Made by a program: the position numbers and the translations under genes
Shown here: positions 1-64,000 of the stretch, in pieces
How the letters are laid out: every line of letters starts with the position of its first letter
Position numbering within the stretch: position 1 is the stretch's first letter
Notes under the pieces: model-generated
Told to the model about the DNA's origin: nothing
The model's database searches: none
What the model saw: only the letters and a program-made list of their open reading frames with translations
Source of the DNA: Solobacterium sp.
Lineage (GTDB): Bacteria > Bacillota_I > Bacilli_A > Erysipelotrichales > Erysipelotrichaceae
DNA length: 64,000 nucleotides
NCBI GenBank assembly: GCA_022776215.1
Contig: JALFIR010000017.1
Location: 5,836 to 69,835, forward strand
Direction of reading: 5' to 3'

Positions 1-312
1 AGAAGAAAAAAGGTTACTGCTGATAATGTAGAGTATTATTTAGGTCTAAGCGAATGCAACTTTGAAGAGGCTTTAGCTAGTGAGCCTGATATGAGTTCAA
101 TTGCTCATTCTGTGGTTCTTGTAAAGGCAAAGAGTGCAAGTGATATTGATGCGCTTAAGAAAGAAATTTCTGAGAACTTAAATCCTAATAAATGGATTTG
201 TGTGGGAGTTGAAGAAATCAAAATGGCATCACATGATAACATCTTACTTGTCGTAATGGATGATGAAGTTGGCGATAAGATGATTGAGAATTTTAATAAT
301 TTAAGTAAGTAA
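1..312 (+). CDS. DUF4358-like protein, C-terminal part (5' end outside window)
   Basis: Frame 1 is open from nt 1 to the TAA at 310-312. The tail VVLVKAKSASDIDALKKEI...LLVVMDDE resembles DUF4358 proteins, which commonly sit beside MBOAT/DHHW pairs in clostridial-type genomes. Confidence 0.5.
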   Translation, partial: RRKKVTADNVEYYLGLSECNFEEALASEPDMSSIAHSVVLVKAKSASDIDALKKEISENLNPNKWICVGVEEIKMASHDNILLVVMDDEVGDKMIENFNNLSK

Positions 313-353
313 GGGTCTTCGAAAGAAGCCTTTTCTTTTGGTACAATGACAAT

Positions 354-1694
354 ATGATATTCTCAAGCGTTAGTTTCTTATTTTATTTCTTTCCTATCGT
401 ACTTATACTTTATTTTTTAAGTCCTAGGAAATATCGTAATTTAATATTGTTTATAAGTAGTTTGTTCTTTTATTTTGTAGGAGAGAAACAATATACATTG
501 ATTCTATTGTTTTCATGTGTTTTTAATTTTTTTTATTCGAAAAGGATTAAGGATAAAAAGACTTTATGGTTTGGTGTAATAGTCAATTTATCTTTGTTGA
601 TATATTTTAAATATACTAATTTCATTGTGAATGATGTATTAGGTTTTAATAATTTAGTAAATATTGTTTTGCCTATTGGTATATCATTCTTTACTTTCCA
701 GGCAATCAGTTATTTGATTGATGTATATAGGGGTGATGTAAAGGCTAGTAAGTCATTTATTAACTTTGGCACTTACTTAACTTTCTTTCCACAACTTATC
801 GCAGGTCCTATCGTAAGATATGAGACTGTTAATGAGGAATTGATTGATAGAAAAGAAAATGTTGATGATGCGAGTAGGGGTATAACCCGTTTTTGTGTAG
901 GTCTATTTAAGAAGGTAGTAATCGCAGATACTTTAGGAAGTATAGTAAAACTATTAAGTGCTATTAAGGTACGCTCTAGTTTATCTTATTTCTTGGAAAT
1001 GATTAGTGCTACGATGCAGTTATATTATGATTTTAGTGCCTATAGTGATATGGCTATTGGTATGGCTTTGATATTTGGTTTTCATTTCTTAGAGAATTTT
1101 AATTATCCATTAGTAGCTACATCAGTTAAAGATTTCTGGCGTAGATGGCATATTTCTTTGTCGTCTTTCTTAAAAGATTATATTTATATTCCCTTAGGTG
1201 GTAGTAGATGTTCTAATTCAAGATATATCTTTAATTTGTTTGTAGTATGGTTTTTAACCGGTTTCTGGCATGGTGGGGACTATAACTTTATTCTTTGGGG
1301 CTTGTATTTTGGCTTAGTTTTAATAATTGAAAAGTTTGTGTTCAAGGGTTTCTTTGATAGACATAAGATAATTGGTTTTGTGTATACAACTTTGATTGTG
1401 AATATATCTTTTGTGATTTTTAATCATTCTAATCTTTTGGATATTAAAAATTTCATAGTTGGACTATTTAACTTAAAATATCTAGTTGATAAGGAAACCT
1501 TATTCTATTTAAAGAACTATGTGGCGTTCTTTGCTGTGTGTATCGTTGGTATTACGCCATTATGTAAAAATATTTATTCTAGGTTAAAGAATAAGGATTT
1601 AGTTAATATAGTATTGGTAATCTTATTATTACTTATATCGACTGCATATATTATTGATGCGACTTTTATGCCGTTCTTATATTTTAGGTTTTAG
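354..1694 (+). CDS. MBOAT family O-acyltransferase (AlgI/DltB-like)
   Basis: Polytopic 446-aa ORF with the MBOAT signature FWRRWHISLSSFLKDYIYIPLGGSR and FWHG. The N-terminus MIFSSVSFLFYF is typical of the family. Confidence 0.9.
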   Translation: MIFSSVSFLFYFFPIVLILYFLSPRKYRNLILFISSLFFYFVGEKQYTLILLFSCVFNFFYSKRIKDKKTLWFGVIVNLSLLIYFKYTNFIVNDVLGFNNLVNIVLPIGISFFTFQAISYLIDVYRGDVKASKSFINFGTYLTFFPQLIAGPIVRYETVNEELIDRKENVDDASRGITRFCVGLFKKVVIADTLGSIVKLLSAIKVRSSLSYFLEMISATMQLYYDFSAYSDMAIGMALIFGFHFLENFNYPLVATSVKDFWRRWHISLSSFLKDYIYIPLGGSRCSNSRYIFNLFVVWFLTGFWHGGDYNFILWGLYFGLVLIIEKFVFKGFFDRHKIIGFVYTTLIVNISFVIFNHSNLLDIKNFIVGLFNLKYLVDKETLFYLKNYVAFFAVCIVGITPLCKNIYSRLKNKDLVNIVLVILLLLISTAYIIDATFMPFLYFRF

Positions 1695-1697
1695 TTT

Positions 1698-2723
1698 ATG
1701 AAAAAGTTATTGATTATTATATTTGTATCTTTTATTAGCTTATTTGGTTTTATAAGTCTTTTTAATAAGGAAGAAATATCAATTTATGAAAGAAGGAAGT
1801 TAAAGGCTTTTCCTAAAATAATAGACAACAATAATTTCTTTGATGATTTAGATAAGTACTTAAGTGATCATTTTATTTTTAGACAAGATTTCAGGGAAGT
1901 TAAGGGTTTTGTGAACTATAATCTTTTTAATATTTCGATTAATAATAAGGTGACTATTAAGGATGATTACTTGTTTGAGTTGACAGAGACTAATTATAAG
2001 TCTTTGGATAATATTGTGGCTAAGGTGGATGAAATTATTACAAGGTTTGAAATTAATGACTATGAATTTATAGCTATTCCTTTAAAGAATCATTATGCTG
2101 GTTTGGATAATGTGAGTGAAGAGATTGATGAGTATCTTAGTGTAAAAATAGATAATTATCACTCATTGAAAGATTTGTTGTCATTATCAGATTATTATCG
2201 TACTGATATTCATCTTAAACAGGAAAGACTTGGTAGTGTTGTTAGTAAGATACTAGAGTTGTGTGATGTAGAAGAAAAAGATATAGAGTATTCATTTAAT
2301 ACATATGATAAGTTCTATGGTTCTTTATATGCCAAGATGGCTATAAGTATGAAGCCTGATACGATTACATATTTGACTAATGATTTGTTGAATGGCGTGA
2401 AGGTAGAAAGTGTTGAAGATAAAGACTTATTGGATGTCTATAATGTGTCAGAACTTGAATCGCTTGATCCATATAGTATTTATTTAAATGGTCCTAAGGC
2501 TTATTTAAAGATTGTGAATAAGAATGTAAAGAATAGAAAACTGATTATTTTTAGAGATTCATATACATCTAGTATTGCGCCATTGTTGGTTCCTTATTTT
2601 AGTGAAATAGAATTAATTGATCTAAGATATTACAGTAGTGATTTGCTTAATATTGATGGTGATCCTAAAGTTTTATTCATATTTGGAAGTGAAGTGTTAA
2701 ATAATTCGTTTAGTATTAAATAA
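1698..2723 (+). CDS. DHHW/AlgX-AlgJ-like partner protein of the MBOAT acyltransferase (signal-anchored)
   Basis: Starts 3 nt after the MBOAT gene and has an N-terminal TM anchor. YYRTDIHL sits where the family carries TDHHW. The C-terminal FRDSYTSS is SGNH-like. Confidence 0.6.
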   Translation: MKKLLIIIFVSFISLFGFISLFNKEEISIYERRKLKAFPKIIDNNNFFDDLDKYLSDHFIFRQDFREVKGFVNYNLFNISINNKVTIKDDYLFELTETNYKSLDNIVAKVDEIITRFEINDYEFIAIPLKNHYAGLDNVSEEIDEYLSVKIDNYHSLKDLLSLSDYYRTDIHLKQERLGSVVSKILELCDVEEKDIEYSFNTYDKFYGSLYAKMAISMKPDTITYLTNDLLNGVKVESVEDKDLLDVYNVSELESLDPYSIYLNGPKAYLKIVNKNVKNRKLIIFRDSYTSSIAPLLVPYFSEIELIDLRYYSSDLLNIDGDPKVLFIFGSEVLNNSFSIK

Positions 2724-2878
2724 TATATTGATTTTTTTGACTATAATGGTATGATATTTTTGTTCATTAGTTCTTTTTTAGCTTTATATTAAGGCTTTTG
2801 GGAAATGATAGGTATGCCCATCTATTTTGATGGGCTTTATTTATTTGGTGGACAGAAAATTAGGAGGAGATTTTTCAA

Positions 2879-3457
2879 ATGGAAAAACAAAGTGTTGGTA
2901 AGATTCTTCTTGGTAAGTGGGATACTAAGACAATTGTTGGTGTTGCAATTGGTGTTGCATTGTTTGGTGTCTTAATGGACTATGCTTCTATTAAGGTTTT
3001 CACAAACACAAACTTAACTTTAGCTATGATTGTTCCTGTTATCGTTGGTGGACTATTTGGACCTCTACCTGCAGCCTTAGCTTGTGGTTTAGGTAACTGT
3101 TTAGCTGACTTAATCGGTGGCTGGGGCATGTGGTTTGACTGGTCAATCGGTAATGCTTTCTTAGGCTTCTGTGTTGGTTGTTTAAAGTTATATGGTGCTG
3201 ATATCGAAAACGGTAAGTTTGATGCTAAGCAAATGATTATCTATGTAATCGTTGCGGTTGTTGGTAATGCCTTAGCATTTGGTGTTGTTACACCTATTTT
3301 CTCTGCATTGTTATATCAATCAGAATTAACTATTACTTTCATTCAATCTTTAACAGGTGGTATTTCTAATACAATCGTACTTGTTGTTGCTGGTATTCCT
3401 ATTCTTAAGGCATTAGCTGCAAGAAACGCAAAAGCTACAAACCTAACTAAAGAATAA
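2879..3457 (+). CDS. ECF transporter substrate-specific (S) component, substrate unknown
   Basis: 192-aa Gly-rich protein with about 6 TM segments and a strong SD (AGGAGGAG). It lies immediately upstream of dedicated ECF A-A' and T genes (group I arrangement). Confidence 0.7.
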   Translation: MEKQSVGKILLGKWDTKTIVGVAIGVALFGVLMDYASIKVFTNTNLTLAMIVPVIVGGLFGPLPAALACGLGNCLADLIGGWGMWFDWSIGNAFLGFCVGCLKLYGADIENGKFDAKQMIIYVIVAVVGNALAFGVVTPIFSALLYQSELTITFIQSLTGGISNTIVLVVAGIPILKALAARNAKATNLTKE

Positions 3458-3459
3458 TT

Positions 3460-5175
3460 ATGTTAAAAGAGCCTATAATTGAGTTCAAGGATTTTAGTTT
3501 TCGTTATAAATCTCAAAACGAAGCTACTTTAAAGAATATCAATTTAACTATCTATAAGGGAGAGAAGGTATTATTACTAGGTCCTTCTGGTTGTGGTAAG
3601 TCAACTCTTGCTAACTGTATCAATGGAATTATTCCATTCTCTTTTAATGGTGAAATAAAGGGTTCATGTAAAATTGCTGGAGTAGAGTCATCTACTTCCA
3701 GCATTTTTAAATTAAGTTCGGTTGTTGGAACAGTATTACAAGATTCTGATGCCCAGTTTGTTGGTTTGTCGGTGGGCGAAGATATCGCATATGCTTTAGA
3801 AAATAATATGGTTCCAAGAAACGTGATGCTTAAGAAAGTTAAGGATGCGGCTACTATTGTTCATATGGAAGATTTCTTAGAGTCTGTTCCATATAATCTT
3901 TCTGGTGGTCAGAAACAAAGAGTTTCTCTTGCTGGTATCATGCATGATGATGTCCAAATTTTGTTGTTTGATGAGCCTCTAGCTGCGCTAGATCCTCAAA
4001 TGGGTAATCAAGCTATCGCTTTAATTGATGAGATTCAAAAGGAAAATGAGAAGACAGTGTTAATTATCGAGCATCGTTTAGAAGATGTTTTATATAGACC
4101 TGTTGATCGTATTATTTTGATGTGTGATGGTGAGATTATCGCCGATACTACTCCTGATAAATTATTATGTAGTGAAAAGCTTAGAAAAGATGGTATTAGA
4201 GAGCCACTTTATCTAAGTGCTTTGAATATGGCTTCTTGCAAGTTTAGTGAAGAAGATCATCCAAGTGATATCTTCTCTATGAATCTTGATAAGTATAAAG
4301 ATAAACTAGTTTCTTATTTTACTAGTGTTAAGACTAGTAATGTGAAAAAGAGCGATGAATGCTTACTAGAAGTAAAGAATGTTTCTTATAAGTATAAGAA
4401 TCGTAATGTGAAGGTTCTTGATGATGTATCTTTTAAGGTCTATAAGGGCGAGAAGATTGCGATTGTTGGTAAAAATGGTGCTGGTAAGTCTACTATCGCT
4501 AAGATGTTGTGTGGGGTTATTAGACCGCTTGAGGGTGAAATACTTTTAAATGGTGAGAATTATTTAAAGTATTCTATTAAGGAAATTGGTCAAAAGATTG
4601 GCTATGTTATGCAAAATCCTAATCAAATGCTTGTTAAGGATATCATTAAAGATGAGGTTTCTTTGGGACTTAGACTAAATGGTTATAGTGAAGAAGAAAT
4701 TGATAAGCGTATTGAAGAGGCTTTAAAGATGTGTAATCTATGGCCTATGCGTAATTGGCCAGTTGGTGTTGTAAGCTATGGTCAAAAGAAGAGAGTTACT
4801 ATCGCTTCTATCTTGGCTATGAAGCCTGAGATTATTGTGCTTGATGAACCTACTGCAGGACAAGATTATAAGGTATATACCGAGATTATGTCATTCTTAG
4901 AGGAATTAAATAGGGACTATGGTATTACTATCTTGTTTATTACTCATGATATGCATCTAGCTATTGAATATACTGATAGGGCTATCGTGTTTGCGGAGGG
5001 TAAGTGTGTTGGTGATGATTCTGTTTATAAGATCTTGTCTAATAATGAGATTATTGAGATGGCTAATCTTAAACAGACTTCACTTTATACTTTGGCAAAG
5101 AAAATTGGTGTTAAGCCAGAACTTATGATTGATTCGTTTATTAGTGAGGAAAGGAGAAGAAGACATGAATCATAG
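3460..5175 (+). CDS. ECF transporter fused double ATPase (EcfA-EcfA')
   Basis: Two Walker A motifs (GPSGCGKST, GKNGAGKST), two signature motifs (LSGGQKQR, VSYGQKKR) and two Walker B motifs (LLFDEP, IVLDEP). Confidence 0.9.
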   Translation: MLKEPIIEFKDFSFRYKSQNEATLKNINLTIYKGEKVLLLGPSGCGKSTLANCINGIIPFSFNGEIKGSCKIAGVESSTSSIFKLSSVVGTVLQDSDAQFVGLSVGEDIAYALENNMVPRNVMLKKVKDAATIVHMEDFLESVPYNLSGGQKQRVSLAGIMHDDVQILLFDEPLAALDPQMGNQAIALIDEIQKENEKTVLIIEHRLEDVLYRPVDRIILMCDGEIIADTTPDKLLCSEKLRKDGIREPLYLSALNMASCKFSEEDHPSDIFSMNLDKYKDKLVSYFTSVKTSNVKKSDECLLEVKNVSYKYKNRNVKVLDDVSFKVYKGEKIAIVGKNGAGKSTIAKMLCGVIRPLEGEILLNGENYLKYSIKEIGQKIGYVMQNPNQMLVKDIIKDEVSLGLRLNGYSEEEIDKRIEEALKMCNLWPMRNWPVGVVSYGQKKRVTIASILAMKPEIIVLDEPTAGQDYKVYTEIMSFLEELNRDYGITILFITHDMHLAIEYTDRAIVFAEGKCVGDDSVYKILSNNEIIEMANLKQTSLYTLAKKIGVKPELMIDSFISEERRRRHES

Positions 5176-6013
5176 TGATATTATTAATCTTACTCCTGGT
5201 TCGACTTTTCTTCATCGTTTGACAGGTACTACTAAGGTTAGACTTTTTATTGTGTTAATTGTTTATGTAATGATGTCTTTTGATTTCCGTTTGATTGCAC
5301 CATTATTTGTGATTGCACTAATTGGTCTAATTTCACTTAAACCTAAGTGGAAGACTTTGAAGGTTATCATTATCATTGTTGTGTTGATGAATGTCTTTAA
5401 TATCTTCTTGTTCTGGTTGGCTGATCCTCATTATGGTTTATCACTAACTAATGATGATACAGTCTTGTTTGCGTTTAATAGTTATCTAGTGGTTACAAGG
5501 GGTACTTTATGGTATCTAGGGGTTAGACTTTTGAAGATGCTTACTTCTTTCTTGGTTTCAATGTGTTTTATTATTTCAATTACACCAAGTGAGATGGCTG
5601 CTGGTTTGACTTCTATTGGTCTTCCTTATAAGTTTGGCTCTATTGTTGAGATTGCCTTTAGATATATTCCTGATATTTCTAGAGACTATGAGAATATCTC
5701 TATCTCTATGCAATGTAGAGGCCTAGAACTAGACAAGAAGAAGGCTTCTCCGTTTGAGCGTTTGAAACAAACCGTTATGATTTTGATTCCTTTGGTTATC
5801 ACATCTTTTGATAGAGTTAATGATATCGCCAATGCGATGGATTTAAGAGGTTTTGGTAAGCTCAAGAAGAGAACTTATTATGCTGAGCATGAGATTATTA
5901 AGGGCGAGAAGATTTTTATTGCCTTCTATCTTATTGTGTTTGCGTTTGTAATTTTCTATTCTATTTATTCTAGAGTAGTTACTTTCCCTACTAAGATGTG
6001 GATTTATTGGTAA
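5165..6013 (+). CDS. ECF transporter transmembrane (T) component
   Basis: TM protein with two EcfT-type coupling motifs (MQCRGL, MDLRGF). The start was trimmed to the ATG preceded by AGGAGAAGAAGAC, and the gene overlaps the ATPase gene by 11 nt. Confidence 0.85.
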   Translation: MNHSDIINLTPGSTFLHRLTGTTKVRLFIVLIVYVMMSFDFRLIAPLFVIALIGLISLKPKWKTLKVIIIIVVLMNVFNIFLFWLADPHYGLSLTNDDTVLFAFNSYLVVTRGTLWYLGVRLLKMLTSFLVSMCFIISITPSEMAAGLTSIGLPYKFGSIVEIAFRYIPDISRDYENISISMQCRGLELDKKKASPFERLKQTVMILIPLVITSFDRVNDIANAMDLRGFGKLKKRTYYAEHEIIKGEKIFIAFYLIVFAFVIFYSIYSRVVTFPTKMWIYW

Positions 6014-6017
6014 TTAT

Positions 6018-7355
6018 ATGGATTATAAGAAAATATTTGATGATAATCTTGAAACTTTAAGGTCTTTATTGAAGATTAATTCTATTTATGATGAGAAGAC
6101 TGTAGATGATTTGCATCCTTATGGAAAGGGTTGTAAAGAAGCTTTGGATTTCATGAAGGACTTAGCGATTAAAGATGGTTTTATAGTTAAGGATTATGAT
6201 AATAAGGCTATATCTATCAGTTATGTAGATAATGAAGATGAAAGAATTGATGTAGTTAGTCACTTGGATGTTGTCAGCGTTGATGATAAGTGGTCATATG
6301 ATCCTTTTGGTGCTGTGATTAAAGATGGTAAACTTTATGGTCGTGGTAGCGAAGATATGAAGACTGCTGCTTTCTTGTCTTATCTATGTTTAAAGGAATT
6401 AAGAAATAAGTATCCTGATGTAAAAAGAGAGATTAGGGTAGTATTCGGTAGCGATGAAGAGCGTACGATGGATGATATGCGTCATTATTGTTCAGTGGTT
6501 AAGAAACCATTGTTTGCGTTTTCGCCTGATGGCACTTTCCCTATGGTTATTGGTGAAAAGGGTGCTTTGATGTGGACAATAAGTAGCGATTATGATGGTG
6601 TTATCGAGTCGCTTGATGGTGGTATCCAGTGCAATGTAGTGCCTCCTTATGTTAACTGTGCTCTTAAGGATGATAGGTATACTGAAAAGTTAAGAGAGTA
6701 TTTCTTAGATAAGAAGGCAAATGTAACTAGTGTTAATGGTAAGACTGTTATTCATGTAGATGGTGTGGCAGTGCATTGCTCAAGATGTTTTGATGGTGTT
6801 AATGCGATTAATGTCTTGTTGAAGGGTTTAGCTGAGATTTGTGAAGATGAATTGTGTAAGAATCTTTATGATATCTTGGGCGAGAACTATGGTGCCGGAT
6901 TAGATTCTAAGATTGATGAGGTGTTTGATACTTGTTTGACTGTTAACTTGGGCCGTTTAATTATTAAGGATGGTAAGATTAATGGCCAGGTTGATGCAAG
7001 ATATCCTGCTACTTTAACAAGCGCTGAGTTGACTAAGAAATTTAAAGAAAAAGCTATGTTTAATGTTTCTTTGGATTATGATGATCCTCCAACTTTGAAT
7101 AGTTTGGATGATCCTTATATCAAGGAAATGTTAGATGTTTATGATGGTGTTATGCATGATGGTTTAAAGCCTTATGTGTCAGGCGGTGTATCTTATTCTA
7201 AGGTGTTTAAGCATTGTGTAACCTTTGGTATGAATATGCCTAATAAAGAAAACTTAGCTCATCAGGTTGATGAATATGTAAAGCTTGATGATTGTGTCAA
7301 GGCTTTAGAAATTTATTACAAGACTTTTGAAAGATTTATTGAAATGGAGATTTAA
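6018..7355 (+). CDS. M20 family dipeptidase (PepV/Sapep-like)
   Basis: HLDVV, GRGSEDMK and GSDEE metal and catalytic motifs; length 445 aa. Confidence 0.85.
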   Translation: MDYKKIFDDNLETLRSLLKINSIYDEKTVDDLHPYGKGCKEALDFMKDLAIKDGFIVKDYDNKAISISYVDNEDERIDVVSHLDVVSVDDKWSYDPFGAVIKDGKLYGRGSEDMKTAAFLSYLCLKELRNKYPDVKREIRVVFGSDEERTMDDMRHYCSVVKKPLFAFSPDGTFPMVIGEKGALMWTISSDYDGVIESLDGGIQCNVVPPYVNCALKDDRYTEKLREYFLDKKANVTSVNGKTVIHVDGVAVHCSRCFDGVNAINVLLKGLAEICEDELCKNLYDILGENYGAGLDSKIDEVFDTCLTVNLGRLIIKDGKINGQVDARYPATLTSAELTKKFKEKAMFNVSLDYDDPPTLNSLDDPYIKEMLDVYDGVMHDGLKPYVSGGVSYSKVFKHCVTFGMNMPNKENLAHQVDEYVKLDDCVKALEIYYKTFERFIEMEI

Positions 7356-7358
7356 TTT

Positions 7359-8204
7359 ATGAAGAAGATGTTGGTGTTCCAAACGGACTTCACTTATGCA
7401 GAAGGTGCTGTACCTTCAATGTTGGGAGTTGTTAAGAACGTTGATTTAGATATAGAGTGTATTACAGCTACACATCAAATTCCTCAATATGATACTTATT
7501 CTGCATCATTCAGATTGTATCAATATATTGATTTCTGGCCAAAGGGCACTATTTTTGTGTCTGTTGTTGATCCAGGCGTTGGTACGGCTAGAAGAGCTTG
7601 TGTTGCCAAGACTAAGAACGGTTATTTCATCGTTACTCCTGATAATGGTACTTTGACTCATGTTTATAACAAATGGGGTATTGAGGAAGTAAGAGAAATC
7701 GATGAGACTGTGAATAGACTTCATCGTGATGATAATGGTTATGTTTCTATTTTCCATGGTCGTGATTTATTTGGCTATTGTGCAGCTAAGTTAGCTAGTG
7801 GCAAGATTAGTTTTGAGGAAGTTGGTCCTACTTATCCGGTTGAAGAGATTGTTAGACATGATTTGCATAAGGCGCAAATTGTTGATGGTAAATTAGAGGG
7901 TACTTTTGAGATTAATGATCCTAACTTTGGCAATCTTTGGACTAATATCCCATTGGATTTATTTAAGGAAATGGGTTTTAAGATGGGTGATAGCGTTAAG
8001 ACTACTATTTATTTAAATGATGAGGTAGTTTATAGTTGGAATCTTCCTTATTATGATTCATTCGGTAAGGCTCCTGCTAAGTCTATTATGATTTATAACA
8101 ATGAATTAAATAATATGGCTTTAGCTGAGGTAGTTGGTAATTTATGTAAGAATTATGATTTAGATTTTAGAAAGGGTTATAAGTTGGTATTTGAACATGA
8201 ATAA
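7359..8204 (+). CDS. SAM hydrolase / SAM hydroxide adenosyltransferase family protein (DUF62), paralog 1
   Basis: FQTDF, VVDPGVG, TPDNGTLTH and FHGRD motifs. Confidence 0.85.
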   Translation: MKKMLVFQTDFTYAEGAVPSMLGVVKNVDLDIECITATHQIPQYDTYSASFRLYQYIDFWPKGTIFVSVVDPGVGTARRACVAKTKNGYFIVTPDNGTLTHVYNKWGIEEVREIDETVNRLHRDDNGYVSIFHGRDLFGYCAAKLASGKISFEEVGPTYPVEEIVRHDLHKAQIVDGKLEGTFEINDPNFGNLWTNIPLDLFKEMGFKMGDSVKTTIYLNDEVVYSWNLPYYDSFGKAPAKSIMIYNNELNNMALAEVVGNLCKNYDLDFRKGYKLVFEHE

Positions 8205-9039
8205 TTTATTAGTATTTCAAACAGATTTCGGTTTAGATGATGGCGCAATTAGTGCTATGGAAGGTGTTTCTTTTGGTGTTTCTCAAAGTTTGAATATTCG
8301 TCATTTGACTCATAATATTCCTCAATATAACATCTTTGACGCTTCTTATAGACTTTTCCAAGCTATCGGATACTGGCCAGAGGGTACAGTGTTTGTATCA
8401 GTTGTTGACCCAGGTGTTGGCAGTGCTCGTAAGTCAGTTGTAGCGAAGACTAAGACTGGTCAATATATCGTTACTCCAGATAATGGTACTTTGACTCATA
8501 TTAATAAGTTTGTTGGTATTGAGGAAGTAAGAGAGATTGAAGAAAGAGTTAATCGTTTAAAGAACTCTGAATTATCTTATACTTTCCATGGTCGTGATGT
8601 TTATGCTTATACTGGTGCTAGACTTGCTTCTAATACTATCGATATGGAAGGTGTTGGTCCAAAGCTTAATGTTGAGGATGTTGTTGAATTAGAACTATAT
8701 GGTTGCAAAGAGATTGAAAATGGTGTTAAGGGTCAAATTGATATCCTTGATGTTCGTTTTGGTTCATTATGGACTTCTATTCCTTATGAAGAATTCAAGA
8801 AGTGTGGATTTAAGTTTGGTGATAATGTCCTAGTAAAGATTTATAACAGAGATGTTTGTGTTTATACAAATACAATCAACTATGGCAAGTCTTTTGCGGA
8901 TGTACCAATTTCAACTCCTATTATTTATATGAACTCTTCTTATCATATCGCTGTTGCGATTAACCAAGGTTCATTCGCCAAGGCTTATAATATTGGTGTT
9001 GGTAGTGATTGGAAGATCACTATGCAAAAGAGTATTTAA
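8191..9039 (+). CDS. SAM hydrolase / SAM hydroxide adenosyltransferase family protein (DUF62), paralog 2
   Basis: FQTDFG, VVDPGVG, TPDNGTLTH and FHGRD motifs. Overlaps paralog 1 by 14 nt. Confidence 0.85.
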   Translation: MNMNNLLVFQTDFGLDDGAISAMEGVSFGVSQSLNIRHLTHNIPQYNIFDASYRLFQAIGYWPEGTVFVSVVDPGVGSARKSVVAKTKTGQYIVTPDNGTLTHINKFVGIEEVREIEERVNRLKNSELSYTFHGRDVYAYTGARLASNTIDMEGVGPKLNVEDVVELELYGCKEIENGVKGQIDILDVRFGSLWTSIPYEEFKKCGFKFGDNVLVKIYNRDVCVYTNTINYGKSFADVPISTPIIYMNSSYHIAVAINQGSFAKAYNIGVGSDWKITMQKSI

Positions 9040-9068
9040 TTAATACTGTTAGTTAATTAAATTGAATC

Positions 9069-9099
9069 GGTTGTCTATGTAATATGGGCAACCTTTTTT
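9069..9099 (+). terminator. Intrinsic terminator after the ECF-peptidase-DUF62 operon
   Basis: GGTTGTC (9069-9075) pairs with GGCAACC (9087-9093), including one G-U pair, with an 11-nt loop, followed by TTTTTT (9094-9099). Confidence 0.7.
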
Positions 9100-9201
9100 A
9101 TCCACTTTTCCACATTGACAATGGCAAAAATATGGGAATATGTTGGGAATAAAAGTTCATGTTCCCTTTCTATAATCACCTTACAAGCGAGGTATAAAGA
9201 T

Positions 9202-9842
9202 ATGGAAAATGAAGTTATAGTATTTAAAAATGGAGAATTGGAATTGGAGGTATCATTGAATGAAGATAAAGATACGGTTTGGCTTAATAGACATCAAATG
9301 GCCAAACTATTTGATAGGGATATCAAAACCATTAATAAACATATCAATAAGGCGTTAGAGGAAGAATTGTCTGATGAAGTGGTTGTCGCAAAATTTGCGA
9401 CAACCACTCAACATGGAGCTATAAAAGAAAAACAACAAACTCATATGGTTGAATATTTCAATTTAGATGTAATCATCTCTGTAGGCTATTGTGTTAAATC
9501 ACCTAATGGTATTATCTTTAGAAAATGGGCAACCTCAATTCTTAAGGATTATATGGTTAAGGGCTATGCAATTAATAAGAAAAGACTAGATGCTTTAAAT
9601 AAAACCATAGAAATACAATCAAGGATGTTGTTGTAGATACTAAGGAAGTATTAAGTGTAATAGAAACATATTCTAATGCACTGTCTTTATTAGATGATTA
9701 TGATCATGGAACACTTAGTAAGCCTAAAGGTAAAGAGTCAATCTATGAATTAACATATAAGGAATGTAGAGACTAAATTGATTTAATGAAATTTAATTCA
9801 AGTGTCTTTGGAATAGAAAAAACCTACAAATACTTGGTTTAA
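9202..9842 (+). pseudogene. RhuM/Fic-DOC family gene, N-terminal part, frameshifted and truncated
   Basis: MENEVIVFKNGELELEV...VVAKFATTTQHG...YFNLDVIISVGYCVKS is RhuM-like. The frame breaks near 9620-9636 and continues in another frame (DTKEVLSVIETYSNALSLLDDYDHG...), with stops at 9774 and 9840. Confidence 0.7.
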
Positions 9843-9984
9843 TTGCCTTATTAAAAATATGTCCCTAAAAATATAAGGTATAAACTTTTAAAGACACACT
9901 TTCAGCTTTTATTTATAAGTTTTTTTCATATAATGCATTAAACATTAATATCAACTATGTTTATCCATGGCATATGTAAATAAT

Positions 9985-10434
9985 CTATGTAGAAAGTACA
10001 TATTTTTCCATTAGGGCAATAAATACGGTTGCCGTCATAATAATGATTAACGAAAAAGGGATAAACAAAACATTAAAATATTTTACTTGTTCAATAAAGA
10101 TGCCACCAATAAATACAATGACTACTAATACTGTTATAACAATCAATTCCTTTTTTAATTCATGTATTTTGTTTTTTAAAATGGCAATTCCATCAGCACT
10201 TGTTTTGGCCTTATTTATAAATGAAATTGTGAAATATATGATTATTGCTAAGCCTAGTAAATCTGAGACTATATAAAATACAAAATTATTAAAAAGTTCA
10301 AAGAATCCTACTTCGATATTTACAAGATCATGCCATAGTTCGCTTTTAAAAAACATTCCCGTTAAAAAGATTGACATTATAAAAACGATGCTAGTAATAA
10401 AAATACTTAAATATATTTTTTTGGTATTTATCAT
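9985..10434 (-). CDS. Hypothetical membrane protein (about 4 TM) inside the insertion that splits the RhuM/Doc gene
   Basis: 149-aa hydrophobic ORF with a GGGAG about 12 nt upstream of the ATG. No recognisable family. Confidence 0.45.
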   Translation of the reverse strand: MINTKKIYLSIFITSIVFIMSIFLTGMFFKSELWHDLVNIEVGFFELFNNFVFYIVSDLLGLAIIIYFTISFINKAKTSADGIAILKNKIHELKKELIVITVLVVIVFIGGIFIEQVKYFNVLFIPFSLIIIMTATVFIALMEKYVLST

Positions 10435-10534
10435 AATTCACAAACTCCCAATTCTTCATAATTATTTGTACAAACCTTATCAATAGTAACTCTACAAGCA
10501 ATCCATACACCAGCTTTACATATTAGTGCTGCTA

Positions 10535-10569
10535 CAAAAAATAGTTCAATTTAAAATTAAATTGAACTA
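10535..10569 (-). terminator. Minus-strand intrinsic terminator-like hairpin
   Basis: Perfect 12-bp arms TAGTTCAATTTA (10542-10553) and TAAATTGAACTA (10558-10569) with a 4-nt loop. On the minus strand the hairpin is followed by a T-run (A-run 10535-10541 on plus). Confidence 0.5.
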
Positions 10570-10759
10570 CAATAAAATACCGGTCTTATGCCTTGAAACA
10601 TAGTAATAATGCACGTTAATAAATCGCAAACTCTTCATACTTCATTATAATCATAAAGGCCAAAAAAATAAAATCTTTTAAGTATTCTCTTTTTAAAATG
10701 ATACCCAAGTAGTGGGCTTCACTCAGACAGTGAATCTACCCACTAACTGTGTATTTTTT

Positions 10760-10978
10760 ATGAAAAAGGCATATACTGAACAAGAGATAAAAATATTGAG
10801 CGAAAACCCCAATGTTAAAAATGTAAGAAGGAACAGATTGGGTTTAACTTTGGAATTTAGACAGAAGTTATATGACGAATGGGTTAAAGTCCCTAGAATC
10901 GGAACCATCAGAAAATTTTTAAATGAGAATGGTGTTGATACAAGAATGACCAAAAAATCTTTTATATTTCATTATTAA
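10760..10978 (+). mobile_element. IS-type transposase OrfA (HTH) N-terminal fragment, no catalytic part
   Basis: MKKAYTEQEIKILSENPNVKNVRRNRLGLTLEFRQKLYDEWVK resembles the HTH OrfA of IS3-like elements of Bacillota. It ends after 72 aa, directly abutting the resumed Fic/Doc fragment. An imperfect hairpin lies at 10710-10745. Confidence 0.5.
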
Positions 10979-10979
10979 G

Positions 10980-11183
10980 GATCATCCTTTTGCGGATGGT
11001 TGTAAAAGAATTGGTGCTTCTTTATTCTTAGAGTTTCTTAATAAGAATAAACACTTAATCATTGATGGTAAACAAATTATTTCTAATAATGCATTAGTAG
11101 CTATTACTTTAATGATTGCAGAATCAAGACAAGAAGAGAAGGATGTGATGGTTAAGTTAGTTATGAATTTTTTGAGATATTAA
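10980..11183 (+). pseudogene. C-terminal Fic/DOC-fold fragment of the disrupted RhuM-family gene
   Basis: Translates as DHPFADGCKRIGASLFLEFL... (a Doc-type HxFxDGxKR motif). There is no start codon and it begins 1 nt after the IS fragment. Confidence 0.65.
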
Positions 11184-11464
11184 AAACGTAAATTATTATG
11201 GTGTTTAGGAGATATTTCAACTGTCACAAAATTTGCGACAGTTGAAATCTTAAGGACATTTAAACCGTTAAAAGTGGTTGTTACATTTTTTGCAACAACC
11301 TCTTTAGTAGTTCTCAACAGTTAAGGTTTTGACATTATTCCCAATAGCGACACGCAAAAAATGTGTCTTGCTTTAAGAATGTTATGTTTACTGAAAAGGA
11401 ATATGCAAAATTTGCACGTTGCAATTTTTTAGTACGCTCATTTTTTTAGCATACTAAAAAAGAG

Positions 11465-12811
11465 CTAACAACTAGTAGCTCCTTGTAGGTTAGGCGTAAT
11501 CATATATGATTTACCGTGTTTCTTGTATAGATAAGTAGATACAAACATTGTAGTTAGTTCTGCAAGTGGCATTGTTAACCAAACACCAGTAACACCCATG
11601 AATATAGGCAGTACTAGGATATAAATAACTACAAGTATTAATGATCTAAGTGTTGATACAATGGCTGATAATAGGCCATTACCTAGGGCTGTGAAGTAGC
11701 CTGAGATAAAGACATTGAAGCCAATGAATAAGAATATTGGGTTAAATATCTTTAGGCCATACCATGTTATGTCAAATACATGTCCGTTTTCTACGAAGAT
11801 ATGAATGATGTCTTTACCAAAGATGTATGAGATGGCAGTAACTAGTATTGCGGTAATAATAATTGTTATAAAGCTATATCTAGTTGTTTCATTGATTTTG
11901 TCATAGTCTTTAGAACCAATGTTATAGCTAACGATTGGTGCTGCACCTACTGCGATTCCCATGTAGAAGGAAATAAAGAAGTAGTAGATGTTCATAATGA
12001 TGGTTACAGCAGCTACACCATCTTCTTGGAAATATTTAAAAATTATAATATTGAATAAGAATGTAGTGATGCCAGTTGATAGTTCCGTTAACATTTCACT
12101 ACTACCGTTGGTGCATGATTTAAGTAAAACATTCCAATCTATCTTGGGTTTGGTGAATTTAATGTTACTAAATTTAAGGAAATATACTAATCCTATAAGC
12201 ATGCTTATTGAGATTGAAGATAGGGTGCCAAATGCTGCACCTATGGTTCCTAAATTGAATATGGCAACTAATATATAATCGAATACCACATTTAAGACAA
12301 GACCAATAGATGACATAATCATACCAATGTCTGATCTGCCATCGGTTCTTACAAGATATTCAAAGAATAGTTTAAAGGACATAGGTATGCTTCCTAAGAA
12401 TATTACTAGGGCATATGGTAGTACGTGTACTAATAGTTTTTCACTACTTCCAAGGAAGATACAAATGGGTTTTAAAAATACGATACCAAAGATTGTGAAT
12501 AGTGTAGATAACAACAATAGTACGATGTTGATGAAGGTGAAGATTTCGTTGGCTTCTTGTTGTTTCTTTTGACCAAGTTTTTCACCTATAATAGCTCCAG
12601 ATCCTGTTGCTAACATGACGGATGTTCCAAAGATTATACAGGTTATTGGGATTACGATGTTGATGCCAGCTAGAGCATCTGAGCTAACGTATTTGGATAC
12701 AAAGAAACCATCGATGGCAGTATAGAATGATAAGAATATCATTGTTAGTACCGAGGGTACTAGGTATTTTAGAAATTGAGGGTAGCTCATTTTATTTTCA
12801 AAACAGTTCAT
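11465..12811 (-). CDS. MATE family efflux transporter
   Basis: About 12 TM segments with a typical MATE N-terminus (FLKYLVPSVLTMIF...). The start was trimmed to MNCFENK, preceded by GGAGAAAAT. Confidence 0.9.
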   Translation of the reverse strand: MNCFENKMSYPQFLKYLVPSVLTMIFLSFYTAIDGFFVSKYVSSDALAGINIVIPITCIIFGTSVMLATGSGAIIGEKLGQKKQQEANEIFTFINIVLLLLSTLFTIFGIVFLKPICIFLGSSEKLLVHVLPYALVIFLGSIPMSFKLFFEYLVRTDGRSDIGMIMSSIGLVLNVVFDYILVAIFNLGTIGAAFGTLSSISISMLIGLVYFLKFSNIKFTKPKIDWNVLLKSCTNGSSEMLTELSTGITTFLFNIIIFKYFQEDGVAAVTIIMNIYYFFISFYMGIAVGAAPIVSYNIGSKDYDKINETTRYSFITIIITAILVTAISYIFGKDIIHIFVENGHVFDITWYGLKIFNPIFLFIGFNVFISGYFTALGNGLLSAIVSTLRSLILVVIYILVLPIFMGVTGVWLTMPLAELTTMFVSTYLYKKHGKSYMITPNLQGATSC

Positions 12812-13004
12812 ATTTTCTCCTGATTTAACAATATCTAATACTAAACTATATAGTAGGTATATAGTCAAGAAGTTTTTTAAAAAAATGTGTTGTCAACACC
12901 TAAAATGATGAAACTATATTTAATGAAAATCCTATTCATAATTTTGTTTACAATTTTATAAGTTAGCCTATCCTTTTATTGTTTCGGTCATTATAATTGT
13001 AATG

Positions 13005-13024
13005 GTTGAACATTCAACTATAAT
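13005..13024 (+). promoter_or_regulatory. 14-bp palindrome GTTGAACATTCAAC abutting a TATAAT box upstream of nrdD
   Basis: Palindrome at 13005-13018, TATAAT at 13019-13024, SD AGGAG at 13034-13038, ATG at 13048. Nearly the same palindrome recurs at 21449-21462. Confidence 0.55.
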
Positions 13025-13047
13025 CTAAACCATAGGAGAAACTTATT

Positions 13048-15327
13048 ATGAATCAAATAAAAAAGCGTAAGGGCAATTTGGTAGCTTATGACCCTGAGAA
13101 GATAAGAGTAGCTATCACTAGTGCTAATCATGATATTAAGAAGAAGGCTTCTGATGCAGAAATTGAAGTAATCTTTGAGGCGGCTAAAAATGAGGTTGAG
13201 GAGCTTTTAACTAATCATAATGTTTCTGTAGATGAGATTAATGATATCGTTGAAAGAGCGATGATGAAATATGATTGTTACGAATTAGCTAAACAATTTA
13301 TTGAGTATCGTTACCGTCATAAATTAATTAGAGAATCAAATACAACTGATGAATCTATTTTTGAATTGATTAATGGTAAGTCAGAGTATTGGAATGAAGA
13401 GAATTCAAATAAGAATGCAAGACTTGTTACTACACAACGTGACTATATTGCGGGTATTGTGAATACAGATATTGCTAGAAGATTCTTACTACCAAAGGAT
13501 GTGGTTAAGGCTCATGATGAGGGTATCATCCATGAACATGATATGGATTATCTAGCGGATTTCGCAAGGCATAATTGTGAGCTTATCAATCTTGAGGATA
13601 TGCTTCAAAATGGTACTGTTTTAAATGGTGTAATGATTGAAAAGCCACATCGTTTTATTACAGCAAGTACTATTGCAACTCAAATCATGACTGCGGTTAG
13701 CGCTTCTAGTTATGGTGGTTTAACAGTTACCTTGACTCATTTAGCACCTTTTGTAAGATCTAGTTTCTATAGACACTATAAATTTTTTGTGAAGGAAGTT
13801 CTTGGTCAAGAATTGAACGCGTTGATTAACGAAGATACAAGAATGGATAGTGATGTTTATGCATCTATTCCTGCTGCCTTAGATTATGCGACTAAGCAAA
13901 TTAAGAAGGAAGTTGAAGATGGTGTTCAAACTTTCAATTATCAAATTAATTCAATGTCTTCAACCAATGGTCAATCACCTTTCTGTTCAGTATTTATGTA
14001 TCTAAATGAAACTGATGAATATAAAGATGAATTAGCTATGATTATCGAGGAGTTCTTGAAACAAAGAATTCAAGGCTTAAAGAATGAAAAGGGTATTTAT
14101 GTTACCCAAGCTTTCCCTAAGCTTCTTTATGTCTTGGAAGAAGATAATATTACCGAAGGTTCTAGATATTGGTATTTAACAGAATTAAGTGCTAAGTGTT
14201 CTGCTAAGCGTTTAGTTCCAGACTATGTTTCTGAGAAGATGATGAAGAGTCTTAAGATTAATAAGTTTGGTGTTGGAGATTGTTATGGTCCTATGGGCTG
14301 TAGATCTTTCTTAACTCCAGATAGAATTGAGGGTAATCCTGCTAATGCCTTAAATTATGATCCAAATAAGGGTAAGTATTGGGGTAGATTCAATATGGGT
14401 GTATGTACAGTTAATCTATTTGATGCGGCTTTAAGTTCTAATCGTAATGAGGGTGAGTTCTGGAAATTATTAGATGATAGATGTGAATTATGTCATACAG
14501 GTTTGAAGGTTAGAATTAATAGATTAGCTAGTGCTACTAGTGATGTGGCTCCAATATTGTGGCAACATGGTGCTTTGGCAAGACTACAACCTCATGAGAA
14601 GTTGGAAAAGTTAGTATATGGTGGTTATTCTACTGCTTCACTTGGTTATGCAGCTTTATATGAATGTGTTAAGTATATGACAGGCTTGAATCTTACTGAT
14701 AAAGAGGGCGAGGCTTTTGGTATGCGTGTCATGAATTTCTTGAATGATAAGTGTGCTAAGTGGAAAAAGGAAGAGAATATTGATTATTCTGTTTATGGTA
14801 CGCCTCTTGAGACTACTACTTATAAGTTTGCGAAGATGGCTAAGAAGAAGTTTGGCGATGATGTGTTTGTAAAACTTGATGGTCATGATAGAGATTATGT
14901 GACTAATTCAAGTCATACTCCTGTTTTCCAAAATATTGATGCGTTTGATAAGTTGGATATTGATGGTAAGTTCCAAGAATTATCTCCAGGTGGTAATGTA
15001 ATTTATATTGAGACACCTAATCTTCAAAATAATATTGAGGCAATTTTAGAAGTAATCAAATATATGTATGATCATACTATGTATGGTGAATTAAATACTA
15101 AGTCTGATTATTGCATGAATTGTGGTTATGATGGCGAGATTATGGTTGTTGAGGATGAAAAGACTCATAAGCTAGTTTGGGAATGTCCAAATTGTAAGAA
15201 CCGTGACCAAAATAAGATGCAGGTAACAAGACGTACTTGTGGTTATCTAGGTTCTCATTATTGGAATCAGGGTAGAACTGATGAGATAAGATCTAGAGTA
15301 TTGCATCTAGATAATGTATGCGAATAA
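13048..15327 (+). CDS. nrdD: Anaerobic ribonucleoside-triphosphate reductase (class III, E. coli/T4-like type)
   Basis: N-terminal ATP-cone, PMGCRSFL motif, C-terminal Zn ribbon (CMNCGY...CPNCKN) and glycyl-radical motif RRTCGYLGS. Confidence 0.95.
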   Translation: MNQIKKRKGNLVAYDPEKIRVAITSANHDIKKKASDAEIEVIFEAAKNEVEELLTNHNVSVDEINDIVERAMMKYDCYELAKQFIEYRYRHKLIRESNTTDESIFELINGKSEYWNEENSNKNARLVTTQRDYIAGIVNTDIARRFLLPKDVVKAHDEGIIHEHDMDYLADFARHNCELINLEDMLQNGTVLNGVMIEKPHRFITASTIATQIMTAVSASSYGGLTVTLTHLAPFVRSSFYRHYKFFVKEVLGQELNALINEDTRMDSDVYASIPAALDYATKQIKKEVEDGVQTFNYQINSMSSTNGQSPFCSVFMYLNETDEYKDELAMIIEEFLKQRIQGLKNEKGIYVTQAFPKLLYVLEEDNITEGSRYWYLTELSAKCSAKRLVPDYVSEKMMKSLKINKFGVGDCYGPMGCRSFLTPDRIEGNPANALNYDPNKGKYWGRFNMGVCTVNLFDAALSSNRNEGEFWKLLDDRCELCHTGLKVRINRLASATSDVAPILWQHGALARLQPHEKLEKLVYGGYSTASLGYAALYECVKYMTGLNLTDKEGEAFGMRVMNFLNDKCAKWKKEENIDYSVYGTPLETTTYKFAKMAKKKFGDDVFVKLDGHDRDYVTNSSHTPVFQNIDAFDKLDIDGKFQELSPGGNVIYIETPNLQNNIEAILEVIKYMYDHTMYGELNTKSDYCMNCGYDGEIMVVEDEKTHKLVWECPNCKNRDQNKMQVTRRTCGYLGSHYWNQGRTDEIRSRVLHLDNVCE

Positions 15328-15337
15328 TTGAATGAAG

Positions 15338-15362
15338 TCGCTGGCTATGCTGGCGATTTTTT
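15338..15362 (+). terminator. Intrinsic terminator after nrdD
   Basis: 8-bp stem 15338-15345 / 15349-15356 (two G-U pairs) with a 3-nt loop, followed by TTTTTT. Confidence 0.55.
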
Positions 15363-15575
15363 CTTATTGTTTTTATACCCCATAAATTCTATATGGGGTA
15401 TAAAGGGTATAACAACTAAAGACTGTAACGAATAGTGAAAACTGATTTGTATAAATATCAGGTAAATTAATAGCACTTCTTTTAATTATTAAGTGTGCAC
15501 CCAATAAAACTATATACTTTTTGGTGCAATAAGATAGATAAGAAGTATATTTTATTAAAAGGAAGAATATTGGTC

Positions 15576-15581
15576 TAAAAT
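15576..15581 (+). promoter_or_regulatory. -10 box TAAAAT placed 6 nt before the nrdG ATG (leaderless geometry)
   Basis: TAAAAT-GGATAT-ATG with no SD upstream. Confidence 0.45.
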
Positions 15582-15587
15582 GGATAT

Positions 15588-16079
15588 ATGAGATATGCAC
15601 AAATAAGAAAAAAAGATATTGCGAATGGACCTGGCATCCGTGTGAGTATATTTGTACAAGGATGTCATTTTCATTGTAAGAATTGTTTTAATAGTGATAC
15701 TTGGGATTTTAATGGTGGCCAAGAATTTAAACAAGAAGTTTTAGATAGATTATTAGAATATGGCGAAGATGTCCATGTCTGTGGTTTATCCGTTTTGGGT
15801 GGTGAACCATTGAATGAGAGAAATGTTGATGGTGTTGTAGAAATTTGTAAGGCTTTTAGAGAAAAGTTTCCAGATAAGTCTATATGGCTTTGGAGTGGCT
15901 ATACTTATGAAAACCTTAATGATAATCAAAGAAGAGTATTAGAATATTTAGATGTCTTGGTTGATGGCCAATTTGAAGATGAACTAAAGGATTTTAGACT
16001 TAAGTATCGTGGTTCTAGTAATCAAAGAGTGATTGATGTAAAGAAAAGTAGTATTAATAATATAGTTTCAATGATATAA
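15588..16079 (+). CDS. nrdG: Anaerobic ribonucleotide reductase activating protein (radical SAM)
   Basis: DIANGPGIRVSIFVQGCHFHCKNCFN (CxxxCxxC) in a 163-aa protein. Confidence 0.9.
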   Translation: MRYAQIRKKDIANGPGIRVSIFVQGCHFHCKNCFNSDTWDFNGGQEFKQEVLDRLLEYGEDVHVCGLSVLGGEPLNERNVDGVVEICKAFREKFPDKSIWLWSGYTYENLNDNQRRVLEYLDVLVDGQFEDELKDFRLKYRGSSNQRVIDVKKSSINNIVSMI

Positions 16080-16081
16080 CT

Positions 16082-16196
16082 CTTCAATAATGGAACATTT
16101 AGAGTATAATTATCCTTCAAAAGTGGAACATTTTGCGTTTAGAAGGTCTTCAATAATGGAATATTCTTTGTAAAAATAGTTTTCAATAATGGAACT
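16082..16196 (+). repeat. Four direct repeats CTTCAATAATGGAACA phased at exactly 33 bp
   Basis: Copies at 16082-16097, 16115-16130 (CTTCAAAAGTGGAACA), 16148-16163 (..GGAATA) and 16181-16196 (TTTCAATAATGGAACT). A TATAAT lies at 16211-16216. Confidence 0.9.
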
Positions 16197-16240
16197 TGTG
16201 TATTTTAATGTATAATAAACATAAGGAGAAATGGGCTAAA

Positions 16241-17584
16241 ATGAAGATTTTTAAGAGAAAAGCTTATCAATCATTATTGGAGTGGAAAAATAAATACTCA
16301 AATAATTATGCTTGTTTACTAGAAGGGGCTAGAAGAGTGGGCAAGTCTACACTTGCGGAAGAGTTCGCAAAGAATGAATTTAGGTCTTATATTAGAGTGG
16401 ATTTTTCGGATATTACTAATGAAATGTTGGAGATATTTGATGATATTGCGAATTTAAATTATTTTTTCTTGCGTCTACAGGCAATGACTAATGTTACTTT
16501 GTATGAAAAAGAGTCGGTCATTATCTTTGATGAGATTCAGCTATGTCCTAAGGTTAGACAGGCAGTCAAACACTTAGTTAAAGACGGACGTTATTTTTAT
16601 ATTGAGACAGGTTCTTTGTTGTCGATTAAACAAAATGTTCAAAGTATCGTCATCCCTTCTGAGGAACATAAGATTTCTATTCATCCATTGGACTATGAGG
16701 AATTCCTGTGGGCTACTGGAGAGAATAGTGAATTATTAAAAGAAGTCGCAAAGAAAAAGATTCCTTTGGGTGATGGGGTCAATAGAAGATTGATGAAAAG
16801 TTTCAGACTATATATAGCTGTTGGTGGCATGCCTCAAGCAGTCAATGAATATATTGATACTAATAATCTTGAAAGAGTTGATAAGGTTAAGAGCAAGATA
16901 TTGTCTTTATATAATGATGATTTGTTCAAAATAGATGTTTCTGGTAAGACGAGTGCCATGTTTGATGCAATTCCAAGTCAATTAGCTCTTCAAAAGAAAT
17001 ATTTTTCCATTTCTATGGCTACTAAAAAGAAGAAGACTTCTAAGGATGAGGAAAGATTCTTTAACTTGCTTAATTCGAAGACAGTTATTCCTGTGTTTAA
17101 TGTCACACAACCTTGTTTTGAATTAGCTCAGGATAAACAATTGGATAAGTTTAAACTCTATTTCTCTGATGTGGGTTTGTTTGTCACAAGATTGTTTAAC
17201 AATGGTAAGGGTGTAGAAAATGATATCTATAACAAGTTGTTGAGTGATAGGATTGATGCAAACTTGGGTTATTTGTATGAGAATGCGATTGCGCAGATAT
17301 TAACCGCAAATAATTTAGATTTCTATTATTATACTTGGAAGGATGATGATGATCCACATCTAAAGGAAATAGATTTCTTGTTGGCTTCTCATAAAAAACT
17401 TATTCCAATTGAGGTTAAGTCAGCTTATAGGAATAATCATAAGTCGTTGGATGTTTTTGTGAATAAACATTCTAAGGTTGTTGGTAGACGCATTCTTGTT
17501 TCACAAAAGGATTTTGGTAATGAAGAAATGTTGGAATTAATTCCGTTTTATGCTTTTCCTTTTGTTGCGTCTAATGAATTTTAA
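16241..17584 (+). CDS. AAA-type ATPase with C-terminal DUF4143 / PD-(D/E)xK-like domain
   Basis: Walker A GARRVGKST, Walker B IIFDEIQ, and C-terminal EIDFLL...IPIEVKS. The start was trimmed to MKIFKRKAYQ, after AAGGAG. Confidence 0.8.
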   Translation: MKIFKRKAYQSLLEWKNKYSNNYACLLEGARRVGKSTLAEEFAKNEFRSYIRVDFSDITNEMLEIFDDIANLNYFFLRLQAMTNVTLYEKESVIIFDEIQLCPKVRQAVKHLVKDGRYFYIETGSLLSIKQNVQSIVIPSEEHKISIHPLDYEEFLWATGENSELLKEVAKKKIPLGDGVNRRLMKSFRLYIAVGGMPQAVNEYIDTNNLERVDKVKSKILSLYNDDLFKIDVSGKTSAMFDAIPSQLALQKKYFSISMATKKKKTSKDEERFFNLLNSKTVIPVFNVTQPCFELAQDKQLDKFKLYFSDVGLFVTRLFNNGKGVENDIYNKLLSDRIDANLGYLYENAIAQILTANNLDFYYYTWKDDDDPHLKEIDFLLASHKKLIPIEVKSAYRNNHKSLDVFVNKHSKVVGRRILVSQKDFGNEEMLELIPFYAFPFVASNEF

Positions 17585-17589
17585 AAGTG

Positions 17590-17598
17590 TGTTAGAAT
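17590..17598 (+). promoter_or_regulatory. Extended -10 (TGtTAGAAT) 6 nt before the ATG of the first U32 gene (leaderless geometry)
   Basis: TG-T-TAGAAT-TGTGCT-ATG with no SD. Confidence 0.5.
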
Positions 17599-17604
17599 TG
17601 TGCT

Positions 17605-18492
17605 ATGGAGACTCTTGTTACATTATCAAAAATAGATAGATTAGATAGATACACCAAGAATGACGTTGATGGTCTTTTGTTTGGTGGTCCTTTAAGTTTG
17701 CGTTTTAATTATTCTTTAAGCGAAATTAATACAATCAATGAATATTGTCATAAAGAGGGCTTAAAGAGATATATTGTGCTTGATGCCTTTATCAGTGAAA
17801 ATGATAAGGCTGTAGTGAATGATTATTTTAGTTTTTTAAAGAATTTGGATGTTGATGGTATATATTTTACTGACTTAGGCATCATTAATGTTGCTAGTTC
17901 TTTTGGAATGGGAGACAAATTAATCTATGACCCAGATACCTTATTAACTAATAGTTTGGATATTAACTTCTTCTTACGCCAGGGTATTGGTACTGTTTTG
18001 GCTAGGGAATTGAGTTTAGATGAGGTTAAAAGGATCTTAACAAATAATCCTGGTAAATGTGATATGCAAGTGTTTGGTCATCTTAAGATGTCTTATTCTA
18101 AGCGTCATTTTATGACTAATTACTTTAATTATTTAGGAGTAGAAAAAGATATATTAGGAAAGCGTAATATTACATTAGTTGAAGAGAATCGTAATTACCG
18201 TTTGCCTATTTTAGAGGATGAATACGGTACTCGTATTTATTCTGACTATATCTTTTTGATGTATAAAGAATTTGCAGATTTAAAGCCTTTATTAAAAAGA
18301 GCTATTATCGATGATACTTTTATTGAAAATACTAATTTAATTTTTGCGATTTTAAGAGATGTAAAAAGAGTTAGTGATGTGAATGCGGTGTTCTTAGAAG
18401 AGAATATTTTAAGTAAATACGATAATTATCAATTTTCTAATGGATACTTATCAAATAAAACAAGTAAGGTAAAGGAGGATGGCAATGAATAA
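17605..18492 (+). CDS. Peptidase U32 family protein (YrrN/TrhP-like, probable tRNA U34 hydroxylation factor)
   Basis: U32-family sequence upstream of, and overlapping, a second U32 gene, as in the B. subtilis yrrN-yrrO pair. Confidence 0.75.
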   Translation: METLVTLSKIDRLDRYTKNDVDGLLFGGPLSLRFNYSLSEINTINEYCHKEGLKRYIVLDAFISENDKAVVNDYFSFLKNLDVDGIYFTDLGIINVASSFGMGDKLIYDPDTLLTNSLDINFFLRQGIGTVLARELSLDEVKRILTNNPGKCDMQVFGHLKMSYSKRHFMTNYFNYLGVEKDILGKRNITLVEENRNYRLPILEDEYGTRIYSDYIFLMYKEFADLKPLLKRAIIDDTFIENTNLIFAILRDVKRVSDVNAVFLEENILSKYDNYQFSNGYLSNKTSKVKEDGNE

Positions 18493-19696
18493 AATTGAAT
18501 TATTGGCTCCTGCTAAGGACTTGTTTAAGGCTAAGATAGCAGTTGACTATGGTGCTGATGCCATTTATTTAGGTGGTAAATGTTTTTCTTTGCGTTCTCG
18601 TGCTTCCAATTTTGAAAATGAGGATATTAAAGAAATTGTAGAATATGCCCATAGTAAGGGTGTAAAAGTATATATTACTGTTAATATCGTTTTCCATGAT
18701 GATGATTTTGTAGGAATTAAAGAATATTTAGCTTATTTAGATGAAATTGGTGTTGATGCGATTATTGTGTCTTCTTTGTTTATTGTGAATTATGTTAAGA
18801 AGCATCATCCAAGAATAGAAGCACATATTTCAACTCAAATGTCTTCAATCAATAGTGATGCGGTAAGCGTTTTGAAGATGTATGGGGCAGATCGCGTGGT
18901 ACTTGGTAGAGAAGTTTCAATGGATGAAATCAAACTTATAAGTTCTGTTTCTTCTTTACCACTTGAAGTGTTTATTCATGGTGGCATGTGTTCTAATTAT
19001 TCAGGACGTTGTGTTTTAAGTAATCGTATGACTAATAGAGACGCTAATAGAGGTGGCTGTGCTCATAGTTGTCGTTGGAAATATCATGTTTATGAAGGTG
19101 ATACTTTAATTAGTGATCCAGAATGTCCTTTGTCTATGTCTTCTAAAGATTTAAGGGCAGCTGATTATGTTGAAGAGATGATTAAGTGTGGTGTTGCGTC
19201 TTTAAAGATTGAAGGACGTATGAAGTCTGAATATTATATTGCCCAGGTAGTAAAGACTTATCGTATGCTTATAGATGAAGTGTATGAAAAGGGTCATTTA
19301 GAGGATGATCGTTTGGTTTACTATAATAATGAATTGACTAAGGCAGAGAATCGTTTGAGTGATTCAGGTTTCTTGAGTGGTAAATGTGATGATTCTAAAC
19401 ACTTATATGGTGTAAATGGAAGCGGGGTTACCCATGATTATGTAGGTCTTGTGAAGGCTTATGACAAGAACCGCTCTTTGGCTTTAGTTGAAGTTAAGAA
19501 TATGTTTGATATAAATGATACTTTGGAAGTCTTTGGTCCAAGTGTTAATAATGAAAGATTTAAGAATACAGTGATGTTTGATGATGAGTGGAATTTCTTA
19601 AATGAAGCTCATAAGCCATGTCAGCTTGTAGTTATTCGTATGCCTTTTGAGGTTAGTAAGAATGATATGATTAGAAAGGTCAATGATGATTGTTGA
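18479..19696 (+). CDS. Peptidase U32 family protein (YrrO/TrhP-like)
   Basis: ELLAPA, the Cys-rich block FIHGGMCSNYSGRCVLS, and LKIEGRMKS. Confidence 0.85.
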   Translation: MAMNKIELLAPAKDLFKAKIAVDYGADAIYLGGKCFSLRSRASNFENEDIKEIVEYAHSKGVKVYITVNIVFHDDDFVGIKEYLAYLDEIGVDAIIVSSLFIVNYVKKHHPRIEAHISTQMSSINSDAVSVLKMYGADRVVLGREVSMDEIKLISSVSSLPLEVFIHGGMCSNYSGRCVLSNRMTNRDANRGGCAHSCRWKYHVYEGDTLISDPECPLSMSSKDLRAADYVEEMIKCGVASLKIEGRMKSEYYIAQVVKTYRMLIDEVYEKGHLEDDRLVYYNNELTKAENRLSDSGFLSGKCDDSKHLYGVNGSGVTHDYVGLVKAYDKNRSLALVEVKNMFDINDTLEVFGPSVNNERFKNTVMFDDEWNFLNEAHKPCQLVVIRMPFEVSKNDMIRKVNDDC

Positions 19697-20387
19697 GGGG
19701 GCTATCGCTGTTAAGGCTTGTATCCAAGGTGGAAAGCGCGCTGTTTATAAGGTATATATAGACAAAGCCAAGAGAACTAAGGATTTTAATTATATTAGAA
19801 GATTGTGTGAATCTAAGGATATTAGTGTTCATGAATTAGAACGTTCTTCTTTCGATAACTTTGAAGTTGGCAAGACCTTTGGTGGCGTTATAGCTGAAGT
19901 AAGTGATAGAAGAAGTGATGAACTAGGCGATGGGGATGCCTTTTATATTGATGGTATTGAAGATCCTTTTAATATTGGATATATGTTAAGAACCATCTAT
20001 GCCTTGGGTGTTTCTAATGTAATTTTAAAGGCTAGGGATTATTCTAAGTTGGATGCTCAGATTATTAAATCTAGTGCTGGTGCTTATGAACTATTAAATA
20101 TTAAGTATGTAGATGATGAGTATGCATATCTTAAGTCTTTAAAGAAGAATTATCATCTTTATTCTTTATATAGGGGTGATGATTCTAAGGATATCTTTAA
20201 AGTTAGATTTGATTTTAAATGTTTATTCTTAATCGGCGGTGAAAAAAGAGGTATCTCATCTAAGTTATTATCTTTAGTGGATACTGGTTTATATATTCCT
20301 TATGGGAATGATTTTAGAAATAGTTTGAATGCAGCTAGTGCTGTTAGTGTTGTCTCAACACTTTTATATGGACAAAGAAATGATTGA
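19683..20387 (+). CDS. SpoU/TrmH family RNA 2'-O-methyltransferase
   Basis: GIEDPFNIG, LFLIGGEKRGIS and IPYGNDFRNSLNAASAVS motifs. Confidence 0.75.
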   Translation: MMIVEGAIAVKACIQGGKRAVYKVYIDKAKRTKDFNYIRRLCESKDISVHELERSSFDNFEVGKTFGGVIAEVSDRRSDELGDGDAFYIDGIEDPFNIGYMLRTIYALGVSNVILKARDYSKLDAQIIKSSAGAYELLNIKYVDDEYAYLKSLKKNYHLYSLYRGDDSKDIFKVRFDFKCLFLIGGEKRGISSKLLSLVDTGLYIPYGNDFRNSLNAASAVSVVSTLLYGQRND

Positions 20388-21093
20388 ATCGTTAGAAAAT
20401 AAAAAGGTAAAAGATTGGACACGTCTTCATTTAAAGAAGTATCGTGATCGTAATTTTTTAATCCTTGATAAAGGAGTTCTTTTGGAAGCTTATAAACAAG
20501 GATACTTGGATACTTTGATTTATTGTGGTCAAAGGCCTTTTGACTTTGATAAGGCTTATGAGGTATCTAGAGTTGTTTTAAATAAGATTTCTAAAAGAGA
20601 TGACCTTGACTATATTGGGGTTGGCAAGGAAATAGAGGAAAAAAGAGCATATTGTTCAAGAATAATGATGTTGGATGAACTTTCTGATCCTTTAAATATT
20701 GGTAGAATCATGGAGTGTGCATATTTATTTGGTTTTGATACTATTCTTTTAAGTGAAAATTGTGCTGATATTTATCATCCTAAGTGTTTAAGTGCTTCTA
20801 AGGGTGCTATTTATCATTTAAATATCTTTAGAGGGAATTTAGTTGAACAAATAAAGGATTTAAAAGAAAAGGGCTATATTATTTATGCCACTGGTTTAAA
20901 AGAAAATAGTTTGTTTCTTGATGAAGTAAACAAAAGCCCTAAGATGGCTTTTGTCCTTGGCAATGAAGGATCTGGTGTATCAAAGGAAGTCTTTGATAGT
21001 GCTAATGAGACTGTTAAGATTCAGATGCATAATATCGATTCTTTAAATGTTGCCATGGCTGGTTCTATTATCATGTATCGTTTTTTAGTATAG
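20368..21093 (+). CDS. SpoU/TrmH family RNA methyltransferase (RlmB/YsgA-like)
   Basis: LSDPLNIG, FVLGNEGSGVS and IDSLNVAMAGSIIMY motifs. The start is uncertain (20368 or 20380). Confidence 0.75.
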   Translation: MDKEMIESLENKKVKDWTRLHLKKYRDRNFLILDKGVLLEAYKQGYLDTLIYCGQRPFDFDKAYEVSRVVLNKISKRDDLDYIGVGKEIEEKRAYCSRIMMLDELSDPLNIGRIMECAYLFGFDTILLSENCADIYHPKCLSASKGAIYHLNIFRGNLVEQIKDLKEKGYIIYATGLKENSLFLDEVNKSPKMAFVLGNEGSGVSKEVFDSANETVKIQMHNIDSLNVAMAGSIIMYRFLV

Positions 21094-21387
21094 AATCTTA
21101 AAGTTCTTTTCTTGTTTACATGGTATTTTTTTAAGATAATAGTCTTCGATTCTAATGAAGTTTCTAACTGTGAAACCATCTATACTTAGATAGCTTCCTT
21201 GTTTTAACATTTTACTAATGAAGGTCATGATTTTATCTTCATCGCCTTGTATCTCAACCTCGACATTACCATTGTCGAGGTTTTTTGCGCTTCCTGTTAG
21301 ATCTAATTCAGTTGCGATTCTTTGACAAGTGTAGCGAAAGCCTACTCCTTGTACCTGTCCTTTAAAAATAATCAAGTATCTTTCCAT
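21085..21387 (-). CDS. acyP: Acylphosphatase
   Basis: MERYLIIFKGQVQGVGFRY signature. The start was trimmed from the track's longer ORF. Confidence 0.85.
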   Translation of the reverse strand: MERYLIIFKGQVQGVGFRYTCQRIATELDLTGSAKNLDNGNVEVEIQGDEDKIMTFISKMLKQGSYLSIDGFTVRNFIRIEDYYLKKIPCKQEKNFKILY

Positions 21388-21393
21388 GTATTT

Positions 21394-21421
21394 ATTATAA
21401 CCTTGAAACAATATTTCAAGG
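21394..21421 (-). promoter_or_regulatory. acyP promoter: TATAAT 6 nt before the ATG, plus palindrome CCTTGAAA-N5-TTTCAAGG
   Basis: The minus strand reads TATAAT (21399-21394)-AAATAC-ATG. The palindrome spans 21401-21421. Confidence 0.5.
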
Positions 21422-21448
21422 ATTTTTAAATTTGTGTGTATTAAATTA

Positions 21449-21475
21449 GTTGAATATTCAACCATTTGTTATAAT
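21449..21475 (+). promoter_or_regulatory. Palindrome GTTGAATATTCAAC plus extended -10 TGtTATAAT upstream of the marR-nrdG fusion gene
   Basis: Palindrome at 21449-21462, TG at 21467-21468, TATAAT at 21470-21475, ATG at 21485 (9 nt downstream), no SD. Confidence 0.55.
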
Positions 21476-21484
21476 GAATACGCT

Positions 21485-22627
21485 ATGGAAAGACTAATGA
21501 ATGTGGATCCAATGATTTTGAATCGTTGTAACCAAAAATATTATGACAAGGTATTATCTAAATACGATATTTCTTATACTCAAATGTTTATTTTGATGGC
21601 AATCTATGAACATAAGGGGCTTTCGATGAATGAATTGGCTGTTATTGGTGCTTATGACAAAGGGACTATTACTAAGGCTATTCAGAAGTTAGAACAGTTG
21701 GGTTATGTGGAGATGACTTTGAGTAGTGAGGATAAGCGTTTGAAGTTGTTGAATACAACGCCAAAGTGTGATCATATTATGCCTGAACTGTATATGATTA
21801 GACAGGGTTGGCAGGATTATTTGTTTAAGGATATTAGTAGGGAAGATTATTTAACTTATGTTAGTGTTGTTGAAAGACTTAATAATAAGGCTAAGGAATA
21901 TCCTCATTATGAGAATGATTTAAATATTCATATCTATGGTCTTCAAAAACTTACCTTATTAGATTATCCAGGTAAGATGGCAGCTACTTTGTTTACTGGT
22001 GGTTGTAACTTTAGATGCCCATTTTGTCATAATCGTTCACTTGTTTTCTTGAATGAACAAGAGGGTGAAATTGATCAAAAGTTGATCTTTGAGTATTTAG
22101 AGAAAAGAAAGAATGTGCTTGATGGTGTTTGTATAAGTGGTGGTGAACCTTTACTACAAGAGGGTATCAAAGACTTATGTAGACAAATTAAGGACTTGGG
22201 TTTGATGGTTAAGTTAGATACAAATGGCTATTGTTTCGACTTATTGAAAGAATTGGTTGAAGAGGGTTTAGTAGATTATGTAGCTATGGATATTAAGAAT
22301 ACCAAGGATAAATATAGCTTCACTTGCGGTTTAAATGATATGGACTTAAGTGGTATAGAGAAAAGTGTTGAGTATCTAAAGTCTAATGTGGTTGATTATG
22401 AATTTAGGACTACAATTGTCAAAGAATTCCATGAGGATTTAGATCTTGAATCATTAGGTAAATGGTTAAAGGGTGCTAAAAGATATTATCTACAAAATTT
22501 TGAAAGTAGAGAAAGTTGTATCCAAAGTGGTTTGAATAGTTTGGATGAAAGTAGGCTGAAAGAATACCAAGAGGTATTGAGTAAATATATTGATAATGTA
22601 TATATAAGAGGATTACAGGAGGACTAG
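21485..22627 (+). CDS. MarR-family wHTH domain fused to NrdG-type radical SAM activase
   Basis: The N-terminal ~140 aa are MarR-like (YTQMFILMAIYEHKGLSMNELA...TKAIQKLEQLGYVEM...DKRLKLL). The C-terminal part is YPGKMAATLFTGGCNFRCPFCHN plus GVCISGGEP. Confidence 0.85.
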   Translation: MERLMNVDPMILNRCNQKYYDKVLSKYDISYTQMFILMAIYEHKGLSMNELAVIGAYDKGTITKAIQKLEQLGYVEMTLSSEDKRLKLLNTTPKCDHIMPELYMIRQGWQDYLFKDISREDYLTYVSVVERLNNKAKEYPHYENDLNIHIYGLQKLTLLDYPGKMAATLFTGGCNFRCPFCHNRSLVFLNEQEGEIDQKLIFEYLEKRKNVLDGVCISGGEPLLQEGIKDLCRQIKDLGLMVKLDTNGYCFDLLKELVEEGLVDYVAMDIKNTKDKYSFTCGLNDMDLSGIEKSVEYLKSNVVDYEFRTTIVKEFHEDLDLESLGKWLKGAKRYYLQNFESRESCIQSGLNSLDESRLKEYQEVLSKYIDNVYIRGLQED

Positions 22628-22628
22628 T

Positions 22629-24992
22629 ATGTATAAGGTTATTAAAAGAGATGGCAAGGAAGTTGATTTTAATGTAAATAAGATTTCTAATGCGATTGGT
22701 AAGGCTTTTGCGGCAGTTGGTAGAGACTTTCATCCAAGTGTGGTTGAACTGTTGGCACTTAGAACTTGTGCTGATTTTGAGACTAAAGTAAAAGATGGCA
22801 AGGTATATGTAGAAGATATTCAAGATAGTGTTGAGAAGGTATTGTCTGAGAGCAATTATGCTGATGTTGCTAAGGCATATATTCTTTATCGTAAACAAAG
22901 AGAAAAGGCCCGTAATTTATCAGAGACTATGCTTGATTATAAGAAGTTAGTTAATTCTTATGTTGATTCAATTGACTGGCGTGTTAAAGAGAATTCGACA
23001 GTTACTTATTCGGTTGGTGGTTTGATTCTTTCAAATTCTGGTGCAATTACAGCCAACTATTGGTTGAGTGAAATTTATCCAAATGAAATAGCTAATGCCC
23101 ATCGTAATTGTGATATTCATATTCATGATTTGAGCATGCTTACAGGATATTGCGCTGGTTGGTCACTTAGACAATTGATTCAAGAAGGATTAGGTGGTAT
23201 TAAGGGTAAGATTACATCTGCTCCAGCAAAGCACTTGTCAACTTTGTGTAATCAAATGGTAAATTTCTTGGGTATTATGCAAAATGAGTGGGCTGGTGCA
23301 CAGGCTTTCTCTTCTTTTGATACTTATTTGGCGCCTTTTGTAAGAGAAGATAATTTATCTTATAAGCAAGTTAAACAATGCATCCAATCTTTTGTCTATG
23401 GTGTTAATACACCTTCTCGTTGGGGTACGCAAGCACCTTTCTCTAATATTACATTAGACTGGACAGTTCCTGAGGATATGGCTGAGCAATTCTGTTTAGT
23501 TGGTGGCAAAGAACTTTCTTACACTTATAAAGAGTGTCAAAAAGAGATGGATATGATTAATAAGGCCTTTATTGAAGTAATGTTGGAGGGTGATGCCAAT
23601 GGTAGAGGTTTCCAATATCCAATTCCAACTTATTCAATTACTAAGGAATTCGATTTCTCAGAAACAGAAAATAATAAATTGTTGTTTGGGATGACTGCTA
23701 AGTATGGTACTCCTTATTTCTCTAACTATGTAAATTCTGATATGAAGCCAAGTGATATTAGATCAATGTGTTGTCGTTTAAGATTGGACTTAAGAGAATT
23801 AAGAAAGAAATCAGGAGGTTATTTCGGTTCTGGTGAATCAACAGGTTCTGTTGGTGTGGTTACTGTTAATATGCCTCGTATTGCCTATTTAGCTAAAGAC
23901 AGAGAAGACTTCTATAATCGTTTGGATAAGATTATGGATATCTCAGCTAAGTCTTTAAAGATTAAAAGAGAAGTTATTACTAAGCTATTAGAGAATGGCT
24001 TATATCCATATACATTAAGATATTTGGGCACATTCAAGAATCATTTCTCTACTATTGGTTTAGTTGGTATGAATGAGGCTTGTTTAAATGCTAATTGGAT
24101 AAAAGCTGATTTGACTGAAGAGATTGCTCAAGATTTTACTGAAGAAGTATTGAATCATATGCGTGAGCGTTTGGTTATTTATCAAGAGATGTATGGCGAT
24201 TTATACAACTTGGAAGCTACTCCTGCGGAGTCTACGGCTTATCGTTTGGCAAAGCACGATAAGAAGGAATATAAGGATATTATTACAGCAAATGATGATT
24301 CTAAGGTTCCGTATTATACAAACTCTTCACATTTACCAGTAAGTTTTACTGATGATGTATTTAGAGCTTTAGATATTGAGGATAGATTCCAAAATTTATA
24401 TACTTCAGGTACTGTTTTCCATACTTTCTTAGGTGAGAAGCTTCCTGATTGGAGGGCTGCTGCAAGTCTTGTAAAGAAGATTGCGACTAATTATAAGTTA
24501 CCTTACTATACTATCTCTCCAACTTATTCTATTTGTGAGGATCATGGTTATATTACAGGTGAGGTTTATACTTGTCCAATTTGTGGTAAGAAGACTGAAG
24601 TTTGGTCTCGTATTACTGGTTATTATCGTCCTATTTCTAACTGGAATGATGGTAAGGCTCAAGAGTTTAAGGATCGTGTAGAGTATCTTCCTAGTGATTC
24701 TACTGTTCTAAAGGCTAAAGAAGTAAAAGAGGAGATTGTTAAGGAAGAGCCAAAACACGAGTATAAGCCAAGTGAGTTAACAATTTTTGTGCAGGATCAT
24801 TGTCCTAAGTGCAAGGGTGCTGAGCAGAGATTGAGACTTAAGGGTATTAATTATAATGTGGTTAATTGTAGTGTAGATACAAAGTTAGCTAGAGAATTAG
24901 GGGTAGTAGAAACACCTACAATTATTGATACTGATGGCAAGTGGTATGCTGGTGCTAATGCGGCAGTTGACTATTTAAAAGATCATGAGTGA
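22629..24992 (+). CDS. nrdD: Anaerobic ribonucleoside-triphosphate reductase with fused C-terminal glutaredoxin/NrdH-like domain
   Basis: ATP-cone, SMCCRLRLD, Zn ribbon CEDHG...CPICGK and glycyl-radical RITGYYRP. An extra ~70 aa follow: TIFVQDHCPKCKGAEQRL...VETPTII (24777-24989). Confidence 0.9.
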   Translation: MYKVIKRDGKEVDFNVNKISNAIGKAFAAVGRDFHPSVVELLALRTCADFETKVKDGKVYVEDIQDSVEKVLSESNYADVAKAYILYRKQREKARNLSETMLDYKKLVNSYVDSIDWRVKENSTVTYSVGGLILSNSGAITANYWLSEIYPNEIANAHRNCDIHIHDLSMLTGYCAGWSLRQLIQEGLGGIKGKITSAPAKHLSTLCNQMVNFLGIMQNEWAGAQAFSSFDTYLAPFVREDNLSYKQVKQCIQSFVYGVNTPSRWGTQAPFSNITLDWTVPEDMAEQFCLVGGKELSYTYKECQKEMDMINKAFIEVMLEGDANGRGFQYPIPTYSITKEFDFSETENNKLLFGMTAKYGTPYFSNYVNSDMKPSDIRSMCCRLRLDLRELRKKSGGYFGSGESTGSVGVVTVNMPRIAYLAKDREDFYNRLDKIMDISAKSLKIKREVITKLLENGLYPYTLRYLGTFKNHFSTIGLVGMNEACLNANWIKADLTEEIAQDFTEEVLNHMRERLVIYQEMYGDLYNLEATPAESTAYRLAKHDKKEYKDIITANDDSKVPYYTNSSHLPVSFTDDVFRALDIEDRFQNLYTSGTVFHTFLGEKLPDWRAAASLVKKIATNYKLPYYTISPTYSICEDHGYITGEVYTCPICGKKTEVWSRITGYYRPISNWNDGKAQEFKDRVEYLPSDSTVLKAKEVKEEIVKEEPKHEYKPSELTIFVQDHCPKCKGAEQRLRLKGINYNVVNCSVDTKLARELGVVETPTIIDTDGKWYAGANAAVDYLKDHE

Positions 24993-25887
24993 TATTTATG
25001 ATTTGGTGATAGTAGGAGGAGGTCCTGCGGGACTTACTTCTGCCATCTATGGTCTAAGAAATGGCCATAGTGTAGCGGTTATTGAAAGAGATGTCTTTGG
25101 TGGTCAAATTACAAGTTCACCAAGTGTATTAAATATTCCAGGTTTTAATAAAATCAGTGGTGATGAGTATGGTGATCTATTGTTAGAACAGGTTAGTAAA
25201 TTGGGTGGTGAACTTGTTTTTGATGAATGTGTTAAAGTGTCACCAGGTGATGTTATTACTGTTAACTTAAAAGATACAGGTGAAATTCTTTGTAAAAGTT
25301 TAATATTGGCAACCGGTACTGTTCATCGTCGTTTAAATGTTGAACATGAGGAAGAATTGATTGGCAAGCATGTACATTTTTGTGCTGTATGTGATGCTGG
25401 TTTATATAAAGATAAGACAGTAGTTTTGGTAGGTGGGGGTAATTCGGCTTTAGTTGAGGCTGATATCTTAGCTAATATCTGTAAGAAAGTGATTATCTTA
25501 CAAGATTTAAGCGAATTTACTGGTGAAGCATCTTTGATTAAGCAATTAGAGAGCCATGATAATATCACTACTTATTTTAATTGTTCAAATATTAAGTATA
25601 TTGTGGAAGATTCTTTCAAGGGTGTTAGTTTTAATGGCAAGGAATTATTATGTGATGGTGTTTTCTTGGCTATTGGCTTAGTTCCTGATAATAAGTATTT
25701 TAAGGATTTGTTAGACTTGGATGATAGAGGATATTTCATCGCTGATGAGAATGGCTATACAAAATATGATAATATTTTTGTGGCAGGCGATTGTCGTCAA
25801 AAGATGTTAAGACAGGTAGTTACTGCCTGTGGCGATGGTGCTAATTGTGCCATTAATGCCAGTAGATATTTAAGAGGTGTGAAATGA
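24985..25887 (+). CDS. Thioredoxin-reductase-like flavoprotein (CAVC redox centre, no HRRxxxR NADPH motif)
   Basis: GGGPAG, HFCAVCDAG, GGGNSALVEA and AGDC motifs. Overlaps nrdD by 8 nt (ATGAGTGA). Confidence 0.85.
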   Translation: MSDIYDLVIVGGGPAGLTSAIYGLRNGHSVAVIERDVFGGQITSSPSVLNIPGFNKISGDEYGDLLLEQVSKLGGELVFDECVKVSPGDVITVNLKDTGEILCKSLILATGTVHRRLNVEHEEELIGKHVHFCAVCDAGLYKDKTVVLVGGGNSALVEADILANICKKVIILQDLSEFTGEASLIKQLESHDNITTYFNCSNIKYIVEDSFKGVSFNGKELLCDGVFLAIGLVPDNKYFKDLLDLDDRGYFIADENGYTKYDNIFVAGDCRQKMLRQVVTACGDGANCAINASRYLRGVK

Positions 25888-27122
25888 ATTTAGTTGAATT
25901 TTTAAATAATAGTCCTAGTAGCTATAATGCGATTGATAGTATTAAGAAAATTTTAGATGAGAATCATTATGTAGAACTTGATGAAAGAGATGCATATGCT
26001 TTAGATAAGGGTGGCAAGTATTACATCATTAGAAATGGTTCTAGTGTTATGGCCTTTAATGTTGGTAATAATTTAGAGAATCCTTCTTTACAATTAACCG
26101 CTTCTCATTCTGATTGTCCATCTTTTGTGTTGAAGCCAAATTGTTGTAGCTACGAGGGCGGTTACTTTAAGTTGAATACCGAGGTATATGGTGGTGTTAC
26201 TTTCTATTCTTGGTTAGATAGACCGCTTAGTATTGCAGGTAGAATTATTTATAGAGAAGATGGAAGTGTTAAGTCATGTTCTTATAAGTATGATAAGCCA
26301 TTCTGTTTGATTCCATCTGTTGCGATTCATATGAATAGGGAAGTAAATACTAACTTAAACTTAAATCCACAAGTTGATATGCTTCCTATGGTGTCATTAG
26401 AAAAGGGTGATATTTTAAGTTTCTTAAAGGAAGATAGTGGTAAGGATGTGTTAAGTTATGACTTATTTTTGTATCCTGTGAATAGTGCTTATTTATGGGG
26501 CAAGAATGATGAATTTATTACAGGTAATCATTTAGATGATCTTCAATGTGCTTATAACTGTTTAATGGGTTTTATTGATAGTTTCAATGATAATAACATT
26601 AATGTTTATTGTTGTTTCGATAATGAAGAGATTGGTTCAAGTACAAGACAGGGTGCTGATTCTGATTTCTTGTTTACTAATTTAAATAGAATTTGTAACT
26701 CATTGAACATTGATTATTATCGTTTGTTGGCAAGAGGTTTTATGTTGTCTTGTGATAACGCCCATGCACTTCATCCAAATCATAATGAGAAGCATGATGC
26801 CTTGAATCGTCCTTCAATGAATAAGGGTATTGTCATCAAGCATGAGACTAGGGCTTATACAAGTGATGGCTTAAGTATTGGCTATTTAAAGGATTTATTG
26901 GAGCGTCATGATATTCCTTATCAATATTTTGCGAATAGAAGTGATAGTAGGGGTGGCAGTACTTTGGGTAATATCTCTAATAATCATAGTTCGATGTTGT
27001 CGGTTGATGTTGGCCTAGCTCAATTGGCGATGCATTCATGTGTGGAGACAGCTGGTAATTTGGATAATGATTATATGGTAGAGACGGTTAAGGCCTTCTA
27101 TAGCGAAAGTTTAATTAAGTAA
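25884..27122 (+). CDS. M18 family aminopeptidase
   Basis: N-terminus FLNNSPSSYNAI...LDKGGKYYIIRNGSSVMAF is typical of M18. Other matches: HSDCPSF and DNEEIGS. Confidence 0.85.
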   Translation: MNLVEFLNNSPSSYNAIDSIKKILDENHYVELDERDAYALDKGGKYYIIRNGSSVMAFNVGNNLENPSLQLTASHSDCPSFVLKPNCCSYEGGYFKLNTEVYGGVTFYSWLDRPLSIAGRIIYREDGSVKSCSYKYDKPFCLIPSVAIHMNREVNTNLNLNPQVDMLPMVSLEKGDILSFLKEDSGKDVLSYDLFLYPVNSAYLWGKNDEFITGNHLDDLQCAYNCLMGFIDSFNDNNINVYCCFDNEEIGSSTRQGADSDFLFTNLNRICNSLNIDYYRLLARGFMLSCDNAHALHPNHNEKHDALNRPSMNKGIVIKHETRAYTSDGLSIGYLKDLLERHDIPYQYFANRSDSRGGSTLGNISNNHSSMLSVDVGLAQLAMHSCVETAGNLDNDYMVETVKAFYSESLIK

Positions 27123-27125
27123 AAA

Positions 27126-27151
27126 GAAAGAAGAGTTTAGGCTCTTCTTTC
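27126..27151. terminator. Hairpin between convergent genes (acts as a terminator mainly for the minus-strand patB-like gene)
   Basis: GAAAGAAGAG (27126-27135) pairs with CTCTTCTTTC (27142-27151). There is a T-run on the minus strand side. Confidence 0.55.
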
Positions 27152-28300
27152 GTCTATATAGGCTTTGATTCTAGTAACTGCTTCTTTGATATTTACAAGC
27201 GAAGTAGCTAAGTTAACTCTAACATAGCTACCATAGTCTTTTGAGAATGAGACACCAGAATTTACAAGAATGTTGCATTCTTTTTCAAGTACTTCAGCTA
27301 CATTAGCTTCTTTAATTGATTTAGAGAAGTCAGGGAAGATTAGGTATGAGCCTTCAAGTTCAGGCATATCGCAATAATCTTTCATTTCTTCTTTGAAATA
27401 TAGATAGTTCTCATAGATTGCGTTTGTGAAACCATCTAGCCATTCACTACCATACTTATAACAGTAATAAGAAGCTAAGCCATTGAAAGCGTTAGGATCT
27501 TGGATGTCATGGTATGCTTGGTATTCATCGATTTTCTTTAGCCATTCAGCATTTGGACATACGATATGTGAATGTTGGAATAGGGCTAATGAGAAGGTCT
27601 TAGATTCAGCGTTTAGAGTAATAATGTCATTTTCATATTCTTTTAAGGCTAAGCTTGGAAGAAATTTGTATCCTGGCATGATTAGTTCTGAATGTACTTC
27701 ATCTGATACGACAATGACATTGTGTCTATGTGTAATTTCAAATAATTTTTCTAATTCTTCTTTAGTCCAGATTCTGCCAACTGGGTTACATGGAGAGCAT
27801 AGAATCATTAATTTAACGTCTTTTTCAACGATTTTCTTTTCAATGTCTTCATAGTTCATTTCAAAGTGGTAGTTGTCGTTGATAAGAGGTGATTCTACTA
27901 GTGTTCTTTTGGTGTTGTCGATTGTGTAGAAGAAGTGATGGTAGATTGGTGTTGTCATCAAAATAGCATCACCTTCATTAGTTAGTGAACAAATAACATG
28001 TGTTAAACCATCGATGGCACCTTTAGAGAATCTAATCCATTCTTTTTTGTAGGTAATGTTAGATTGTTTTTCATTCCACTTAATATAAGCATCAAAGTAA
28101 TCTTCTGGTAAGAATGAATAACCATAACTTCCGTGCCTAATTCTTTCAACTAGCTTATCGATTACGATTTGTGGTTCCTTAAAGTCAGCGTCCGCAATCC
28201 ATAAAGGCAGTTTACCTTTAACGTTGGGATTGTCCCATTTAACACTGTTGGTTCCTTCTCTTTTTACGTAGTACTTTTCTGTAAATTCTTGTGCGTTCAT
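27137..28300 (-). CDS. PLP-dependent C-S lyase / aminotransferase (MalY/PatB family)
   Basis: Class I/II aminotransferase fold with the SKTF lysine motif and a PatB-like N-terminus (VKWDNP...LPLWIADADF). SD AGGGGGA. Confidence 0.85.
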   Translation of the reverse strand: MNAQEFTEKYYVKREGTNSVKWDNPNVKGKLPLWIADADFKEPQIVIDKLVERIRHGSYGYSFLPEDYFDAYIKWNEKQSNITYKKEWIRFSKGAIDGLTHVICSLTNEGDAILMTTPIYHHFFYTIDNTKRTLVESPLINDNYHFEMNYEDIEKKIVEKDVKLMILCSPCNPVGRIWTKEELEKLFEITHRHNVIVVSDEVHSELIMPGYKFLPSLALKEYENDIITLNAESKTFSLALFQHSHIVCPNAEWLKKIDEYQAYHDIQDPNAFNGLASYYCYKYGSEWLDGFTNAIYENYLYFKEEMKDYCDMPELEGSYLIFPDFSKSIKEANVAEVLEKECNILVNSGVSFSKDYGSYVRVNLATSLVNIKEAVTRIKAYIDERRA

Positions 28301-28308
28301 TTTTCCCC

Positions 28309-28836
28309 CTAGTATTGAATTTTATTGAATACTTCGTTTGCGCGTTCTTCATCAAGTAGTGTTTTGATGATTAGATGGGCAAACTCAAATTCACCACCTA
28401 GTCCAATGCCAGTGATGATATTTCCTTCTTTGATCGCTTTTTCTTTTGCGGGTTTTAGTCCACATTCAAAGCCTGGGTAGCAAGTAAAGCGTTCTTGCTT
28501 AAGAAGACCTTTGTGATTAAGTATGGATGGTGCAGCACAGATTGCTGCAATTAGTTTGTTATTTTCCATGAAATAATCGATTATCTTATTTACTCTTGGA
28601 TCGTTTTCTAGATTCAAGGTTCCAGGCATGCCACCAGGTAATATTATCGCATTATAATCTTGATAATTAAAGTTGTCGATGTGAATATCTGTTCTAAATG
28701 AAACATTATGTGATGATGTTATTTCGTCTTCTAGTCCAACTAGTTTAACGTCGATGCCACTTCTATAAAGTAGGTCGTAAACAAGTAATGCTTCGCATTC
28801 TTCTAGCCCTGGGGCACATATAATTCCAACTTTCAT
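28309..28836 (-). CDS. DJ-1/PfpI family protein
   Basis: AAICAAP nucleophile elbow and ILPGGMPG. Confidence 0.85.
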   Translation of the reverse strand: MKVGIICAPGLEECEALLVYDLLYRSGIDVKLVGLEDEITSSHNVSFRTDIHIDNFNYQDYNAIILPGGMPGTLNLENDPRVNKIIDYFMENNKLIAAICAAPSILNHKGLLKQERFTCYPGFECGLKPAKEKAIKEGNIITGIGLGGEFEFAHLIIKTLLDEERANEVFNKIQY

Positions 28837-28872
28837 AAAAATACCTCTCTTTTTTATTATAAAATTAAAGGT

Positions 28873-30429
28873 ATGAAGAAGATAATGTATTTGTATGAAA
28901 ATTGTAAAATGCCTCTTAGAACTGCTTTCTTTGGGTTTATGTTGATGGCGTTTGGTTTTTTAATTAAGAACGAAAATGTTAATATTTTTTATACTTTCAC
29001 AAACACTTATTTGTTGATGTTTGCGGATGGTTGTGCTTTATTAGGTCAGACAATTGTTTCTAATTTGCCTTTGATTTTTATGATTTATCTTGTTTGTAAG
29101 AAAGCAAATAGTGGTATTCCAATTCTTTTGGCTTTAGTTGGTTATTTTAGTTTCTTGATTACGATGACTTTGTTTGTACCACAAAATTTATCTAGTATCG
29201 CTTATACAACAAATTCCGGTATAAATGCGATGATTAATATTAATGGCAATGCTAAGTATCCACTTGAAACAGGTATGATTGGTGCTTTTGTGGTTGCTTT
29301 TATTACAAGATTTTCATATATCAGAAGTAGACATCGTTCTAGTCATAGCTTATTAGGTTTTTTACATAAGGATTCAGCTGCTTTGATATACAATGTGGTA
29401 CTTTGTACAGCAGCCGGTATGTTGTTTTCTTATGTTGGTCCTTTATTCTATACATATTTTGCCAAGGGTATTGTTTATATTTCAAAAAACTTGGATGATC
29501 CTTATAAGATGCTAATTTATGGTTTCTTAGATCAAACAATGTCGATATTAGGATTGTCTAATGCGATTAGATATCCATTCTGGTTTACATCTCTTGGGGG
29601 ATCGTTTCAAACATTGTCAGGGCAAAGCATTGTTGGTGATGTGAATATTTGGCAATATGTTAAGGATAGTGTAACTACTTATACCGGTGCTGGTAGATTT
29701 ATCACACCTTATTATGTGATTAATCTGTTTATGGTGCCAGCATGTTATTTGGGAATTTATTTATCTTTTACAGACAAGGAAACAAAGATTAAGATGCTGT
29801 TGCCACTAATTCTTATAAGTTTAATTTCAATTGTATGTGGTTCACCACTTCCATTGATGTTGTTTTTGTTGTTTACAAGTCCATTATTGTTGCTTGGCTT
29901 CGTGTTTATAGCTGCTTGTGTATATGGCTATTTTACATATGCGGGTGTTTATTTAGGTTCTTCTATTAGTAATTATTCAACTGTTACGGCCTTACCTGGT
30001 AGTTTCCCTGATTTTATTATTAATATTAGAAGCATCAATCATTATGATGCGATTATTTCGATTGTTATGGTTGGTATTATTTGTTTTGTGGTGGTATTAG
30101 CTTTATGTATTCTATATTATCGTCATTTGTGCTATATGGTGGTTAATCCAACTAAGGATGAGAAGACAATTAAAGATATTATTGAAAAGTTAGGTGGTTT
30201 GGATAATATCGAAGGTGCTAGTTCAGGTTTGTTGGAGGTTAATTTTAATCTTGTAGATATTGAAAATATTAATACAGAAGAATTGTCTACTTTAGCAGTT
30301 CCTAAGATTTTTGAGACAAAGACCGGTGTTACCTTAAAAATGGGCTCTAGCAGTTATATCATTGCGAAATATGTTAATAAATATATTAGTGAAAAGGATG
30401 TTAAAGTAGAGTCTGTTGAGGCTGAATAA
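28873..30429 (+). CDS. PTS EIIC-like membrane protein with degenerate C-terminal EIIB-like domain
   Basis: EIIC(Glc)-like blocks (LPLIFMIYL...ALVGY; YGFLDQTMSILGLSNAIRYPFWF). The C-terminal LGGLDNIEGASSGLLEVNF is EIIB-like but lacks the phosphorylatable Cys. Confidence 0.55.
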   Translation: MKKIMYLYENCKMPLRTAFFGFMLMAFGFLIKNENVNIFYTFTNTYLLMFADGCALLGQTIVSNLPLIFMIYLVCKKANSGIPILLALVGYFSFLITMTLFVPQNLSSIAYTTNSGINAMININGNAKYPLETGMIGAFVVAFITRFSYIRSRHRSSHSLLGFLHKDSAALIYNVVLCTAAGMLFSYVGPLFYTYFAKGIVYISKNLDDPYKMLIYGFLDQTMSILGLSNAIRYPFWFTSLGGSFQTLSGQSIVGDVNIWQYVKDSVTTYTGAGRFITPYYVINLFMVPACYLGIYLSFTDKETKIKMLLPLILISLISIVCGSPLPLMLFLLFTSPLLLLGFVFIAACVYGYFTYAGVYLGSSISNYSTVTALPGSFPDFIINIRSINHYDAIISIVMVGIICFVVVLALCILYYRHLCYMVVNPTKDEKTIKDIIEKLGGLDNIEGASSGLLEVNFNLVDIENINTEELSTLAVPKIFETKTGVTLKMGSSSYIIAKYVNKYISEKDVKVESVEAE

Positions 30430-30433
30430 TTGT

Positions 30434-30462
30434 TTGACAAACAGTATCAGATTTAATAGAAT
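30434..30462 (+). promoter_or_regulatory. Sigma-70-type promoter of rpmH (TTGACA-17-TAGAAT)
   Basis: TTGACA at 30434-30439, a 17-nt spacer, TAGAAT at 30457-30462. Confidence 0.7.
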
Positions 30463-30496
30463 ATTAAAGTAATTCGATTAAAGAAAGGTGGCTCGT

Positions 30497-30631
30497 ATGA
30501 AAAGAACTTATCAGCCTAGTAAAAGAAAGCACCAAAATACTTGTGGCTTTAGAGCTCGTATGAAAACTGTTGGTGGTCGTAAGGTTATCAATAGACGTCG
30601 CGCTAAAGGTAGAAAGGTATTATCTGCTTAA
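30497..30631 (+). CDS. rpmH: 50S ribosomal protein L34
   Basis: [44 protein letters not shown], preceded by SD AAAGGTGG. Not in the ORF track because it is too short. Confidence 0.95.
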
Positions 30632-30633
30632 TT

Positions 30634-30658
30634 AAAGCCACACTTACGTGGCTTTTTT
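30634..30658 (+). terminator. Intrinsic terminator/attenuator between rpmH and rnpA
   Basis: AGCCAC (30636-30641) pairs with GTGGCT (30648-30653), followed by TTTTTT. Confidence 0.7.
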
Positions 30659-30665
30659 AAAATTT

Positions 30666-30998
30666 ATGATTAAAAAATATAGAGTTAGGAAAAACGAGGA
30701 TTTTTCCAAAATTATTAAAAAGAGAAAAAGTGTAGCTGATCAAAGTTTTATCGTTTATTATTACAAGAAACAAGAGGCACATTCTAGAGTGGGCATTTCT
30801 GTTTCTAAGAAACTTGGAAATGCGGTTGAGCGTAATAAAATTAAACGTCAAGTTAGGATGATGTTCGCTAATATTTATGACTTTGATAACAGTCCAAGCG
30901 ATCTTGTAGTGATTATAAGAAAGGGCTATTTAGAGAAAAGTTTCAGTGATAATCAAAACAATTTGGAAAAGCTTATTAAAAAAGCTATAATTATTTAG
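30666..30998 (+). CDS. rnpA: Ribonuclease P protein component
   Basis: KKLGNAVERNKIKRQVR (RNR motif). The start was trimmed to MIKKYRVRK. Confidence 0.9.
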   Translation: MIKKYRVRKNEDFSKIIKKRKSVADQSFIVYYYKKQEAHSRVGISVSKKLGNAVERNKIKRQVRMMFANIYDFDNSPSDLVVIIRKGYLEKSFSDNQNNLEKLIKKAIII

Positions 30999-31022
30999 TA
31001 TTTGCAAGGAGTTTTTGTGTAT

Positions 31023-31859
31023 ATGAATAAAAAGAAACTAACAATTGTATTAAGTTCCTTATTCTTACTACTTTTTTTGAGTGGTTGTAGTAATAGTAGC
31101 GAATTAATTTCATTGTCTACACCAATTAGTGATGTTAAGGCTGATGGCTTCTTAACTGTAATTTTGACTTATCCTTTAGCTCAAGCCATTAACTACTTAA
31201 GTGTTCATGTGGGTGTTTTCTGGGCAATCACAATTGTTACTTTAGTATTGAATGCGATTATCTTGGCGTTAACATTTAAGTCAAATGTTGCGATGCAAAA
31301 GATGCAAGAGGTACAACCTGAGATTCAAAAGATTCAATTAAAATATGAGGGTAGAACTGATTCAGCTAGCCAACAAAAGGCTGCTATGGAGATGCAAAAG
31401 GTTTATGCGAAGTATAACATTAACCCTATGACTTCAATGTTGGCTACATTCATTCAATTTCCTATTTTGATTTCAATGTATGCTGCTGTTAGAAGAAGTG
31501 CTGAAGTTAAGAATGGTTCTTTCTTTGGTTATTCTCTAGATTTAACACCAAGAGAAGCCTTTGTGGAACATGCTTGGATTTTAATTGTTATTTTCGTATT
31601 AATGATTGTCTTCCAATTATTGTCTGTAAGTATAGTAAGATGGTTGGCTAATTCTAGAGCTAAGAAGGAAGCTGAGAAGCACCATAAGCACTATGAAAAA
31701 CCAAAAGATAACACTACTTTCATGACTTATGGTATGACTGCCTTTATCGGCGTGATTATGTTGTCATGGCCAACTGCATTGTCTTTATATTACTGTATCT
31801 ATTCTGTAATCAATATTGTAAAGTCTATCGTTATCGATAAGATGTCTCATAAGGACTAG
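31023..31859 (+). CDS. yidC: Membrane protein insertase YidC (lipoprotein type)
   Basis: Lipobox LFLSGCS, followed by YidC/Oxa1 core TM segments and a basic C-terminal tail. Confidence 0.9.
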   Translation: MNKKKLTIVLSSLFLLLFLSGCSNSSELISLSTPISDVKADGFLTVILTYPLAQAINYLSVHVGVFWAITIVTLVLNAIILALTFKSNVAMQKMQEVQPEIQKIQLKYEGRTDSASQQKAAMEMQKVYAKYNINPMTSMLATFIQFPILISMYAAVRRSAEVKNGSFFGYSLDLTPREAFVEHAWILIVIFVLMIVFQLLSVSIVRWLANSRAKKEAEKHHKHYEKPKDNTTFMTYGMTAFIGVIMLSWPTALSLYYCIYSVINIVKSIVIDKMSHKD

Positions 31860-31870
31860 GAAGGCGAATT

Positions 31871-32497
31871 ATGAAACAATATACTGGTAAAACATTAGAT
31901 GATGTATTGAATATTATTACAAGTTCAACAGGTTGCGAAATTAAGGATGTTACTTATGAAGTAATTAGCGAAGAGAAGCACTTATTCGGAATCGGCAATA
32001 GTGTTACTGTTGAAGCTTATACACCTAATGATATTAAAGAATTCATTTTTGATTACTTAGGTGCTTATTTTACCGAATTAAATCAAGGTGTTTCTATTGA
32101 AATAATTATTGAGAAGCAAGCTGATGAAACTAACTTATATAGGGTTGTTTTAGATGCTGAAAATAATGCGATTATCATTGGTAAGAATGGTCAAACTTTA
32201 AGAGCTATTTCTAACGTTTTGAAGGCTGCAGTTAATGCTACTTTCAAGAAGCGTATCAATGTTATTATTGATGTTAATCATTATAAGGAAGATCGTTATC
32301 GCAAGGTAAAAGCTATTGCTAATAGAGTAGCTAAGGAAGTTGCGAAGAGTCATGTAGATGCAGAACTTGATCCAATGCCTAATGATGAGAGAAAGGTTAT
32401 TCATCAATATCTTCAAGATTTCAAGCATGTCGAAACTTGTTCAATCGGTGAGGGCAACAAGAGACATCTTGTCATCAAATATAAGGAAGGAGAGTAA
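31871..32497 (+). CDS. khpB: RNA-binding protein Jag/KhpB (KH + R3H)
   Basis: Jag-N domain, KH GxxG (IIGKNGQTLRAI) and R3H (ERKVIHQYL). Confidence 0.85.
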   Translation: MKQYTGKTLDDVLNIITSSTGCEIKDVTYEVISEEKHLFGIGNSVTVEAYTPNDIKEFIFDYLGAYFTELNQGVSIEIIIEKQADETNLYRVVLDAENNAIIIGKNGQTLRAISNVLKAAVNATFKKRINVIIDVNHYKEDRYRKVKAIANRVAKEVAKSHVDAELDPMPNDERKVIHQYLQDFKHVETCSIGEGNKRHLVIKYKEGE

Positions 32498-32524
32498 AGT
32501 TCGTATTTACGAACTTTTTATTTT
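32496..32524 (+). terminator. Intrinsic terminator after jag
   Basis: AAAGTTCGT (32496-32504) pairs with ACGAACTTT (32509-32517), followed by a T-run. Confidence 0.7.
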
Positions 32525-32526
32525 AT

Positions 32527-33696
32527 ATGTTCACATTAATTCAAAAATTATTCATTCCAAATTATAAGGATACTAAAGATAAGACAGTAAGAGAAAGATA
32601 TGGTGTTGTCATGTCAATCTTTTGTATTGTCTGTAACTGTATTTTAGTTGTCTTTAAATTAATTGTTTCTTTTATTTCTAATAGCTTATCTATTAGAGCT
32701 GATGCCCTAAATAACTTATCAGATATGGGTTCGAATATTGCCTCATTATTAGGCTTTAAGGTCGCTAGCAAGCACCCTGATAGTGAACATCCATATGGTC
32801 ATGGTCGTGCTGAATATGTATCTGGTTTAATCATTGGTTTTTTGATTGTGGTTGCTGGCTTAACTTCGTTGGTTGATTCTATCAAGTCTATCTTTAATAA
32901 AGCCGATATGTCTTTTAATTACATTGCGGTAATTGTTGTATTATTCTCAATTTTGGTTAAATTGGTAATGGGTTATACAAACAAGAAGGCTGGTAAGTTG
33001 ATTCAATCAGAAACACTAGAGGCTACAAGTCAGGACAGTTTTAATGATGCATTATTGACTGCTACCACTTTAATTTCATTATTGGTATATAAATTCTTCA
33101 ACTTGAATATTGATGCCTATGTAGGTAGTTTTGTGAATATTATTGTAACTATCTCAGGTATTAAGATATCAGCTGATTTAATTAGTATCTTGATTGGTAA
33201 GTCTCCTGATAAGGAATTGATTAAGGAAATTGAAAAGACGGTTATGAATAATCCTGAGGTAATTGGTATTCATGATATGATTTTCCATGACTATGGTCCT
33301 GGTAGTCGTTTTGTCACTTTCCATGCTGAAGTAGATGCATCTAAGGATTTTGTTTATCTACATGATTGTATCGATAATATTGAAAATATGATTCTTGGTA
33401 AGTTCGGAGTTTTGACTACTATTCATATGGATCCAGTTGTTTTAAATGATGAAGAACTTAATAAATATAAGAATTTAGTTTTAAAGGTTATCAAGGAAAT
33501 GAATCCTAAATATAGTATTCATGATTTTAGAATTGTTAAGGGCCCATCACATACTAACTTGGTGTTTGACTTGTTGTTGCCAGTTGATGATGATAGGGAA
33601 CATAGTTTAATAAGAAGCGAACTAAATGAAAAAGTTAGGGCAATTAACCCTAACTTGAATTTAAGTATTAAGATTGAACACGGCTTTATCGCTTAA
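32527..33696 (+). CDS. Cation diffusion facilitator family transporter
   Basis: VRERYG...ADALNNLSD and HPYGHGRAEY motifs, with a C-terminal cytoplasmic domain. Confidence 0.85.
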   Translation: MFTLIQKLFIPNYKDTKDKTVRERYGVVMSIFCIVCNCILVVFKLIVSFISNSLSIRADALNNLSDMGSNIASLLGFKVASKHPDSEHPYGHGRAEYVSGLIIGFLIVVAGLTSLVDSIKSIFNKADMSFNYIAVIVVLFSILVKLVMGYTNKKAGKLIQSETLEATSQDSFNDALLTATTLISLLVYKFFNLNIDAYVGSFVNIIVTISGIKISADLISILIGKSPDKELIKEIEKTVMNNPEVIGIHDMIFHDYGPGSRFVTFHAEVDASKDFVYLHDCIDNIENMILGKFGVLTTIHMDPVVLNDEELNKYKNLVLKVIKEMNPKYSIHDFRIVKGPSHTNLVFDLLLPVDDDREHSLIRSELNEKVRAINPNLNLSIKIEHGFIA

Positions 33697-34483
33697 GCAT
33701 CATGATATTTAAGTCAGTTGGCTTAGATATACCTGGTACATTACCACTTTCACTGTATTGCCAGATAGTGAAGTCATGTGTTGTTTCTGGCTTATGGTAG
33801 AATTGGGCGAACCATAAAGGATATTTGTCTAACAATTCTTGATCATATAGTTCTAAAAGTGGTGTGTTTCCATACAACATCACTTGATATTTATTTTCTA
33901 ATATTTCAAAGAAGGCTTTGGCATTGTCGCTTACTTGTTGTTTAGCAAGCTTATTGGCACGGCCTTCTTTACTTTCTACGGTTTCATAGTCATAGACTAT
34001 TGGAAGTTGTATTTGTTTATTTTGTAGTTCTTTTTGTACAAACAGAGCTTCTTCTTGGGCTTCTTTTACAGTAGTAGCTTGTGAGAAGAAATAAACACCT
34101 ACTTTTATACCTTCATCTTGGGCACTAAGATAATTTTGTTCAAAAAGTTCATCTTTATAGATACCACCTTCGGTATAACCACGCCAGCCAATTCTAATGA
34201 AGGCAAATTCAACACCACTTTCTTTTACTTCTTTCCAGTTGATACTTTCATTATGTTCAGATACATCTATTCCTATAATGCTAGTATAAGTATCATCTTT
34301 GTATGTGTAGTATTCTTTTGAAGTATCAAACTTTTCTATTTCATATTGTCCACACTTTTCAATAAAAATAGGTTCTATTTCATCTTTATCTAAGATGGCT
34401 ATAAGACAAATTAGAAAAATTATTAAAACTGATAGTACGGGTATTAGCTTATTCTTCTTTTTCTTTCTTCTTTTCTTAGACAT
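33686..34483 (-). CDS. GH25 family lysozyme/muramidase, membrane-anchored
   Basis: N-terminal basic stretch plus a TM anchor. GIDVSEHNESINW...FAFIRIGWRGY. Confidence 0.85.
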   Translation of the reverse strand: MSKKRRKKKKNKLIPVLSVLIIFLICLIAILDKDEIEPIFIEKCGQYEIEKFDTSKEYYTYKDDTYTSIIGIDVSEHNESINWKEVKESGVEFAFIRIGWRGYTEGGIYKDELFEQNYLSAQDEGIKVGVYFFSQATTVKEAQEEALFVQKELQNKQIQLPIVYDYETVESKEGRANKLAKQQVSDNAKAFFEILENKYQVMLYGNTPLLELYDQELLDKYPLWFAQFYHKPETTHDFTIWQYSESGNVPGISKPTDLNIMMLKR

Positions 34484-34895
34484 ACAATTGTTCCAACTTC
34501 ACAATGCCATCTAAATTTGATAATAGATATTCCTTATCATCGTGAGTGAAGAAGTTGAATAAAACTTCGCCATTTCCCTCGTATGTTTCTAATAATTCTT
34601 TGAAGTATTCGCTAGTTTCCATATAATTCTTATTGCCATATAGTTCAAAGATAGTAACGAAACGATCTTCACTGACATTAAAATCATAGACAGCTGTCTT
34701 ATTAAAATCTTTTAGATAGTTTTTTAAATCAGGACTATTGAAGAAGTATCTGATGATGTCATAGTTGTCTTCTTTGGTAGCTGATACGGCTACTACTTTG
34801 ATATATAGGACAACATCAAGTGGTAACATCGTCATGTCTTCTTCGCTTGGTTTAAATTCACTCATTTGTTTAAGTGTCATATTGTTAACTAACAT
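34476..34895 (-). CDS. Hypothetical acidic protein
   Basis: 139-aa ORF translationally coupled on both sides: a 1-nt gap to ung and an 8-nt overlap with the GH25 gene. No recognisable family. Confidence 0.5.
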   Translation of the reverse strand: MLVNNMTLKQMSEFKPSEEDMTMLPLDVVLYIKVVAVSATKEDNYDIIRYFFNSPDLKNYLKDFNKTAVYDFNVSEDRFVTIFELYGNKNYMETSEYFKELLETYEGNGEVLFNFFTHDDKEYLLSNLDGIVKLEQLYV

Positions 34896-34896
34896 T

Positions 34897-35577
34897 CTAT
34901 TTCTCCCTTATATTTTCTATTTGCCAATCAATTGGGCTTAAGTTGTTTTTAATTAAATATTCATTAGTCTTAGAAAATGGCTTTGAGCCAAAGAAACCAT
35001 TATAGGCACTAAGTGGTGATGGGTGGGCTGATTCTAAGATTAAATGATTAGGATTAGTAATCAATTTAGTCTTGTTTCTAGCGTTTCTTCCCCATAGGAT
35101 ATATACCATATGTTCCTTGTTGTTAAGACTTGAAATAATCGCATCAGTAAGAATTTCCCAACCTTTTCCTTTATGAGAATTAGCTTTATGAGCTTCTACC
35201 GTTAAGACTGTGTTTAATAAAAGTACTCCTTGTTTAGCCCACTTTATAAGATAACCATTATCTGGTATGTATGTGTTTAAATCACTATTTAATTCTTTAT
35301 AGATGTTTAATAGTGATGGTGGTATTTGAATACCTTTGTTTACAGAGAAGGCTAGGCCATGGGCCTGGTTTTCTTCATGATAGGGATCTTGTCCTAGTAT
35401 TAAGACTTTTACTTCATTATATGGAGTGATTCTTAAGGCATTATAAATGTCTTTTGCGGGTGGAAAGATTGTTTGGCTTGAATACTCATTATTAAGAAAT
35501 ATTCTTAAGTTTTTATAATAATCTTTCTCGAATTCTTTTTCTAGGATTGTGTCCCAATCGTTGCCAATAAGTTTCAT
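34897..35577 (-). CDS. ung: Uracil-DNA glycosylase
   Basis: GQDPYH and HPSPLSA motifs. Confidence 0.95.
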   Translation of the reverse strand: MKLIGNDWDTILEKEFEKDYYKNLRIFLNNEYSSQTIFPPAKDIYNALRITPYNEVKVLILGQDPYHEENQAHGLAFSVNKGIQIPPSLLNIYKELNSDLNTYIPDNGYLIKWAKQGVLLLNTVLTVEAHKANSHKGKGWEILTDAIISSLNNKEHMVYILWGRNARNKTKLITNPNHLILESAHPSPLSAYNGFFGSKPFSKTNEYLIKNNLSPIDWQIENIREK

Positions 35578-35583
35578 ATATTT

Positions 35584-35589
35584 ATTGTA
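35584..35589 (-). promoter_or_regulatory. -10 box TACAAT 6 nt before the ung ATG (leaderless geometry)
   Basis: The minus strand reads TACAAT-AAATAT-ATG with no SD. Confidence 0.45.
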
Positions 35590-35644
35590 AATGAGATTTG
35601 GGAATTTTTTATGCTAGCTTGATATATTCTTTTTAAAAATGAAG

Positions 35645-35650
35645 TAAAAT
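35645..35650 (+). promoter_or_regulatory. -10 box TAAAAT 6 nt before the uvrA ATG (leaderless geometry)
   Basis: TAAAAT-AACTTT-ATG with no SD. Confidence 0.45.
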
Positions 35651-35656
35651 AACTTT

Positions 35657-38479
35657 ATGGCAAATGAAAATATTGTGATAAAAGGGGCACGTGTTAATAA
35701 TCTAAAGAATATAGATATAACACTTCCTAGAAATAAGTTGATTGTAATGACTGGTTTATCAGGTTCTGGTAAGACTTCATTGGCTTTTGATACGATTTAT
35801 GCAGAAGGACAAAGAAGATATGTGGAGTCTTTATCATCATACGCAAGACAATTCTTGGGTGGGGTTGAGAAGCCTGATGTGGATTTGATAGAAGGTTTAT
35901 CACCATCAATTGCGATTGATCAAAAGACTACTTCTAATAATCCAAGGTCTACTGTTGGTACAATTACGGAAATCTATGATTATTTAAGACTCTTGTATGC
36001 AAGATGTGGAGAAAGCTATTGTCCTAATCATCATGTTTTGATTAAGGCAATGTCTACAAGCAAGATGGTGGAAAAGGTGATGGAATATCCATTATCTAGT
36101 AGAATTGAAATCTTGGCTAATGTGGTGACTAATCGTAAGGGTACTTTTAAGGACTTGTTTGAGAAGTTAAAGAATGAGGGTTTCTTAAGATTGTATGTTG
36201 ATAATGAATTAAGAAACTTGGATGAAGATATTGTCTTGGATAAGAATAAGCGACATGATATCGATGTAGTGGTTGATAGAATTGTTGTTAAGGAGAATAT
36301 TGAGACTAGATTAAATGATTCGATTGAATTAGCTTTAAAGTTAGCTGATGGTACTTGCATCATTAAGTGTGGTGATAAGAGAGAATTATTATCAAGTAAT
36401 TATGCTTGTCCTGATTGTGGTTTTACAGTGCCTAAGCTGGAGCCTAGACTTTTCTCATTTAATTCACCGCTTGGTGCTTGCGATATGTGTAAGGGTTTGG
36501 GCATTGTGACTGAGGTGGATGTTGACTATTTGATTCCTGATAAGTCTAAGAGCATTAATGAAGGTGGTATTCGTTATTATAAGAATATTGTGGATACACC
36601 TAATCTTGAGTGGCAAAACTTTAATGCGTTATTGAAGGCTTATAAGATTGACAAGGATAAGCCTCTTGGTGATTTTACTAAGAAGGAAATGGAGATCATC
36701 TTATATGGTTCTGATAAGCCTATTAAGTATGATGTAGTGTCAAGTGGCGGGACTAAGTATTCTAAGAATGATTATATTGAAGGCGTTAAGTCTTTGATTG
36801 AAAGAAGATATGTGGAGACTACTTCTAAGATGTCAAAGGAATGGTATTTCTCTTATATGGCTGAGTCTATTTGTCCTAAGTGTCATGGCGCTCGTTTAAA
36901 TGATGCGGTTTTGTCAGTTAGAATCAATGGCTTAAATATCTATGAGTTTACGAAAATGGCTATTGTGGATGCTTATGACTTTGTGTCTAATTTAAAATTA
37001 AGCAAGTCACAGATGGAAATAGCTAGATTGCTGTTGGTGGAACTTAAGTCAAGATTGAAGTTTTTGATTGATGTAGGTCTTGATTATTTAACACTAGATC
37101 GTATTGCCGGTTCTTTATCGGGTGGTGAGGCTCAAAGAATTCGTTTGGCAACCCAAATTGGTTCTAGTTTGACAGGTGTCTTGTATGTCTTGGATGAACC
37201 TTCTATTGGTTTGCATCAAAGGGATAATGATAAGCTTATCGCTACACTTAAGCGTATGAGAGACTTGGGTAATACGGTTATTGTGGTTGAACATGATGAT
37301 GAGACGATGATGGCTGCTGATTATATTGTGGATATTGGTCCTGGTGCTGGTAAGGATGGTGGTGAGGTGATGTTCTTTGGAACTCCTGAAGAGATTCTTA
37401 CTTCTGATAAATCTTTGACTGGTATGTATCTAAGTGGCCGTAAGAAGATTAATGTGCCTGCTACTAGAAGAAAAGGTAATGGCAAGGCTATTAAGGTCTT
37501 TGGAGCAAGTGAACATAATCTTAAGAATATTGATGTTACTTTCCCACTAGGCAAGTTTATTTGCGTTACTGGTGTTAGTGGTTCTGGTAAGTCAACGCTT
37601 GTTAATGAGATATTGACTAAGGGAGTTCAAAAGTCTTTGGATAGGGTGAGAATTAAGCCTGGTGCTCATAAAAAGATTACTGGCTTGGATAATATCGATA
37701 AGATTGTTTCTATTTCTCAAGATCCAATTGGCAGAACACCACGTTCTAATCCAGCTACTTATACCGGTGTGTTTGATGATATTAGAGATTTGTTTGCGTC
37801 TTGTCCTGATGCAAAGGAAAGGGGCTATGATAAGGGCCGTTTCTCTTTCAATGTAGCAAGTGGTAGATGTGAATGTTGTCAGGGCGATGGTGTAAAGAAG
37901 ATTAGCATGTTATTTGTGCCAGATGTTTATGTTGAATGTGAGGAGTGTCATGGTAAGCGTTACAATAAGGAGACTTTAGAGGTTTACTATAAGGGTAAGA
38001 ATATCTATGATGTCTTGAAGATGTCGGTTAAGGAAGCTTTACAGTTTTTTAAGAATCATCCTAAGATTAAGAATAAGTTACAAACTTTATATGATGTAGG
38101 TTTGGGTTATATTGAACTAGGACAAAGCGCAACTACTTTATCAGGTGGTGAGGCACAACGTGTTAAGCTAGCTAGTGAACTTTCTAAGAAGGCTACTGGT
38201 AAGACTTTGTATGTTTTGGATGAGCCTACTACTGGTTTGCATATGGAGGATGTTGCTAAGCTTATTAAGATTATTGATCGTATTGTGGATAATGGTGATA
38301 CGGTTGTGGTTATTGAACATAATCTTGATGTGATTAAGTGTGCAGACTATATAATTGATTTAGGTAAGGAAGGTGGAGCCAAGGGTGGTGAATTGCTGGT
38401 TTCTGGTACGCCTGAGGAAGTTTGTGAGTGTAAGGATAGCTATACAGGTATCTATTTAAAGAAAGTGTTGGGTATATAA
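35657..38479 (+). CDS. uvrA: Excinuclease ABC subunit A
   Basis: Two ABC modules (GLSGSGKTS, GVSGSGKST; LSGGEAQR twice) and zinc-finger Cys clusters; 940 aa. Confidence 0.97.
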   Translation: MANENIVIKGARVNNLKNIDITLPRNKLIVMTGLSGSGKTSLAFDTIYAEGQRRYVESLSSYARQFLGGVEKPDVDLIEGLSPSIAIDQKTTSNNPRSTVGTITEIYDYLRLLYARCGESYCPNHHVLIKAMSTSKMVEKVMEYPLSSRIEILANVVTNRKGTFKDLFEKLKNEGFLRLYVDNELRNLDEDIVLDKNKRHDIDVVVDRIVVKENIETRLNDSIELALKLADGTCIIKCGDKRELLSSNYACPDCGFTVPKLEPRLFSFNSPLGACDMCKGLGIVTEVDVDYLIPDKSKSINEGGIRYYKNIVDTPNLEWQNFNALLKAYKIDKDKPLGDFTKKEMEIILYGSDKPIKYDVVSSGGTKYSKNDYIEGVKSLIERRYVETTSKMSKEWYFSYMAESICPKCHGARLNDAVLSVRINGLNIYEFTKMAIVDAYDFVSNLKLSKSQMEIARLLLVELKSRLKFLIDVGLDYLTLDRIAGSLSGGEAQRIRLATQIGSSLTGVLYVLDEPSIGLHQRDNDKLIATLKRMRDLGNTVIVVEHDDETMMAADYIVDIGPGAGKDGGEVMFFGTPEEILTSDKSLTGMYLSGRKKINVPATRRKGNGKAIKVFGASEHNLKNIDVTFPLGKFICVTGVSGSGKSTLVNEILTKGVQKSLDRVRIKPGAHKKITGLDNIDKIVSISQDPIGRTPRSNPATYTGVFDDIRDLFASCPDAKERGYDKGRFSFNVASGRCECCQGDGVKKISMLFVPDVYVECEECHGKRYNKETLEVYYKGKNIYDVLKMSVKEALQFFKNHPKIKNKLQTLYDVGLGYIELGQSATTLSGGEAQRVKLASELSKKATGKTLYVLDEPTTGLHMEDVAKLIKIIDRIVDNGDTVVVIEHNLDVIKCADYIIDLGKEGGAKGGELLVSGTPEEVCECKDSYTGIYLKKVLGI

Positions 38480-39420
38480 TGGCTGATTTAAATAAGAAGG
38501 TAGAAGTTAGGAAGATTAAGGAATTCTTTAATCTTAATCAAGTATGTGGTAATGATGAGTCTTTAGATAGGTGGACGATTGCACCAGATATTAATAGACC
38601 TGGTTTGGAGTTGTCTGGTTATAAGGATGATTTTGAATTGAAGAGAGTGGTTATCATTGGTATTAAGGAACAAAATTATTTGAAGACCTTAGACTATGAT
38701 ACCCAGCTTGATCGTTTTGATTTTTTAACTGATGCATATACACCATGCATTATTGTGACTAATGGTTTTAAGACACCTGCTGCTTTGTTGGAAGTAGCTA
38801 CTAGGAAGAATTTCCCAGTGTTTGAGTTTCCTGGTATGACTTATGAGTTGTCTACTGATTTGATTTCTTTCTTGTCTAGTCGTTTGGCTGAGTCTGATGT
38901 GGTATTTGCGGGTTTAATGTCAATTTATGGCATTGGTGTCATGATTATGGGTGATAGTGGCATTGGTAAGTCGGAACTTGAGATGGATTTGATTAAGAGG
39001 GGTCATATTTTTGTGGCTGATGATTTGGTTGAGGTTTCTAAGGTTAATAAGACTATCTATGGTACAGCTCCTAAGAATCTGAAGAGAATGTTGGAGGTTA
39101 GGGGAATCGGTATCGTTAATGTAAATATCATGTTTGGTGGTCATTGTTTCCTTGAGAAGTGTCATGTTGATTTTGTGATTAAGTTGGTTAATAGGGATCA
39201 ATATTTAAGGTCTAATTGTGATAGATTGAATCCGAATGAGAAGACAATTAATCTTTTGGGTATTGAGAAGAATTTGTTGGAGATTCCAGTTACTGAGGGT
39301 AAGTCCATGTCAACTATTGTAGAGACGGCTGTTACTAACTATATTATGAAGAAACAGGGTGTTGATACAAACGAAGAGTTTAAGAATGCAATCTTTAATG
39401 AGATTTTAGATAAGAGGTAG
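38479..39420 (+). CDS. hprK: HPr kinase/phosphorylase
   Basis: GDSGIGKSE P-loop and LEVRGIG. Confidence 0.95.
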   Translation: MADLNKKVEVRKIKEFFNLNQVCGNDESLDRWTIAPDINRPGLELSGYKDDFELKRVVIIGIKEQNYLKTLDYDTQLDRFDFLTDAYTPCIIVTNGFKTPAALLEVATRKNFPVFEFPGMTYELSTDLISFLSSRLAESDVVFAGLMSIYGIGVMIMGDSGIGKSELEMDLIKRGHIFVADDLVEVSKVNKTIYGTAPKNLKRMLEVRGIGIVNVNIMFGGHCFLEKCHVDFVIKLVNRDQYLRSNCDRLNPNEKTINLLGIEKNLLEIPVTEGKSMSTIVETAVTNYIMKKQGVDTNEEFKNAIFNEILDKR

Positions 39421-39423
39421 AAT

Positions 39424-40878
39424 ATGCAGTTTTTTCCAAGTCGTACAACTTTTTTAGCGATTGGTAATGTGACGATACAGTGGTATGCTGTTTTAATTGT
39501 TTCGGGAGCTTTCTTGGCTTATTATTTCGCTAAGAGAAATTTAAGAGAATATCGTAATATTGATGTGAATGATTTTTTTGATACTTTGTTTATAACTATT
39601 TTATGGACTGGTATCATTGGGGCTAGACTTTGGTATTGTGTCTTTAATAATTTTAGTTTTTATTTTAGCCATCCTATTAATATTATTCGTATCTGGGACG
39701 GTGGTTTGGCTTTCCATGGCGGTTTTGTCTTTGGCTTAATTGCGGCAATTATGGTTTGTAGGAAGTATAATGCACCTTTTATTAAGGTGGCTGATTCTGT
39801 TGTTCCTACTGTTTTATTGGCTCAGGGTATTGGTAGATGGGGCAATTTTGTCAATCAAGAGTGTCATGGAGTTGAGGTTAGTGAGTCTTATTTTGATGGT
39901 ATTCTATTCTTTTTAAAGGATGGTATGCATATAAATGGTCATTATTATGTACCTTCTTTCTTTTATGAGTCAGTTTTGTGTATCTTGGGTTTTATTTTGA
40001 TTAACTTTGTTTTGCGTAAAACAGCTACTAAAAGAGGTCAATTAACCGGTGCCTATTTGATTTGGTATGGTATTGTAAGATTCTTTATTGAGGCTGGAAG
40101 AACCGATTCATTATTTATGGGCAGTTTAAAAACGGCTCAGGTGACTTCGATTTTATTCGTGATAGCTGGTTTATTGTTGTATCTGGGCTTGTATGATCGT
40201 ATCTTTTATAAGAAGCCAACTATTGTGTTTGATTTAGATGGTACTATTCAGGATTCTACAGAGGCGATTATTAAGTCTTATAAGGCTACTTTTAAGAAGT
40301 ATGGTAATGAGAATGATTTTACTGCCGATAAGCAAGTTGAGGTTTTGGGTCCACCTTTGAATGATATGTTTAAGAAGTATTTTCCTGATTTGAATACTGA
40401 TGAGCTTGTTGATTATTATCGTAGTGTTAATAAGGAAGAATTGAAGAAGTCTTTAAAGCCGATGCCTAATGCCTTAGATGTTTTAAAGAAGCTTAAGGAT
40501 GATGGTTATCATTTGGCTATTCTTACAACACGTACTAAACCTTCTGTTGATGAGTGCTTAAAGATTTGTGGTTTTGATGGCTTGTTTGATGTGGTCTTGT
40601 CTTTTGAGGATGTAAGTGCTACTAAGCCAGATCCTGAGGGTTTGTTTATTATTACTAAGAAGTATAAATTGAATAGTGCAGATCTTATTATGGTTGGTGA
40701 TTCTAAGGCTGATGTCTTGGCTGGCAAGGCTTTTGGGGCTTATACGGTGGCTTATATTAATAATGAGGCGAAGGCTAAGGAAGTTAAGGCTTTAAGTCCT
40801 AATGCTTGTGTTGATAATTTAATTGAGCTTTTAGATATTTTAAAGAATAATCATTATTTTACTTATAATGGCAAATAG
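39424..40878 (+). CDS. lgt: Prolipoprotein diacylglyceryl transferase fused to a HAD phosphatase (PpaX-like) domain
   Basis: Lgt core (GGLAFHGG, GIGRWGNFVNQE) to about aa 255, followed by HAD motifs VFDLDGTIQDS and GDSKADVLAGKAFG. Confidence 0.9.
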   Translation: MQFFPSRTTFLAIGNVTIQWYAVLIVSGAFLAYYFAKRNLREYRNIDVNDFFDTLFITILWTGIIGARLWYCVFNNFSFYFSHPINIIRIWDGGLAFHGGFVFGLIAAIMVCRKYNAPFIKVADSVVPTVLLAQGIGRWGNFVNQECHGVEVSESYFDGILFFLKDGMHINGHYYVPSFFYESVLCILGFILINFVLRKTATKRGQLTGAYLIWYGIVRFFIEAGRTDSLFMGSLKTAQVTSILFVIAGLLLYLGLYDRIFYKKPTIVFDLDGTIQDSTEAIIKSYKATFKKYGNENDFTADKQVEVLGPPLNDMFKKYFPDLNTDELVDYYRSVNKEELKKSLKPMPNALDVLKKLKDDGYHLAILTTRTKPSVDECLKICGFDGLFDVVLSFEDVSATKPDPEGLFIITKKYKLNSADLIMVGDSKADVLAGKAFGAYTVAYINNEAKAKEVKALSPNACVDNLIELLDILKNNHYFTYNGK

Positions 40879-40885
40879 TTTAATT

Positions 40886-40911
40886 GAATGTGCTTTATGG
40901 CACATTCTTTT
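40886..40911 (+). terminator. Intrinsic terminator after lgt
   Basis: GAATGTGC (40886-40893) pairs with GCACATTC (40900-40907), followed by TTTT. Confidence 0.65.
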
Positions 40912-40943
40912 ATATAATTGTTAAAGATAAACAGGAGGAAATT

Positions 40944-41561
40944 ATGTTAACTGTATTTGATCATCCATTGATTACACATAAGTTGGCTTTGATGAGAGAT
41001 AAGGCAACTTCAACTAAGGATTTTGCACAACAATTAAGTGAAATCGCATCTCTAATGGCTTTTGAAGTATCTAGAGATTTACCTACACAACCTAAGGATG
41101 TTGAGACACCTATGGGTATTTGTCATACCACTGAGCTTGCTAAGGATGTCGTGTTGGTTCCAATTCTAAGAGCTGGTTTGGGTATGGTTGATGGTATCAG
41201 AGATTTAATCCCTACCGCAAAGGTTGGTTTCTTAGGTCTATATCGTAATGAAGAGACTTTAGAGCCAGTTGAGTATTTCGCTAAGTTCCCTAAGATGGAT
41301 GATGCGAATGTTATGGTTTTAGATCCAATGTTGGCTACAGGTGGTAGTGCTATTGCGGCTCTTGATATCGTTAAGAAAAGAGGGGCTAAGAATATTAAGC
41401 TTGTATGTCTTGTTGGGGCACCTGAGGGTGTTAAGGCTGTTGAGGCTGCTCATCCTGATGTAGATATTTATTTGGCTGCACTTGATGAAAAATTAAATGA
41501 AATCGGATATATCGTTCCAGGTCTTGGTGATGCTGGTGATAGAATCTTCGGTACTAAATAA
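40944..41561 (+). CDS. upp: Uracil phosphoribosyltransferase
   Basis: [14 protein letters not shown] and [11 protein letters not shown]. The start was trimmed to the ATG after CAGGAGGAAATT. Confidence 0.95.
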
Positions 41562-41563
41562 TT

Positions 41564-41586
41564 AGACTTCATATTGAAGTCTTTTT
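41564..41586 (+). terminator. Intrinsic terminator after upp
   Basis: AGACTTCA (41564-41571) pairs with TGAAGTCT (41575-41582), followed by a T-run. Confidence 0.8.
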
Positions 41587-41606
41587 ATTTCGTCTTGTTT
41601 ATGTTA

Positions 41607-41660
41607 ATATTTAATTGAAATACGGCAATTTTATCGAATCGCCGTATTTCAATTAAATAT
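41607..41660 (+). promoter_or_regulatory. Perfect 20-bp inverted repeat overlapping the abiEi start codon
   Basis: ATATTTAATTGAAATACGGC (41607-41626), a 14-nt spacer, then GCCGTATTTCAATTAAATAT (41641-41660). The ATG is at 41659. Confidence 0.8.
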
Positions 41661-42243
41661 GAAAGACTATGAATTGAATTGTGAACAACTTTTTATTTCT
41701 AATGAACAACTCAAGGAAGTTGGTTTTTCGCAATATAAGATTAATAATTTGGTTAATGATGGTTTTATAGAAAAGATTAATCGTAAATATTATGAGAATC
41801 TTCATTATGATGGTGAGGATTTTGATTTCTATTATGTCCATCCATATATTCCTAGTGGTGTGATTTGTCTTATGAGTGCTGCAACTTTTTATGGACTAAC
41901 AACTTATATTCCAGATGTTGTTGATGTTGCCGTGTATAGAAAAACAAAGGTTAATGAATTGCCTGAGTATCCTGATGTGAGGTTGTATTATTTTTCTAAG
42001 GAAAGATATGAACTTGGTATTAAGGAGATTAATGAGAATGGGAATGTTTTTAAAATATATGATGTGGAAAAAACAGTAGTCGATATAATTTCTTATCGAG
42101 AAAAAGTAGGCATTGAGGAAACAAAAAAAGTATTGAGAAATTATCTAAAGAGAAATGATAGGAATATAAATAAAATTATTAATTATGCAGAGAAGGTAAA
42201 ATGTGATAAGGTGCTTAAAACTTATTTGGAAGTCTTGTTGTAA
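41659..42243 (+). CDS. AbiEi-family (type IV TA antitoxin-like) protein, no cognate AbiEii
   Basis: N-terminal wHTH-like FISNEQLKEVGFSQYKINNLVNDGFIEKINRKYY and C-terminal ...YDVEKTVVDIISY..., as in AbiEi_4-type proteins. Confidence 0.65.
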   Translation: MKDYELNCEQLFISNEQLKEVGFSQYKINNLVNDGFIEKINRKYYENLHYDGEDFDFYYVHPYIPSGVICLMSAATFYGLTTYIPDVVDVAVYRKTKVNELPEYPDVRLYYFSKERYELGIKEINENGNVFKIYDVEKTVVDIISYREKVGIEETKKVLRNYLKRNDRNINKIINYAEKVKCDKVLKTYLEVLL

Positions 42244-42289
42244 ATAAAACCCTTAGATTTTATATCAACCAAGGGTTAAAATACAATTT

Positions 42290-42580
42290 TTATTGAATTC
42301 TTTGTTTAGGAATAAATTCTATTTTAAGAACCATGCCCATACCATCAGCTAATCTCTTTAGCAGATTAAGAGATGGGTTTCTGGTTCCGTTTTCGATTTT
42401 GCTGATATCGGCTTGATTAATGCCTGTTCTTTCAGCTAGTTCTTTTTGTGTTAAATTTTGTGAAGCTCTTGCATCAACAATTGCCCTGATAACATCCATT
42501 TCGGGTTGAATAGCTTCGTATTCCTTTCTAAACTCTTCATCTTTTAATTGCTTTTCAAGCATATCATTAAAGCTTCTCAT
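42290..42580 (-). CDS. XRE-family HTH antitoxin (HigA-like)
   Basis: LTQKELAERTGINQADISKIENGTRNPSLNLLKRLA. Overlaps the upstream toxin gene by 14 nt. Confidence 0.8.
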   Translation of the reverse strand: MRSFNDMLEKQLKDEEFRKEYEAIQPEMDVIRAIVDARASQNLTQKELAERTGINQADISKIENGTRNPSLNLLKRLADGMGMVLKIEFIPKQRIQ

Positions 42581-42941
42581 GTTTTTTCGTCCTTTCTATA
42601 AAATTTTTTCTTCTTTGTTTTGCTAACTTTAGTTCGCTTGGCGGAGTTTTCTGTGTCTTTTTTACAAAACCATTTGTTAGAATAATTTGACCTTCATAAT
42701 AGAAGAAATATAATACTCTTGTAATATCATTTCCAACTTTACATCTAAGTTCGAAAATACCATCATCAAGATGTTTACTATATGGTTCTCTTAGTTTGTT
42801 TCCTTTTTCTTGAAGCAATTCAATCATTCCAAACATTTTAGCTCTCATCTTAATATCCAATGAATCTAAGAATTTTTCTACTGGTACTTCTCCGTTTTCT
42901 TTCTCATAACCTAACACCTTAAAATTTAATGTTCTCTTCAT
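42567..42941 (-). CDS. RelE/ParE-superfamily toxin (phage Gp49/HigB-like)
   Basis: VPVEKFLDSL...IFELRCKVGNDITRVLYFFYYEGQIILTNGFVKKTQKTP is typical of Gp49-type toxins. The start was trimmed to MKRTLNF. Confidence 0.75.
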   Translation of the reverse strand: MKRTLNFKVLGYEKENGEVPVEKFLDSLDIKMRAKMFGMIELLQEKGNKLREPYSKHLDDGIFELRCKVGNDITRVLYFFYYEGQIILTNGFVKKTQKTPPSELKLAKQRRKNFIERTKKHEKL

Positions 42942-42950
42942 CTTGCTTAT

Positions 42951-42979
42951 ATTATATGGTATATATACCATATTGTCAA
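42951..42979 (-). promoter_or_regulatory. Consensus promoter TTGACA-17-TATAAT with a 14-bp palindrome in the spacer, 9 nt upstream of the toxin ATG
   Basis: On the minus strand: TTGACA (42979-42974), spacer containing TGGTATATATACCA (42957-42970), TATAAT (42956-42951), ATG at 42941. Confidence 0.7.
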
Positions 42980-42986
42980 TTTTAAA

Positions 42987-43008
42987 GAAGTGCCTATTTA
43001 AGCACTTC
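42987..43008 (-). terminator. Hairpin at the 3' end of the M19 dipeptidase gene
   Basis: GAAGTGC (42987-42993) pairs with GCACTTC (43002-43008). T-rich downstream on the minus strand. Confidence 0.45.
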
Positions 43009-43947
43009 CTTGTATACTCTTAATACATTCTTATAACAAATCTTTTCTATTTCTTCTTCTGAGTAATCGTGTTCTCTTAAAGCATCTATTAACATATACA
43101 TTTGGGAACAGTCACTCATTTCTTTTCTTTTCTTGATGCCATCAAAGTCACTGCCTAGGCCAATGTTGTCGATGCAACCTAGTTCTTTGATGTGGTCAAT
43201 GTGTTTGATGATGTTTTCAACACTACCATTACTGTCGTTACTGATGAAGTCTTCACAAAAGTTCATGCCCATTACACCATTGTTTTTGTGTAGTTTTAGG
43301 ATCATTTCATCGCTTAGGTTGCGAGCAACATCACAAATGGCTCTTGCGTTAGAGTGTGATGCTACTATTGGTTTTGTTGAAAGTTCAAGTACATCTTCAA
43401 AGCCTTTGTCTCCTAAATGAGATACATCGATGATGATGCCAAGTTCGTTACATTTCTTGATATATTCTTTGCCAAAATCAGTTAGACCATCAATTGTGTT
43501 TAATGTTCTTAACATTTGATAACGATCAGGATTTGGGGTAAAGTTTGGACTTCCGATACTGTTTTTAAAGTTCCAAGTAAGGGCAATCATTCTAACACCT
43601 AATCGATAATATAGTTCTAGGATGTCTAGATCATTGTTGATGACATCTCCTTCTTCAAGTGTTAACATGGCTGACATTAGTTTGTTTTCTTCAATGTCTT
43701 TGTATGAAAATACTTGTTTAATTAAGTCTTTATTAGCTTCTATTTCTTTATAGAACTTATTAATGTTCTTTAATACGTAGGGTACTCTATCTTTTACTTT
43801 GTCATAGTTTGTGAAGATGGCGAAGTTTTGTAGAAGATAGTTACTTTGTTTCATTTTGATTAGGTCAATGTCTAAATCGTTGTTTCTTAGATGAGTATTT
43901 TCATCTAGTGATAAGAGTGTGTCACAGTGCATGTCTACTATATACAT
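42994..43947 (-). CDS. Membrane (M19 family) dipeptidase
   Basis: MYIVDMHCDTL and VSHLGD...ASHSNA motifs. The start was trimmed to the ATG after AAAAGGAGTA. Confidence 0.85.
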   Translation of the reverse strand: MYIVDMHCDTLLSLDENTHLRNNDLDIDLIKMKQSNYLLQNFAIFTNYDKVKDRVPYVLKNINKFYKEIEANKDLIKQVFSYKDIEENKLMSAMLTLEEGDVINNDLDILELYYRLGVRMIALTWNFKNSIGSPNFTPNPDRYQMLRTLNTIDGLTDFGKEYIKKCNELGIIIDVSHLGDKGFEDVLELSTKPIVASHSNARAICDVARNLSDEMILKLHKNNGVMGMNFCEDFISNDSNGSVENIIKHIDHIKELGCIDNIGLGSDFDGIKKRKEMSDCSQMYMLIDALREHDYSEEEIEKICYKNVLRVYKEVLK

Positions 43948-44008
43948 AATTGGTACTCCTTTTTTATGATTATATGATAATATTTTAGATGGAAAGAGGG
44001 TAAAAAAG

Positions 44009-45574
44009 ATGAATAAAAAACCTGTTGTTCTAGTTGTTATGGATGGTGTTGGTGAGAGCGATAACACAAAGGGTAATGCTGTTGCTAATGCTTATACTCC
44101 TACATTAGATTATTTAAAGGCTAATAGTCCTTGGACTAAGATTAAGGCTCATGGTACAGCTGTAGGTCTACCTAGTGATGATGATATGGGTAACTCTGAG
44201 GTTGGTCATAATGCGATTGGTTGTGGTCAAGTTTATTCGCAGGGTGCTAAGCTTGTTAATGAGTCAATTGAGAGTGGTTCAATTTATCAAAGCGAGACTT
44301 GGAAGAAGTTAATCGAGAATGCTAAGGGTCATACTTTACATTTCTTAGGTTTACTTTCTGATGGTAATGTTCACTCAAATATCAAGCATGTTAAGGCTAT
44401 GATTACTGAGGCTAAGAAAGAGGGAATAAATCGCGTTAGAGTTCATTGCTTAATGGATGGTAGAGATGTTCCTGATGCTAGTGGTCTTATTTATATTAAT
44501 GATTTAGAAGAACATATGGCTTCTTTGAATGATGACACATTTGATGCAAAGATTGCTTCAGGTGGTGGCAGAATGTATATCACAATGGACCGTTATGAGG
44601 CTGATTGGGATATGGTTAGAAGAGGTTGGGATGTTCATGTTGCTGGTATTGGTAGAAAGTTTAATAGTGCTACAGAGGCTATTGAGACTTATCGTCAAGA
44701 AGGCGGTTATGATGACCAAAATCTTCCTGAGTTTGTTATTTGTGAAAATGATGTACCAGTAGGTACTATCGAGGATCATGATTCAGTTATTTTCTTCAAT
44801 TTCAGAGGTGATAGAGCTCTAGAAATTTCTCGTGCATTTGATAATAATGGTTACAAGTTCACTAAGAGCAAGGAAGTTGATGTAATGTATGCTGGTATGC
44901 TTGAATATGATGGCGACTTACATATTCCTACAAATTATTTAGTTAATCCACCTGAGATTAAGGATACAATGTCAGAATATTTTGTTAAGTATGGTGTTCC
45001 TACTTATGCAATTTCTGAGACTCAAAAGTTTGGCCATGTTACTTATTTCTGGAATGGCAATAGAAGTGAGAAGTTTGATGAGAACTTGGAAACTTGGGTT
45101 GAGATTAAGTCTGACTTATGTCCGTTTGATCAAAGACCTTGGATGAAGTCTTCTGATATTACTGATAAGCTTGTTGAGGCTATTGATTCTAAGAAGTATA
45201 CTTTCTTAAGAACTAATTATCCAAATGGTGATATGGTTGGTCATACTGGTGATTATGAAGCTACTATTATTGGTGTTGAGTCAGTTGACTTGAATCTAAG
45301 AAGAGTAATGGAGGCTTGTAAGCGCAATGATTGCATCCTTCTTGTTACTGCTGACCATGGTAATGCGGATGAAATGTATCAGAAACAAAAGAAGGAGACT
45401 GATCCACTTCAACCAAAGACTTCTCATACTTTAAATAAGGTTCCTTTCATTATCTATAATGCTGATGATGTAACTATTAAGGATGGAGAATATGGTTTAA
45501 GTAATATCGCAGCTACTGTCTTTAAACTATTAGGTTTAGAAGCTCCAAAGTGCTGGGATAAGCCAATGATTTAA
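44009..45574 (+). CDS. gpmI: 2,3-bisphosphoglycerate-independent phosphoglycerate mutase
   Basis: VVMDGVG, MGNSEVGH and TADHGNA motifs. Confidence 0.95.
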   Translation: MNKKPVVLVVMDGVGESDNTKGNAVANAYTPTLDYLKANSPWTKIKAHGTAVGLPSDDDMGNSEVGHNAIGCGQVYSQGAKLVNESIESGSIYQSETWKKLIENAKGHTLHFLGLLSDGNVHSNIKHVKAMITEAKKEGINRVRVHCLMDGRDVPDASGLIYINDLEEHMASLNDDTFDAKIASGGGRMYITMDRYEADWDMVRRGWDVHVAGIGRKFNSATEAIETYRQEGGYDDQNLPEFVICENDVPVGTIEDHDSVIFFNFRGDRALEISRAFDNNGYKFTKSKEVDVMYAGMLEYDGDLHIPTNYLVNPPEIKDTMSEYFVKYGVPTYAISETQKFGHVTYFWNGNRSEKFDENLETWVEIKSDLCPFDQRPWMKSSDITDKLVEAIDSKKYTFLRTNYPNGDMVGHTGDYEATIIGVESVDLNLRRVMEACKRNDCILLVTADHGNADEMYQKQKKETDPLQPKTSHTLNKVPFIIYNADDVTIKDGEYGLSNIAATVFKLLGLEAPKCWDKPMI

Positions 45575-45577
45575 AAT

Positions 45578-45607
45578 AAATATGGTTCCCTAGGGAACCA
45601 TATTTTT
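45578..45607. terminator. Palindromic bidirectional terminator
   Basis: AAATATGGTTCCCT (45578-45591) pairs with AGGGAACCATATTT (45592-45605). T-run on plus, A-run on the other side. Confidence 0.75.
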
Positions 45608-45616
45608 GTAAAGAAA

Positions 45617-45638
45617 AAGATAATCAAAAGATTATCTT
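45617..45638 (-). terminator. Minus-strand terminator overlapping the stop of the 45632-46036 gene
   Basis: AAGATAAT (45617-45624) pairs with ATTATCTT (45631-45638). T-rich on the minus strand. Confidence 0.5.
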
Positions 45639-46036
45639 ACTAGTGAGCTAACAAGCTTTCCAAGTGATAAGATGTTGTTGGCTTTTTTATTTAATTTATG
45701 TACTTTATTAATAGATTTATGAATACTTCTCTTTTTCTTTTTAGTGTCGAAGAAGTCTTTAGTAATGGCTTTAATAAGGGAAATTGTTCCAAATATTTTT
45801 AGGAAGAATGGAATGCTTGTAGTAGCTGTATATTCAACTTTTGTAAGTTTTTCTTGTGTTTCTACAAGTTTTGCATCAATTCGTTCTTGTGTTTCTAATA
45901 GCTTAGAACTTGAATTAGCTAGGATAATTAGTTTCTTAAACATCATAATAAGGACAATTATGATAATAATTGCCAATAAGTAATAGATGTATTTAATGTA
46001 AGAATTATATACTGTTAAAAATGATAGTATGTCCAT
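45632..46036 (-). CDS. Hypothetical membrane-anchored coiled-coil protein
   Basis: 134 aa, with an N-terminal TM (YYLLAIIIIIVLIMMF), a second hydrophobic segment, and a repeated LVETQE(K/R) element. No family recognised. Confidence 0.5.
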   Translation of the reverse strand: MDILSFLTVYNSYIKYIYYLLAIIIIIVLIMMFKKLIILANSSSKLLETQERIDAKLVETQEKLTKVEYTATTSIPFFLKIFGTISLIKAITKDFFDTKKKKRSIHKSINKVHKLNKKANNILSLGKLVSSLVR

Positions 46037-46040
46037 ATAT

Positions 46041-46637
46041 TTATTTTATCACCTTTTGAATAATTTCTTTTCCAATGCATGTGGGAACTATGCCTCTTGT
46101 GATTTCAACTATCTTATTATTGATGTTTTCGTCTTTTAATACATAGTTGAAAGTAACGTTTTCATCATAGTCAGCATCTAGTTTAAGTGTATTAGCCATT
46201 AAGATAGGATTTACCTTGTTGGCAATTTCATAAGATAAGACAATTTGGTACTTGTTGTAGGGAATATCTTCCATGATGGTTGCTTGTTTTAAGGCTTCAC
46301 TTACACTATTACCATAGGCTCTTATAAGCCCACCAGCACCTAGTTTAATACCACCAAAGTATCTTACTACTAAAGCGCAGGTGTTGTTTAGGTTGTTTTT
46401 AACAAGAACGTTTAAGATGGGCGCTCCTGCCGTGCCGTTTGGTTCTCCATCATCGCTGCTTCTTTTAATATCACCAATTACCAGTGCTGAGCATGCATGA
46501 GTAGCATCATAGTGTTTCTTTTTTATTTCTTTTAGATAGTCTTTAAAGTCTTGTTCATCTTTAACTGGTTTTAAGTAGGTTATGAATCTGCTTTTTTCAA
46601 TTACAATGGTGTTGACTGTTTCCTGTTTTACGTACAT
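46041..46637 (-). CDS. YigZ/IMPACT family protein
   Basis: IEKSRFI, DDGEPNGTAGAPIL and VVRYFGGIKLGAGGL motifs. The start was chosen at MYVKQE because of the TATAAT-N6-ATG geometry. Confidence 0.85.
   Translation of the reverse strand: MYVKQETVNTIVIEKSRFITYLKPVKDEQDFKDYLKEIKKKHYDATHACSALVIGDIKRSSDDGEPNGTAGAPILNVLVKNNLNNTCALVVRYFGGIKLGAGGLIRAYGNSVSEALKQATIMEDIPYNKYQIVLSYEIANKVNPILMANTLKLDADYDENVTFNYVLKDENINNKIVEITRGIVPTCIGKEIIQKVIK
46043..46051 (-). promoter_or_regulatory. Extended -10 (TGaTAAAAT) 6 nt before the ATG of the 45632-46036 gene
   Basis: The minus strand reads TG-A-TAAAAT-AAATAT-ATG. It overlaps the yigZ stop codon. Confidence 0.4.
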
Positions 46638-46643
46638 AAATTT

Positions 46644-46649
46644 ATTATA
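46644..46649 (-). promoter_or_regulatory. -10 box TATAAT 6 nt before the yigZ ATG (leaderless geometry)
   Basis: The minus strand reads TATAAT-AAATTT-ATG with no SD. Confidence 0.45.
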
Positions 46650-46658
46650 CTGATTTTG

Positions 46659-46667
46659 TGCTAAAAT
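46659..46667 (+). promoter_or_regulatory. Extended -10 (TGcTAAAAT) 7 nt before the ATG of the 51-aa ORF
   Basis: TG-C-TAAAAT-ATTAAGC-ATG. Confidence 0.4.
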
Positions 46668-46674
46668 ATTAAGC

Positions 46675-46830
46675 ATGCGAACTTTAGAAGAAGTATTGAA
46701 GGATCTTGAAGAGGCTGAAAAGGAATTTCAAGAGAAATGTGATGTCTATGGTATCAAGGATGATACTATGAAGAAGAAAGAGACAGAAGTTAAAGAAAAT
46801 AAGGATGAGGCTAGTGTTAATAATGACTAG
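46675..46830 (+). CDS. Small acidic protein, 51 aa (hypothetical)
   Basis: MRTLEEVLKDLEEAEKEFQEKCDVYGIKDDTMKKKETEVKENKDEASVNND. Not in the ORF track. It is bracketed by an extended -10 and a terminator hairpin. Confidence 0.35.
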   Translation: MRTLEEVLKDLEEAEKEFQEKCDVYGIKDDTMKKKETEVKENKDEASVNND

Positions 46831-46838
46831 CTTTTTCT
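46810..46838 (+). terminator. Terminator-like hairpin at the end of the 51-aa ORF
   Basis: GCTAGT (46810-46815) pairs with ACTAGC (46826-46831), followed by TTTTT. Confidence 0.45.
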
Positions 46839-46920
46839 TATGATAAAACAATTACTTGTCTCTAGAGAAGCTGGTAAAGTAATTTTAACAAAAATCACTA
46901 AAAACATTATTTCTATTAAA

Positions 46921-46967
46921 AAGTATATTTTGAAAGTATATTTTAAGTATATTTTACAGTACATATT
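46921..46967 (+). repeat. Four tandem AAGTATATTTT-type repeats just upstream of the SD of the AlbA_2 gene
   Basis: Copies at 46921-46931, 46934-46944 and 46945-46955, plus a degenerate CAGTACATATT at 46957-46967. The SD AGGAG is at about 46974. Confidence 0.8.
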
Positions 46968-46984
46968 GATAAAAGGAGAATAAT

Positions 46985-48289
46985 ATGAATATCGGTTTCG
47001 AGAATGAGTATCAAGAATTTAAAGAGGAGTTAGGGCAACTTGATAAGGGCTTAAAATCACTTACTTCAATGCTTAATAAACATGGAAAGGCTACTGTTTA
47101 TTTTGGTGTAAACGATGATGGAAATGTTTGTGGTTTGTCTATTGGTAAGGAAACGTTAATGGATATTAGAAATAGAATCCGTGATAAGATTGAACCACGC
47201 ATTTATGCCGATATTGAAGAATTAAAGGATGATACTGGTAAGGCCTATATAAAGATCACCGTAAGTGGGCTGGATATACCCTACTCATTTGATGGTAGAT
47301 ACTATTTGAGAAATGTTTCAGCTGATGAAAAGGTAACAAACGATGTGTTGAGAAAAATGCTTGCTTCATCTGATTCAGATATTTTGCGCCAAAAGTCTTC
47401 TCCTAATCAAAATTTAAGTTTTAATTCATTGTTTGGAATACTAGCTGGTAATGGAATCCATCCAAAACCAACTAAAGAATTTTATTCTAATTATTGGCTG
47501 TTAAATAGAGATGGTAATTTTAATATGAATGCCTATTTATTGTCTGATAAAAATGAAATATCTTTAAAGGTTGTGGTTTTTGAGGGAATGGATAAAAGTG
47601 TTATGTCTAAAAGAACTGAGTATGGTAGCAAATGTCTTTTGATTTCGGTTTCAGAGGTTTTGCAGTATTTTGAGGCAATAAATATCACTGATGTTAATCT
47701 TGAAGGTGCACTTAGAAAAGAACAATCTTTATTTGACTTTCCAAGTTTTAGAGAAGCTTGGATTAATGCTTGTTTGCATAATGATTGGAAAGATGGTATT
47801 GCTCCTTCTGTGTATATGTTTGATGACCGTATTGAAGTTGTTTCATATGGTGGACTTCCTTTTTCTTTGTCTAAAGAAGGTTTTTATCATGGAACAAGTG
47901 TACCTGTGAATAAAAGTTTACTAACAATATTTATGACAGCTAAATATGCTGAACAAAGTGGTCATGGAATTCCTACAATAGTTGAAAAGTATGGCAGAGA
48001 TGTATTTTCTTTTGATGATGGAATGCTAAAGGTTACTATTCCTTTAGCTTTTGAAAGACCTGAAGTAGTAAATCGAAAAAGAATTGCACTTAATAAGAGT
48101 GGTTTAAATGAAAATCAAAAAATAATAGTCGATATTTTATCAAAAGATGGAAGATTGACAATTAAAGAAGTTGCAGAAAAAACTGGCATTAGCGTTCCTG
48201 GCGTTCAAAAAATTTGTTCTAAATTACAAGAATATGGAATTATTGAACGAAATGGTTCAAAACGTGATGGTAGGTGGGTTGTTAAATAA
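46985..48289 (+). CDS. AlbA_2 (Schlafen-type divergent AAA) / HATPase_c_4 / wHTH protein
   Basis: N-terminal ENEYQEFKEELG...ATVYFGVNDDGNVCGL is AlbA_2-like. The centre has WINACLHNDW...IEVVSYGGLP. The C-terminal wHTH reads LTIKEVAEKTGISVPGVQKICSKLQEYGIIER. Confidence 0.7.
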   Translation: MNIGFENEYQEFKEELGQLDKGLKSLTSMLNKHGKATVYFGVNDDGNVCGLSIGKETLMDIRNRIRDKIEPRIYADIEELKDDTGKAYIKITVSGLDIPYSFDGRYYLRNVSADEKVTNDVLRKMLASSDSDILRQKSSPNQNLSFNSLFGILAGNGIHPKPTKEFYSNYWLLNRDGNFNMNAYLLSDKNEISLKVVVFEGMDKSVMSKRTEYGSKCLLISVSEVLQYFEAINITDVNLEGALRKEQSLFDFPSFREAWINACLHNDWKDGIAPSVYMFDDRIEVVSYGGLPFSLSKEGFYHGTSVPVNKSLLTIFMTAKYAEQSGHGIPTIVEKYGRDVFSFDDGMLKVTIPLAFERPEVVNRKRIALNKSGLNENQKIIVDILSKDGRLTIKEVAEKTGISVPGVQKICSKLQEYGIIERNGSKRDGRWVVK

Positions 48290-48292
48290 AAT
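48287..48292 (+). promoter_or_regulatory. -10 box TAAAAT (overlapping the upstream stop codon) 6 nt before the Fic ATG
   Basis: TAAAAT-TGTGCT-ATG with no SD. Confidence 0.35.
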
Positions 48293-48298
48293 TGTGCT

Positions 48299-49120
48299 AT
48301 GTTCTCTTTTCATAAAAATGTATATGGATATGTGAAATCAATTGATTATTGGAAGAGTCTAGAAATAGACTCGTTAGATAAAACACAAGATATTCTAAAA
48401 GATTTTAGAATCCTTTTCTCATATCATTCTGGAGTAATTGAGAATACTAATATCAAGTATCTAGATGTAAAAGAAATATTTGATAGTAGGAGAGTAATTA
48501 ATTATACAGGCGGTCTTTTTACTTTGTATGAGATTGATAATTTAAGAATTAGTTTCGATTATATGCTTATTAAAGCTATCGATAAAGAACCTTTAACTGA
48601 GGAAATAATTAAGAAGTTTCATAAATTGTTGACTAGCCGTACCTATGATGAGAGAAGATATGTGGTTAATGAGGAAAGGTCAGGCGAATATAAGAAGCAT
48701 GATTATGTTACTGGTAAGAATGAGGTTGGTTCTTTGCCTGTTGATGTATCTAATGATATGAGGAATCTTATAGAAGAAGTTAGTGGAATAGAACTAAAAA
48801 GTGATGAAGATGTTTTGGTGTTGGTTGCTTATGTTCATAATATGATCGAGCATATTCATCCTTTTGCGGATGGGAATGGAAGACTTGGAAGGTTACTTAT
48901 TAATTATTTGTTGTTGGTAAATGGTTTGCCACCTTTGATTATTTTTGATGATGATAAGAGTTTGTATTATGAGTGTCTTCTAAAATTTGATGAAAATGAC
49001 AATCTTTCTTCAACAGTTGAGTTTTTAAAGTATGAGATGGAGAAAACTTGGGAAAAAGTGATAGATAAATACAAAGCAGAGAATAACAATAATCACAATA
49101 AACTTAGAATGTTCTTGTGA
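48299..49120 (+). CDS. Fic family protein (class II, intramolecular inhibitory motif)
   Basis: Fic motif HIHPFADGNGRLGRLL and the N-terminal inhibitory motif SGVIEN ([S/T]xxxE[G/N]). Confidence 0.85.
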   Translation: MFSFHKNVYGYVKSIDYWKSLEIDSLDKTQDILKDFRILFSYHSGVIENTNIKYLDVKEIFDSRRVINYTGGLFTLYEIDNLRISFDYMLIKAIDKEPLTEEIIKKFHKLLTSRTYDERRYVVNEERSGEYKKHDYVTGKNEVGSLPVDVSNDMRNLIEEVSGIELKSDEDVLVLVAYVHNMIEHIHPFADGNGRLGRLLINYLLLVNGLPPLIIFDDDKSLYYECLLKFDENDNLSSTVEFLKYEMEKTWEKVIDKYKAENNNNHNKLRMFL

Positions 49121-49126
49121 TTTTCG

Positions 49127-49165
49127 AATAAAAAAGCGATGCAAGTTTTTATGCTTACATCGCTT
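49127..49165 (-). terminator. Intrinsic terminator of hsp20
   Basis: AAGCGATG (49134-49141) pairs with CATCGCTT (49158-49165). There is a T-run on the minus strand. Confidence 0.6.
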
Positions 49166-49190
49166 ATGGCCTATGCGTTGGCCTTATGAT

Positions 49191-49613
49191 TTATTCAATT
49201 GAAATAGTTTCTGTTGATTCGATTTGTTTTTGTTTAGCAGATGGTACTGTTACTTGTAACATACCGTTTTCAAATTTAGCTTTTACATCTTCAGCTTTAA
49301 TGTTGTCACCAACATAGAATGATCTAGAACAAGATCCGAAGTTTCTTTCGCTTCTTACTAGATTACCCTTAGCATCCTTTTCTTCATCAGTTGTATTATG
49401 AGTGGCTTTAATACTTAGGTAACCGTTAGATAATTCCATAGTTACATCTTCCTTCTTATATCCTGGAACTTCAATATCTAGAGTATAATAACCATCCTTT
49501 TCGTGAACATCAGTTTTCATAATAGAATCAAATCCTTGACGGTTGAATTCAGTTGGGAAGAAACCATCAAACATATCATCAAATAAATCATATTTTCTAG
49601 GCATATATTTCAT
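49191..49613 (-). CDS. Hsp20/alpha-crystallin small heat-shock protein
   Basis: Alpha-crystallin domain (DVHEKDGYYTLDIEVPGYKKEDV...NGMLQVTVP). The start was trimmed to the ATG after CAGGAGGAAAATTAAT. Confidence 0.9.
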   Translation of the reverse strand: MKYMPRKYDLFDDMFDGFFPTEFNRQGFDSIMKTDVHEKDGYYTLDIEVPGYKKEDVTMELSNGYLSIKATHNTTDEEKDAKGNLVRSERNFGSCSRSFYVGDNIKAEDVKAKFENGMLQVTVPSAKQKQIESTETISIE

Positions 49614-49669
49614 ATTAATTTTCCTCCTGTACATCTATTTCTTTGTACACTTATATACTATCACATTGT

Positions 49670-49696
49670 TTAGCAGTGTCAATAGAAAAGTGCTAG
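49670..49696. promoter_or_regulatory. CIRCE-like inverted repeat overlapping the hsp20 -35 box
   Basis: TTAGCAGTG-N9-AAGTGCTAG matches the consensus TTAGCACTC-N9-GAGTGCTAA at 14/18 positions. A further AGTGCTAA half-site lies at 49712-49719. Confidence 0.4.
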
Positions 49697-49724
49697 CAAT
49701 TGTGATAATTAAGTGCTAAATGTT

Positions 49725-49754
49725 GATAAAAAGAAAAGATCCTTTTTAGGATCT
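49725..49754 (-). terminator. Intrinsic terminator of the nucleotidyltransferase gene
   Basis: AGATCCT (49737-49743) pairs with AGGATCT (49748-49754). There is a T-run on the minus strand. Confidence 0.6.
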
Positions 49755-50670
49755 ACTTCTTCCATAGGTCAAATGGATATGTTCCATTGTCTTTAAAGCT
49801 TTGAATCTTAGCTACAACAGATGGTTTATCTGCTTGATATGTAACACCAAACCAAGAATCTTCACTAGTTAATACTTTTACTTTAGCCTTATTGTCTCTT
49901 ACTAAGTAACCAACATGGTTAGGAAGTAATGCTTCATACTTAAGAGGATTAGATTTGATTCCTTCAGGTAATTCAGCAGTAAAAATTTCTTGTAGTTTAC
50001 CAATAACAGATGGCTTGAAGCCCCAGAAGTTCATTGATACTGGAGTTCCCATTTCAAGAGGAAGGTAAGTACCATCTTCTTCAAATTCAACACCATCATG
50101 ATTATCGTTCCATTTAATATTCATAACTTCTTTGATTGAAGTTAAGTAATTGTTTTCATCTTTTTGACATACGCCACGAGTAACTGTACCGTTGTCTGAT
50201 AAAGTATTTTCTACCTTGTAACCAACCATACAGTATTCATTGTCGTCAGTTGTTTCGTCAAAGTATTTGCTTACTTTTTCAAAAGCGTCACGTCCATAGA
50301 AGTCATCTGCGTTACAAATAACAAATGGATCATCCTTTAGAATGTTTCTACAAGCAAGTAGAGCATGTGTTGTTCCCCAAGGCTTCTTTCTTTCTTCAGG
50401 AACTGTATTGCCCTCTGGGATATCGTTGATGTCTTGAAACGCATAAGTTACTTCGATGAATGGTCTAATTTTCTTTACGATGTGTCCTTCGAAGATTTCT
50501 TCGTGTTCTTTTCTAATGATTAGAACTAATTTTTCAAAACCTGATTTAATTGCATCATAGATAGTGAAATCGATAATTGATTCACCGTTTGAGCCAAGAG
50601 TGTCAACTTGCTTAAGTCCGCCGTATCTTGATCCCATACCCGCAGCTAAGATTACTAATGTTTTTTTCAT
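49753..50670 (-). CDS. Sugar-phosphate nucleotidyltransferase family protein
   Basis: LAAGMGSRYGGLKQ N-terminal NTP-transferase motif and ICNADDFYG. Confidence 0.7.
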   Translation of the reverse strand: MKKTLVILAAGMGSRYGGLKQVDTLGSNGESIIDFTIYDAIKSGFEKLVLIIRKEHEEIFEGHIVKKIRPFIEVTYAFQDINDIPEGNTVPEERKKPWGTTHALLACRNILKDDPFVICNADDFYGRDAFEKVSKYFDETTDDNEYCMVGYKVENTLSDNGTVTRGVCQKDENNYLTSIKEVMNIKWNDNHDGVEFEEDGTYLPLEMGTPVSMNFWGFKPSVIGKLQEIFTAELPEGIKSNPLKYEALLPNHVGYLVRDNKAKVKVLTSEDSWFGVTYQADKPSVVAKIQSFKDNGTYPFDLWKK

Positions 50671-50700
50671 ATATATTAATTACGTACTCCTTATCTATAA

Positions 50701-51405
50701 TTATAGATGAATTTTCTTAAAAGTATCACTAATAGAGTCGTGAATTACGATATCACAGCATTCATCTGATTTAGTTGGCTCTTTATTGATGATTACAAGA
50801 GTATCTCCCCTAAAGTATCTAACAAGTCCTGCGGCTGGATAGACATTCAATGAAGTGCCTAAGATAATCATTAAATCAGCATTGTGTATGGCTTTGACTG
50901 ATTGTTCAATTGTATCGGAATCTAATGCTTCTTCATATAAGACAACATCAGGTTTAATGATGCCACCACACTTACAATAAGGAACACCATCTTGTTTTAG
51001 GATATCGCTTAGTGTATAAAACTTATTACATTTCATACAATGATTTCTAAAGATGGAACCATGTAGTTCATATACTTTCTTGTTGCCTGCAATGGTATGT
51101 AGTCCATCAATGTTTTGAGTGAGAACTGTTACATCTTTTGTGTCTTGAAGCTTGGCAATAAACATGTGACCATAATTAGGTTTAGCATTCTCATAAACCA
51201 TCTTATCTTTATAGAATTCATAGAAAGTTTTTGGATCTTGCATAAAGTAAGAATGGGATATTATTTCTTCTGCATGTTTATTATTTTTGTATAGACCAGT
51301 ATTCGATCTAAAGTCTGGAATTCCAGAGTCAGTTGACATGCCAGCTCCTGTAAAAAAGACAATTTTGTGTGCTTTATTAATAGCTTCTTGTAGTTTGTTT
51401 ATCAT
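50701..51405 (-). CDS. cobB: NAD-dependent protein deacylase (Sir2 family)
   Basis: GAGMSTDSGIPDFRS, QNIDGLH, LHGS and Zn cysteines (CMKC...CKCGG). Confidence 0.9.
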   Translation of the reverse strand: MINKLQEAINKAHKIVFFTGAGMSTDSGIPDFRSNTGLYKNNKHAEEIISHSYFMQDPKTFYEFYKDKMVYENAKPNYGHMFIAKLQDTKDVTVLTQNIDGLHTIAGNKKVYELHGSIFRNHCMKCNKFYTLSDILKQDGVPYCKCGGIIKPDVVLYEEALDSDTIEQSVKAIHNADLMIILGTSLNVYPAAGLVRYFRGDTLVIINKEPTKSDECCDIVIHDSISDTFKKIHL

Positions 51406-51411
51406 GTTTTT

Positions 51412-51440
51412 ATTATAGTTGCCCTTAAAAATACATGCAA
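51412..51440 (-). promoter_or_regulatory. Promoter TTGCAT-17-TATAAT with the cobB ATG 6 nt downstream (leaderless geometry)
   Basis: On the minus strand: TTGCAT (51440-51435), a 17-nt spacer, TATAAT (51417-51412), AAAAAC, then ATG (51405). Confidence 0.6.
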
Positions 51441-51504
51441 ATTAATGGTATATATCTCTAAACACTTTGTTTGCCTCTAAAAACACATCAATTCTAAGGG
51501 CAAG

Positions 51505-52650
51505 TTAAGTATCTTTTCTTAGAATATCTAGATAATCAAAGTAAGAATATATCTTGGTCTTGCCTGATTTAGCGCTTTGTCTAAGAATTCCTTTATCAGC
51601 CAACAATAATACAGCCTTGGCTACAGTATTGTATGACAAGCTTAGGGCATTGGTTGTCTTTTGTATATCGATAATAGGATTCTTTTCTAAATAGTTAAAT
51701 ACTTTAAGAACATTGGTTTTTTGTCTTGGTGAAATATCATCAAGTATATTAATGTTATTATTATGAAGTTTTGTTAGTTTGTCTATCGTATCAATAGCGT
51801 CACTACTAGAATCAGCAAGTGCTTGTAAAAAGAATAGAACCCATTGTTCATAGTCACCAGTTTTTCTCACTTGGCTTATACGGTCATAGTATTCGATACG
51901 ATTCATTTTTAGAAAATAAGAAATATATAATGCAGGACAGCTTATTACTTTCTTATCTATCAAGAATAGTGTTATTAATAAGCGTCCAATTCTACCATTA
52001 CCATCTAAAAATGGGTGAATGGTTTCAAATTGATAGTGTATTAAAGCAGCCTGTATTAAGGGGTCTAATGAGTCATCACTATTAATGTATTTTTCCAAGT
52101 CGGACATAGCTTCTTGCATGTCTAAGACATTGGGCGGTATGTAGCGAGCTGTTTTGATGTTACTATTTTGACCACCAATCCAGTTTTGAGAATATCGGAA
52201 TTCTCCAGGGCTTTTTTCTTGTCCTCTTACTCCTTCCTTGAGTATTCTGTGTGTTTCTTTAATTAATCTATTGCATAAAGGAAGGGTATTAAGTCTATTT
52301 AAGGCGTATTCAGTAGCTTTGATATAGTTAACAACATCTGAAACGTTTTGATTAGTATTTTCTTCTATCAAAGGATTAAATATATCATCAAGGGTACATT
52401 GAGTTCCTTCTATTTGAGATGATAATAGAGCTTCTTTTCTTACGTACATAGAAACAAATAAATCGATATTGGGCACAAAATTAGATAAAGCATCCAATAA
52501 TGTTAAATTTTTACTAGCTTCTACTAGTTTAAAGACTATTTCATTATTTAATGTTAAAGGTGGTACTGGAGGCAGTGGTGCCGGTTTAAAAGATTGATAT
52601 GACATATCATCCGATAAATTATTTATGTATTTTCCTGCACGATTGTTCAT
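51505..52650 (-). CDS. Fic family protein (class II) with C-terminal wHTH-like region
   Basis: HPFLDGNGRIGRLL and the inhibitory motif SSQIEG. SD AAGGAGAG. Confidence 0.85.
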   Translation of the reverse strand: MNNRAGKYINNLSDDMSYQSFKPAPLPPVPPLTLNNEIVFKLVEASKNLTLLDALSNFVPNIDLFVSMYVRKEALLSSQIEGTQCTLDDIFNPLIEENTNQNVSDVVNYIKATEYALNRLNTLPLCNRLIKETHRILKEGVRGQEKSPGEFRYSQNWIGGQNSNIKTARYIPPNVLDMQEAMSDLEKYINSDDSLDPLIQAALIHYQFETIHPFLDGNGRIGRLLITLFLIDKKVISCPALYISYFLKMNRIEYYDRISQVRKTGDYEQWVLFFLQALADSSSDAIDTIDKLTKLHNNNINILDDISPRQKTNVLKVFNYLEKNPIIDIQKTTNALSLSYNTVAKAVLLLADKGILRQSAKSGKTKIYSYFDYLDILRKDT

Positions 52651-52663
52651 TTACTCTCCTTAA

Positions 52664-52796
52664 TTGAAATATCTTACTCTATTTTAACATTGTAATTTCA
52701 AGTTGAGCAGTGAAAATGAAATTGCTTGTTAATAGCAATTTCAAGGTAAAGCATAAAATTGAAATTAGTCATGTGATTATAGTTAAACAATTTCAT
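52664..52796. repeat. Six TTGAAATTG-like 9-mers in strictly alternating orientation
   Basis: Plus-orientation copies at 52664-52672, 52716-52724 and 52759-52767. Minus-orientation copies at 52693-52701, 52736-52744 and 52788-52796. The middle pair forms a 9-bp hairpin (52718-52742). Confidence 0.75.
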
Positions 52797-53118
52797 TTTT
52801 TGGTTAATTTAACATCCATTTCGTGTTTTTGTGGTAAATCATTTCTGTTTTTTGTGATAACAATCGTTAAATATATTTAAACTCGACAAGTAATTGACTA
52901 GATACTTTTTTGTCGAGTGACTAACAAATCATCGTCTAGTTTGCACAATAACGTTGAGGTAAGTATATGTAATTCCAGTTAATATTAAAGAATTAATTAA
53001 TCAAAACGTTGTTGAGTCTAATGGGTAGTGTATAAGTAAAACAGTACACTATCAATATATGTAAAGACATTGTCACTACTATGTTATATAATATAAGTGA
53101 TAAAAAGGAGGATATAAG

Positions 53119-53469
53119 ATGCCTAATAGTTCAATGTTACAAGTAAGAACAAATCCAATTGATAAAGAAAAAGCCAGTGCTATTTTAGAATCACTTGGTA
53201 CTAACTTATCAACTGTTGTTAATATGCTTATCAAACAAATAATAATTACTGAGAGTATTCCTTTTGAAATTAAGCTTAATAATTCTCCATATACAACTCA
53301 AGAAAGTATCGAGGAAACTAAAGCTACTATGGCTTTTGAAAGTATGCATCTATCTAATGTATGGGTTGATCAATTAAAAGAATATGCTTTGGGAAACATC
53401 TCAGGAGATGAACTACGTAAAAAAGTAATAGATACTATCTCTGATTCTGATATTAAGAAAGATTTATAA
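53119..53469 (+). CDS. Antitoxin: RelB/DinJ-like DNA-binding domain fused to a VbhA-type Fic-inhibitory domain
   Basis: The N-terminus LQVRTNPIDKEKASAILESLGTNLSTVVNMLIKQI is DinJ/RelB-like. The C-terminus KATMAFESMHLS...YALGNISGDEL is VbhA-like (TxxxE motif). Strong SD AAAGGAGGA. Confidence 0.65.
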   Translation: MPNSSMLQVRTNPIDKEKASAILESLGTNLSTVVNMLIKQIIITESIPFEIKLNNSPYTTQESIEETKATMAFESMHLSNVWVDQLKEYALGNISGDELRKKVIDTISDSDIKKDL

Positions 53470-53470
53470 T

Positions 53471-54049
53471 ATGGCTGATTCGATTTATTGTTACAAAAAT
53501 ACAAGCATTCTCAAAAACAAATTCAATATTATTAATCCAGAAAAATTAAATCAGGTAGAAAGGGAATTGACTTCAATTAGAGTCTATGATCTTATCCGTA
53601 AGCCTATAAAAGGCAATTTTGATTTTAAACATCTTTGTGCAATTCATTTCTATATTTTCCAAGATATATATGAATGGGCTGGGGTTCCTAGAAAAACAAA
53701 TATCGCAAAAGCTAATATGTTTTGTAATGTGATGTTTTTATACGAACAAGCTGAAGAGGTCTTTGGTGCAATTAAAGATGATAATTATTTAAGAGGACTT
53801 CCTTATGATGAATTTGTAAAAAGATTAGTGTTCCACTTTTCCAACATAAATGCTTTGCATCCTTTTAGAGAAGGCAACGGAAGAAGTCAACGTGAATTCA
53901 TTAGAGAATTAGCTCTTTATAATGATTATGTAATTAATTTCTCTTTGGCTAGCGAAGAAGAAATGCTTAATGCTAGTATAGATTCATTTTTGTGTAAATA
54001 CGAAAAAATGGAAGTTTTATTCAAAAAGTGTTTAAGGCCTATTAAATAG
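53471..54049 (+). CDS. Fic toxin (class I, FicT/VbhT-like)
   Basis: HPFREGNGRSQREF with no internal inhibitory motif. Starts 1 nt after the antitoxin stop. Confidence 0.8.
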   Translation: MADSIYCYKNTSILKNKFNIINPEKLNQVERELTSIRVYDLIRKPIKGNFDFKHLCAIHFYIFQDIYEWAGVPRKTNIAKANMFCNVMFLYEQAEEVFGAIKDDNYLRGLPYDEFVKRLVFHFSNINALHPFREGNGRSQREFIRELALYNDYVINFSLASEEEMLNASIDSFLCKYEKMEVLFKKCLRPIK

Positions 54050-54126
54050 TCAATTATTTTGTTCCAATAGTTAATGACTGTAGCTGAAAGAATAAAGCCT
54101 TTAATTTGTGCAAATATTAGCTTGTT

Positions 54127-54135
54127 TGTTATAAT
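54127..54135 (+). promoter_or_regulatory. Extended -10 promoter element TGtTATAAT
   Basis: TG at 54127-54128 and TATAAT at 54130-54135, followed by SD GGAGG (54154-54158) and the ATG at 54166. Confidence 0.5.
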
Positions 54136-54165
54136 TAAATGGCGAATATATTCGGAGGTTTTATT

Positions 54166-55713
54166 ATGGCTAGACTTACACGTACACAGAAATTTGCAGC
54201 TTTAAGAGAGGAGTTGGCAAATAGCTGTGAACAAACAACTGTTAATAATGACTTAAATAAATATCAAGATAAATTAAATTCTTTACAAAGTGCTTCCGAG
54301 AATGTAGAGAAGAAGGAAGAGTATGATATTAAGGTTGAACCACTTCCTACGTTTAATGAAGTGAAGGAAGAAGTTAAGGAAGAAGAAAAGAAGGTGGAGA
54401 ATGATTTCTTTGCGGACTTTAACTTGGATAGTATTAATGAGGCTATTGATAAAATTGTTAAGCAGAATGTAGAGATTATTGATAATAGCGATAATAATGA
54501 TAATAAGGTAGAGGAAAAAGAGCCTGTAGTTGAAGAAGTAAAACCTGTTGAAGTAGAAAATACTAATAGTTTGATTGATCAAACATTAGATGAGTTAACT
54601 GAAGTTATTGGAGAGATTGAGGAAAAGGTTGAGCCTGAGGTTGAGGTTGAACTTGTTACTGAGGAAGAACCAATTGTCGTTCCTGAAAGAATTGAAGAAC
54701 CTTATAACTATATTGAACAAGATTATGCAGATATTGCAGAACTATTAAAGAAAGAGGTTCTTGAACTTAATGGTCCTGTAGAACCAGTAAAGGAAGAAGA
54801 GGAAGTAATTATTGAACCTGAGCTTAAAGAGCTTACTAATCTTGATACATTGATTGATGGACTTGTTGTTGAAGAAGAAATCGCATTACCTAATTTGGAT
54901 ATTCCTGAGGTAAATGAAATTGTTGAGGAAGAACCAAGTGTTGAGTCTGAGATTGTATTACCTGATTTAGATATTCCTGAGGTTGATGAATTGATTGAGA
55001 AACCAAGTGTTGAAGAGGTTCCTGAATTAGTTAAACAACCAATAGCAAGTGAAAATGTCGCACTTCCTGAGGTTGATGCTCCAAAGATTGATGAACCAGT
55101 TGTTGAAGAACCAAGTGTTGATCCTAGTGATGTAGATGTTAATAGCTTGTTGGATAAGACTTTGGAAGAGGTTGCTGATTATAATACACAGGCTGGTCGT
55201 TTGACTGTTGATGAGAATCTTAATAGTTTAATTGAAGATGTTAGACACGGCGGCTTTAATGATGATGAAGAGGATGACGATTTCTCTAATACTGTAACTT
55301 TAGAGATTGATAAGGTTTTAAGTGAGATTAATTTGGAGCCTGTTACTGGTCCTACAGTTAGTTTGGATGAGGTTTTAGATAATACTGTTGAAGTTGATCC
55401 GATTGATGCAAAGCGTGAAAAGGCTGCTGAGAAGTTGGCCGATACATTAACGCATCCAGTTTTGACTAAGACTTTAGAGGAGAGTCCTGTTGAGATTAAG
55501 ACACTTGATGAGACTTTTACTAAGGATTTAAGCACTACTGCTACATTGTCTTTTAAGAAGAATGAGATTGCTGAAGATGATGATGATTATTACTATGATG
55601 ATGATAAGCCTAATAAGGTTTTGAATGTTGTGTTGATTGTTCTTCTAGTAATTTTCTTGATTATTGTTGGTGTTATTGTTTATTTCTTGTTGTTGGCAAA
55701 GGGTATTCTATAG
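54166..55713 (+). CDS. Highly acidic, repetitive, C-terminally membrane-anchored protein (hypothetical)
   Basis: E/D/V/P-rich with repeats LP(N/D)LDIPEV(N/D)E and a single C-terminal TM (VLNVVLIVLLVIFLIIVGVIVYFLLL). The start was trimmed to MARLTRTQKF after GGAGG. Confidence 0.6.
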   Translation: MARLTRTQKFAALREELANSCEQTTVNNDLNKYQDKLNSLQSASENVEKKEEYDIKVEPLPTFNEVKEEVKEEEKKVENDFFADFNLDSINEAIDKIVKQNVEIIDNSDNNDNKVEEKEPVVEEVKPVEVENTNSLIDQTLDELTEVIGEIEEKVEPEVEVELVTEEEPIVVPERIEEPYNYIEQDYADIAELLKKEVLELNGPVEPVKEEEEVIIEPELKELTNLDTLIDGLVVEEEIALPNLDIPEVNEIVEEEPSVESEIVLPDLDIPEVDELIEKPSVEEVPELVKQPIASENVALPEVDAPKIDEPVVEEPSVDPSDVDVNSLLDKTLEEVADYNTQAGRLTVDENLNSLIEDVRHGGFNDDEEDDDFSNTVTLEIDKVLSEINLEPVTGPTVSLDEVLDNTVEVDPIDAKREKAAEKLADTLTHPVLTKTLEESPVEIKTLDETFTKDLSTTATLSFKKNEIAEDDDDYYYDDDKPNKVLNVVLIVLLVIFLIIVGVIVYFLLLAKGIL

Positions 55714-55716
55714 AGT

Positions 55717-56373
55717 ATGAAAATTAATATAGCGATTGATGGCCCAAGTGGTGCTGGTAAGAGTACTATTGCGGACTTGGTGGCAGAGAAGCTTTCTTAT
55801 GTTCATTTGGATACTGGGGCTATGTATCGTTCTGTAGCTTACGCAGTTTTGAAGAATGGTTTGTCTTTTGATGATGAAAAGAATGTTTCTTCTTTGGTTC
55901 AAAATGATTTTGATCTAAAGATGGATGGCAAGTCTGTTGTCTTAAATGGTGAAGATATTACTGATAAGATAAGAACTAATGAGATTTCGATGGCTGCTAG
56001 TAATGTTTCTAAGTTAAGTGGCGTCAGAAGTGCTTTGGTAGCTGCTCAAAGAAGGATTGCGGCTAGTAAGGGTTATATCTTAGATGGAAGAGATATTTGT
56101 GATGTTGTGTTGCCTGATGCTGAGGTTAAGGTTTTTTTGACTGCTAGTGCTGAAGATAGAGCAAGAAGAAGGCTTGAGCAAAATAAAGAAAAGGGTATTA
56201 TTGATGATTATGACAAGATCTTAGAAGAGATTAAGAAAAGGGATTACCAAGATAGTCATCGTGCTTTTTCTCCACTTAAGGCAAGTGATGATGCGACAAT
56301 TATTGATTCTTCTGATAAGAGTGTTGATGAAGTTGTGAATATGATTTTAGATCTTGTCTATAAGAAGATCTAG
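55717..56373 (+). CDS. cmk: Cytidylate kinase
   Basis: IAIDGPSGAGKST and LDTGAMYR. Confidence 0.95.
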   Translation: MKINIAIDGPSGAGKSTIADLVAEKLSYVHLDTGAMYRSVAYAVLKNGLSFDDEKNVSSLVQNDFDLKMDGKSVVLNGEDITDKIRTNEISMAASNVSKLSGVRSALVAAQRRIAASKGYILDGRDICDVVLPDAEVKVFLTASAEDRARRRLEQNKEKGIIDDYDKILEEIKKRDYQDSHRAFSPLKASDDATIIDSSDKSVDEVVNMILDLVYKKI

Positions 56374-56388
56374 GAAAGGGGCAAGTTT

Positions 56389-57699
56389 ATGATAGATGGT
56401 ACTATTGCGATTGTTGGTAGGCCTAATGTTGGTAAGTCAACCGTTTTTAATCGTATGCTTGAGAAGAGACTTTCTATCGTTGAGGATACTCCGGGTGTTA
56501 CAAGAGATAGAATTTATGGCGATTGTCTATGGTTGAATAAGACTTTTAGATTAATTGATACAGGTGGCATTGAGTTACGTGATGTTCCTTTTCAAAAGGA
56601 GATTCAGGCTCAGGTTGATATTGCGATTGATGAGGCTGATGTTATTATCTTTTTGGTTAGTGGTAAAGAGGGTTTAACTAATGATGATACATTTATTGCT
56701 AAACAATTGCGTAAGAGTAAGAAACCAATTCTTTTGGGTGTTAATAAGATAGATGATTTTGATAAGATTGATAATATCTATGAATTCTATAATCTAGGAT
56801 TAGGCGATCCTATTCCTGTGAGTGGTTCTCATGGTATTGGTATTGGAGATTTGTTGGATAAGGCAACTACTTTGATGCCTGAGAAACAAAAGGATGATTA
56901 TGATGGCATGATTAAGTTTGCCATTATTGGCAGACCCAATGTTGGTAAGTCTAGTTTAACTAATGCGTTTTTGAATTCAGAGAGAGTAATTGTTTCTGAT
57001 ATTGAAGGAACAACTAGAGATGCAATTGATACGGTCTTTAATGCGAATGATAAGTCTTATGTTGTTATTGATACGGCAGGTATTCGTAAAAGAGGTAAGA
57101 TTTATGAGAATGTCGAGAAGTATTCTATTCTAAGGGCTAAGGCGGCTATTGATAGAGCTGATGTAGTGTTAGTGGTTATTGATGGTGGTGTTGGTATTAT
57201 TGAACAGGATAAGCATGTTGCAGGTTTGGCTCATGAGGCTAATAAGGGTGTTATTCTTGTTTATAACAAGTGGGATCTTGTTGATAAGGATGAGAAGACG
57301 ATGGCTAATATTACCAAGGAAATTAGAGAGCAGTTTGCTTATTTGGATTATGCACCGATTGCGTTTGTTAGTGCTAAAGAAAATAAGCGTGTTAATACTT
57401 TACTTCCTTTGATTGATCAAGTATATCAAAATGTTAATTTAAGAATTAAGACTAATGTCTTGAATGAGGTTATTATGGATGCGCAATTAGCTAATCCTGC
57501 TAAGCCTCATAATGGCCGTTTGTTTAAGATTTATTATGCTTCACAAGTGTCTGTGGCACCTTGTGTTATTGTATTGTTTGTCAATGATGTGGAACTTTTC
57601 CACTTCTCATATAAGCGTTATTTGGAGAATAAACTAAGAGAAGCTTTTGGTTTTGAGGGTGTTCCTATAACGATTGTTGCACGTAAAAAAGAGTCTTAA
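56389..57699 (+). CDS. der: Ribosome-associated GTPase Der (EngA)
   Basis: Two G domains (GRPNVGKST, GRPNVGKSS; DTGG/DTAG; NKID/NKWD) plus a KH-like C-terminus. Confidence 0.95.
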   Translation: MIDGTIAIVGRPNVGKSTVFNRMLEKRLSIVEDTPGVTRDRIYGDCLWLNKTFRLIDTGGIELRDVPFQKEIQAQVDIAIDEADVIIFLVSGKEGLTNDDTFIAKQLRKSKKPILLGVNKIDDFDKIDNIYEFYNLGLGDPIPVSGSHGIGIGDLLDKATTLMPEKQKDDYDGMIKFAIIGRPNVGKSSLTNAFLNSERVIVSDIEGTTRDAIDTVFNANDKSYVVIDTAGIRKRGKIYENVEKYSILRAKAAIDRADVVLVVIDGGVGIIEQDKHVAGLAHEANKGVILVYNKWDLVDKDEKTMANITKEIREQFAYLDYAPIAFVSAKENKRVNTLLPLIDQVYQNVNLRIKTNVLNEVIMDAQLANPAKPHNGRLFKIYYASQVSVAPCVIVLFVNDVELFHFSYKRYLENKLREAFGFEGVPITIVARKKES

Positions 57700-58235
57700 T
57701 GTTAGAATTATTTATTGTATTTTTCAAGATTGGTCTTTTTACTTTTGGTGGTGGTTTAGCTATGATTTCAATAGTAGAGGATCAATGTGTAAATAAGTAT
57801 AAGTGGCTTACTAGTAAGGAAATGGATGAACTTGTTATTGTGGCTGAGTCTACTCCAGGTCCTATTGCGATTAATTGTGCTACTTATACTGGTTATAAGA
57901 CTAAGGGCTTACTGGGGGCAATAGTAGCTACAACGGCTATTTCCTTGCCTTCTTTTTTAATTATTTATTTTATTTCTACTGTTTTGGATAATTTTTTAGA
58001 AATTAAACTAATCTCATATGCCTTTATGGGCATAAAAATAGCTGTGTCTTATTTGATTCTTGACGTTGGTATTAAGATGGCTCTTAAGTTGGATAAGTCT
58101 TATTTTAAGTATCTTGTGGTGTTAATTTCTTTTTTAACCTTATTTATTATTAATGTAAAGAGTTTGTCTGTTTCTTCAGTATTAATAATCTTGTTTGGTA
58201 CTTTGGTTAACCTGTTATATGAGGTGAAGAAATGA
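57699..58235 (+). CDS. Chromate transporter (CHR) family protein, short-chain half 1
   Basis: FGGGLAMI and AESTPGPIAIN. Confidence 0.8.
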   Translation: MLELFIVFFKIGLFTFGGGLAMISIVEDQCVNKYKWLTSKEMDELVIVAESTPGPIAINCATYTGYKTKGLLGAIVATTAISLPSFLIIYFISTVLDNFLEIKLISYAFMGIKIAVSYLILDVGIKMALKLDKSYFKYLVVLISFLTLFIINVKSLSVSSVLIILFGTLVNLLYEVKK

Positions 58236-58780
58236 TTTACTTAAGATTGTTTATTGAGTTTCTTAAAGTTGGTTTCTTTTCTTTTGGAGGAGGCTATGGT
58301 GCGGTAGCTATTATTAGAGATGTGGTTATTTCTAATAATTGGCTAACCGATGATGGTTTGGCTTATATGATAGCTTTATCAGAGTCTACCCCTGGTCCTA
58401 TTATGGTTAATTTAGCTACTTATGTTGGCAGTGTTAATGGTGGCTTATTGGGTGCTTTAGTAGCTACAATCGGTGTTATTTTTCCCGCATTCATAATTAT
58501 TATTCTAGTGGTCAAAGTACTTAGTTCTATTATGAATAATAAGTATTTTAAATATATTATGGATGGGGCGATATTGGCGGTAATTGGTATTATTTTGGCT
58601 ACTGGTTTGTTTATGTTGATGGAGAATAATAGCATGATAGAGATTGTTATTTCCATTATCTTATTATTCACTTTATTGGTTGTTAAAGTTAAGAAAATAA
58701 AATTAAACCCAATAATGTTTATTTGTTATTCGGCTATGATTGGAGTTATAGTTAATATAGTTATACAAAGGGTGTTGTGA
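58232..58780 (+). CDS. Chromate transporter (CHR) family protein, short-chain half 2
   Basis: FGGGYGAV and SESTPGPIMVN. 4-nt overlap with half 1. Confidence 0.8.
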   Translation: MIYLRLFIEFLKVGFFSFGGGYGAVAIIRDVVISNNWLTDDGLAYMIALSESTPGPIMVNLATYVGSVNGGLLGALVATIGVIFPAFIIIILVVKVLSSIMNNKYFKYIMDGAILAVIGIILATGLFMLMENNSMIEIVISIILLFTLLVVKVKKIKLNPIMFICYSAMIGVIVNIVIQRVL

Positions 58781-59589
58781 TGAAAAAGAAGAATAATAGT
58801 TTAATTTATGTAGCTATAGTAGTATTATCAATCTTATTGGTTTTTGGTATTGTGATTTTGGTGTTTGATCCTTTTTCTTTCTTTGCGAAAGAGGAAAATG
58901 AAGTAGTTGAAAACAACAATAATAAGGTTACTGAAGTAGTAGATAAAAAAGAAAAAGCTTTAGTTAATACATTATGGGAGACTAATAGAATTAAGTCAGA
59001 TGATTATGTGGGTACTATTACTTTTGAGTCTGGTTTAATTGATCTTCCTTTTGTACAAGGCAGTGACAACAATACTTATTACCGTACTGATTGGGAGACC
59101 ATGAAATATGATGAGGAGGGTTCAATTTTTTTGGATTCTTCTAATACTTTAGATGATCAAAATTTAATAATTATTGGACACTATGTTTATGCAAGTTATG
59201 ATGCCAGTGGTACTCATAAGTTTACTCCTTTGGCTAAGCTTGTTGATAAAGATAATTATGAGGCTAATAAGTACGTTAAGTTGTACTTTAAGGATGAAGT
59301 TAGAAGATATGAGATTGCTTATGTTTATTATTGTGAGTTAATTGAGGATGAATATGAGGGTGAGAAGTTTTATTATACTAATGATGGTTTTGAATTCTAT
59401 TATCCAAATTATACAGAGGAACAATTTGATAAATATATTGATACTGTAAAGAAGAACGCTTTCTATGATACAGGTGTTAGTGTTGATTATAATGATAAGC
59501 TTTTAACACTTCAAACTTGTGTTGAAAACCATAGTGAATTAAGAGAAATTGTGCTATTAAAAGAAGTAAGTAGAACTTCATATAATTAA
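58777..59589 (+). CDS. srtB: Class B sortase
   Basis: N-terminal TM anchor, DYVGTITFESGLIDLPFVQGSDNNTYY, and the catalytic LTLQTC. Confidence 0.8.
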   Translation: MMKKKNNSLIYVAIVVLSILLVFGIVILVFDPFSFFAKEENEVVENNNNKVTEVVDKKEKALVNTLWETNRIKSDDYVGTITFESGLIDLPFVQGSDNNTYYRTDWETMKYDEEGSIFLDSSNTLDDQNLIIIGHYVYASYDASGTHKFTPLAKLVDKDNYEANKYVKLYFKDEVRRYEIAYVYYCELIEDEYEGEKFYYTNDGFEFYYPNYTEEQFDKYIDTVKKNAFYDTGVSVDYNDKLLTLQTCVENHSELREIVLLKEVSRTSYN

Positions 59590-59590
59590 C

Positions 59591-59622
59591 ATAAAAACTA
59601 GTAGGTTTCTACTAGTTTTTAT
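59591..59622. terminator. Bidirectional terminator between the sortase and radical SAM genes
   Basis: ATAAAAACTAGTA (59591-59603) pairs with TACTAGTTTTTAT (59610-59622). Confidence 0.7.
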
Positions 59623-60985
59623 GTCCTTCTTCAATCCAAAGCTTATCAGCAGTTGGTTTCCAATTAGATGCATAAGCAGTACATTTACTACATAGATGAT
59701 TAACATCTTCAGGAGATTCTAGGTCAGTAGATTTAGCTCCTGTTTCTTTTACTAGTTTAGGTAGTATATCAGGGTTTTCCAACATAGGACATGGTCTTAG
59801 ATGATTGTTATTAAATGGCTGTCCCTTACGATATGCTTTAAATAGGGGCTGTTTTAGACAGTCAATAAATGACATATCATGGATATTAGCTCCTGAGTAA
59901 TGGATGAATACGCATGGTTCTACATCACCTGCTGCGTTGATATGACAATAGATCTTTCCACCTGCAATACATCCTTGAGTAAATTCACCATCGTTTTGGA
60001 AGTCAATCGCAAAGATTTCCTTACCACCTTCTAGTCCTCTTATTTCTCTTACTTTATCTTTCATGTAAGCTCTTTGTTCTGGACTTAGTAATAATTCAGT
60101 GCTTGCATTGTTGCCTACTGGCATATAGTGGAAGTACCAGGCAAAGATACATCCTTTATCAATAATCATGTCTAGGAATTCATCACTTGTTACTACTTGG
60201 TAGTTTTTTGAAGTATAACAGATGCTTACGCCAAATGGAATCTTATTAGCTTTTAATAGATCCATAGCTTCCATAGCTTTTTGGAAGTGTCCGTTTCCTC
60301 TTCTTCCATCATTTGCATCCTCAAATCCTTCAATGGAAATTGATACCATGAAGTTACCAACTCTTAACATTTCATCACAAAATTCTTGATCAATTAATGT
60401 ACCGTTAGTAAATGCGTGAAAGGCTACATCTCTATGTTTCTCGCATAGTTTTATTATGTCTTTTTTTCTAACCAATGGTTCACCACCTGTAAATAGACAT
60501 GCATGAGTGCCATAAGGTTTAGCCTCTGTTAACACTCTGTCCATGTCTTCAAAAGATAGATTTTGTTTATGGCCATATTCTGCTGCCCAACAGCCAGTAC
60601 AGTGCATATTGCATGCACTAGTTGGATCCATTAGGATTAGCCATGGAATGTTGATGTCTAGTTTTTCAGCATTCTTTTGAGCTTCTTGATAGCCTCTAAA
60701 ACCACCTTCATAGGCTGCATTTAACAAGAAAGTTTTTAGATAGAAAGGGTCAGAATTTTTAATTACTCTATTTAAGTAGTGAGCCCACTTACCATCTTTA
60801 TTCTTGGTTAAACTATGAAGCATTTCAAAAGATTCATCACTCCAAGTTCCTTTTAAAATAAATTCCATTTTAGAAAATAATGAATCGATTGAATCCATGA
60901 CATCATGGTCTTGTCCTTGTTTAATAACATTATCAAGGATAGACTCAAATGCTTTTCTCTCTATACTGTGTTGTAACTTATTCAT
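59612..60985 (-). CDS. Radical SAM protein with C-terminal Cys-rich (SPASM-like) domain and ~115-aa N-terminal extension
   Basis: DPTSACNMHCTGCWAAEY (CxxxCxxC), FTGGEP, and the C-terminal CIAGGKIYCHINAAGDVEPCVF...RPCPM. The start was trimmed to MNKLQH after AAGGATGGTG. Confidence 0.8.
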   Translation of the reverse strand: MNKLQHSIERKAFESILDNVIKQGQDHDVMDSIDSLFSKMEFILKGTWSDESFEMLHSLTKNKDGKWAHYLNRVIKNSDPFYLKTFLLNAAYEGGFRGYQEAQKNAEKLDINIPWLILMDPTSACNMHCTGCWAAEYGHKQNLSFEDMDRVLTEAKPYGTHACLFTGGEPLVRKKDIIKLCEKHRDVAFHAFTNGTLIDQEFCDEMLRVGNFMVSISIEGFEDANDGRRGNGHFQKAMEAMDLLKANKIPFGVSICYTSKNYQVVTSDEFLDMIIDKGCIFAWYFHYMPVGNNASTELLLSPEQRAYMKDKVREIRGLEGGKEIFAIDFQNDGEFTQGCIAGGKIYCHINAAGDVEPCVFIHYSGANIHDMSFIDCLKQPLFKAYRKGQPFNNNHLRPCPMLENPDILPKLVKETGAKSTDLESPEDVNHLCSKCTAYASNWKPTADKLWIEEGHKN

Positions 60986-61193
60986 AATAGTCACCATCCT
61001 TAATGTCATTGTATTTTTAAAGTTAAAACTGGGTGTTAATGATTATTTTAGAATTGTCCAAAATTGAATGAATTATAAAAATTATATTAAAATTATGCAA
61101 AAGCCAATATATTGGTTACCCTTGAGTTTCTTTGATAAAATATATGTGTGCGTTTAATTATAAACAAACTAATTAACGATAAAGGGGAATAAT

Positions 61194-63497
61194 ATGGCCA
61201 AGAAAAAAAGTGGAATAGCTTCTAAGGCAGCTCAAAAGGTTGCTGATAAGAAAGCTCAAGAAAAAGCACAACTAAGTGCTGAAGTGGTTAAACATGTGGT
61301 GGAAGAACCTAAGGTTGAAGTTGTTGAAGTAAAGAAGAAGCAAAATGTTAAGGCCGGGCTCGAATCTGCTGGGCTCGAATCTGGGCACGAACCTGCTCCT
61401 AAGAAAAAAGAAACTAAAGTAGTGGAAAAAGAAGTGAAGACTACTGATAAAAAAGAAACTAAGAAAACTACACCTAAAAAGAGAACTAAGATCGAGGGTG
61501 AAATAGTTAAGACTGAAGAGCCCAAGGAAGTAAAGAACACTAAGGCTACAAGAGCTAAGAAAGAACCTGCTACTCCTAAGAAGTCTAAGATTAAGAAGAC
61601 TGAGAAGAAAACTGAAGATACTGTCAATGTTGTTGATGTTGATGTAGCTGAATTGTTAAAGAAGGAAGTTCTTGAATTAAATGGTGCTGTTGAATCAGTT
61701 AAAGAAGAGAAACCTAAAACTAAAACTACTAGTAAGAAAAAGAAGGTGATCGAATCTGGGCTCGAATCTAAACCTAAAAAGAGAACTAAGATTGAGGGTG
61801 AAATAGTTAAGACTGAGGAACCTAAGGAAGTAAAGAGTACTAAGGCTACAAGAGCTAAGAAAGAACCTGCTACTCCTAAGAAGTCTATAATTAAGAAGGT
61901 TGAAGCTAAAGAAGAAGTTAAAGTTGAAATTAAGGCAGAGCCTGTTGTTGAAGTAAAGGGGCCTGAAACCGGGCTCGAATCTGTTGAGGATAAGGTACAA
62001 AAAATGATGAATGATTATTATCAATCTGATTTCTTTAAGAAGAGACGTTCAATTGCGTTTATTGGTTCTGAATGTTATCCATTTGTTAAGACAGGTGGCT
62101 TGGGTGATGTTATGCATGCCCTTGCTAAGGAATTGAGTAAGAAGAACTGTGATGTTAAGGTTATTCTTCCTCGTTATGCTTGTATTGATCAAAAATGGCA
62201 AGAGAAGATGGTATATAAGGGTTCATTCTACATGGATTTAACAAGTGATGGTGGCCAATATTATGTTGGTATCATGGAATATGTTAATGATGGTGTAGTA
62301 TATGATTTCATTGATAATCAAGAATTCTTTACAAGTGGTAATCCATATACTTCAATTATTGGTGATATTCCTAAGTATTGTTATTTCGCTAAGGCTGCAT
62401 TAGCTGCTCTTAACTATATGAATTGGATTCCAAATGTAATCCATTGTCATGACTGGCAAGCAGGACTTGTTCCAGTATTCTTAAGAGATACATTTAGAGA
62501 TTCTCCAGTAAGTAGTGCTAAGACAGTATTTACAATTCATAACTTGAGATTCCAAGGTATCTTCAACATTGATACATTCAGATACTGGACTAATCTATCT
62601 TATGAAGTATTAAGTAATGACGCTATTAGAAGCGGTAGAGATGATGTGAATATGCTTAAGGCTGGTATCTCTTATTCTGATGCAGTTACAACAGTATCAG
62701 AGACTTATGCAGGTGAGATTCAAACAGCTCAATATGGTGAACAATTAGATGGTCACTTACGTTACTATTCTTACAAGTTAAGAGGTATTGTGAATGGTAT
62801 TGATTGTGATATCTGGAATCCTACAACTGATAAGTTATTACCATATAACTATGATGCAAGTAATGCGATTGAACAAAAGAGATTAAACAAATTAGCTTTA
62901 CAAGAAGAATTAGGTCTTGTGAAGGATGAAAATAAGATGGTTATTGGTTTAATCTCAAGATTAACTGATCAAAAGGGTCTAGATTTAATCAATATGATTG
63001 TAGGTGACTTAATCGATGGCAATACCGAAGTAGTGGTACTTGGTACTGGTGATCCTTATTATGAAGGTTCATTTAGATATTATGAAGAAATTTATAAGGG
63101 CTACTTCTGTGCAAATATTATGTATGATGAGGGTAGAGCTCATAAGATTTATGCAGGATGTGATTGTTTACTAGTTCCTTCTGCATTTGAACCATGTGGT
63201 CTTACTCAATTAATTGGTATGCACTATGGTGCTATTCCAATCGTTAGAGAAACAGGTGGCTTGAAGGATACAGTAGAACCATATAATGAGTTTGAAAATA
63301 GAGGCAATGGCTTCACATTTGACCGCTATGATGCAGGATTATTACTAGATGCAATTAATCGTGCTAAGACATGTTATTTCACTCAAAGAAACAATTTTAA
63401 TGAGATGGTTATAAGAGATATGAACAAGGATGTTTCTTGGTCAACTTCTGCTGATAAGTACAAGGCTTTATACTTGGAATTGACTAACTGGGACTAA
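61194..63497 (+). CDS. glgA: Glycogen synthase with ~280-aa lysine-rich repetitive N-terminal extension
   Basis: The GlgA core starts near aa 285 (IAFIGSECYPFVKTGGLGDV, then the GT5 fold to the end). The N-terminal part is K/E/P/T-rich and repetitive. Confidence 0.9.
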   Translation: MAKKKSGIASKAAQKVADKKAQEKAQLSAEVVKHVVEEPKVEVVEVKKKQNVKAGLESAGLESGHEPAPKKKETKVVEKEVKTTDKKETKKTTPKKRTKIEGEIVKTEEPKEVKNTKATRAKKEPATPKKSKIKKTEKKTEDTVNVVDVDVAELLKKEVLELNGAVESVKEEKPKTKTTSKKKKVIESGLESKPKKRTKIEGEIVKTEEPKEVKSTKATRAKKEPATPKKSIIKKVEAKEEVKVEIKAEPVVEVKGPETGLESVEDKVQKMMNDYYQSDFFKKRRSIAFIGSECYPFVKTGGLGDVMHALAKELSKKNCDVKVILPRYACIDQKWQEKMVYKGSFYMDLTSDGGQYYVGIMEYVNDGVVYDFIDNQEFFTSGNPYTSIIGDIPKYCYFAKAALAALNYMNWIPNVIHCHDWQAGLVPVFLRDTFRDSPVSSAKTVFTIHNLRFQGIFNIDTFRYWTNLSYEVLSNDAIRSGRDDVNMLKAGISYSDAVTTVSETYAGEIQTAQYGEQLDGHLRYYSYKLRGIVNGIDCDIWNPTTDKLLPYNYDASNAIEQKRLNKLALQEELGLVKDENKMVIGLISRLTDQKGLDLINMIVGDLIDGNTEVVVLGTGDPYYEGSFRYYEEIYKGYFCANIMYDEGRAHKIYAGCDCLLVPSAFEPCGLTQLIGMHYGAIPIVRETGGLKDTVEPYNEFENRGNGFTFDRYDAGLLLDAINRAKTCYFTQRNNFNEMVIRDMNKDVSWSTSADKYKALYLELTNWD
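61473..61598 (+). repeat. 126-bp direct repeat, copy A (inside the glgA extension)
   Basis: Encodes PKKRTKIEGEIVKTEEPKEVKNTKATRAKKEPATPKKSKIKK. Near-identical to 61773-61898, exactly 300 bp downstream. Confidence 0.9.
61773..61898 (+). repeat. 126-bp direct repeat, copy B (inside the glgA extension)
   Basis: Encodes PKKRTKIEGEIVKTEEPKEVKSTKATRAKKEPATPKKSIIKK. A handful of substitutions relative to copy A. Confidence 0.9.
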
Positions 63498-63558
63498 AAT
63501 GTAAAGGCTTTCAAAGAAAGTTGTTCAAATTGGTCAAAATTAAGAAAAAATAACTTTA

Positions 63559-63609
63559 AAAAATCCCCTAAAAGAACTAACATTAACAGTGATTGTAAAG
63601 GGGATTTTT
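63559..63609 (+). promoter_or_regulatory. Long-loop hairpin whose 3' arm contains the SD of the antiporter gene (terminator or translational control)
   Basis: AAAAATCCCCT (63559-63569) pairs with AGGGGATTTTT (63599-63609), with a 29-nt loop. The ATG is at 63613. Confidence 0.4.
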
Positions 63610-63612
63610 ATT

Positions 63613-64000
63613 ATGAACATTATGTTATCTCTATCAATTGCGATACTAGCTGGACTATTAATGACAAGAGTCTTAAAAGTATTTAGACTTCCAGCTGTTA
63701 CAGCATACTTGATTGCTGGTATATTAGTAGGACCATATGTACTTGGTCAATTAAATGTTGAAGGCGTTGGTTTTTTAACACTAGAGGAAGTAGAAAAGTT
63801 ATCTATTGTATCTGATGTAGCCTTAGGTTTTATTGCCTTCTCTATTGGTAATGAATTTAGGGTAAAGGACTTAAAACAAATTGGTAAAAAGGCAGTTATT
63901 GTAGGTTTTTGCGAAGCCTTGGCTGCAACATTCTTGGTTAGTGTTTGTTTAATTGTTGTATCACTACTATATCCAGAAACATTGACTATGGCACAAGCTT
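63613..64000 (+). CDS. Cation:proton antiporter (CPA2/Kef-type), 5' part (3' end outside window)
   Basis: MNIMLSLSIAILAGLLMTRVLKVFRLPAVTAYLIAGILVGPYVLG is a typical CPA2 N-terminus. The frame is open to the window end. Confidence 0.8.
   Translation, partial: MNIMLSLSIAILAGLLMTRVLKVFRLPAVTAYLIAGILVGPYVLGQLNVEGVGFLTLEEVEKLSIVSDVALGFIAFSIGNEFRVKDLKQIGKKAVIVGFCEALAATFLVSVCLIVVSLLYPETLTMAQA

Follow-up and report, generated by a model that had tools for sequence, protein, structure and literature searches.

An ECF transporter operon linked to paired DUF62 SAM hydrolase genes in Solobacterium sp. and its possible role in methionine scavenging

Operon organization and gene products

The window, that is, the whole stretch of DNA analyzed, comprises 64,000 nucleotides of contig JALFIR010000017.1 from Solobacterium sp. 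(GenBank assembly GCA_022776215.1). According to the ORF listing, positions 2879-9039 hold six plus-strand genes in the order S, A-A', T, M20, DUF62, DUF62, whose junctions are either gaps of 2-4 nt or overlaps. All ORFs of the co-directional operon described in the original prediction are present at these positions, and its family assignments (S component, fused A-A' ATPase, T component, M20 peptidase and two DUF62 proteins) are backed by profile matches. The predicted intrinsic terminator also lies at the operon end (9069-9099, plus strand), where an 11-pair hairpin (9069-9093) is followed by TTTTTT. All six genes are under purifying selection (dN/dS 0.04-0.27), the M20 gene being the fastest-evolving of the operon.

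The S component (2879-3457, 192 aa) is of the UPF0397/PF07155 type, with 113 bits against PF07155 and 135 bits against NF010182 (cutoff 99). The following gene (3460-5175) encodes a fused EcfA-EcfA' ATPase of 571 aa with two ABC_tran domains and a DUF3744 linker (TIGR04520, 429 bits, cutoff 315). EcfT (5165-6013), the CbiQ-family transmembrane coupling component, matches PF02361 with 82 bits; its longest ORF begins at TTG 5129, and the likely start is ATG 5165, which follows the ribosome-binding site GAGGAAAGGAG and overlaps the stop codon of the ATPase gene. The S component, the two ATPase domains and the T component are thus encoded together in adjoining or overlapping genes, as in group I ECF transporters. 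This EcfT shares only 24% identity with the general EcfT encoded on contig C81 of the same genome, and the operon module is distinct from the shared EcfAA'T of this organism.

Members of this ECF family are mislabelled 'riboflavin' in annotation pipelines. The S component falls within the RibU-type profiles NF010182 and PF07155, where 'riboflavin' is a family label only, and it resembles RibU in its small multi-pass build and in this naming. No sequence match was obtained to solved structures, RibU included. The single FMN riboswitch of the genome precedes a different S component (PF12822, contig C24), which makes the label unfitting, and no FMN element was found in window positions 1-14000. 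The orthologues of the operon S component differ from RibU in being under SAM or tRNA-Met control rather than FMN control. Riboflavin was therefore rejected as the cargo, and the family of the S component does not speak against the original prediction.

The M20A metallopeptidase (6018-7355, 445 aa) is Sapep/PepV-like. It exceeds the TIGR01887 (Sapep) cutoff (275 bits against 208) and falls below the PepV equivalog cutoffs (NF005591, 294 against 435; TIGR01886, 207 against 632). Its metal ligands His, Asp, Glu-Glu, Asp and His align with those of Sapep (S. aureus SACOL1801, PDB 3khx), so that the dinuclear site is intact, and the carboxylate-binding Arg in the NLRYP motif aligns as well; these features and TIGR01887 membership are common to the operon enzyme, Sapep and PepV (PDB 1lfw). 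Identity to the housekeeping PepV-like paralog of the genome (contig C65) is about 30%.

The two DUF62 genes encode putative SAM hydrolases, here called type a (7359-8204, 281 aa; SAM_HAT_N 145 bits, SAM_HAT_C 39 bits) and type b (8197-9039; 160 and 71 bits), with all four domains scoring over the Pfam cutoffs. The longest type b ORF opens with TTG 8191, and translation probably begins at ATG 8197, which overlaps the type a stop codon. The paralogs share 46% identity, and the motifs FQTDF, VVDPGVG, PDNG and FHGRD listed in the original prediction occur in both. Both also keep the residues that in PH0463 and the fluorinase serve catalysis (Asp of VVDPGVG, Arg at +7, His of FHGRD), hold the ribose (Asp) and bind adenine (Asn). 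The resulting pattern DDRNH is found in 134 of 161 module copies, both window copies among them. The best solved relative of type b is 2zbu (1e-38). In a FastTree tree, type a falls into a clade of 31 rows (support 92) and type b into one of 55 rows (support 100); residue counts specific to the a clade refer to a wider set of 35 rows. These are two old clades, retained as a pair in M20-type and in FGase-type operons. The 13 positions that set them apart group into three motifs, which presumably face the methionine end of the pocket. Both proteins fall far short of the curated cutoffs for (R)-SAM hydrolase equivalogs (NF058624, 99-137 bits against 350; NF053629, 85-107 against 470), and of that for the fluorinase (TIGR04507, 66-75 bits against 400). 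The known enzymes of this group (PH0463, MJ1651, T. maritima 2zbu and the Salinispora enzyme, with the SalL chlorinase and the fluorinase as relatives) have the two-domain fold (as judged by HMM), the Asp-Arg-His set and the adenosine-binding Asp and Asn in common with the operon pair; the operon copies differ from them in forming an a/b pair with clade-specific changes and in falling below the equivalog cutoffs.

Conservation and control in related genomes

The S-orthologue set consists of the best 80 of 166 matches in a one-genome-per-species collection, with 58-100% identity to the operon S component. Within these best 80 of 166, one to five co-directional DUF62 genes are present in 42 of the 44 fully flanked loci, all from different species; the counts derive from HMM-labelled ORF tables. 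Many of the loci come from MAG contigs whose taxonomic labels are unreliable, and the species are not phylogenetically independent. DUF62 genes occur in 72 of all 80 loci, six of the eight exceptions being truncated contigs and the other two (L028 and L086) being fully flanked loci with the importer and without DUF62. In a set of 50 genomes with the module, all PF01887 copies that pass the cutoff map within it, bar one broken extra copy; in the genome studied here both DUF62 genes are in the operon. Distant S homologues that have no private A-A'/T module also have no DUF62. Its presence in 42 of 44 fully flanked loci, each of a different species, shows that the arrangement is not due to chance. 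The coupling of importer and DUF62, on which the original prediction depended, thus held strongly, and roughly half of the loci include the M20 enzyme as a dedicated component. A search for ECF transporters in connection with DUF62, SAM hydrolase or SAM transport found nothing relevant, and no paper describing the module or a methionine-scavenging route of this kind was found.

M20 orthologues of at least 38% identity are present in 25 genomes, and the 25 genomes with no M20 at the locus all lack them. This restriction to genomes with M20 in the module rules out a chance neighbor and, in contrast to the Sapep and PepV dipeptidases, marks a module-specific subfamily, confined to the ECF-DUF62 module. 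In 13 other loci an FGase-family amidohydrolase (PF05013) occupies the same place. DUF62 copy number varies with the amidohydrolase: all 29 loci with an M20 or FGase enzyme have one or two DUF62 genes, and 11 of the 13 DUF62-containing loci without one have three to five, in a comparison uncorrected for phylogeny. These 13, with DUF62 alone, are counted among the 44 fully flanked loci.

Upstream of the operon, a sigma-70-type promoter (2728-2755, plus strand; TTGATT, 16 nt, TG-extended TATGAT) aligns with the riboswitch-leader promoters of loci L017, L018 and L019. The leader (2756-2862, plus strand) is a remnant of a SAM-I riboswitch. Alignment to the L017 and L019 leaders reveals a deletion: the aptamer core is gone, and what is left comprises the beginning of the 5' strand of P1 and, at 2816-2835 with a T-run, the terminator hairpin of the expression platform. 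The leader fold has a z of -4.2. It gave no Rfam match at E ≤ 10 and no match to the custom SAM model R1, and a live S-box was therefore rejected in favor of a decayed one. Control in this species is probably no longer SAM-responsive, as the aptamer has decayed, and expression of the operon here is uncertain, as the terminator hairpin remains.

SAM-I riboswitches lie directly upstream of orthologous operons at L017 (59.5 bits), L019 (57.5 bits) and L055 (80.6 bits), and also at L090, L033, L035 and L036. The operons at L089 (106 bits) and L029 (85 bits, below the Rfam cutoff) follow a T-box whose specifier was read as GAA-N-AUG-R. The metQNI methionine ABC transporter genes adjoin the module in L019 and L090, and in L019 the metQNI operon is itself T-box-controlled and lies immediately upstream. 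RNA control is not universal, since Rfam found neither a SAM element nor a T-box in eight further loci (the five remaining DUF62-first loci with FGase, three with four or five DUF62 genes). In the relatives that carry such elements, the module is predicted to be switched on by a shortage of SAM or methionine.

Host metabolism and proposed function

No MetE, MetH or LuxS was found in the host genome, which is 97.9% complete, and the organism is, by its gene content, a methionine auxotroph without methionine synthase. Consequently, only a cargo yielding intact methionine would be of help. MetQ and MetI are encoded elsewhere in the genome. The genome encodes a single MetK homologue, a 260-aa mini-MetK that carries catalytic motifs and lies behind the SAM riboswitch of the genome; TIGR01034 and PF02773 miss it, and a host lacking any SAM synthetase was thereby ruled out. 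Of 50 module genomes, 45 encode a MetK homologue, and in most of these its length is canonical. Within the lineage of the window, genomes G001, G004, G010 and G011 have the mini-MetK only, and none was found in G005 and G009.

It is the decayed S-box leader here, seen alongside intact ones in relatives, and the inability to make methionine, both absent from the original prediction, that together turn the reading towards methionine scavenging. The best explanation of the linkage and control data would be that the importer belongs to the methionine/SAM regulon and is genetically locked to SAM hydrolases. Because the module of the relatives responds to SAM or methionine shortage, its probable role is to obtain methionine from SAM-like compounds taken up from outside. 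Put specifically, it is somewhat likely that a dedicated group I ECF transporter imports SAM-type adenosyl-sulfonium compounds, which are then hydrolyzed to methionine and adenosine. The S component would capture an extracellular adenosyl-sulfonium, most likely S-adenosylmethionine in whatever epimer mix is available, and the private A-A'/T module would power its import. The two specialized DUF62 paralogs would then cut the C5'-S bond to give L-methionine and adenosine; the methionine released would supply a host without methionine synthase, part of it being re-adenylated by the SAM-riboswitch-controlled mini-MetK. The M20 enzyme may handle a peptide- or acyl-linked variant or a by-product, a task that could fall to the FGase-family amidohydrolase or to extra DUF62 copies in other lineages; the stepwise breakdown involving the peptidase, as originally proposed, is to this extent something we infer. 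As to the cargo suggested there, a SAM-like compound fits best, given the S-box and Met T-box control of orthologues, and nothing points to nucleoside-peptide antibiotics. Some observations run against methionine scavenging. S-box logic (on at low SAM) fits the destruction of SAM awkwardly, unless the purpose is to gain methionine or to clear the inactive epimer; the low equivalog scores of the paralogs leave latitude as to their exact substrate; simple SAM hydrolysis leaves the role of M20 unexplained; the leader here has lost its aptamer and kept a terminator hairpin; and the importer occurs without DUF62 in L028 and L086.

Imported SAM might instead be a cofactor for direct use, the DUF62 enzymes being cleaners that attack its inactive (R)-sulfonium form alone and recycle it to methionine and adenosine. 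That form makes up much of aged environmental SAM. Operon expression at low SAM, as dictated by S-box control, would suit such a function, as would the reduced or missing MetK of the window's lineage and the a/b divergence in three motifs. Characterized DUF62 enzymes are, moreover, (R)-SAM-specific hydrolases (bioRxiv 10.1101/2025.08.29.672840; NCBIfam names). Epimer cleaning is nevertheless held to be quite unlikely: the 45 module genomes with a MetK homologue are not SAM auxotrophs, the Met-specifier T-box in L029 and L089 signals a need for methionine and not for SAM, and stereoselectivity cannot be read from the sequence of paralogs that stay below the (R)-SAM hydrolase cutoffs. A bolder version, still unlikely, is that with the ECF-DUF62 module free-living bacteria would have their first SAM uptake system, in which SAM would be scavenged like a vitamin by the ECF transporter and the a/b pair would spare (S,S)-SAM and convert (R,S) or damaged forms to methionine and adenosine. 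If true, this would explain the purpose of bacterial DUF62 enzymes and point to SAM cross-feeding in gut and rumen communities.

The cargo might also be, in place of SAM itself, a conjugated or degraded adenosyl or methionine compound (N-acyl or peptide-linked, for example), opened stepwise by an amidohydrolase cut and a DUF62 cut in line with the original prediction. The confinement of the operon-type M20 to the module, its replacement by FGase in 13 loci, the inverse trend in DUF62 copy number (phylogeny uncorrected), and an M20 site that keeps its metal ligands and an Arg binding a free carboxylate are all consistent with this. We know of no such natural compound, however; 13 of 44 full loci manage with DUF62 alone, and M20 evolves fastest within the operon, all of which makes a conjugate a rather improbable cargo. 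Decidedly improbable is mere co-regulation in a methionine regulon of genes not joined by substrate and product, whereby the ECF transporter imports another methionine source, DUF62 acts on the cell's own SAM (to repair it or to release methionine in an emergency) and M20 liberates methionine from peptides. Each of the three enzyme types could indeed yield methionine independently, metQNI adjoins the module in two loci, and 'methionine precursor' ECF systems have been predicted (TCDB 3.A.1.29, as listed in PMC3654945). Yet confinement of its genes to the side of the importer in 50 genomes would be surprising in a housekeeping repair enzyme, as would the absence of DUF62 along with the private A-A'/T module in distant S homologues. 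Breaking down internal SAM while the S-box reports low SAM would be counter-productive, and homocysteine-type precursors would be useless to a host lacking MetE, MetH and LuxS.

DUF62 enzymes are widespread and their structures have been solved, and their cellular job is still debated. The near-obligate link to an ECF transporter, within the methionine/SAM regulon of gut anaerobes that are methionine auxotrophs, offers a testable handle on both. Should methionine scavenging from SAM prove true, SAM would join the metabolites exchanged in gut communities, and thousands of database annotations would be corrected.

The SAM transporters of the obligate intracellular Rickettsia and Chlamydia and the organelle carriers are secondary carriers of unrelated families, and the organisms concerned lack MetK. 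They would have their cargo in common with the module if the methionine-scavenging reading is right; the module differs in being an ATP-driven ECF system of free-living gut anaerobes, coupled to cleavage of its cargo. Closer in build are MtsTUV (TCDB 3.A.1.29, 'methionine precursor') and HtsTUV (TCDB 3.A.1.31, 'Unknown-ABC1'), listed as families in PMC3654945. Both are group I systems predicted by comparative genomics, with S, fused A-A' and T in one operon as here, and the S-box or Met T-box control of the operon orthologues is a further likeness. The comparison was made by family names and descriptions, and neither of the descriptions consulted mentions DUF62 or M20. The DUF62 genes of module genomes stand only beside the importer, whereas the studied archaeal enzyme is encoded beside NMN adenylyltransferase (bioRxiv 10.1101/2025.08.29.672840).

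Composition and conservation of the operon

Families were assigned to the six ORFs at 2879-9039 of the window using Pfam and NCBIfam. All lie on the + strand, separated by gaps of 2-4 nt or by short overlaps, and a strong hairpin with a T-run at 9069-9099 closes the operon, which bears out the six co-directional, near-gapless genes and the terminator of the original prediction. The gene order is an ECF S component (PF07155; NF010182 at 135 bits, cutoff 99), an EcfA-A' fusion ATPase with two ABC domains and a DUF3744 linker, a T component of the CbiQ family, a Sapep-subfamily M20A peptidase (TIGR01887 at 275 bits, cutoff 208) and two DUF62 proteins, each with SAM_HAT_N and SAM_HAT_C domains. 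The PepV equivalog models of NCBIfam scored below cutoff for the M20 protein. The likely starts of the T gene (ATG 5165) and of the second DUF62 gene (ATG 8197) each overlap the stop codon of the preceding gene. The component families are ordinary ones. The T and M20 genes are private copies, since diverged housekeeping paralogs (24% and 30% identical, respectively) sit elsewhere in the genome. In comparison with loci L016-L018, dN/dS is 0.04-0.27 for all six genes, with the lowest divergence in S and the highest in M20.

Orthologues of the S component were searched in one genome per species by a pattern scan built on an alignment of S homologues. Of the 166 matches, the best 80 (58-100% identity) were kept as loci and their ORFs labelled with phmmer. 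The 80 carry the labels Erysipelotrichaceae, Lachnospiraceae, Oscillospiraceae, spirochaetes and others, some of the MAG labels being clearly unreliable; those closest to the window are human-gut Erysipelotrichaceae or 'Solobacterium' MAGs. S genes 61-94% identical occur on contigs L017, L018, L048 and L061, labelled Paratractidigestivibacter, Methanomethylophilaceae archaeon or Bacteroidaceae, most likely through mis-binning in 'cleanbin' MAGs and not by true cross-domain transfer.

A DUF62 gene stands on the same strand beside S-AA'-T in 72 of the best 80 loci; of the eight others, six are on truncated contigs. The neighbourhood comparison thus found the linkage of the original prediction conserved, in 42 of 44 fully flanked loci, with two DUF62 copies in 27 of these and a maximum of five. 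Among 50 genomes searched whole, all PF01887 copies over cutoff fall inside the module (the ECF importer with DUF62, with or without M20), except for one broken extra copy; in the host genome both DUF62 genes are in the operon. S homologues further removed, at 43% and 33% identity, stand alone, with neither DUF62 nor a private motor. From these locus counts, whole-genome searches and solitary homologues, the importer-DUF62 link is near-obligate within the S subfamily.

The M20 gene lies between T and DUF62 in 25 of the 44 fully flanked loci, and is replaced in five by an amidohydrolase of the FGase family (PF05013). An M20 at least 38% identical to that of the window was found in 25 of the 50 module genomes; in 24 it is visible in the module locus, and in the 25th the locus ends at a contig edge and the M20 gene adjoins a DUF62 gene on a different contig. 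Where the locus shows no M20 (25 genomes), the genome has at most a PepV-like gene of 27-35% identity. The operon-type M20 subfamily occurs only with the module, and these counts and searches make M20 a dedicated member that varies by lineage. In the window protein every metal ligand of Sapep is retained, along with the Arg that binds carboxylate. DUF62 copy number is inverse to amidohydrolase presence: by raw counts that ignore kinship, there are one or two copies in 29 of 29 loci with an amidohydrolase, and three to five in 11 of the 13 DUF62-bearing loci without one.

The DUF62 proteins

The two window paralogs are 46% identical to each other. In both, and in 134 of 161 module copies, five residues are intact: Asp in VVDPGVG, Arg seven positions further along, His in FHGRD, and the Asp and Asn that bind ribose and adenine, respectively. 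Both scored far below the curated NCBIfam cutoffs for (R)-SAM hydrolase and fluorinase. To our knowledge, the only chemistry known for DUF62 is the conversion of SAM and water to adenosine and methionine. In a FastTree phylogeny the paralogs belong to separate old clades, here type a and type b, each common to M20-type and FGase-type operons. The clades share 65 conserved positions, and 13 clade-specific positions cluster in three motifs, an arrangement which speaks for roles that are not redundant, or for a hetero-oligomer. In fluorinase and SalL these motifs would face the methionine side of the pocket. In eight operons with four or five copies (L046, L048, L049, L059, L061, L063, L065 and L082), the second copy no longer has the catalytic Asp, Arg or His, with patterns such as DG-ND. 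Such second copies group apart in a long-branched clade of their own and are apparently non-catalytic paralogs.

RNA control and methionine metabolism

A good promoter at 2728-2755 precedes a leader of about 100 nt, which ends in a terminator hairpin (2816-2835) just 5' of the ribosome-binding site. The leader folds better than its shuffles (z = -4.2) and matched no Rfam family. A SAM-I riboswitch occupies the corresponding position in close relatives that share the six genes (L017, 59.5 bits; L019, 57.5 bits; L090), with a weak match in L018. When aligned with these, the window retains the promoter, P1 start and terminator and has lost the aptamer core, so that its leader reads as a decayed S-box; that of L016 has decayed in a different manner. 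SAM-I riboswitches also precede DUF62-first operons in the Oscillospiraceae-labelled loci L055, L033, L035 and L036. T-boxes were found in L089 (106 bits) and L029 (85 bits, under the Rfam cutoff), with AUG at the specifier position in a reading frame inferred from the model alignment, and the module of L019 is immediately preceded by a metQ-metN-metI operon under T-box control. Neither a SAM riboswitch nor a T-box was found by Rfam in eight other loci. A conserved long-range pairing of TGTCCA at the leader 5' end with TGGACA just 3' of the terminator T-run (2757-2769 with 2846-2858) brackets riboswitch and terminator at the same places in L017, L018 and L019, and is kept in the window despite the aptamer loss.

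The host assembly, 97.9% complete, totals 1.77 Mb and has the operon on its contig C3. The host is a methionine auxotroph unable to use homocysteine-type precursors; no MetE, MetH or LuxS was found in its genome, and MetQ/MetI are on contig C38. The canonical MetK models TIGR01034 and PF02773 matched no host gene. Its sole MetK homologue is a mini-MetK with the motifs HPDK, DxGxTxRK and GKDxxKxD, which follows the SAM-I riboswitch (60.4 bits) found in this genome. Riboswitch and gene are located at G000:C3:4717-5654 (L010:1343-2280), some 3 kb upstream of the operon, and stop 182 nt short of window base 1. Members of this very large family have 260 residues, against about 390 in canonical MetK. 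In L018 the same mini-MetK is directly upstream of the S gene, and MetK homologues, in most cases of full length, occur in 45 of the 50 module genomes.

The simplest mechanism is that an importer of the S-box or Met-T-box regulon would take up SAM-type adenosyl-sulfonium compounds, which the DUF62 enzymes would then split to methionine and adenosine. This reading is somewhat favoured because of the methionine-auxotroph host, the regulon of the importer and its DUF62 companions. It is unlikely that SAM is imported for direct use, with DUF62 serving in epimer clean-up, and a conjugated cargo that requires both the amidohydrolase and DUF62 is a similarly doubtful proposal. Co-regulation alone, with no substrate-product link between importer and enzymes, seems the least probable. 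The closest known systems are the predicted ECF families MtsTUV and HtsTUV, both listed in PMC3654945, and the DUF62 (R)-SAM hydrolases (bioRxiv 10.1101/2025.08.29.672840). No paper connecting DUF62 to an ECF importer was found in the literature.

Other S components and flanking genes

The operon S component had no sequence match among all solved structures, RibU included. Only one FMN riboswitch was found in the genome (G000:C24:14392-14504), and it precedes a PF12822 ECF S component (ORF L092:1615-2208), which is likely RibU. The genome encodes one more PF07155 S component (104 bits; G000:C34:8478-9008). Its gene is separated by about 4 kb from that of a Pfs-like MTA/SAH nucleosidase (C34:12833-13498; 60 bits, below its cutoff), and this component may be another adenosyl-compound importer.

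Upstream of the operon, 354-2723 encodes an MBOAT/DltB-like O-acyltransferase of 446 aa and, 3 nt further on, a 341-aa protein with no match in Pfam or NCBIfam. The pair is absent from other module loci, is present in the conspecific L012 and L013, and is cut by the contig end in L014. Right after the operon terminator, a 173-aa ORF (9115-9636) has a match to the RhuM virulence-protein family that is limited to the first 69 family positions, and looks like a gene fragment; its counterpart in L012 has 218 aa.

Follow-up and report, generated by a model that had tools for sequence, protein, structure and literature searches.

Two class III ribonucleotide reductase operons in one Solobacterium contig

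The window analyzed here, a 64 kb stretch of Solobacterium sp. DNA, is AT-rich (about 32% G+C) and carries two operons for class III ribonucleotide reductases (RNRs). The first opens with nrdD-1 (13048-15327, plus strand), which encodes a class III RNR of the T4-like type (Pfam NRDD, Gly_radical and ATP-cone; NCBIfam NF006732, 772 bits) with 9D3X and T4 NrdD (1H78) as its best PDB relatives. It also contains nrdG-1 (15588-16079, plus strand), the gene for a small activase (NCBIfam TIGR02491 NrdG, 195 bits against a cutoff of 126). The second operon opens with the gene for a 380-residue fusion protein, MarR-NrdG2 (21485-22627, plus strand), in which a MarR domain (Pfam MarR/MarR_2) is joined to a radical-SAM activase (Radical_SAM/Fer4_12; TIGR02495). 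This gene is followed by nrdD-2 (22629-24992, plus strand), encoding a class III RNR with a C-terminal glutaredoxin-like tail that contains CPKC (Pfam NRDD, ATP-cone and Glutaredoxin; NF006126, 1121 bits), and by trxB (24985-25887, plus strand), the last gene of the cassette, for a thioredoxin-reductase-like flavoprotein (Pfam Pyr_redox_2; its 255 bits against TIGR01292 fall below the cutoff of 343). By these Pfam and NCBIfam profiles, the gene assignments that a preliminary description of this DNA had given for both nrd operons were right.

The two reductases, with about 22% identity, are very different class III RNRs; the PDB relatives of NrdD-2 include T. maritima NrdD (4COI/4U3E), and its Glutaredoxin match covers residues 718-757 (24780-24899 of the window). 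Some class III RNRs take thioredoxin, not formate, as reductant, as is the case for NrdD of Neisseria bacilliformis (Wei et al., 2014, as cited in passages of PMC4390871 and PMC11226230). The glutaredoxin-like CPKC tail of NrdD-2 and its thioredoxin-reductase-like neighbour suggest that this enzyme, too, may use a thiol reductant rather than formate, as a thiol-dependent class III RNR with a redoxin of its own. The genes marR-nrdG2, nrdD-2 and trxB form one cassette (21388-25887) between the genes for an acylphosphatase and an M18 peptidase, and the same cassette lies at the acylphosphatase/M18 peptidase junction in L082, L083 and L089. Among the 56 fusion loci with enough downstream sequence, nrdD-2 is adjacent after the fusion gene in 53; a thioredoxin-reductase-like gene follows nrdD-2 in 15 of the 56, and 27 have a recognizable glutaredoxin-like tail.

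The region around nrdG-1 is variable (15328-17584). In the window, a gene for an AAA_14/DUF4143 ATPase follows nrdG-1, and other strains have an extra gene for a 600-residue DUF6788/AAA_14 protein between nrdD-1 and nrdG-1 (2244-4046 in L081; 6658-8466 in L169). Close homologues of NrdG-1 (68-76% identity) also occur without nrdD in phage-like or mobile-element contexts (L088, L090, L091, L174 and L176), where their neighbours include genes for HNH, DUF1064 and ParB proteins, a phage scaffold protein and a dUTPase. In another fusion-bearing species (L083-L085, 2957-5586), nrdG-1 comes after the gene for a Na/Pi cotransporter, lies near one for a thioredoxin and has no nrdD-1 beside it; this region holds no copy of the operator described below.

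A palindrome common to both nrd promoters

A 14-bp palindrome on both nrd promoters had been pointed out in the preliminary description, and both copies were recovered: GTTGAACATTCAAC at 13005-13018 in the promoter of nrdD-1 (putative operator 1) and GTTGAATATTCAAC at 21449-21462 in that of marR-nrdG2 (putative operator 2). Neither is assigned to a strand, and both are exact matches to the family motif derived below. They differ, as had been reported, at a single central base, the seventh, which is C or T. Rereading their surroundings also upheld the described layout: GTTGAACATTCAAC abuts a TATAAT at 13019-13024, with the ATG of nrdD-1 at 13048, while a TATAAT at 21470-21475 begins 7 nt past GTTGAATATTCAAC and is preceded by a TG (21467-21468), which makes it an extended -10, with the ATG of marR-nrdG2 at 21485.

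These sites are non-random. The 64 kb window contains two exact matches to GTTGAANNTTCAAC, whereas 100 dinucleotide-preserving shuffles give an expectation of 0.01 and in no case two matches. The earlier impression, gained by eye, that the window has no third full copy thus held in a pattern scan, GTTGAAnnTTCAAC having just the two copies at 13005-13018 and 21449-21462. Even the looser core GTTGA-N4-TCAAC occurs in the same two places only, where 0.07 would be expected. The best additional match in the window, with one mismatch, is intragenic (position 43376); it and the other copies with one or two mismatches (45825, 25893 and 32009) were dismissed as intragenic or weak.

We also compared the palindrome with the binding site of NrdR. 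The NrdR box is 16 bp long, with conserved C4, A6, A8, T9, T11 and G13, and is paired, with a linker of 15-16 bp or 26-27 bp (PMC13584703). An NrdR box was rejected for GTTGAAYATTCAAC, which is without the C-N-A-N-A-T-N-T-N-G core. Only isolated NrdR cores with one mismatch lie near the two nrd promoters (12829, 12914, 12937 and 21409). No box pairs (starts 31-32 or 42-43 nt apart) were found in the nrd upstream regions, with five weak pairs elsewhere in the window, and a scan with the NrdR consensus acaCwAtATaTwGtgt returned nothing at the nrd promoters. The preliminary description had held that the palindrome is not an NrdR box, and the published six positions and pair spacing (PMC13584703), absent from both promoters, lead to the same conclusion.

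Other palindromes lie close to these promoters. One, CCTTGAAACAATATTTCAAGG (21401-21421), was considered as a second operator and rejected, the palindrome not being kept in other Solobacterium-type contigs. Together with a T-run it resembles a terminator hairpin between the divergent acylphosphatase and marR-nrdG2 genes, the pairing of which is lost in those contigs. The divergent intergenic region between matE and nrdD-1 contains GTGTTGTCAACAC (12887-12899), a perfect 13-nt palindrome that is conserved in Solobacterium contigs and absent from the relative L086; it has GTTG...CAAC in common with the operator, with a spacer of 1 nt. Near the start of matE, the palindrome ACTATATAGT (12845-12854) contains TATATAGT (12847-12854), of which a direct repeat follows 11 nt on (12858-12865); these elements have NrdR-like letters with the wrong spacing.

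Position of the palindrome on the core promoter

A promoter is predicted for nrdD-1 at 12997-13024 (plus strand), consisting of the -35 TTGTAA (12997-13002), a 16-nt spacer and the -10 TATAAT (13019-13024), with 10 of 12 matches in a consensus scan. In this predicted promoter, GTTGAACATTCAAC takes up 14 of the 16 bases that separate TTGTAA from TATAAT. An alternative TATAAT upstream of nrdD-1 (12992-12997) would set the palindrome at about +1, a layout that resembles loci L004 and L005; the two TATAAT boxes allow more than one placement of operator 1 relative to the transcription start. On the minus strand, a promoter-like pair with 10 of 12 matches (13017-12990) points to the gene for a MatE efflux protein (11465-12811); it is made up of TTGAAT, from the right half of operator 1, and the reverse complement of ATTATA. 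Since this pair overlaps operator 1, the site might affect matE as well.

At marR-nrdG2, the extended -10 (TGtTATAAT, 21467-21475, plus strand) was read from the sequence, the ATG coming 9 nt after the hexamer. A canonical -35/-10 scan called no promoter here because TTGAAT (21450-21455) is only 14 nt from the -10, a spacing that departs from the family mode. With the hexamer ending 9 nt before the ATG and no Shine-Dalgarno sequence visible before it in the window, the Solobacterium transcript may be leaderless. The fusion genes of rumen relatives, unlike that of Solobacterium, have a 25-30-nt leader with an AGG-rich ribosome-binding site.

The same overlap with the core promoter is seen across the 58 fusion loci in which a site was recognized (see below). 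In 40 of them the site is followed, after 0-15 nt, by a -10-like hexamer. This distance peaks sharply at 9-10 nt, where the left half TTGAAn takes the position of the -35 box, with a spacer of 16-17 nt. At 11 of the 58 loci the -10-like hexamer comes just before the site, which there covers the expected transcription start, and some gut-metagenome loci have two sites, one on each side of the -10. The family thus presents what is expected of a MarR operator, an inverted repeat on the core promoter of the regulator's own gene, with the -35 and spacer overlapped in 40 of the 58 loci. Such positions would suit a repressor that keeps RNA polymerase off the promoter, as MarR proteins usually do.

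The MarR-NrdG2 fusion protein

The fusion protein consists of a MarR domain (about residues 1-140), a linker and a radical-SAM activase that extends from about residue 150 to residue 380. The activase is of the NrdG2 type according to TIGR02495 (208.7 bits against a cutoff of 131.15, residues 150-339), and its CxxxCxxC motif (C174/C178/C181) is invariant in the alignment. In a profile search, residues 3-137 aligned to 3S2W/3BPV (E ~1e-18), with Pfam MarR and MarR_2 above cutoff. The AF2 model (mean pLDDT 77) predicts a complete MarR topology, a low-confidence linker (132-145) and a PFL-activase-like domain. Its MarR part has helices at 9-27, 31-42, 48-55 and 59-71, a wing at 75-91 and helices at 93-113 and 119-137. 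Foldseek matched the MarR part to 3BPX of the MarR family (TMt 0.86, rmsd 1.6 Å) and the activase part to 3CB8, the PFL-AE (TMt 0.68). As modelled, the MarR winged-helix fold is complete, dimerisation helices included.

A protein search with the fusion gave thousands of matches; the best 120 listed are all about 380 residues long with the MarR plus radical-SAM architecture, and belong to Erysipelotrichaceae where the source names them. These homologues are labelled only 'anaerobic ribonucleoside-triphosphate reductase activating protein', a label that hides their regulatory domain. The unfused NrdG2 proteins of Clostridia start at the equivalent of fusion residue ~148, which makes the MarR domain a clade-specific N-terminal addition.

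In 55 unique MarR domains, D58-K59-G60-T61 at the start of the predicted recognition helix and D83 and R85 in the wing are invariant, which parallels the invariant half-sites of the operator. The position of Cys15 recalls that of the OhrR sensing cysteine; the residue is invariant in the 18 closest sequences and present in 40 of the 55 unique domains overall. It is otherwise replaced by Ser, Ala, Val or Asn, and the members with these residues still have the operator. An OhrR-like thiol switch at Cys15 was therefore rejected as a family-wide signal; such a switch could exist in the Solobacterium clade alone.

Distribution of the palindrome among fused and unfused nrdG2 loci

Fusion loci were gathered from a genome collection, from contigs encoding particular homologues and from a metagenome scan for which the MarR domain alone served as seed. 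This last scan yielded 76 loci, all with a full-length fusion wherever the contig allows. The comparison set comprised 61 non-redundant upstream regions of fusion genes, the MarR domains of which are 36-100% identical to that of the window. The motif GTTGAAnnTTCAAC was found with 0-2 mismatches at most 160 nt from the start codon in 58 of the 61 regions (no mismatch in 39, one in 11 and two in 8; the best match in the other 3 has three to five), whereas random 163-nt segments of the same loci typically gave 4-5 mismatches. A recognizable site was absent from three divergent fusion loci among the 61 (L007, L009 and L152). Conservation of the motif upstream of nrd genes in relatives, which the preliminary description had proposed as a check, is thus seen at the fusion genes.

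The count matrix of the 47 unique sites gave the consensus wtAGTTGAAnnTTCAACTaww with the core GTTG..CAA, in which G1, T2, T3, G4, C11, A12 and A13 never vary. No compensatory changes occur across these sites, and invariant letters without such changes are in keeping with a protein-binding site rather than an RNA stem. It is therefore extremely unlikely that the palindrome acts as RNA, in the form of a small 5'-UTR hairpin or attenuator. A stem of 5-8 bp can be folded, with -7.2 kcal/mol when site 1 is taken with its flanks and a weak -3.5 kcal/mol for site 2, and the site would be transcribed at the 11 of 58 loci where it lies downstream of the -10. However, at 40 of the 58 loci, and at both window sites as judged from the predicted promoters, it is located upstream of or within the promoter and would be untranscribed; moreover, no T-tract comes after the palindrome, and its size is unlike that of an Rfam-type structured element. 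No terminator-like site was found in 12780-13080.

The negative controls were the unfused NrdG2 loci that made up most of the matches to activase peptides in a scan of the genome collection. Around 72 unfused nrdG2 genes (about 1 Mb) there were no perfect copies and one match with a single mismatch (L043). Across the 1.13 Mb of fusion loci, perfect copies other than those upstream of the fusion genes were confined to the nrdD-1 promoters of two Solobacterium contigs. The palindrome is hence strictly linked to the fusion gene, and its presence at 58 of 61 fusion loci and absence around unfused nrdG2 lend strong co-occurrence support to the MarR domain of the second activase as the candidate binder, as the preliminary description had suggested.

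These distributions also bear on the possibility that the palindrome is the site of a separate regulator of anaerobic genes, of the Crp/Fnr or Rex type or a MarR paralogue, with an indirect link to the fusion. Both targets are indeed anaerobic enzymes, the TTGA...TCAA half-sites look like Fnr-type boxes in their letters and, with 64 kb of the genome in view, a wider regulon elsewhere is possible. Nevertheless, we consider a separate regulator unlikely. The site tracks the MarR fusion, not nrdG2/nrdD2 as such, being absent from the 72 unfused nrdG2 loci; no perfect copy other than that at Solobacterium nrdD-1 was added by 1.13 Mb around fusion genes; and the nrdD-1 site is degenerate in a relative that lost or never had the cassette. 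In addition, the Fnr consensus is TTGAT-N4-ATCAA (that is, TTGA-N6-TCAA) and the Rex consensus TTGTGAA-N4-TTCACAA, and the spacing TTGA-N4-TCAA, found in both window sites and all family sites, fits neither.

Taken as the operator of the fused MarR domain, the palindrome would mediate autorepression of marR-nrdG2-nrdD2, a reading that rests on sequence comparison and to which we assign a probability of roughly 75%.

The nrdD-1 site and a relative without the cassette

Operator 1 is invariant in six other Solobacterium-type contigs and is documented only in such near-identical contigs. Searches with NrdD-1 and NrdG-1 homologues and contig look-ups recovered no nrdD-1 promoter from a fusion-bearing genus other than Solobacterium. 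The NrdD-1 search returned only proteins with at least 99% identity, among them proteins at 99-100% that carry the name Solobacterium sp. (family Erysipelotrichaceae). The NrdG-1 search and the look-ups gave one informative cassette-less relative, one contig ending 152 nt upstream of nrdG-1, phage-like contexts and a stand-alone nrdG.

The cassette-less relative (L086/L087) has an NrdD-1 that is 91% identical to that of the window and is without marR-nrdG2/nrdD2/trxB at its acylphosphatase/M18 peptidase junction (14036-14401 of L086). It has in common with the window the gene order nrdD-1, nrdG-1, two U32 peptidases, two SpoU methylases, acylphosphatase and M18 peptidase. The two nrdD-1 promoters can be aligned position by position, with GGTCATTATAATTG.AAT and TATAATC conserved. 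At the position of the palindrome, however, the relative reads AGTTAAAGGTATTAACC, which has other bases at the two invariant positions G4 and C11, and its spacer is longer by 2 nt. With the regulator absent, the operator at nrdD-1 is thus not maintained in this single lineage; the site may have been either lost in L086/L087 or gained in Solobacterium.

Could the nrdD-1 copy be fortuitous and non-functional, so that MarR-NrdG2 regulates its own operon only and nrdD-1 is under some other control? The searches recovered no nrdD-1 site from a fusion-bearing species other than Solobacterium, and the nrdD-1 promoter is invariant among the available contigs, which makes conservation there uninformative. 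Still, the copy is a perfect 12/12 match with consensus-type flanks (T at +15, A at +16), of which about 0.01 are expected per 64 kb. It sits exactly in the spacer of a promoter with 10 of 12 matches, that of the other RNR operon, and the relative without the regulator has a degenerate sequence at the corresponding position. A chance copy is therefore quite unlikely in our view. Control of both operons by the fusion protein is the reading we prefer for Solobacterium, although we hold nrdD-1 co-regulation somewhat less certain than autorepression. The idea in the preliminary description that both RNR systems are co-regulated is accordingly plausible for the Solobacterium lineage, which has the nrdD-1 site that is degenerate in L086.

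A proposed model for autorepression and co-regulation

In the model that we favour, the fusion protein would bind as a dimer, with one recognition helix at each GTTGA half-site. Given that the operator overlaps the core promoter, the bound protein would stand in the way of RNA polymerase, and the marR-nrdG2-nrdD2(-trxB) operon would in this way be autorepressed across an Erysipelotrichaceae clade. The Solobacterium lineage has a further putative operator, in the -35/-10 spacer of nrdD-1, which would bring the formate-type class III RNR under the same regulator. DNA binding by the MarR domain, its repressive effect and the co-regulation of nrdD-1 are what we infer from the sites, their positions and the fold.

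What releases the repressor is a matter of speculation. Candidate signals include O2-driven loss of the [4Fe-4S] cluster, binding of SAM, engagement with unactivated NrdD-2 and, in the close clade, oxidation of Cys15. The idea, also raised in the preliminary description, that DNA binding responds to the Fe-S/SAM state of the activase is pure conjecture, though an attractive one because oxygen destroys the glycyl-radical system and the cassette has its own thiol-reductase. MarR-NrdG2 might then be a 'trigger enzyme', in which the [4Fe-4S]/SAM state or the engagement of unactivated NrdD-2 sets the occupancy of the MarR operator and both class III RNRs are adjusted independently of NrdR; we regard this version as possible but doubtful. 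If it were true, the cell would gauge directly whether its anaerobic RNR machinery is intact, for instance following damage by O2, or how much of it is needed. Coupled activities of this kind would give anaerobes of the mouth, gut and rumen a new way to sense oxygen damage or RNR demand.

Comparison with known regulatory systems

The fusion resembles the autorepressors of the MarR family, such as E. coli MarR, S. aureus MepR/MgrA/SarZ, B. subtilis OhrR and M. thermautotrophicus MTH313, in its predicted fold of α1-α2-α3-α4 (the recognition helix), wing and α5-α6. In this family, a short inverted repeat over the -35/-10 of the regulator's own gene is usual. The fusion differs from these proteins in that its MarR domain is covalently joined to a radical-SAM glycyl-radical activase and that its putative targets are class III RNR operons, whereas MarR autorepressors control efflux, peroxide or aromatic-catabolism genes. 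In 1-Cys OhrR-type proteins a cysteine does the sensing; its equivalent, Cys15, is present in only 40 of the 55 fusion domains. A MarR autorepressor with a palindromic operator is familiar, while the fusion to a radical-SAM activase and the dedication to class III RNR appear to be new. Full-text literature searches, the scope of which excludes most subscription journals, found neither a MarR-activase fusion nor its operator, nor any protein-activating radical-SAM enzyme fused to a transcription factor; one apparent match (PMC2795772) has no 'MarR' in its main text.

By analogy, MarR-NrdG2 may also be set beside the enzyme-repressor fusions BirA (biotin ligase plus wHTH), PutA and NadR, each of which combines a catalytic with a DNA-binding domain and acts on genes of the same pathway. 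Such fusions allow regulation by the enzyme's own substrate or cofactor state, and BirA is released from DNA by its protein substrate. The domains are unrelated to those found here, where an Fe-S/SAM enzyme that activates another protein is involved. At the level of the reductase, the CPKC tail of NrdD-2 and its thioredoxin-reductase-like neighbour suggest a thiol reductant, a likeness to the thioredoxin-dependent class III RNRs, as represented by Neisseria bacilliformis NrdD in the cited passages of PMC4390871 and PMC11226230.

RNR-specific transcriptional control is explained almost entirely by NrdR, together with general oxygen regulators. The system described here is like NrdR in having a dedicated, here putative, repressor site on RNR promoters, and in that one regulator could cover several RNR operons. 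It differs in the regulator itself, the Zn-ribbon and ATP-cone of NrdR being of another fold and another sensory logic than the presumed MarR binder. The locus may therefore represent a second solution to RNR control, with a candidate regulator, an operator consensus and a regulon core of marR-nrdG2-nrdD2, to which nrdD-1 would be added in Solobacterium, and about 60 independent sequence instances of the fusion-operator pair are available.

What the first reader, a model, noticed from the sequence alone, without database searches (positions are those of the whole stretch)
21485..25887. Self-contained second class III RNR module: MarR-NrdG fusion, NrdD with fused CPKC redoxin domain, and a translationally coupled TrxR-like gene
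The window already holds a conventional nrdD (13048-15327, PMGCRSFL and RRTCGYLGS motifs) and nrdG (15588-16079). Six kb downstream is a second, tightly packed set with a 1-nt gap and an 8-nt overlap. Gene 1 fuses a complete MarR wHTH domain (~140 aa) to an NrdG-type radical SAM activase (GGCNFRCPFCHN). Gene 2 is an NrdD (ATP-cone, SMCCRLRLD, Zn ribbon, RITGYYRP). It carries about 70 extra C-terminal residues that look like a glutaredoxin/NrdH fold with a CPKC active site (24777-24989). Gene 3 is a TrxR-like flavoprotein. It is established that some NrdD enzymes (the Neisseria bacilliformis type) use thioredoxin/TrxR instead of formate as reductant. Here the redoxin appears covalently attached and its reductase co-translated, giving a formate-independent RNR in one operon. 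I do not recognise a transcription-factor/activase fusion as a described architecture.
Basis: partly seen in the sequence, partly recalled or inferred. Interest (0 to 1): 0.75.

Follow-up and report, generated by a model that had tools for sequence, protein, structure and literature searches.

The report
Self-regulating anaerobic RNR operon with tethered redoxin
A gut bacterium's second oxygen-sensitive DNA-precursor enzyme carries its own small electron-carrier domain and sits next to a matching reductase, while its activating enzyme is fused to a DNA-binding domain whose conserved binding site lies in front of both such operons, so the activase probably also acts as the genetic switch.

Summary
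Window 21485-25887 encodes MarR::NrdG (380 aa), NrdD with a C-terminal CPKC redoxin (787 aa) and a TrxR-like flavoprotein (300 aa), with a 1-nt gap and an 8-nt overlap.

Both fusions are real and conserved. MarR::NrdG occurs in 36 species-level genomes, all Erysipelotrichales-like, including cultured Holdemania, Dielma and Stecheria. The NrdD::redoxin fusion is much wider. It is the norm in this NrdD clade across Erysipelotrichales and Clostridia, usually with CPNC. It has been listed once, for a single protein, in a supplementary table.

The tail models as a glutaredoxin/NrdH fold (pLDDT 93.6). The NrdD is an MCCR + Glu type, so it keeps the methionine. Use of formate is therefore not excluded.

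The TrxR-like protein keeps its CxxC and GGGNSA motifs but has LQD in place of the NADPH motif HRR.

The new result is an 18-bp palindrome, TAGTTG-N6-CAACTA. It lies in the promoter of 31 of 36 fusion genes and upstream of none of 43 unfused nrdG genes. In the window a second perfect core sits in the promoter of the conventional nrdD (13005-13018). Clostridial relatives carry NrdR boxes there instead.

Best reading: a thiol-driven class III RNR whose activase doubles as the repressor of both RNR operons. All functions are inferred.

The parts
13003..13020 (.). Second copy of the palindromic operator (TGGTTGAACATTCAACTA; perfect core GTTGAACATTCAAC at 13005-13018). It lies in the promoter of the conventional nrdD, 30 nt before its ATG and just after a TATAAT at 12992-12997.
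   Evidence: Only two perfect GTTGAANNTTCAAC sites exist in 64 kb, and both lie in front of nrd operons. 0.26 matches with up to 1 mismatch are expected by chance.
13048..15327 (+). nrdD1, a conventional formate-type class III RNR (PMGCR finger loop, Tyr at the Glu position). It is context for the finding and a probable member of the same regulon.
15588..16079 (+). nrdG1, the conventional short activase (TIGR02491).
21447..21464 (.). 18-bp palindromic operator TAGTTGAATATTCAACCA (core 21449-21462). It overlaps the -35/spacer region of the marR::nrdG promoter.
   Evidence: It is conserved as TAGTTG-N6-CAACTA in 31 of 36 orthologous fusion loci.
21467..21475 (+). Extended -10 element TGtTATAAT. 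The predicted transcript start is about 21482, so the mRNA has almost no leader before the ATG at 21485.
   Evidence: Read directly from the sequence. The consensus scan did not list it because there is no good -35.
21485..21919 (+). MarR-family winged-helix DNA-binding domain of gene 1 (aa 1-145).
   Evidence: Pfam MarR/MarR_2. PDB MarR 3bpv matches aa 11-135 at E 1.4e-14. AF2 and Foldseek. The recognition helix DKGT.TK and wing D.R are invariant in 36 orthologues.
21920..22627 (+). NrdG2-type radical-SAM activase domain of gene 1 (aa 146-380; C174/C178/C181 cluster motif), including the stop codon.
   Evidence: TIGR02495 at 208.7 bits, above its cut-off. Foldseek PFL-AE 3cb8, TM 0.73 normalised to the target.
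22629..24686 (+). NrdD proper: ATP-cone (aa 3-92) plus class III RNR core (aa 121-686). Key residues are C175, M380-C381-C382-R383, E529 and glycyl-radical G664.
24687..24761 (+). Linker between the glycyl-radical domain and the redoxin. It is rich in charged residues and varies in length and sequence among orthologues.
24762..24992 (+). C-terminal glutaredoxin/NrdH-like redoxin domain (aa 712-787). CPKC is at 24801-24812, the cis-Pro motif is ETPT, and there is an extra conserved Cys (VNC). The stop codon is included.
24985..25887 (+). Low-Mr thioredoxin-reductase-like flavoprotein (GGGPAG, CAVC, GGGNSA; LQD in place of HRR). It overlaps nrdD by 8 nt.
25884..27122 (+). M18 aminopeptidase. It overlaps gene 3 by 4 nt and is probably co-transcribed. 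It is linked to the module only in close relatives, so it is probably not part of the system.
27126..27151 (.). Terminator-like hairpin closing the convergent transcription units.

Best explanation
This is a four-gene transcription unit of a human-gut Solobacterium-like Erysipelotrichaceae bacterium. It encodes a second, thiol-dependent class III ribonucleotide reductase system together with its own regulator.

1. Electron path (inferred). The TrxR-like flavoprotein takes electrons from a pyridine nucleotide, more likely NADH than NADPH because HRR is replaced by LQD. It reduces the CPKC disulfide of the redoxin domain. That domain hangs on a flexible linker behind the glycyl-radical domain of NrdD. 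It then swings to the active site, in cis or across the dimer, and reduces the C175-C381/382 disulfide formed at each turnover, with E529 as proton relay. This works like the N. bacilliformis NrdD/Trx/TrxR system, but the redoxin is covalently attached.

2. Activation and regulation (inferred). The NrdG2 domain of gene 1 installs the glycyl radical on G664. Its N-terminal MarR domain dimerises and binds the 18-bp palindrome TAGTTG-N6-CAACTA. This site overlaps the core promoter of its own operon and, in this genome, the promoter of the conventional nrdD1-nrdG1 operon. The geometry is that of a repressor.

3. Consequence (inferred). The activase is therefore a bifunctional 'trigger enzyme' that ties transcription of both class III RNR operons to its own state. 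In this lineage it takes the place that NrdR boxes hold in front of the orthologous clostridial nrdD.

Shown here: the domain identities, conservation of both fusions, conservation of the catalytic and CxxC residues, the fold of the tail, and the co-occurrence and promoter position of the palindrome. Inferred: every biochemical activity, the electron donor, DNA binding itself, and the signal sensed.
For: Fusions:
- Both are conserved in at least 120 clusters each.
- In 80 species genomes, MarR::NrdG is found in L008-L043 and L057. These include Holdemania filiformis DSM 12042, Dielma fastidiosa and Stecheria intestinalis, down to 39% identity.
- The 1.84-billion representative library holds 20 full-length and 6 partial fusion clusters among the best 150 hits.
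- About 49 of 52 complete NrdD ORFs carry a tail with CxxC, in fusion and non-fusion lineages alike.

Redoxin tail:
- The CxxC pair and TP motif are invariant, while the linker varies in length.
- AF2 gives pLDDT 93.6 and a b-a-b-a-b-b-a topology.
- Foldseek matches Grx, NrdH and BC3987 at TM 0.7-0.8 and rmsd 1.7-1.9. The best PDB sequence hit is NrdH 1r7h.

NrdD active site: the finger loop aligns to T. maritima SCCR, E529 to Tm E495 and C175 to Tm C125. nrdD1 has MGCR and a Tyr instead of the Glu.

TrxR-like gene:
- It lies directly downstream of nrdD in all seven complete CPKC-type loci and in many clostridial loci.
- CAVC and GGGNSA are conserved. HRR is replaced by LQD or VQN in 18 of the 23 TrxR-like sequences in which the motif could be read. 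The best PDB hit, 7jyp, has the same replacement.

Operator:
- 31 of 36 fusion loci carry it with at most 2 mismatches (15 perfect), 31-81 nt before the start codon.
- None of 43 unfused nrdG upstream regions does, and only 16 of 720 random windows do.
- The window has two perfect cores, one in front of each nrd operon.
- The MarR recognition helix and wing residues are invariant in 36 orthologues. The MarR fold is complete.

NrdR boxes occur in the nrdG-nrdD spacer of 8-9 of 42 clostridial loci. None occurs in 34 fusion loci or in the window.
Against: - No experiment exists for any part.
- M380 is retained in the finger loop, so formate could still be the reductant, or a second one (PMC9669993).
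- The TrxR-like protein scores below the TIGR01292 cut-off, and its donor is unknown.
- Many fusion-bearing genomes (Holdemania, Dielma, Bulleidia) have no TrxR-like gene next to nrdD, so a dedicated reductase is not obligatory.
- All fusion loci are Erysipelotrichales-like and all controls are Clostridia. The link between palindrome and MarR could therefore partly reflect shared ancestry, with another lineage-specific factor binding the site.
- Two fusion loci (L041, L057) lack the palindrome.
- I could not test the nrdD1 operator properly in other species. Related nrdD1 loci carry GTTGCAAATGCAAC at -73 to -81, but their organisms are unidentified.
- The signal sensed is unknown. The one candidate I could test, an OhrR-like Cys15, is not conserved.
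Confidence: 0.65

Rival explanations
1. The redoxin tail and the TrxR-like protein do not deliver the catalytic electrons. NrdD2 uses formate, helped by its retained finger-loop methionine. The tethered redoxin only keeps the active-site or finger-loop cysteines reduced, acting as repair or protection after oxidant exposure, or it acts as a redox switch on activity.
For: M380 is conserved. PMC9669993 notes that MCCR enzymes hold the components for either reductant. Many genomes with the tail lack an adjacent reductase. One lineage (L057) has lost both tail cysteines yet keeps an intact NrdD ORF. Sellimonas (L047, L069) has no tail at all.
Against: The third cysteine and the Glu that define thiol-dependent NrdD2 are both present, and both are absent from nrdD1 in the same genome. 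The tail's CxxC is kept in about 49 of 52 orthologues. A TrxR-like gene is repeatedly placed directly after it, and here is translationally coupled to it. A cell that already has a formate-type NrdD1 has little reason to keep a second formate enzyme.
Confidence: 0.2
2. The MarR domain is not the factor that binds the palindrome. It serves as a dimerisation or scaffold module that presents two activase domains to the NrdD dimer. A separate Erysipelotrichales-specific regulator recognises TAGTTG-N6-CAACTA.
For: Fusion and palindrome are confounded with phylogeny. L041 and L057 keep the fusion without the palindrome. MarR proteins dimerise through a1/a5/a6, which are present.
Against: The DNA-contacting parts are invariant across 36 orthologues down to 39% identity: recognition helix D58-K59-G60..T63-K64 and wing D83-x-R85. 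A pure scaffold would not need this. An 18-bp palindrome overlapping the core promoter of the regulator's own gene is the standard MarR autoregulatory layout. No other regulator gene is conserved at the locus.
Confidence: 0.12
3. Gene 3 is simply the cell's general thioredoxin reductase. It happens to lie next to nrdD and serves the whole thiol-redox network, not a dedicated partner of the tail.
For: It is a standard low-Mr TrxR in fold and active site. No other TrxR or thioredoxin is seen in the 64-kb window. Some clostridial nrdD neighbours have the canonical HRR form.
Against: It overlaps nrdD by 8 nt. The same position is kept across distant lineages. The non-HRR motif Q[DN]L..[FL]T[GA][ED] is shared by most nrdD-linked copies, which suggests a co-inherited subfamily. 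The two readings are not exclusive.
Confidence: 0.15
4. The fusions are sequencing or assembly artefacts: a lost stop codon or a frameshift.
For: None found.
Against: The same reading frames appear in hundreds of independent assemblies and in isolate genomes.
Confidence: 0.01

Closest known systems
Neisseria bacilliformis / Thermotoga maritima NrdD (the 'NrdD2' subtype of Wei et al. 2014, as summarised in PMC4493059 and PMC9669993), reduced by thioredoxin and TrxR
   Same: It is a class III RNR with a double-cysteine finger loop, an active-site Glu and the bA cysteine. The residues align to Tm SCCR, E495 and C125. A thiol protein rather than formate is the expected reductant.
   Different: The finger loop here is MCCR, so the Met is retained. 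The redoxin is a Grx/NrdH-size domain fused to the C-terminus, not a free thioredoxin. The reductase is encoded in the operon and lacks the NADPH HRR motif.
Facklamia ignava Grx::ATP-cone::NrdB (PMC6187632)
   Same: A glutaredoxin-fold domain is fused to an RNR subunit and was shown there to act as the RNR reductant. The same paper lists one Glutaredoxin:NrdD protein (Lachnospiraceae bacterium TWA4, subclass NrdDd) in Table S1.
   Different: That enzyme is class I, the fusion is N-terminal on the radical subunit, and it depends on glutathione. Here the enzyme is class III, the fusion is C-terminal on the catalytic subunit, no glutathione-binding motif is evident, and a TrxR-like partner is present. 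The NrdD fusion was never studied, and its wide distribution was missed because most tails score below the Pfam Grx threshold.
Methanosarcina barkeri NrdD3 with an operon-encoded NrdH-like redoxin and ferredoxin:disulfide reductase (cited in PMC9176816 Table 1; the details are from my own knowledge)
   Same: The nrdD operon carries its own small redoxin and its own disulfide reductase.
   Different: In M. barkeri they are separate proteins, the reductase is an FTR-type iron-sulfur enzyme fed by ferredoxin, and NrdD3 lacks the Glu.
NrdH-redoxin with TrxR in class Ib RNR; Bacillus cereus BC3987
   Same: It matches in size, fold and CxxC position. BC3987 and the NrdH structures are among the best structural matches, and NrdH is the best sequence match. 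NrdH-type redoxins are reduced by TrxR rather than glutathione (established knowledge).
   Different: The NrdH signature motifs CVQC and WSGFRP are absent (CPKC and WYAGAN here). The NrdH NCBIfam model scores 16 bits against a cut-off of 86.
NrdR, the RNR-specific repressor
   Same: It is a dedicated transcription factor with palindromic sites in nrd promoters. Clostridial orthologues of this very nrdD carry NrdR boxes where the Erysipelotrichales carry none.
   Different: It has a different DNA-binding fold (Zn-ribbon plus ATP-cone against MarR wHTH), a different box, and is not fused to an enzyme.
Bifunctional enzyme/repressors ('trigger enzymes') such as BirA and PutA (my own knowledge)
   Same: An enzyme carries a DNA-binding domain and represses the operon of its own pathway.
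   Different: As far as I could find, no radical-SAM activase has been reported in this role.
Eukaryotic NrdD::NrdG fusions (PMC3019208)
   Same: This is another domain fusion within the class III system.
   Different: It fuses the catalytic subunit to the activase. No regulator or redoxin is involved.

Membership tests
Class III RNR catalytic subunit (NrdD) | Family models matched above the curated cut-offs | tested here: met
   Pfam NRDD 643.7 bits; NF006126 1121.5 bits (cut-off 548); TIGR02487 542 bits (cut-off 326).
Class III RNR catalytic subunit (NrdD) | C-terminal glycyl-radical motif RxxGY preceded by a Zn-ribbon | tested here: met
   SICEDH...CPICGKKTEVWSRITGYYRP aligns to the T. maritima and P. 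copri NrdD structures. The radical glycine is G664.
Class III RNR catalytic subunit (NrdD) | NTP reduction after activation by NrdG | not testable with these tools
   Needs anaerobic biochemistry.
Thiol-dependent NrdD2 subtype (Wei et al. definition, as given in PMC4493059) | Extra cysteine on the finger loop (CC) plus an active-site Glu | tested here: met
   M380-C381-C382-R383 aligns to Tm SCCR. E529 aligns to Tm E495. nrdD1 of the same window has MGCR and Tyr.
'Thioredoxin-only' subclades (PMC9669993) | Glu present and finger-loop Met absent | tested here: not met
   Met380 is present and conserved in relatives. The enzyme belongs to the MCCR majority, whose reductant is unresolved.
NrdG2-type glycyl-radical activase | CX3CX2C cluster motif and an equivalog model above its cut-off | tested here: met
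   C174/C178/C181 are invariant in 36 orthologues. TIGR02495 scores 208.7 bits against 131.15. The fold matches PFL-AE.
MarR-family transcription factor | Complete a1-a2-a3-a4(recognition)-wing-a5-a6 fold | tested here: met
   Pfam MarR 44.6 bits and MarR_2 52.2 bits, both above gathering. PDB 3bpv matches aa 11-135. AF2 secondary structure. Foldseek TM 0.77-0.87 normalised to the target.
MarR-family transcription factor | Binds a (pseudo)palindromic operator overlapping its own promoter | tested here: inconclusive
   A conserved 18-bp palindrome lies in 31 of 36 own promoters and in 0 of 43 controls. Binding itself was not tested, and the association is confounded with lineage.
MarR-family transcription factor (OhrR/MgrA 1-Cys redox sensors) | Conserved N-terminal sensing cysteine | tested here: not met
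   Cys15 is invariant in close relatives but is replaced by N, S or Y in most of L019-L043 and in L057.
Glutaredoxin / NrdH-like redoxin | Thioredoxin fold with CxxC at the N-terminus of helix 1 and a cis-Pro loop | tested here: met
   AF2 pLDDT 93.6, topology b-a-b-a-b-b-a. Foldseek matches Grx, NrdH and BC3987. C725/C728 and P of ETPT are invariant.
Glutaredoxin (Pfam PF00462) | Score at or above the gathering threshold | tested here: inconclusive
   22.3 bits against 22.9. Some orthologues pass in the precomputed Pfam column.
NrdH-redoxin proper | CVQC and WSGFRP signature motifs; TIGR02194 | tested here: not met
   CPKC and WYAGAN are found instead. TIGR02194 scores 16.2 bits against a cut-off of 85.75.
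Low-Mr thioredoxin reductase (TrxB) | FAD GxGxxG motif, redox-active CxxC and the pyridine-nucleotide GxGxxA motif | tested here: met
   GGGPAG, CAVC and GGGNSA are present.
Low-Mr thioredoxin reductase (TrxB) | NADPH 2'-phosphate motif HRRxxxR and an equivalog score | tested here: not met
   LQDLSEFTG aligns to HRRDTLRAQ of 7aaw. TIGR01292 scores 254.9 bits against a cut-off of 343.45.
Ferredoxin-dependent flavin thioredoxin reductase (FFTR, PDB 6gna-6gnd) | Closest relationship to FFTR and loss of the nucleotide-binding glycine motif | tested here: not met
   6gna scores E 7.7e-26, against 1e-56 for the TrxR entry 7jyp. GGGNSA is retained.
NrdR regulon | NrdR boxes in the nrd promoters | tested here: not met
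   No match with at most 3 mismatches in the window or in 34 fusion loci. Boxes are present in 8-9 of 42 clostridial loci.

The most novel reading that the evidence does not exclude
MarR::NrdG is a sensor-regulator in which the radical-SAM activase domain itself is the input. When its oxygen-labile [4Fe-4S] cluster, its SAM site or its NrdD-docking surface is unoccupied or damaged, the fused MarR dimer changes its hold on the TAGTTG-N6-CAACTA operators. Transcription of both class III RNR operons then follows the cell's actual capacity to make glycyl radicals. This would be an NrdR replacement built from the activase, and the first transcription factor whose sensory module is a glycyl-radical activating enzyme. 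In parallel, the tethered redoxin would show that the large MCCR majority of class III RNRs in gut Firmicutes runs on protein thiols fed by NADH rather than on formate.
Probability: 0.25. Interest if true: 0.85.

Novelty: new variant of a known kind. Interest (0 to 1): 0.66.

Why it matters
Class III RNR is the DNA-precursor enzyme of strict anaerobes, including the dominant gut Firmicutes.

- **Reductant question.** Which reductant the large double-cysteine-plus-methionine (MCCR) group uses is an open question (PMC9669993). Almost every NrdD of this clade in Erysipelotrichales and Clostridia carries a covalently tethered CxxC redoxin, often followed by a TrxR-like gene. This is strong genomic evidence for thiol-based reduction. 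It also offers a compact natural system (one fusion protein plus one flavoprotein) in which to test it.
- **Annotation gap.** The fusion is almost invisible in current annotation. Proteins are named only 'ribonucleoside triphosphate reductase', and the tail usually scores below the Pfam threshold.
- **Regulation.** An activase fused to a MarR domain, with a conserved operator in front of both RNR operons and in the place of NrdR boxes, would be a new way of regulating RNR. It would also be a new class of bifunctional enzyme/repressor.
- **Testability.** Carriers such as Holdemania filiformis DSM 12042, Dielma fastidiosa and Stecheria intestinalis are cultured, so the experiments are feasible.

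Tried and rejected
1. **OhrR-like thiol sensing by Cys15 of the MarR domain.** Cys15 is invariant among close relatives but replaced by N, S or Y in the more distant fusions. I rejected it as a family-wide mechanism.
2. **Gene 3 as a ferredoxin-dependent FFTR.** It is much closer to ordinary TrxR entries (7jyp, E 1e-56) than to FFTR (6gna, E 8e-26), and it keeps GGGNSA. Not supported.
3. **Cross-species test of the nrdD1 operator.** The third protein search returned only same-species NrdD1 at 99-100% identity. The metagenome scan gave 80 nrdD1 loci at 51-62% identity. A few carry GTTGCAAATGCAAC at -73 to -81, and one abundant species carries TGTTGCCTGTGCAACA at -198. Their organisms cannot be identified, and none carries a MarR::NrdG within 10 kb. 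The result is suggestive only.
4. **Third GTTGAA..TTCAA-like site at 43376.** It has 1 mismatch and lies inside a dipeptidase gene, so I treat it as chance.
5. **Riboswitch or other RNA leader.** Rfam found nothing in the window.
6. **M18 aminopeptidase as part of the system.** It is linked only in the closest relatives and one other lineage. I treat it as a passenger.
7. **Literature.** Searches for a described MarR-NrdG or radical-SAM-activase/transcription-factor fusion found nothing relevant. The key paper, Wei et al. 2014 (PMC4246965), is not held, so I could not check whether it mentions redoxin fusions.
8. **PDB entry 7jyp.** A search found no paper, so I know only that it was deposited as 'thioredoxin reductase'.

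Full report
**1. What is in the sequence**

ORF listing confirms three tightly packed genes on the + strand.
- Gene 1 ends at 22627. The ORF could open at a GTG at 21434, but orthologue N-termini and the promoter favour the ATG at 21485.
- Gene 2 is 22629-24992. It starts 1 nt after the stop of gene 1 and has AGGAGG 7 nt upstream.
- Gene 3 is 24985-25887. It overlaps gene 2 by 8 nt, ATGAGTGA.
- A fourth gene, an M18 aminopeptidase at 25884-27122, overlaps gene 3 by 4 nt. The first terminator-like hairpin follows at 27126-27151.

**2. Domain identities**

- Gene 1: MarR/MarR_2 (aa 27-85, above Pfam gathering) plus the NrdG2 equivalog TIGR02495 (208.7 bits against 131; aa 150-339).
- Gene 2: ATP-cone (aa 3-92) plus NRDD (aa 121-686; NF006126 1121 bits) plus a weak Grx-type match at aa 718-757 (22.3 bits against gathering 22.9).
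- Gene 3: Pyr_redox_2, with TrxR TIGR01292 at 255 bits, below its cut-off of 343.

The MarR part matches whole MarR proteins in the PDB by sequence (3bpv, aa 11-135, E 1.4e-14). An AF2 model of gene 1 (pLDDT 81) has the full a1-a6 plus wing layout, followed from residue 152 by the activase. Foldseek gives PFL-activase 3cb8 (TM 0.73 on the target) and MarR/SlyA structures (TM 0.77-0.87).

An AF2 model of the NrdD tail (aa 709-787, 21-sequence alignment) has pLDDT 93.6 and b-a-b-a-b-b-a topology. Its best structural matches are glutaredoxins, B. cereus BC3987 and NrdH-redoxins, at TM 0.7-0.8 and rmsd 1.7-1.9. The best PDB sequence hit is NrdH 1r7h.

**3. Source organism and reality of the fusions**

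The window is 99% identical to a contig of 'uncultured Solobacterium sp. UMGS869', a human-gut Erysipelotrichaceae. The exact NrdD protein is on record in 251 blocks of the assembly collection.

Both fusions are conserved in the 120 best clusters of each protein search:
- MarR+rSAM at about 381 aa, 57-96% identity.
- NrdD at 785-814 aa, 76-99% identity.

NCBI names them only 'activating protein' and 'ribonucleoside triphosphate reductase'.

A scan of one genome per GTDB species, followed by my tblastn and ORF scripts, shows two different distributions.

*MarR::NrdG* is confined to Erysipelotrichales-like genomes (L008-L043, L057).
- These include Solobacterium, Bulleidia, Lactimicrobium, Holdemania filiformis DSM 12042, Dielma fastidiosa, Stecheria intestinalis and MAGs labelled Acholeplasmatales, down to 39% identity.
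- In Clostridia (Lachnospiraceae, Oscillospiraceae, Acutalibacteraceae and others) the orthologous NrdG2 stands alone.
- In the 1.84-billion representative library, 20 full-length and 6 partial fusion clusters appear among the best 150. The rest are ~230-aa NrdG2 proteins.

*NrdD::redoxin* is far wider.
- About 49 of 52 complete NrdD ORFs in both groups carry a tail with CxxC.
- The usual form is ...LLFTTKTCPNCK...QAPTLVV.
- The CPKC/CPRC form is restricted to the Solobacterium-like subclade. It also has ETPTIID, GANAA and an extra conserved Cys.
- Exceptions are Sellimonas (703 aa, no tail) and L057, whose tail has lost both cysteines.
- The linker varies from about 20 to 60 residues and contains lineage-specific repeats. 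The redoxin core and its CxxC and TP motifs are invariant.

**4. Type of NrdD**

Alignment to T. maritima NrdD places M380-C381-C382-R383 on Tm SCCR, E529 on Tm E495 and C175 on Tm C125. The window's nrdD1 has PMGCR and a Tyr at the Glu position.

By the definition summarised in PMC4493059, gene 2 is an NrdD2: it has the third Cys and the Glu. By the analysis in PMC9669993, it belongs to the MCCR majority, 83% of double-Cys enzymes. [quoted passage not shown] It is therefore not the Met-less N. bacilliformis type. Formate independence is plausible but not demonstrated.

**5. The reductase**

Gene 3 has GGGPAG, CAVC and GGGNSA. Where TrxR has HRRDxxR it has LQDLSEF (alignment to 7aaw). Its best PDB relative, 7jyp (E 1e-56), has VQN at the same place.

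Among nrdD-adjacent TrxR-like genes in other genomes, 18 of the 23 whose motif could be read share Q[DN]L..[FL]T[GA][ED]. Four have canonical HRR and one (L048) has an irregular TRKDRF. Loss of the 2'-phosphate-binding arginines, together with an acidic residue at the end of the strand, points to NADH rather than NADPH. This is an inference from general Rossmann-fold rules.

FFTR-type ferredoxin enzymes are much more distant (6gna, E 8e-26). The gene follows nrdD directly in all seven complete CPKC-type loci and in many clostridial loci. It is absent at that position in Holdemania, Dielma, Bulleidia and others.

**6. The operator (new result)**

Immediately upstream of gene 1 lies a perfect palindrome, GTTGAATATTCAAC (21449-21462). 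It sits between the -35 position and an extended -10, TGtTATAAT (21467-21475).

I extracted the upstream regions of all fusion genes. The same element, consensus TAGTTG-N6-CAACTA, occurs 31-81 nt before the start codon in 31 of 36 loci with at most 2 mismatches of 12 specified bases. Fifteen are perfect. Controls:
- 0 of 43 unfused clostridial nrdG upstream regions reach 2 mismatches or fewer.
- 16 of 720 random 150-nt windows of the same loci do so.

In some lineages the element lies between -35 and -10. In others it lies just downstream of the -10. Both are repressor geometries.

In the window a second perfect core, GTTGAACATTCAAC (13005-13018), lies 30 nt before the ATG of the conventional nrdD1, directly after a TATAAT. 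These are the only two perfect GTTGAANNTTCAAC sites in 64 kb. With 1 mismatch allowed, 0.26 are expected and 3 are found, and the third is intragenic.

The MarR recognition helix (D58-K59-G60..T63-K64) and wing (D83-x-R85) are invariant in all 36 orthologues.

In clostridial loci the nrdG-nrdD spacer is 100-270 bp. In 8-9 of 42 cases it holds NrdR boxes, including a perfect ACACTATATATAGTGT. In fusion loci the spacer has collapsed to a few nucleotides. No NrdR box is found in 34 upstream regions or anywhere in the window. No NrdR, thioredoxin, second TrxR or second MarR-like ORF is present in the window, though 64 kb says nothing about the rest of the genome.

**7. How it most likely works**

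*Shown:* the architecture, conservation of both fusions, the catalytic and redox residues, the fold of the tail, and the co-occurrence and promoter position of the operator.

*Inferred, electron path:* NADH (probably), then FAD and CAVC of gene 3, then CPKC of the tethered redoxin, then the C175-C381/382 disulfide of NrdD. The tail acts as a swinging arm, comparable to the C-terminal cysteine tails of class I/II RNR, the fused Grx of Facklamia NrdB (PMC6187632) or the N-terminal domain of AhpF.

*Inferred, regulation:* the MarR domain dimerises, binds the palindromes and represses both nrd operons. The activase domain supplies the signal. I cannot tell which signal. Cluster integrity (oxygen), SAM and engagement with unactivated NrdD are all possible. 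A conserved sensing cysteine is excluded.

I put the combined model at about 0.65. DNA binding by the MarR domain alone is about 0.8. The tail as the catalytic reductant is about 0.65. The activase domain as the sensory input is about 0.25-0.4.

**8. Comparison with what is known, and novelty**

The closest systems are:
- the N. bacilliformis NrdD/Trx/TrxR system;
- M. barkeri NrdD3 with an operon-encoded NrdH-like redoxin and a ferredoxin:disulfide reductase;
- Facklamia Grx::NrdB;
- class Ib NrdH/TrxR;
- NrdR, for regulation.

A 'Glutaredoxin:NrdD' fusion was listed for a single RefSeq protein (Lachnospiraceae bacterium TWA4, subclass NrdDd) in Table S1 of PMC6187632 and never followed up. 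Only one was found there because that screen required the Pfam Grx gathering score, which most tails miss. The redoxin fusion is thus a known but essentially unexplored architecture, and its true breadth is new.

I found no report of a MarR (or any transcription factor) fused to a glycyl-radical activase, nor of its operator. The library is open-access only, and Wei et al. 2014 could not be read.

Overall this is a new variant of a known kind. The chemistry is ordinary class III RNR chemistry. What differs is a tethered electron carrier and, more surprisingly, an activase that appears to be the operon's repressor.

**9. Limits**

- Everything functional is inference.
- The association between operator and MarR is confounded with lineage.
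- The nrdD1 operator could be verified only in this species. Related nrdD1 loci show similar palindromes, but their organisms are unidentified.
- The AF2 models rest on shallow alignments of close relatives.

Noticed in passing
window 21401-21421: There is a perfect 8-bp-stem hairpin, CCTTGAAAcaataTTTCAAGG, followed by ATTTTTAAAT. It lies between the divergent acylphosphatase gene and the marR::nrdG promoter. It looks like a terminator on the + strand, although no + strand gene ends nearby. Its half-site TTGAAA resembles the operator half-site. Its function is unknown; it may be an insulator or a second low-affinity site.
   Followed up: partly
window 21470-21487: The extended -10 element ends only about 9 nt before the ATG of gene 1. 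In this species and its sister (L008, L009) the mRNA would therefore be nearly leaderless. More distant orthologues have a normal leader with a GGAGG-type ribosome-binding site.
   Followed up: partly
L010, L012, L013, L015, L017 (about 30-40 nt upstream of the main operator) and L018 (first palindrome only): Rumen and goat Erysipelotrichaceae loci carry a second operator-like palindrome (TAGTTGAAATTTCAATTA). Further upstream there is another conserved palindrome, ATTTCCGGGAAAT, of unknown function.
   Followed up: no
L057 ('Eubacterium sp. AM49-13BH' contig), NrdD tail: This NrdD keeps a redoxin-length tail but both active-site cysteines are replaced (…FISKSDSNSKQ…). The same locus also lacks the operator palindrome, and its NrdD core is the most diverged at 66% identity. 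The module may be decaying or re-purposed.
   Followed up: partly
L047, L069 (Sellimonas): The NrdD of the same clade is only 702-703 aa and has no redoxin tail. This is a natural 'tail-less' comparator.
   Followed up: no
P0488, P0478 (representative library): Other N-terminal fusions to NrdG2-type activases exist: NUDIX::NrdG (428 aa) and acyltransferase::NrdG (423 aa). A NUDIX hydrolase fused to an RNR activase may be of interest for dNTP-pool control.
   Followed up: partly
P0156-P0168 (NrdD homologues): The linker between NrdD and the redoxin contains tandem peptide repeats (…EPHKVESNIAEPHKVESHIVESPKVE…) whose copy number differs among close relatives. This fits a spacer of tunable length.
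   Followed up: no
L044-L084, nrdG-nrdD spacers: Clostridial loci of the same nrdG2-nrdD clade carry NrdR boxes between nrdG and nrdD, not upstream of nrdG. L044 has a perfect ACACTATATATAGTGT. nrdD may therefore have its own NrdR-controlled promoter there.
   Followed up: partly
window 25884-27122: An M18 aminopeptidase gene overlaps the TrxR-like gene by 4 nt (ATGA). It is also found after the module in a 61%-identity relative (L005, L006) but not in most others.
   Followed up: partly
window 42290-42971 (- strand): Two small overlapping ORFs (134 aa and a 96-aa protein with an XRE-type HTH-like sequence) look like a toxin-antitoxin pair. They are unrelated to the finding.
   Followed up: no
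L121-L159 (one abundant human-gut species, nrdD1 homologue at 53% identity): The nrdD1 upstream region holds an NrdR-box-like sequence, CACAAGATATAGTATAGTATATCACA. Immediately after it comes a palindrome, TGTTGCCTGTGCAACA, at -198. This resembles the GTTG…CAAC operator family. The organism is unidentified.
   Followed up: partly
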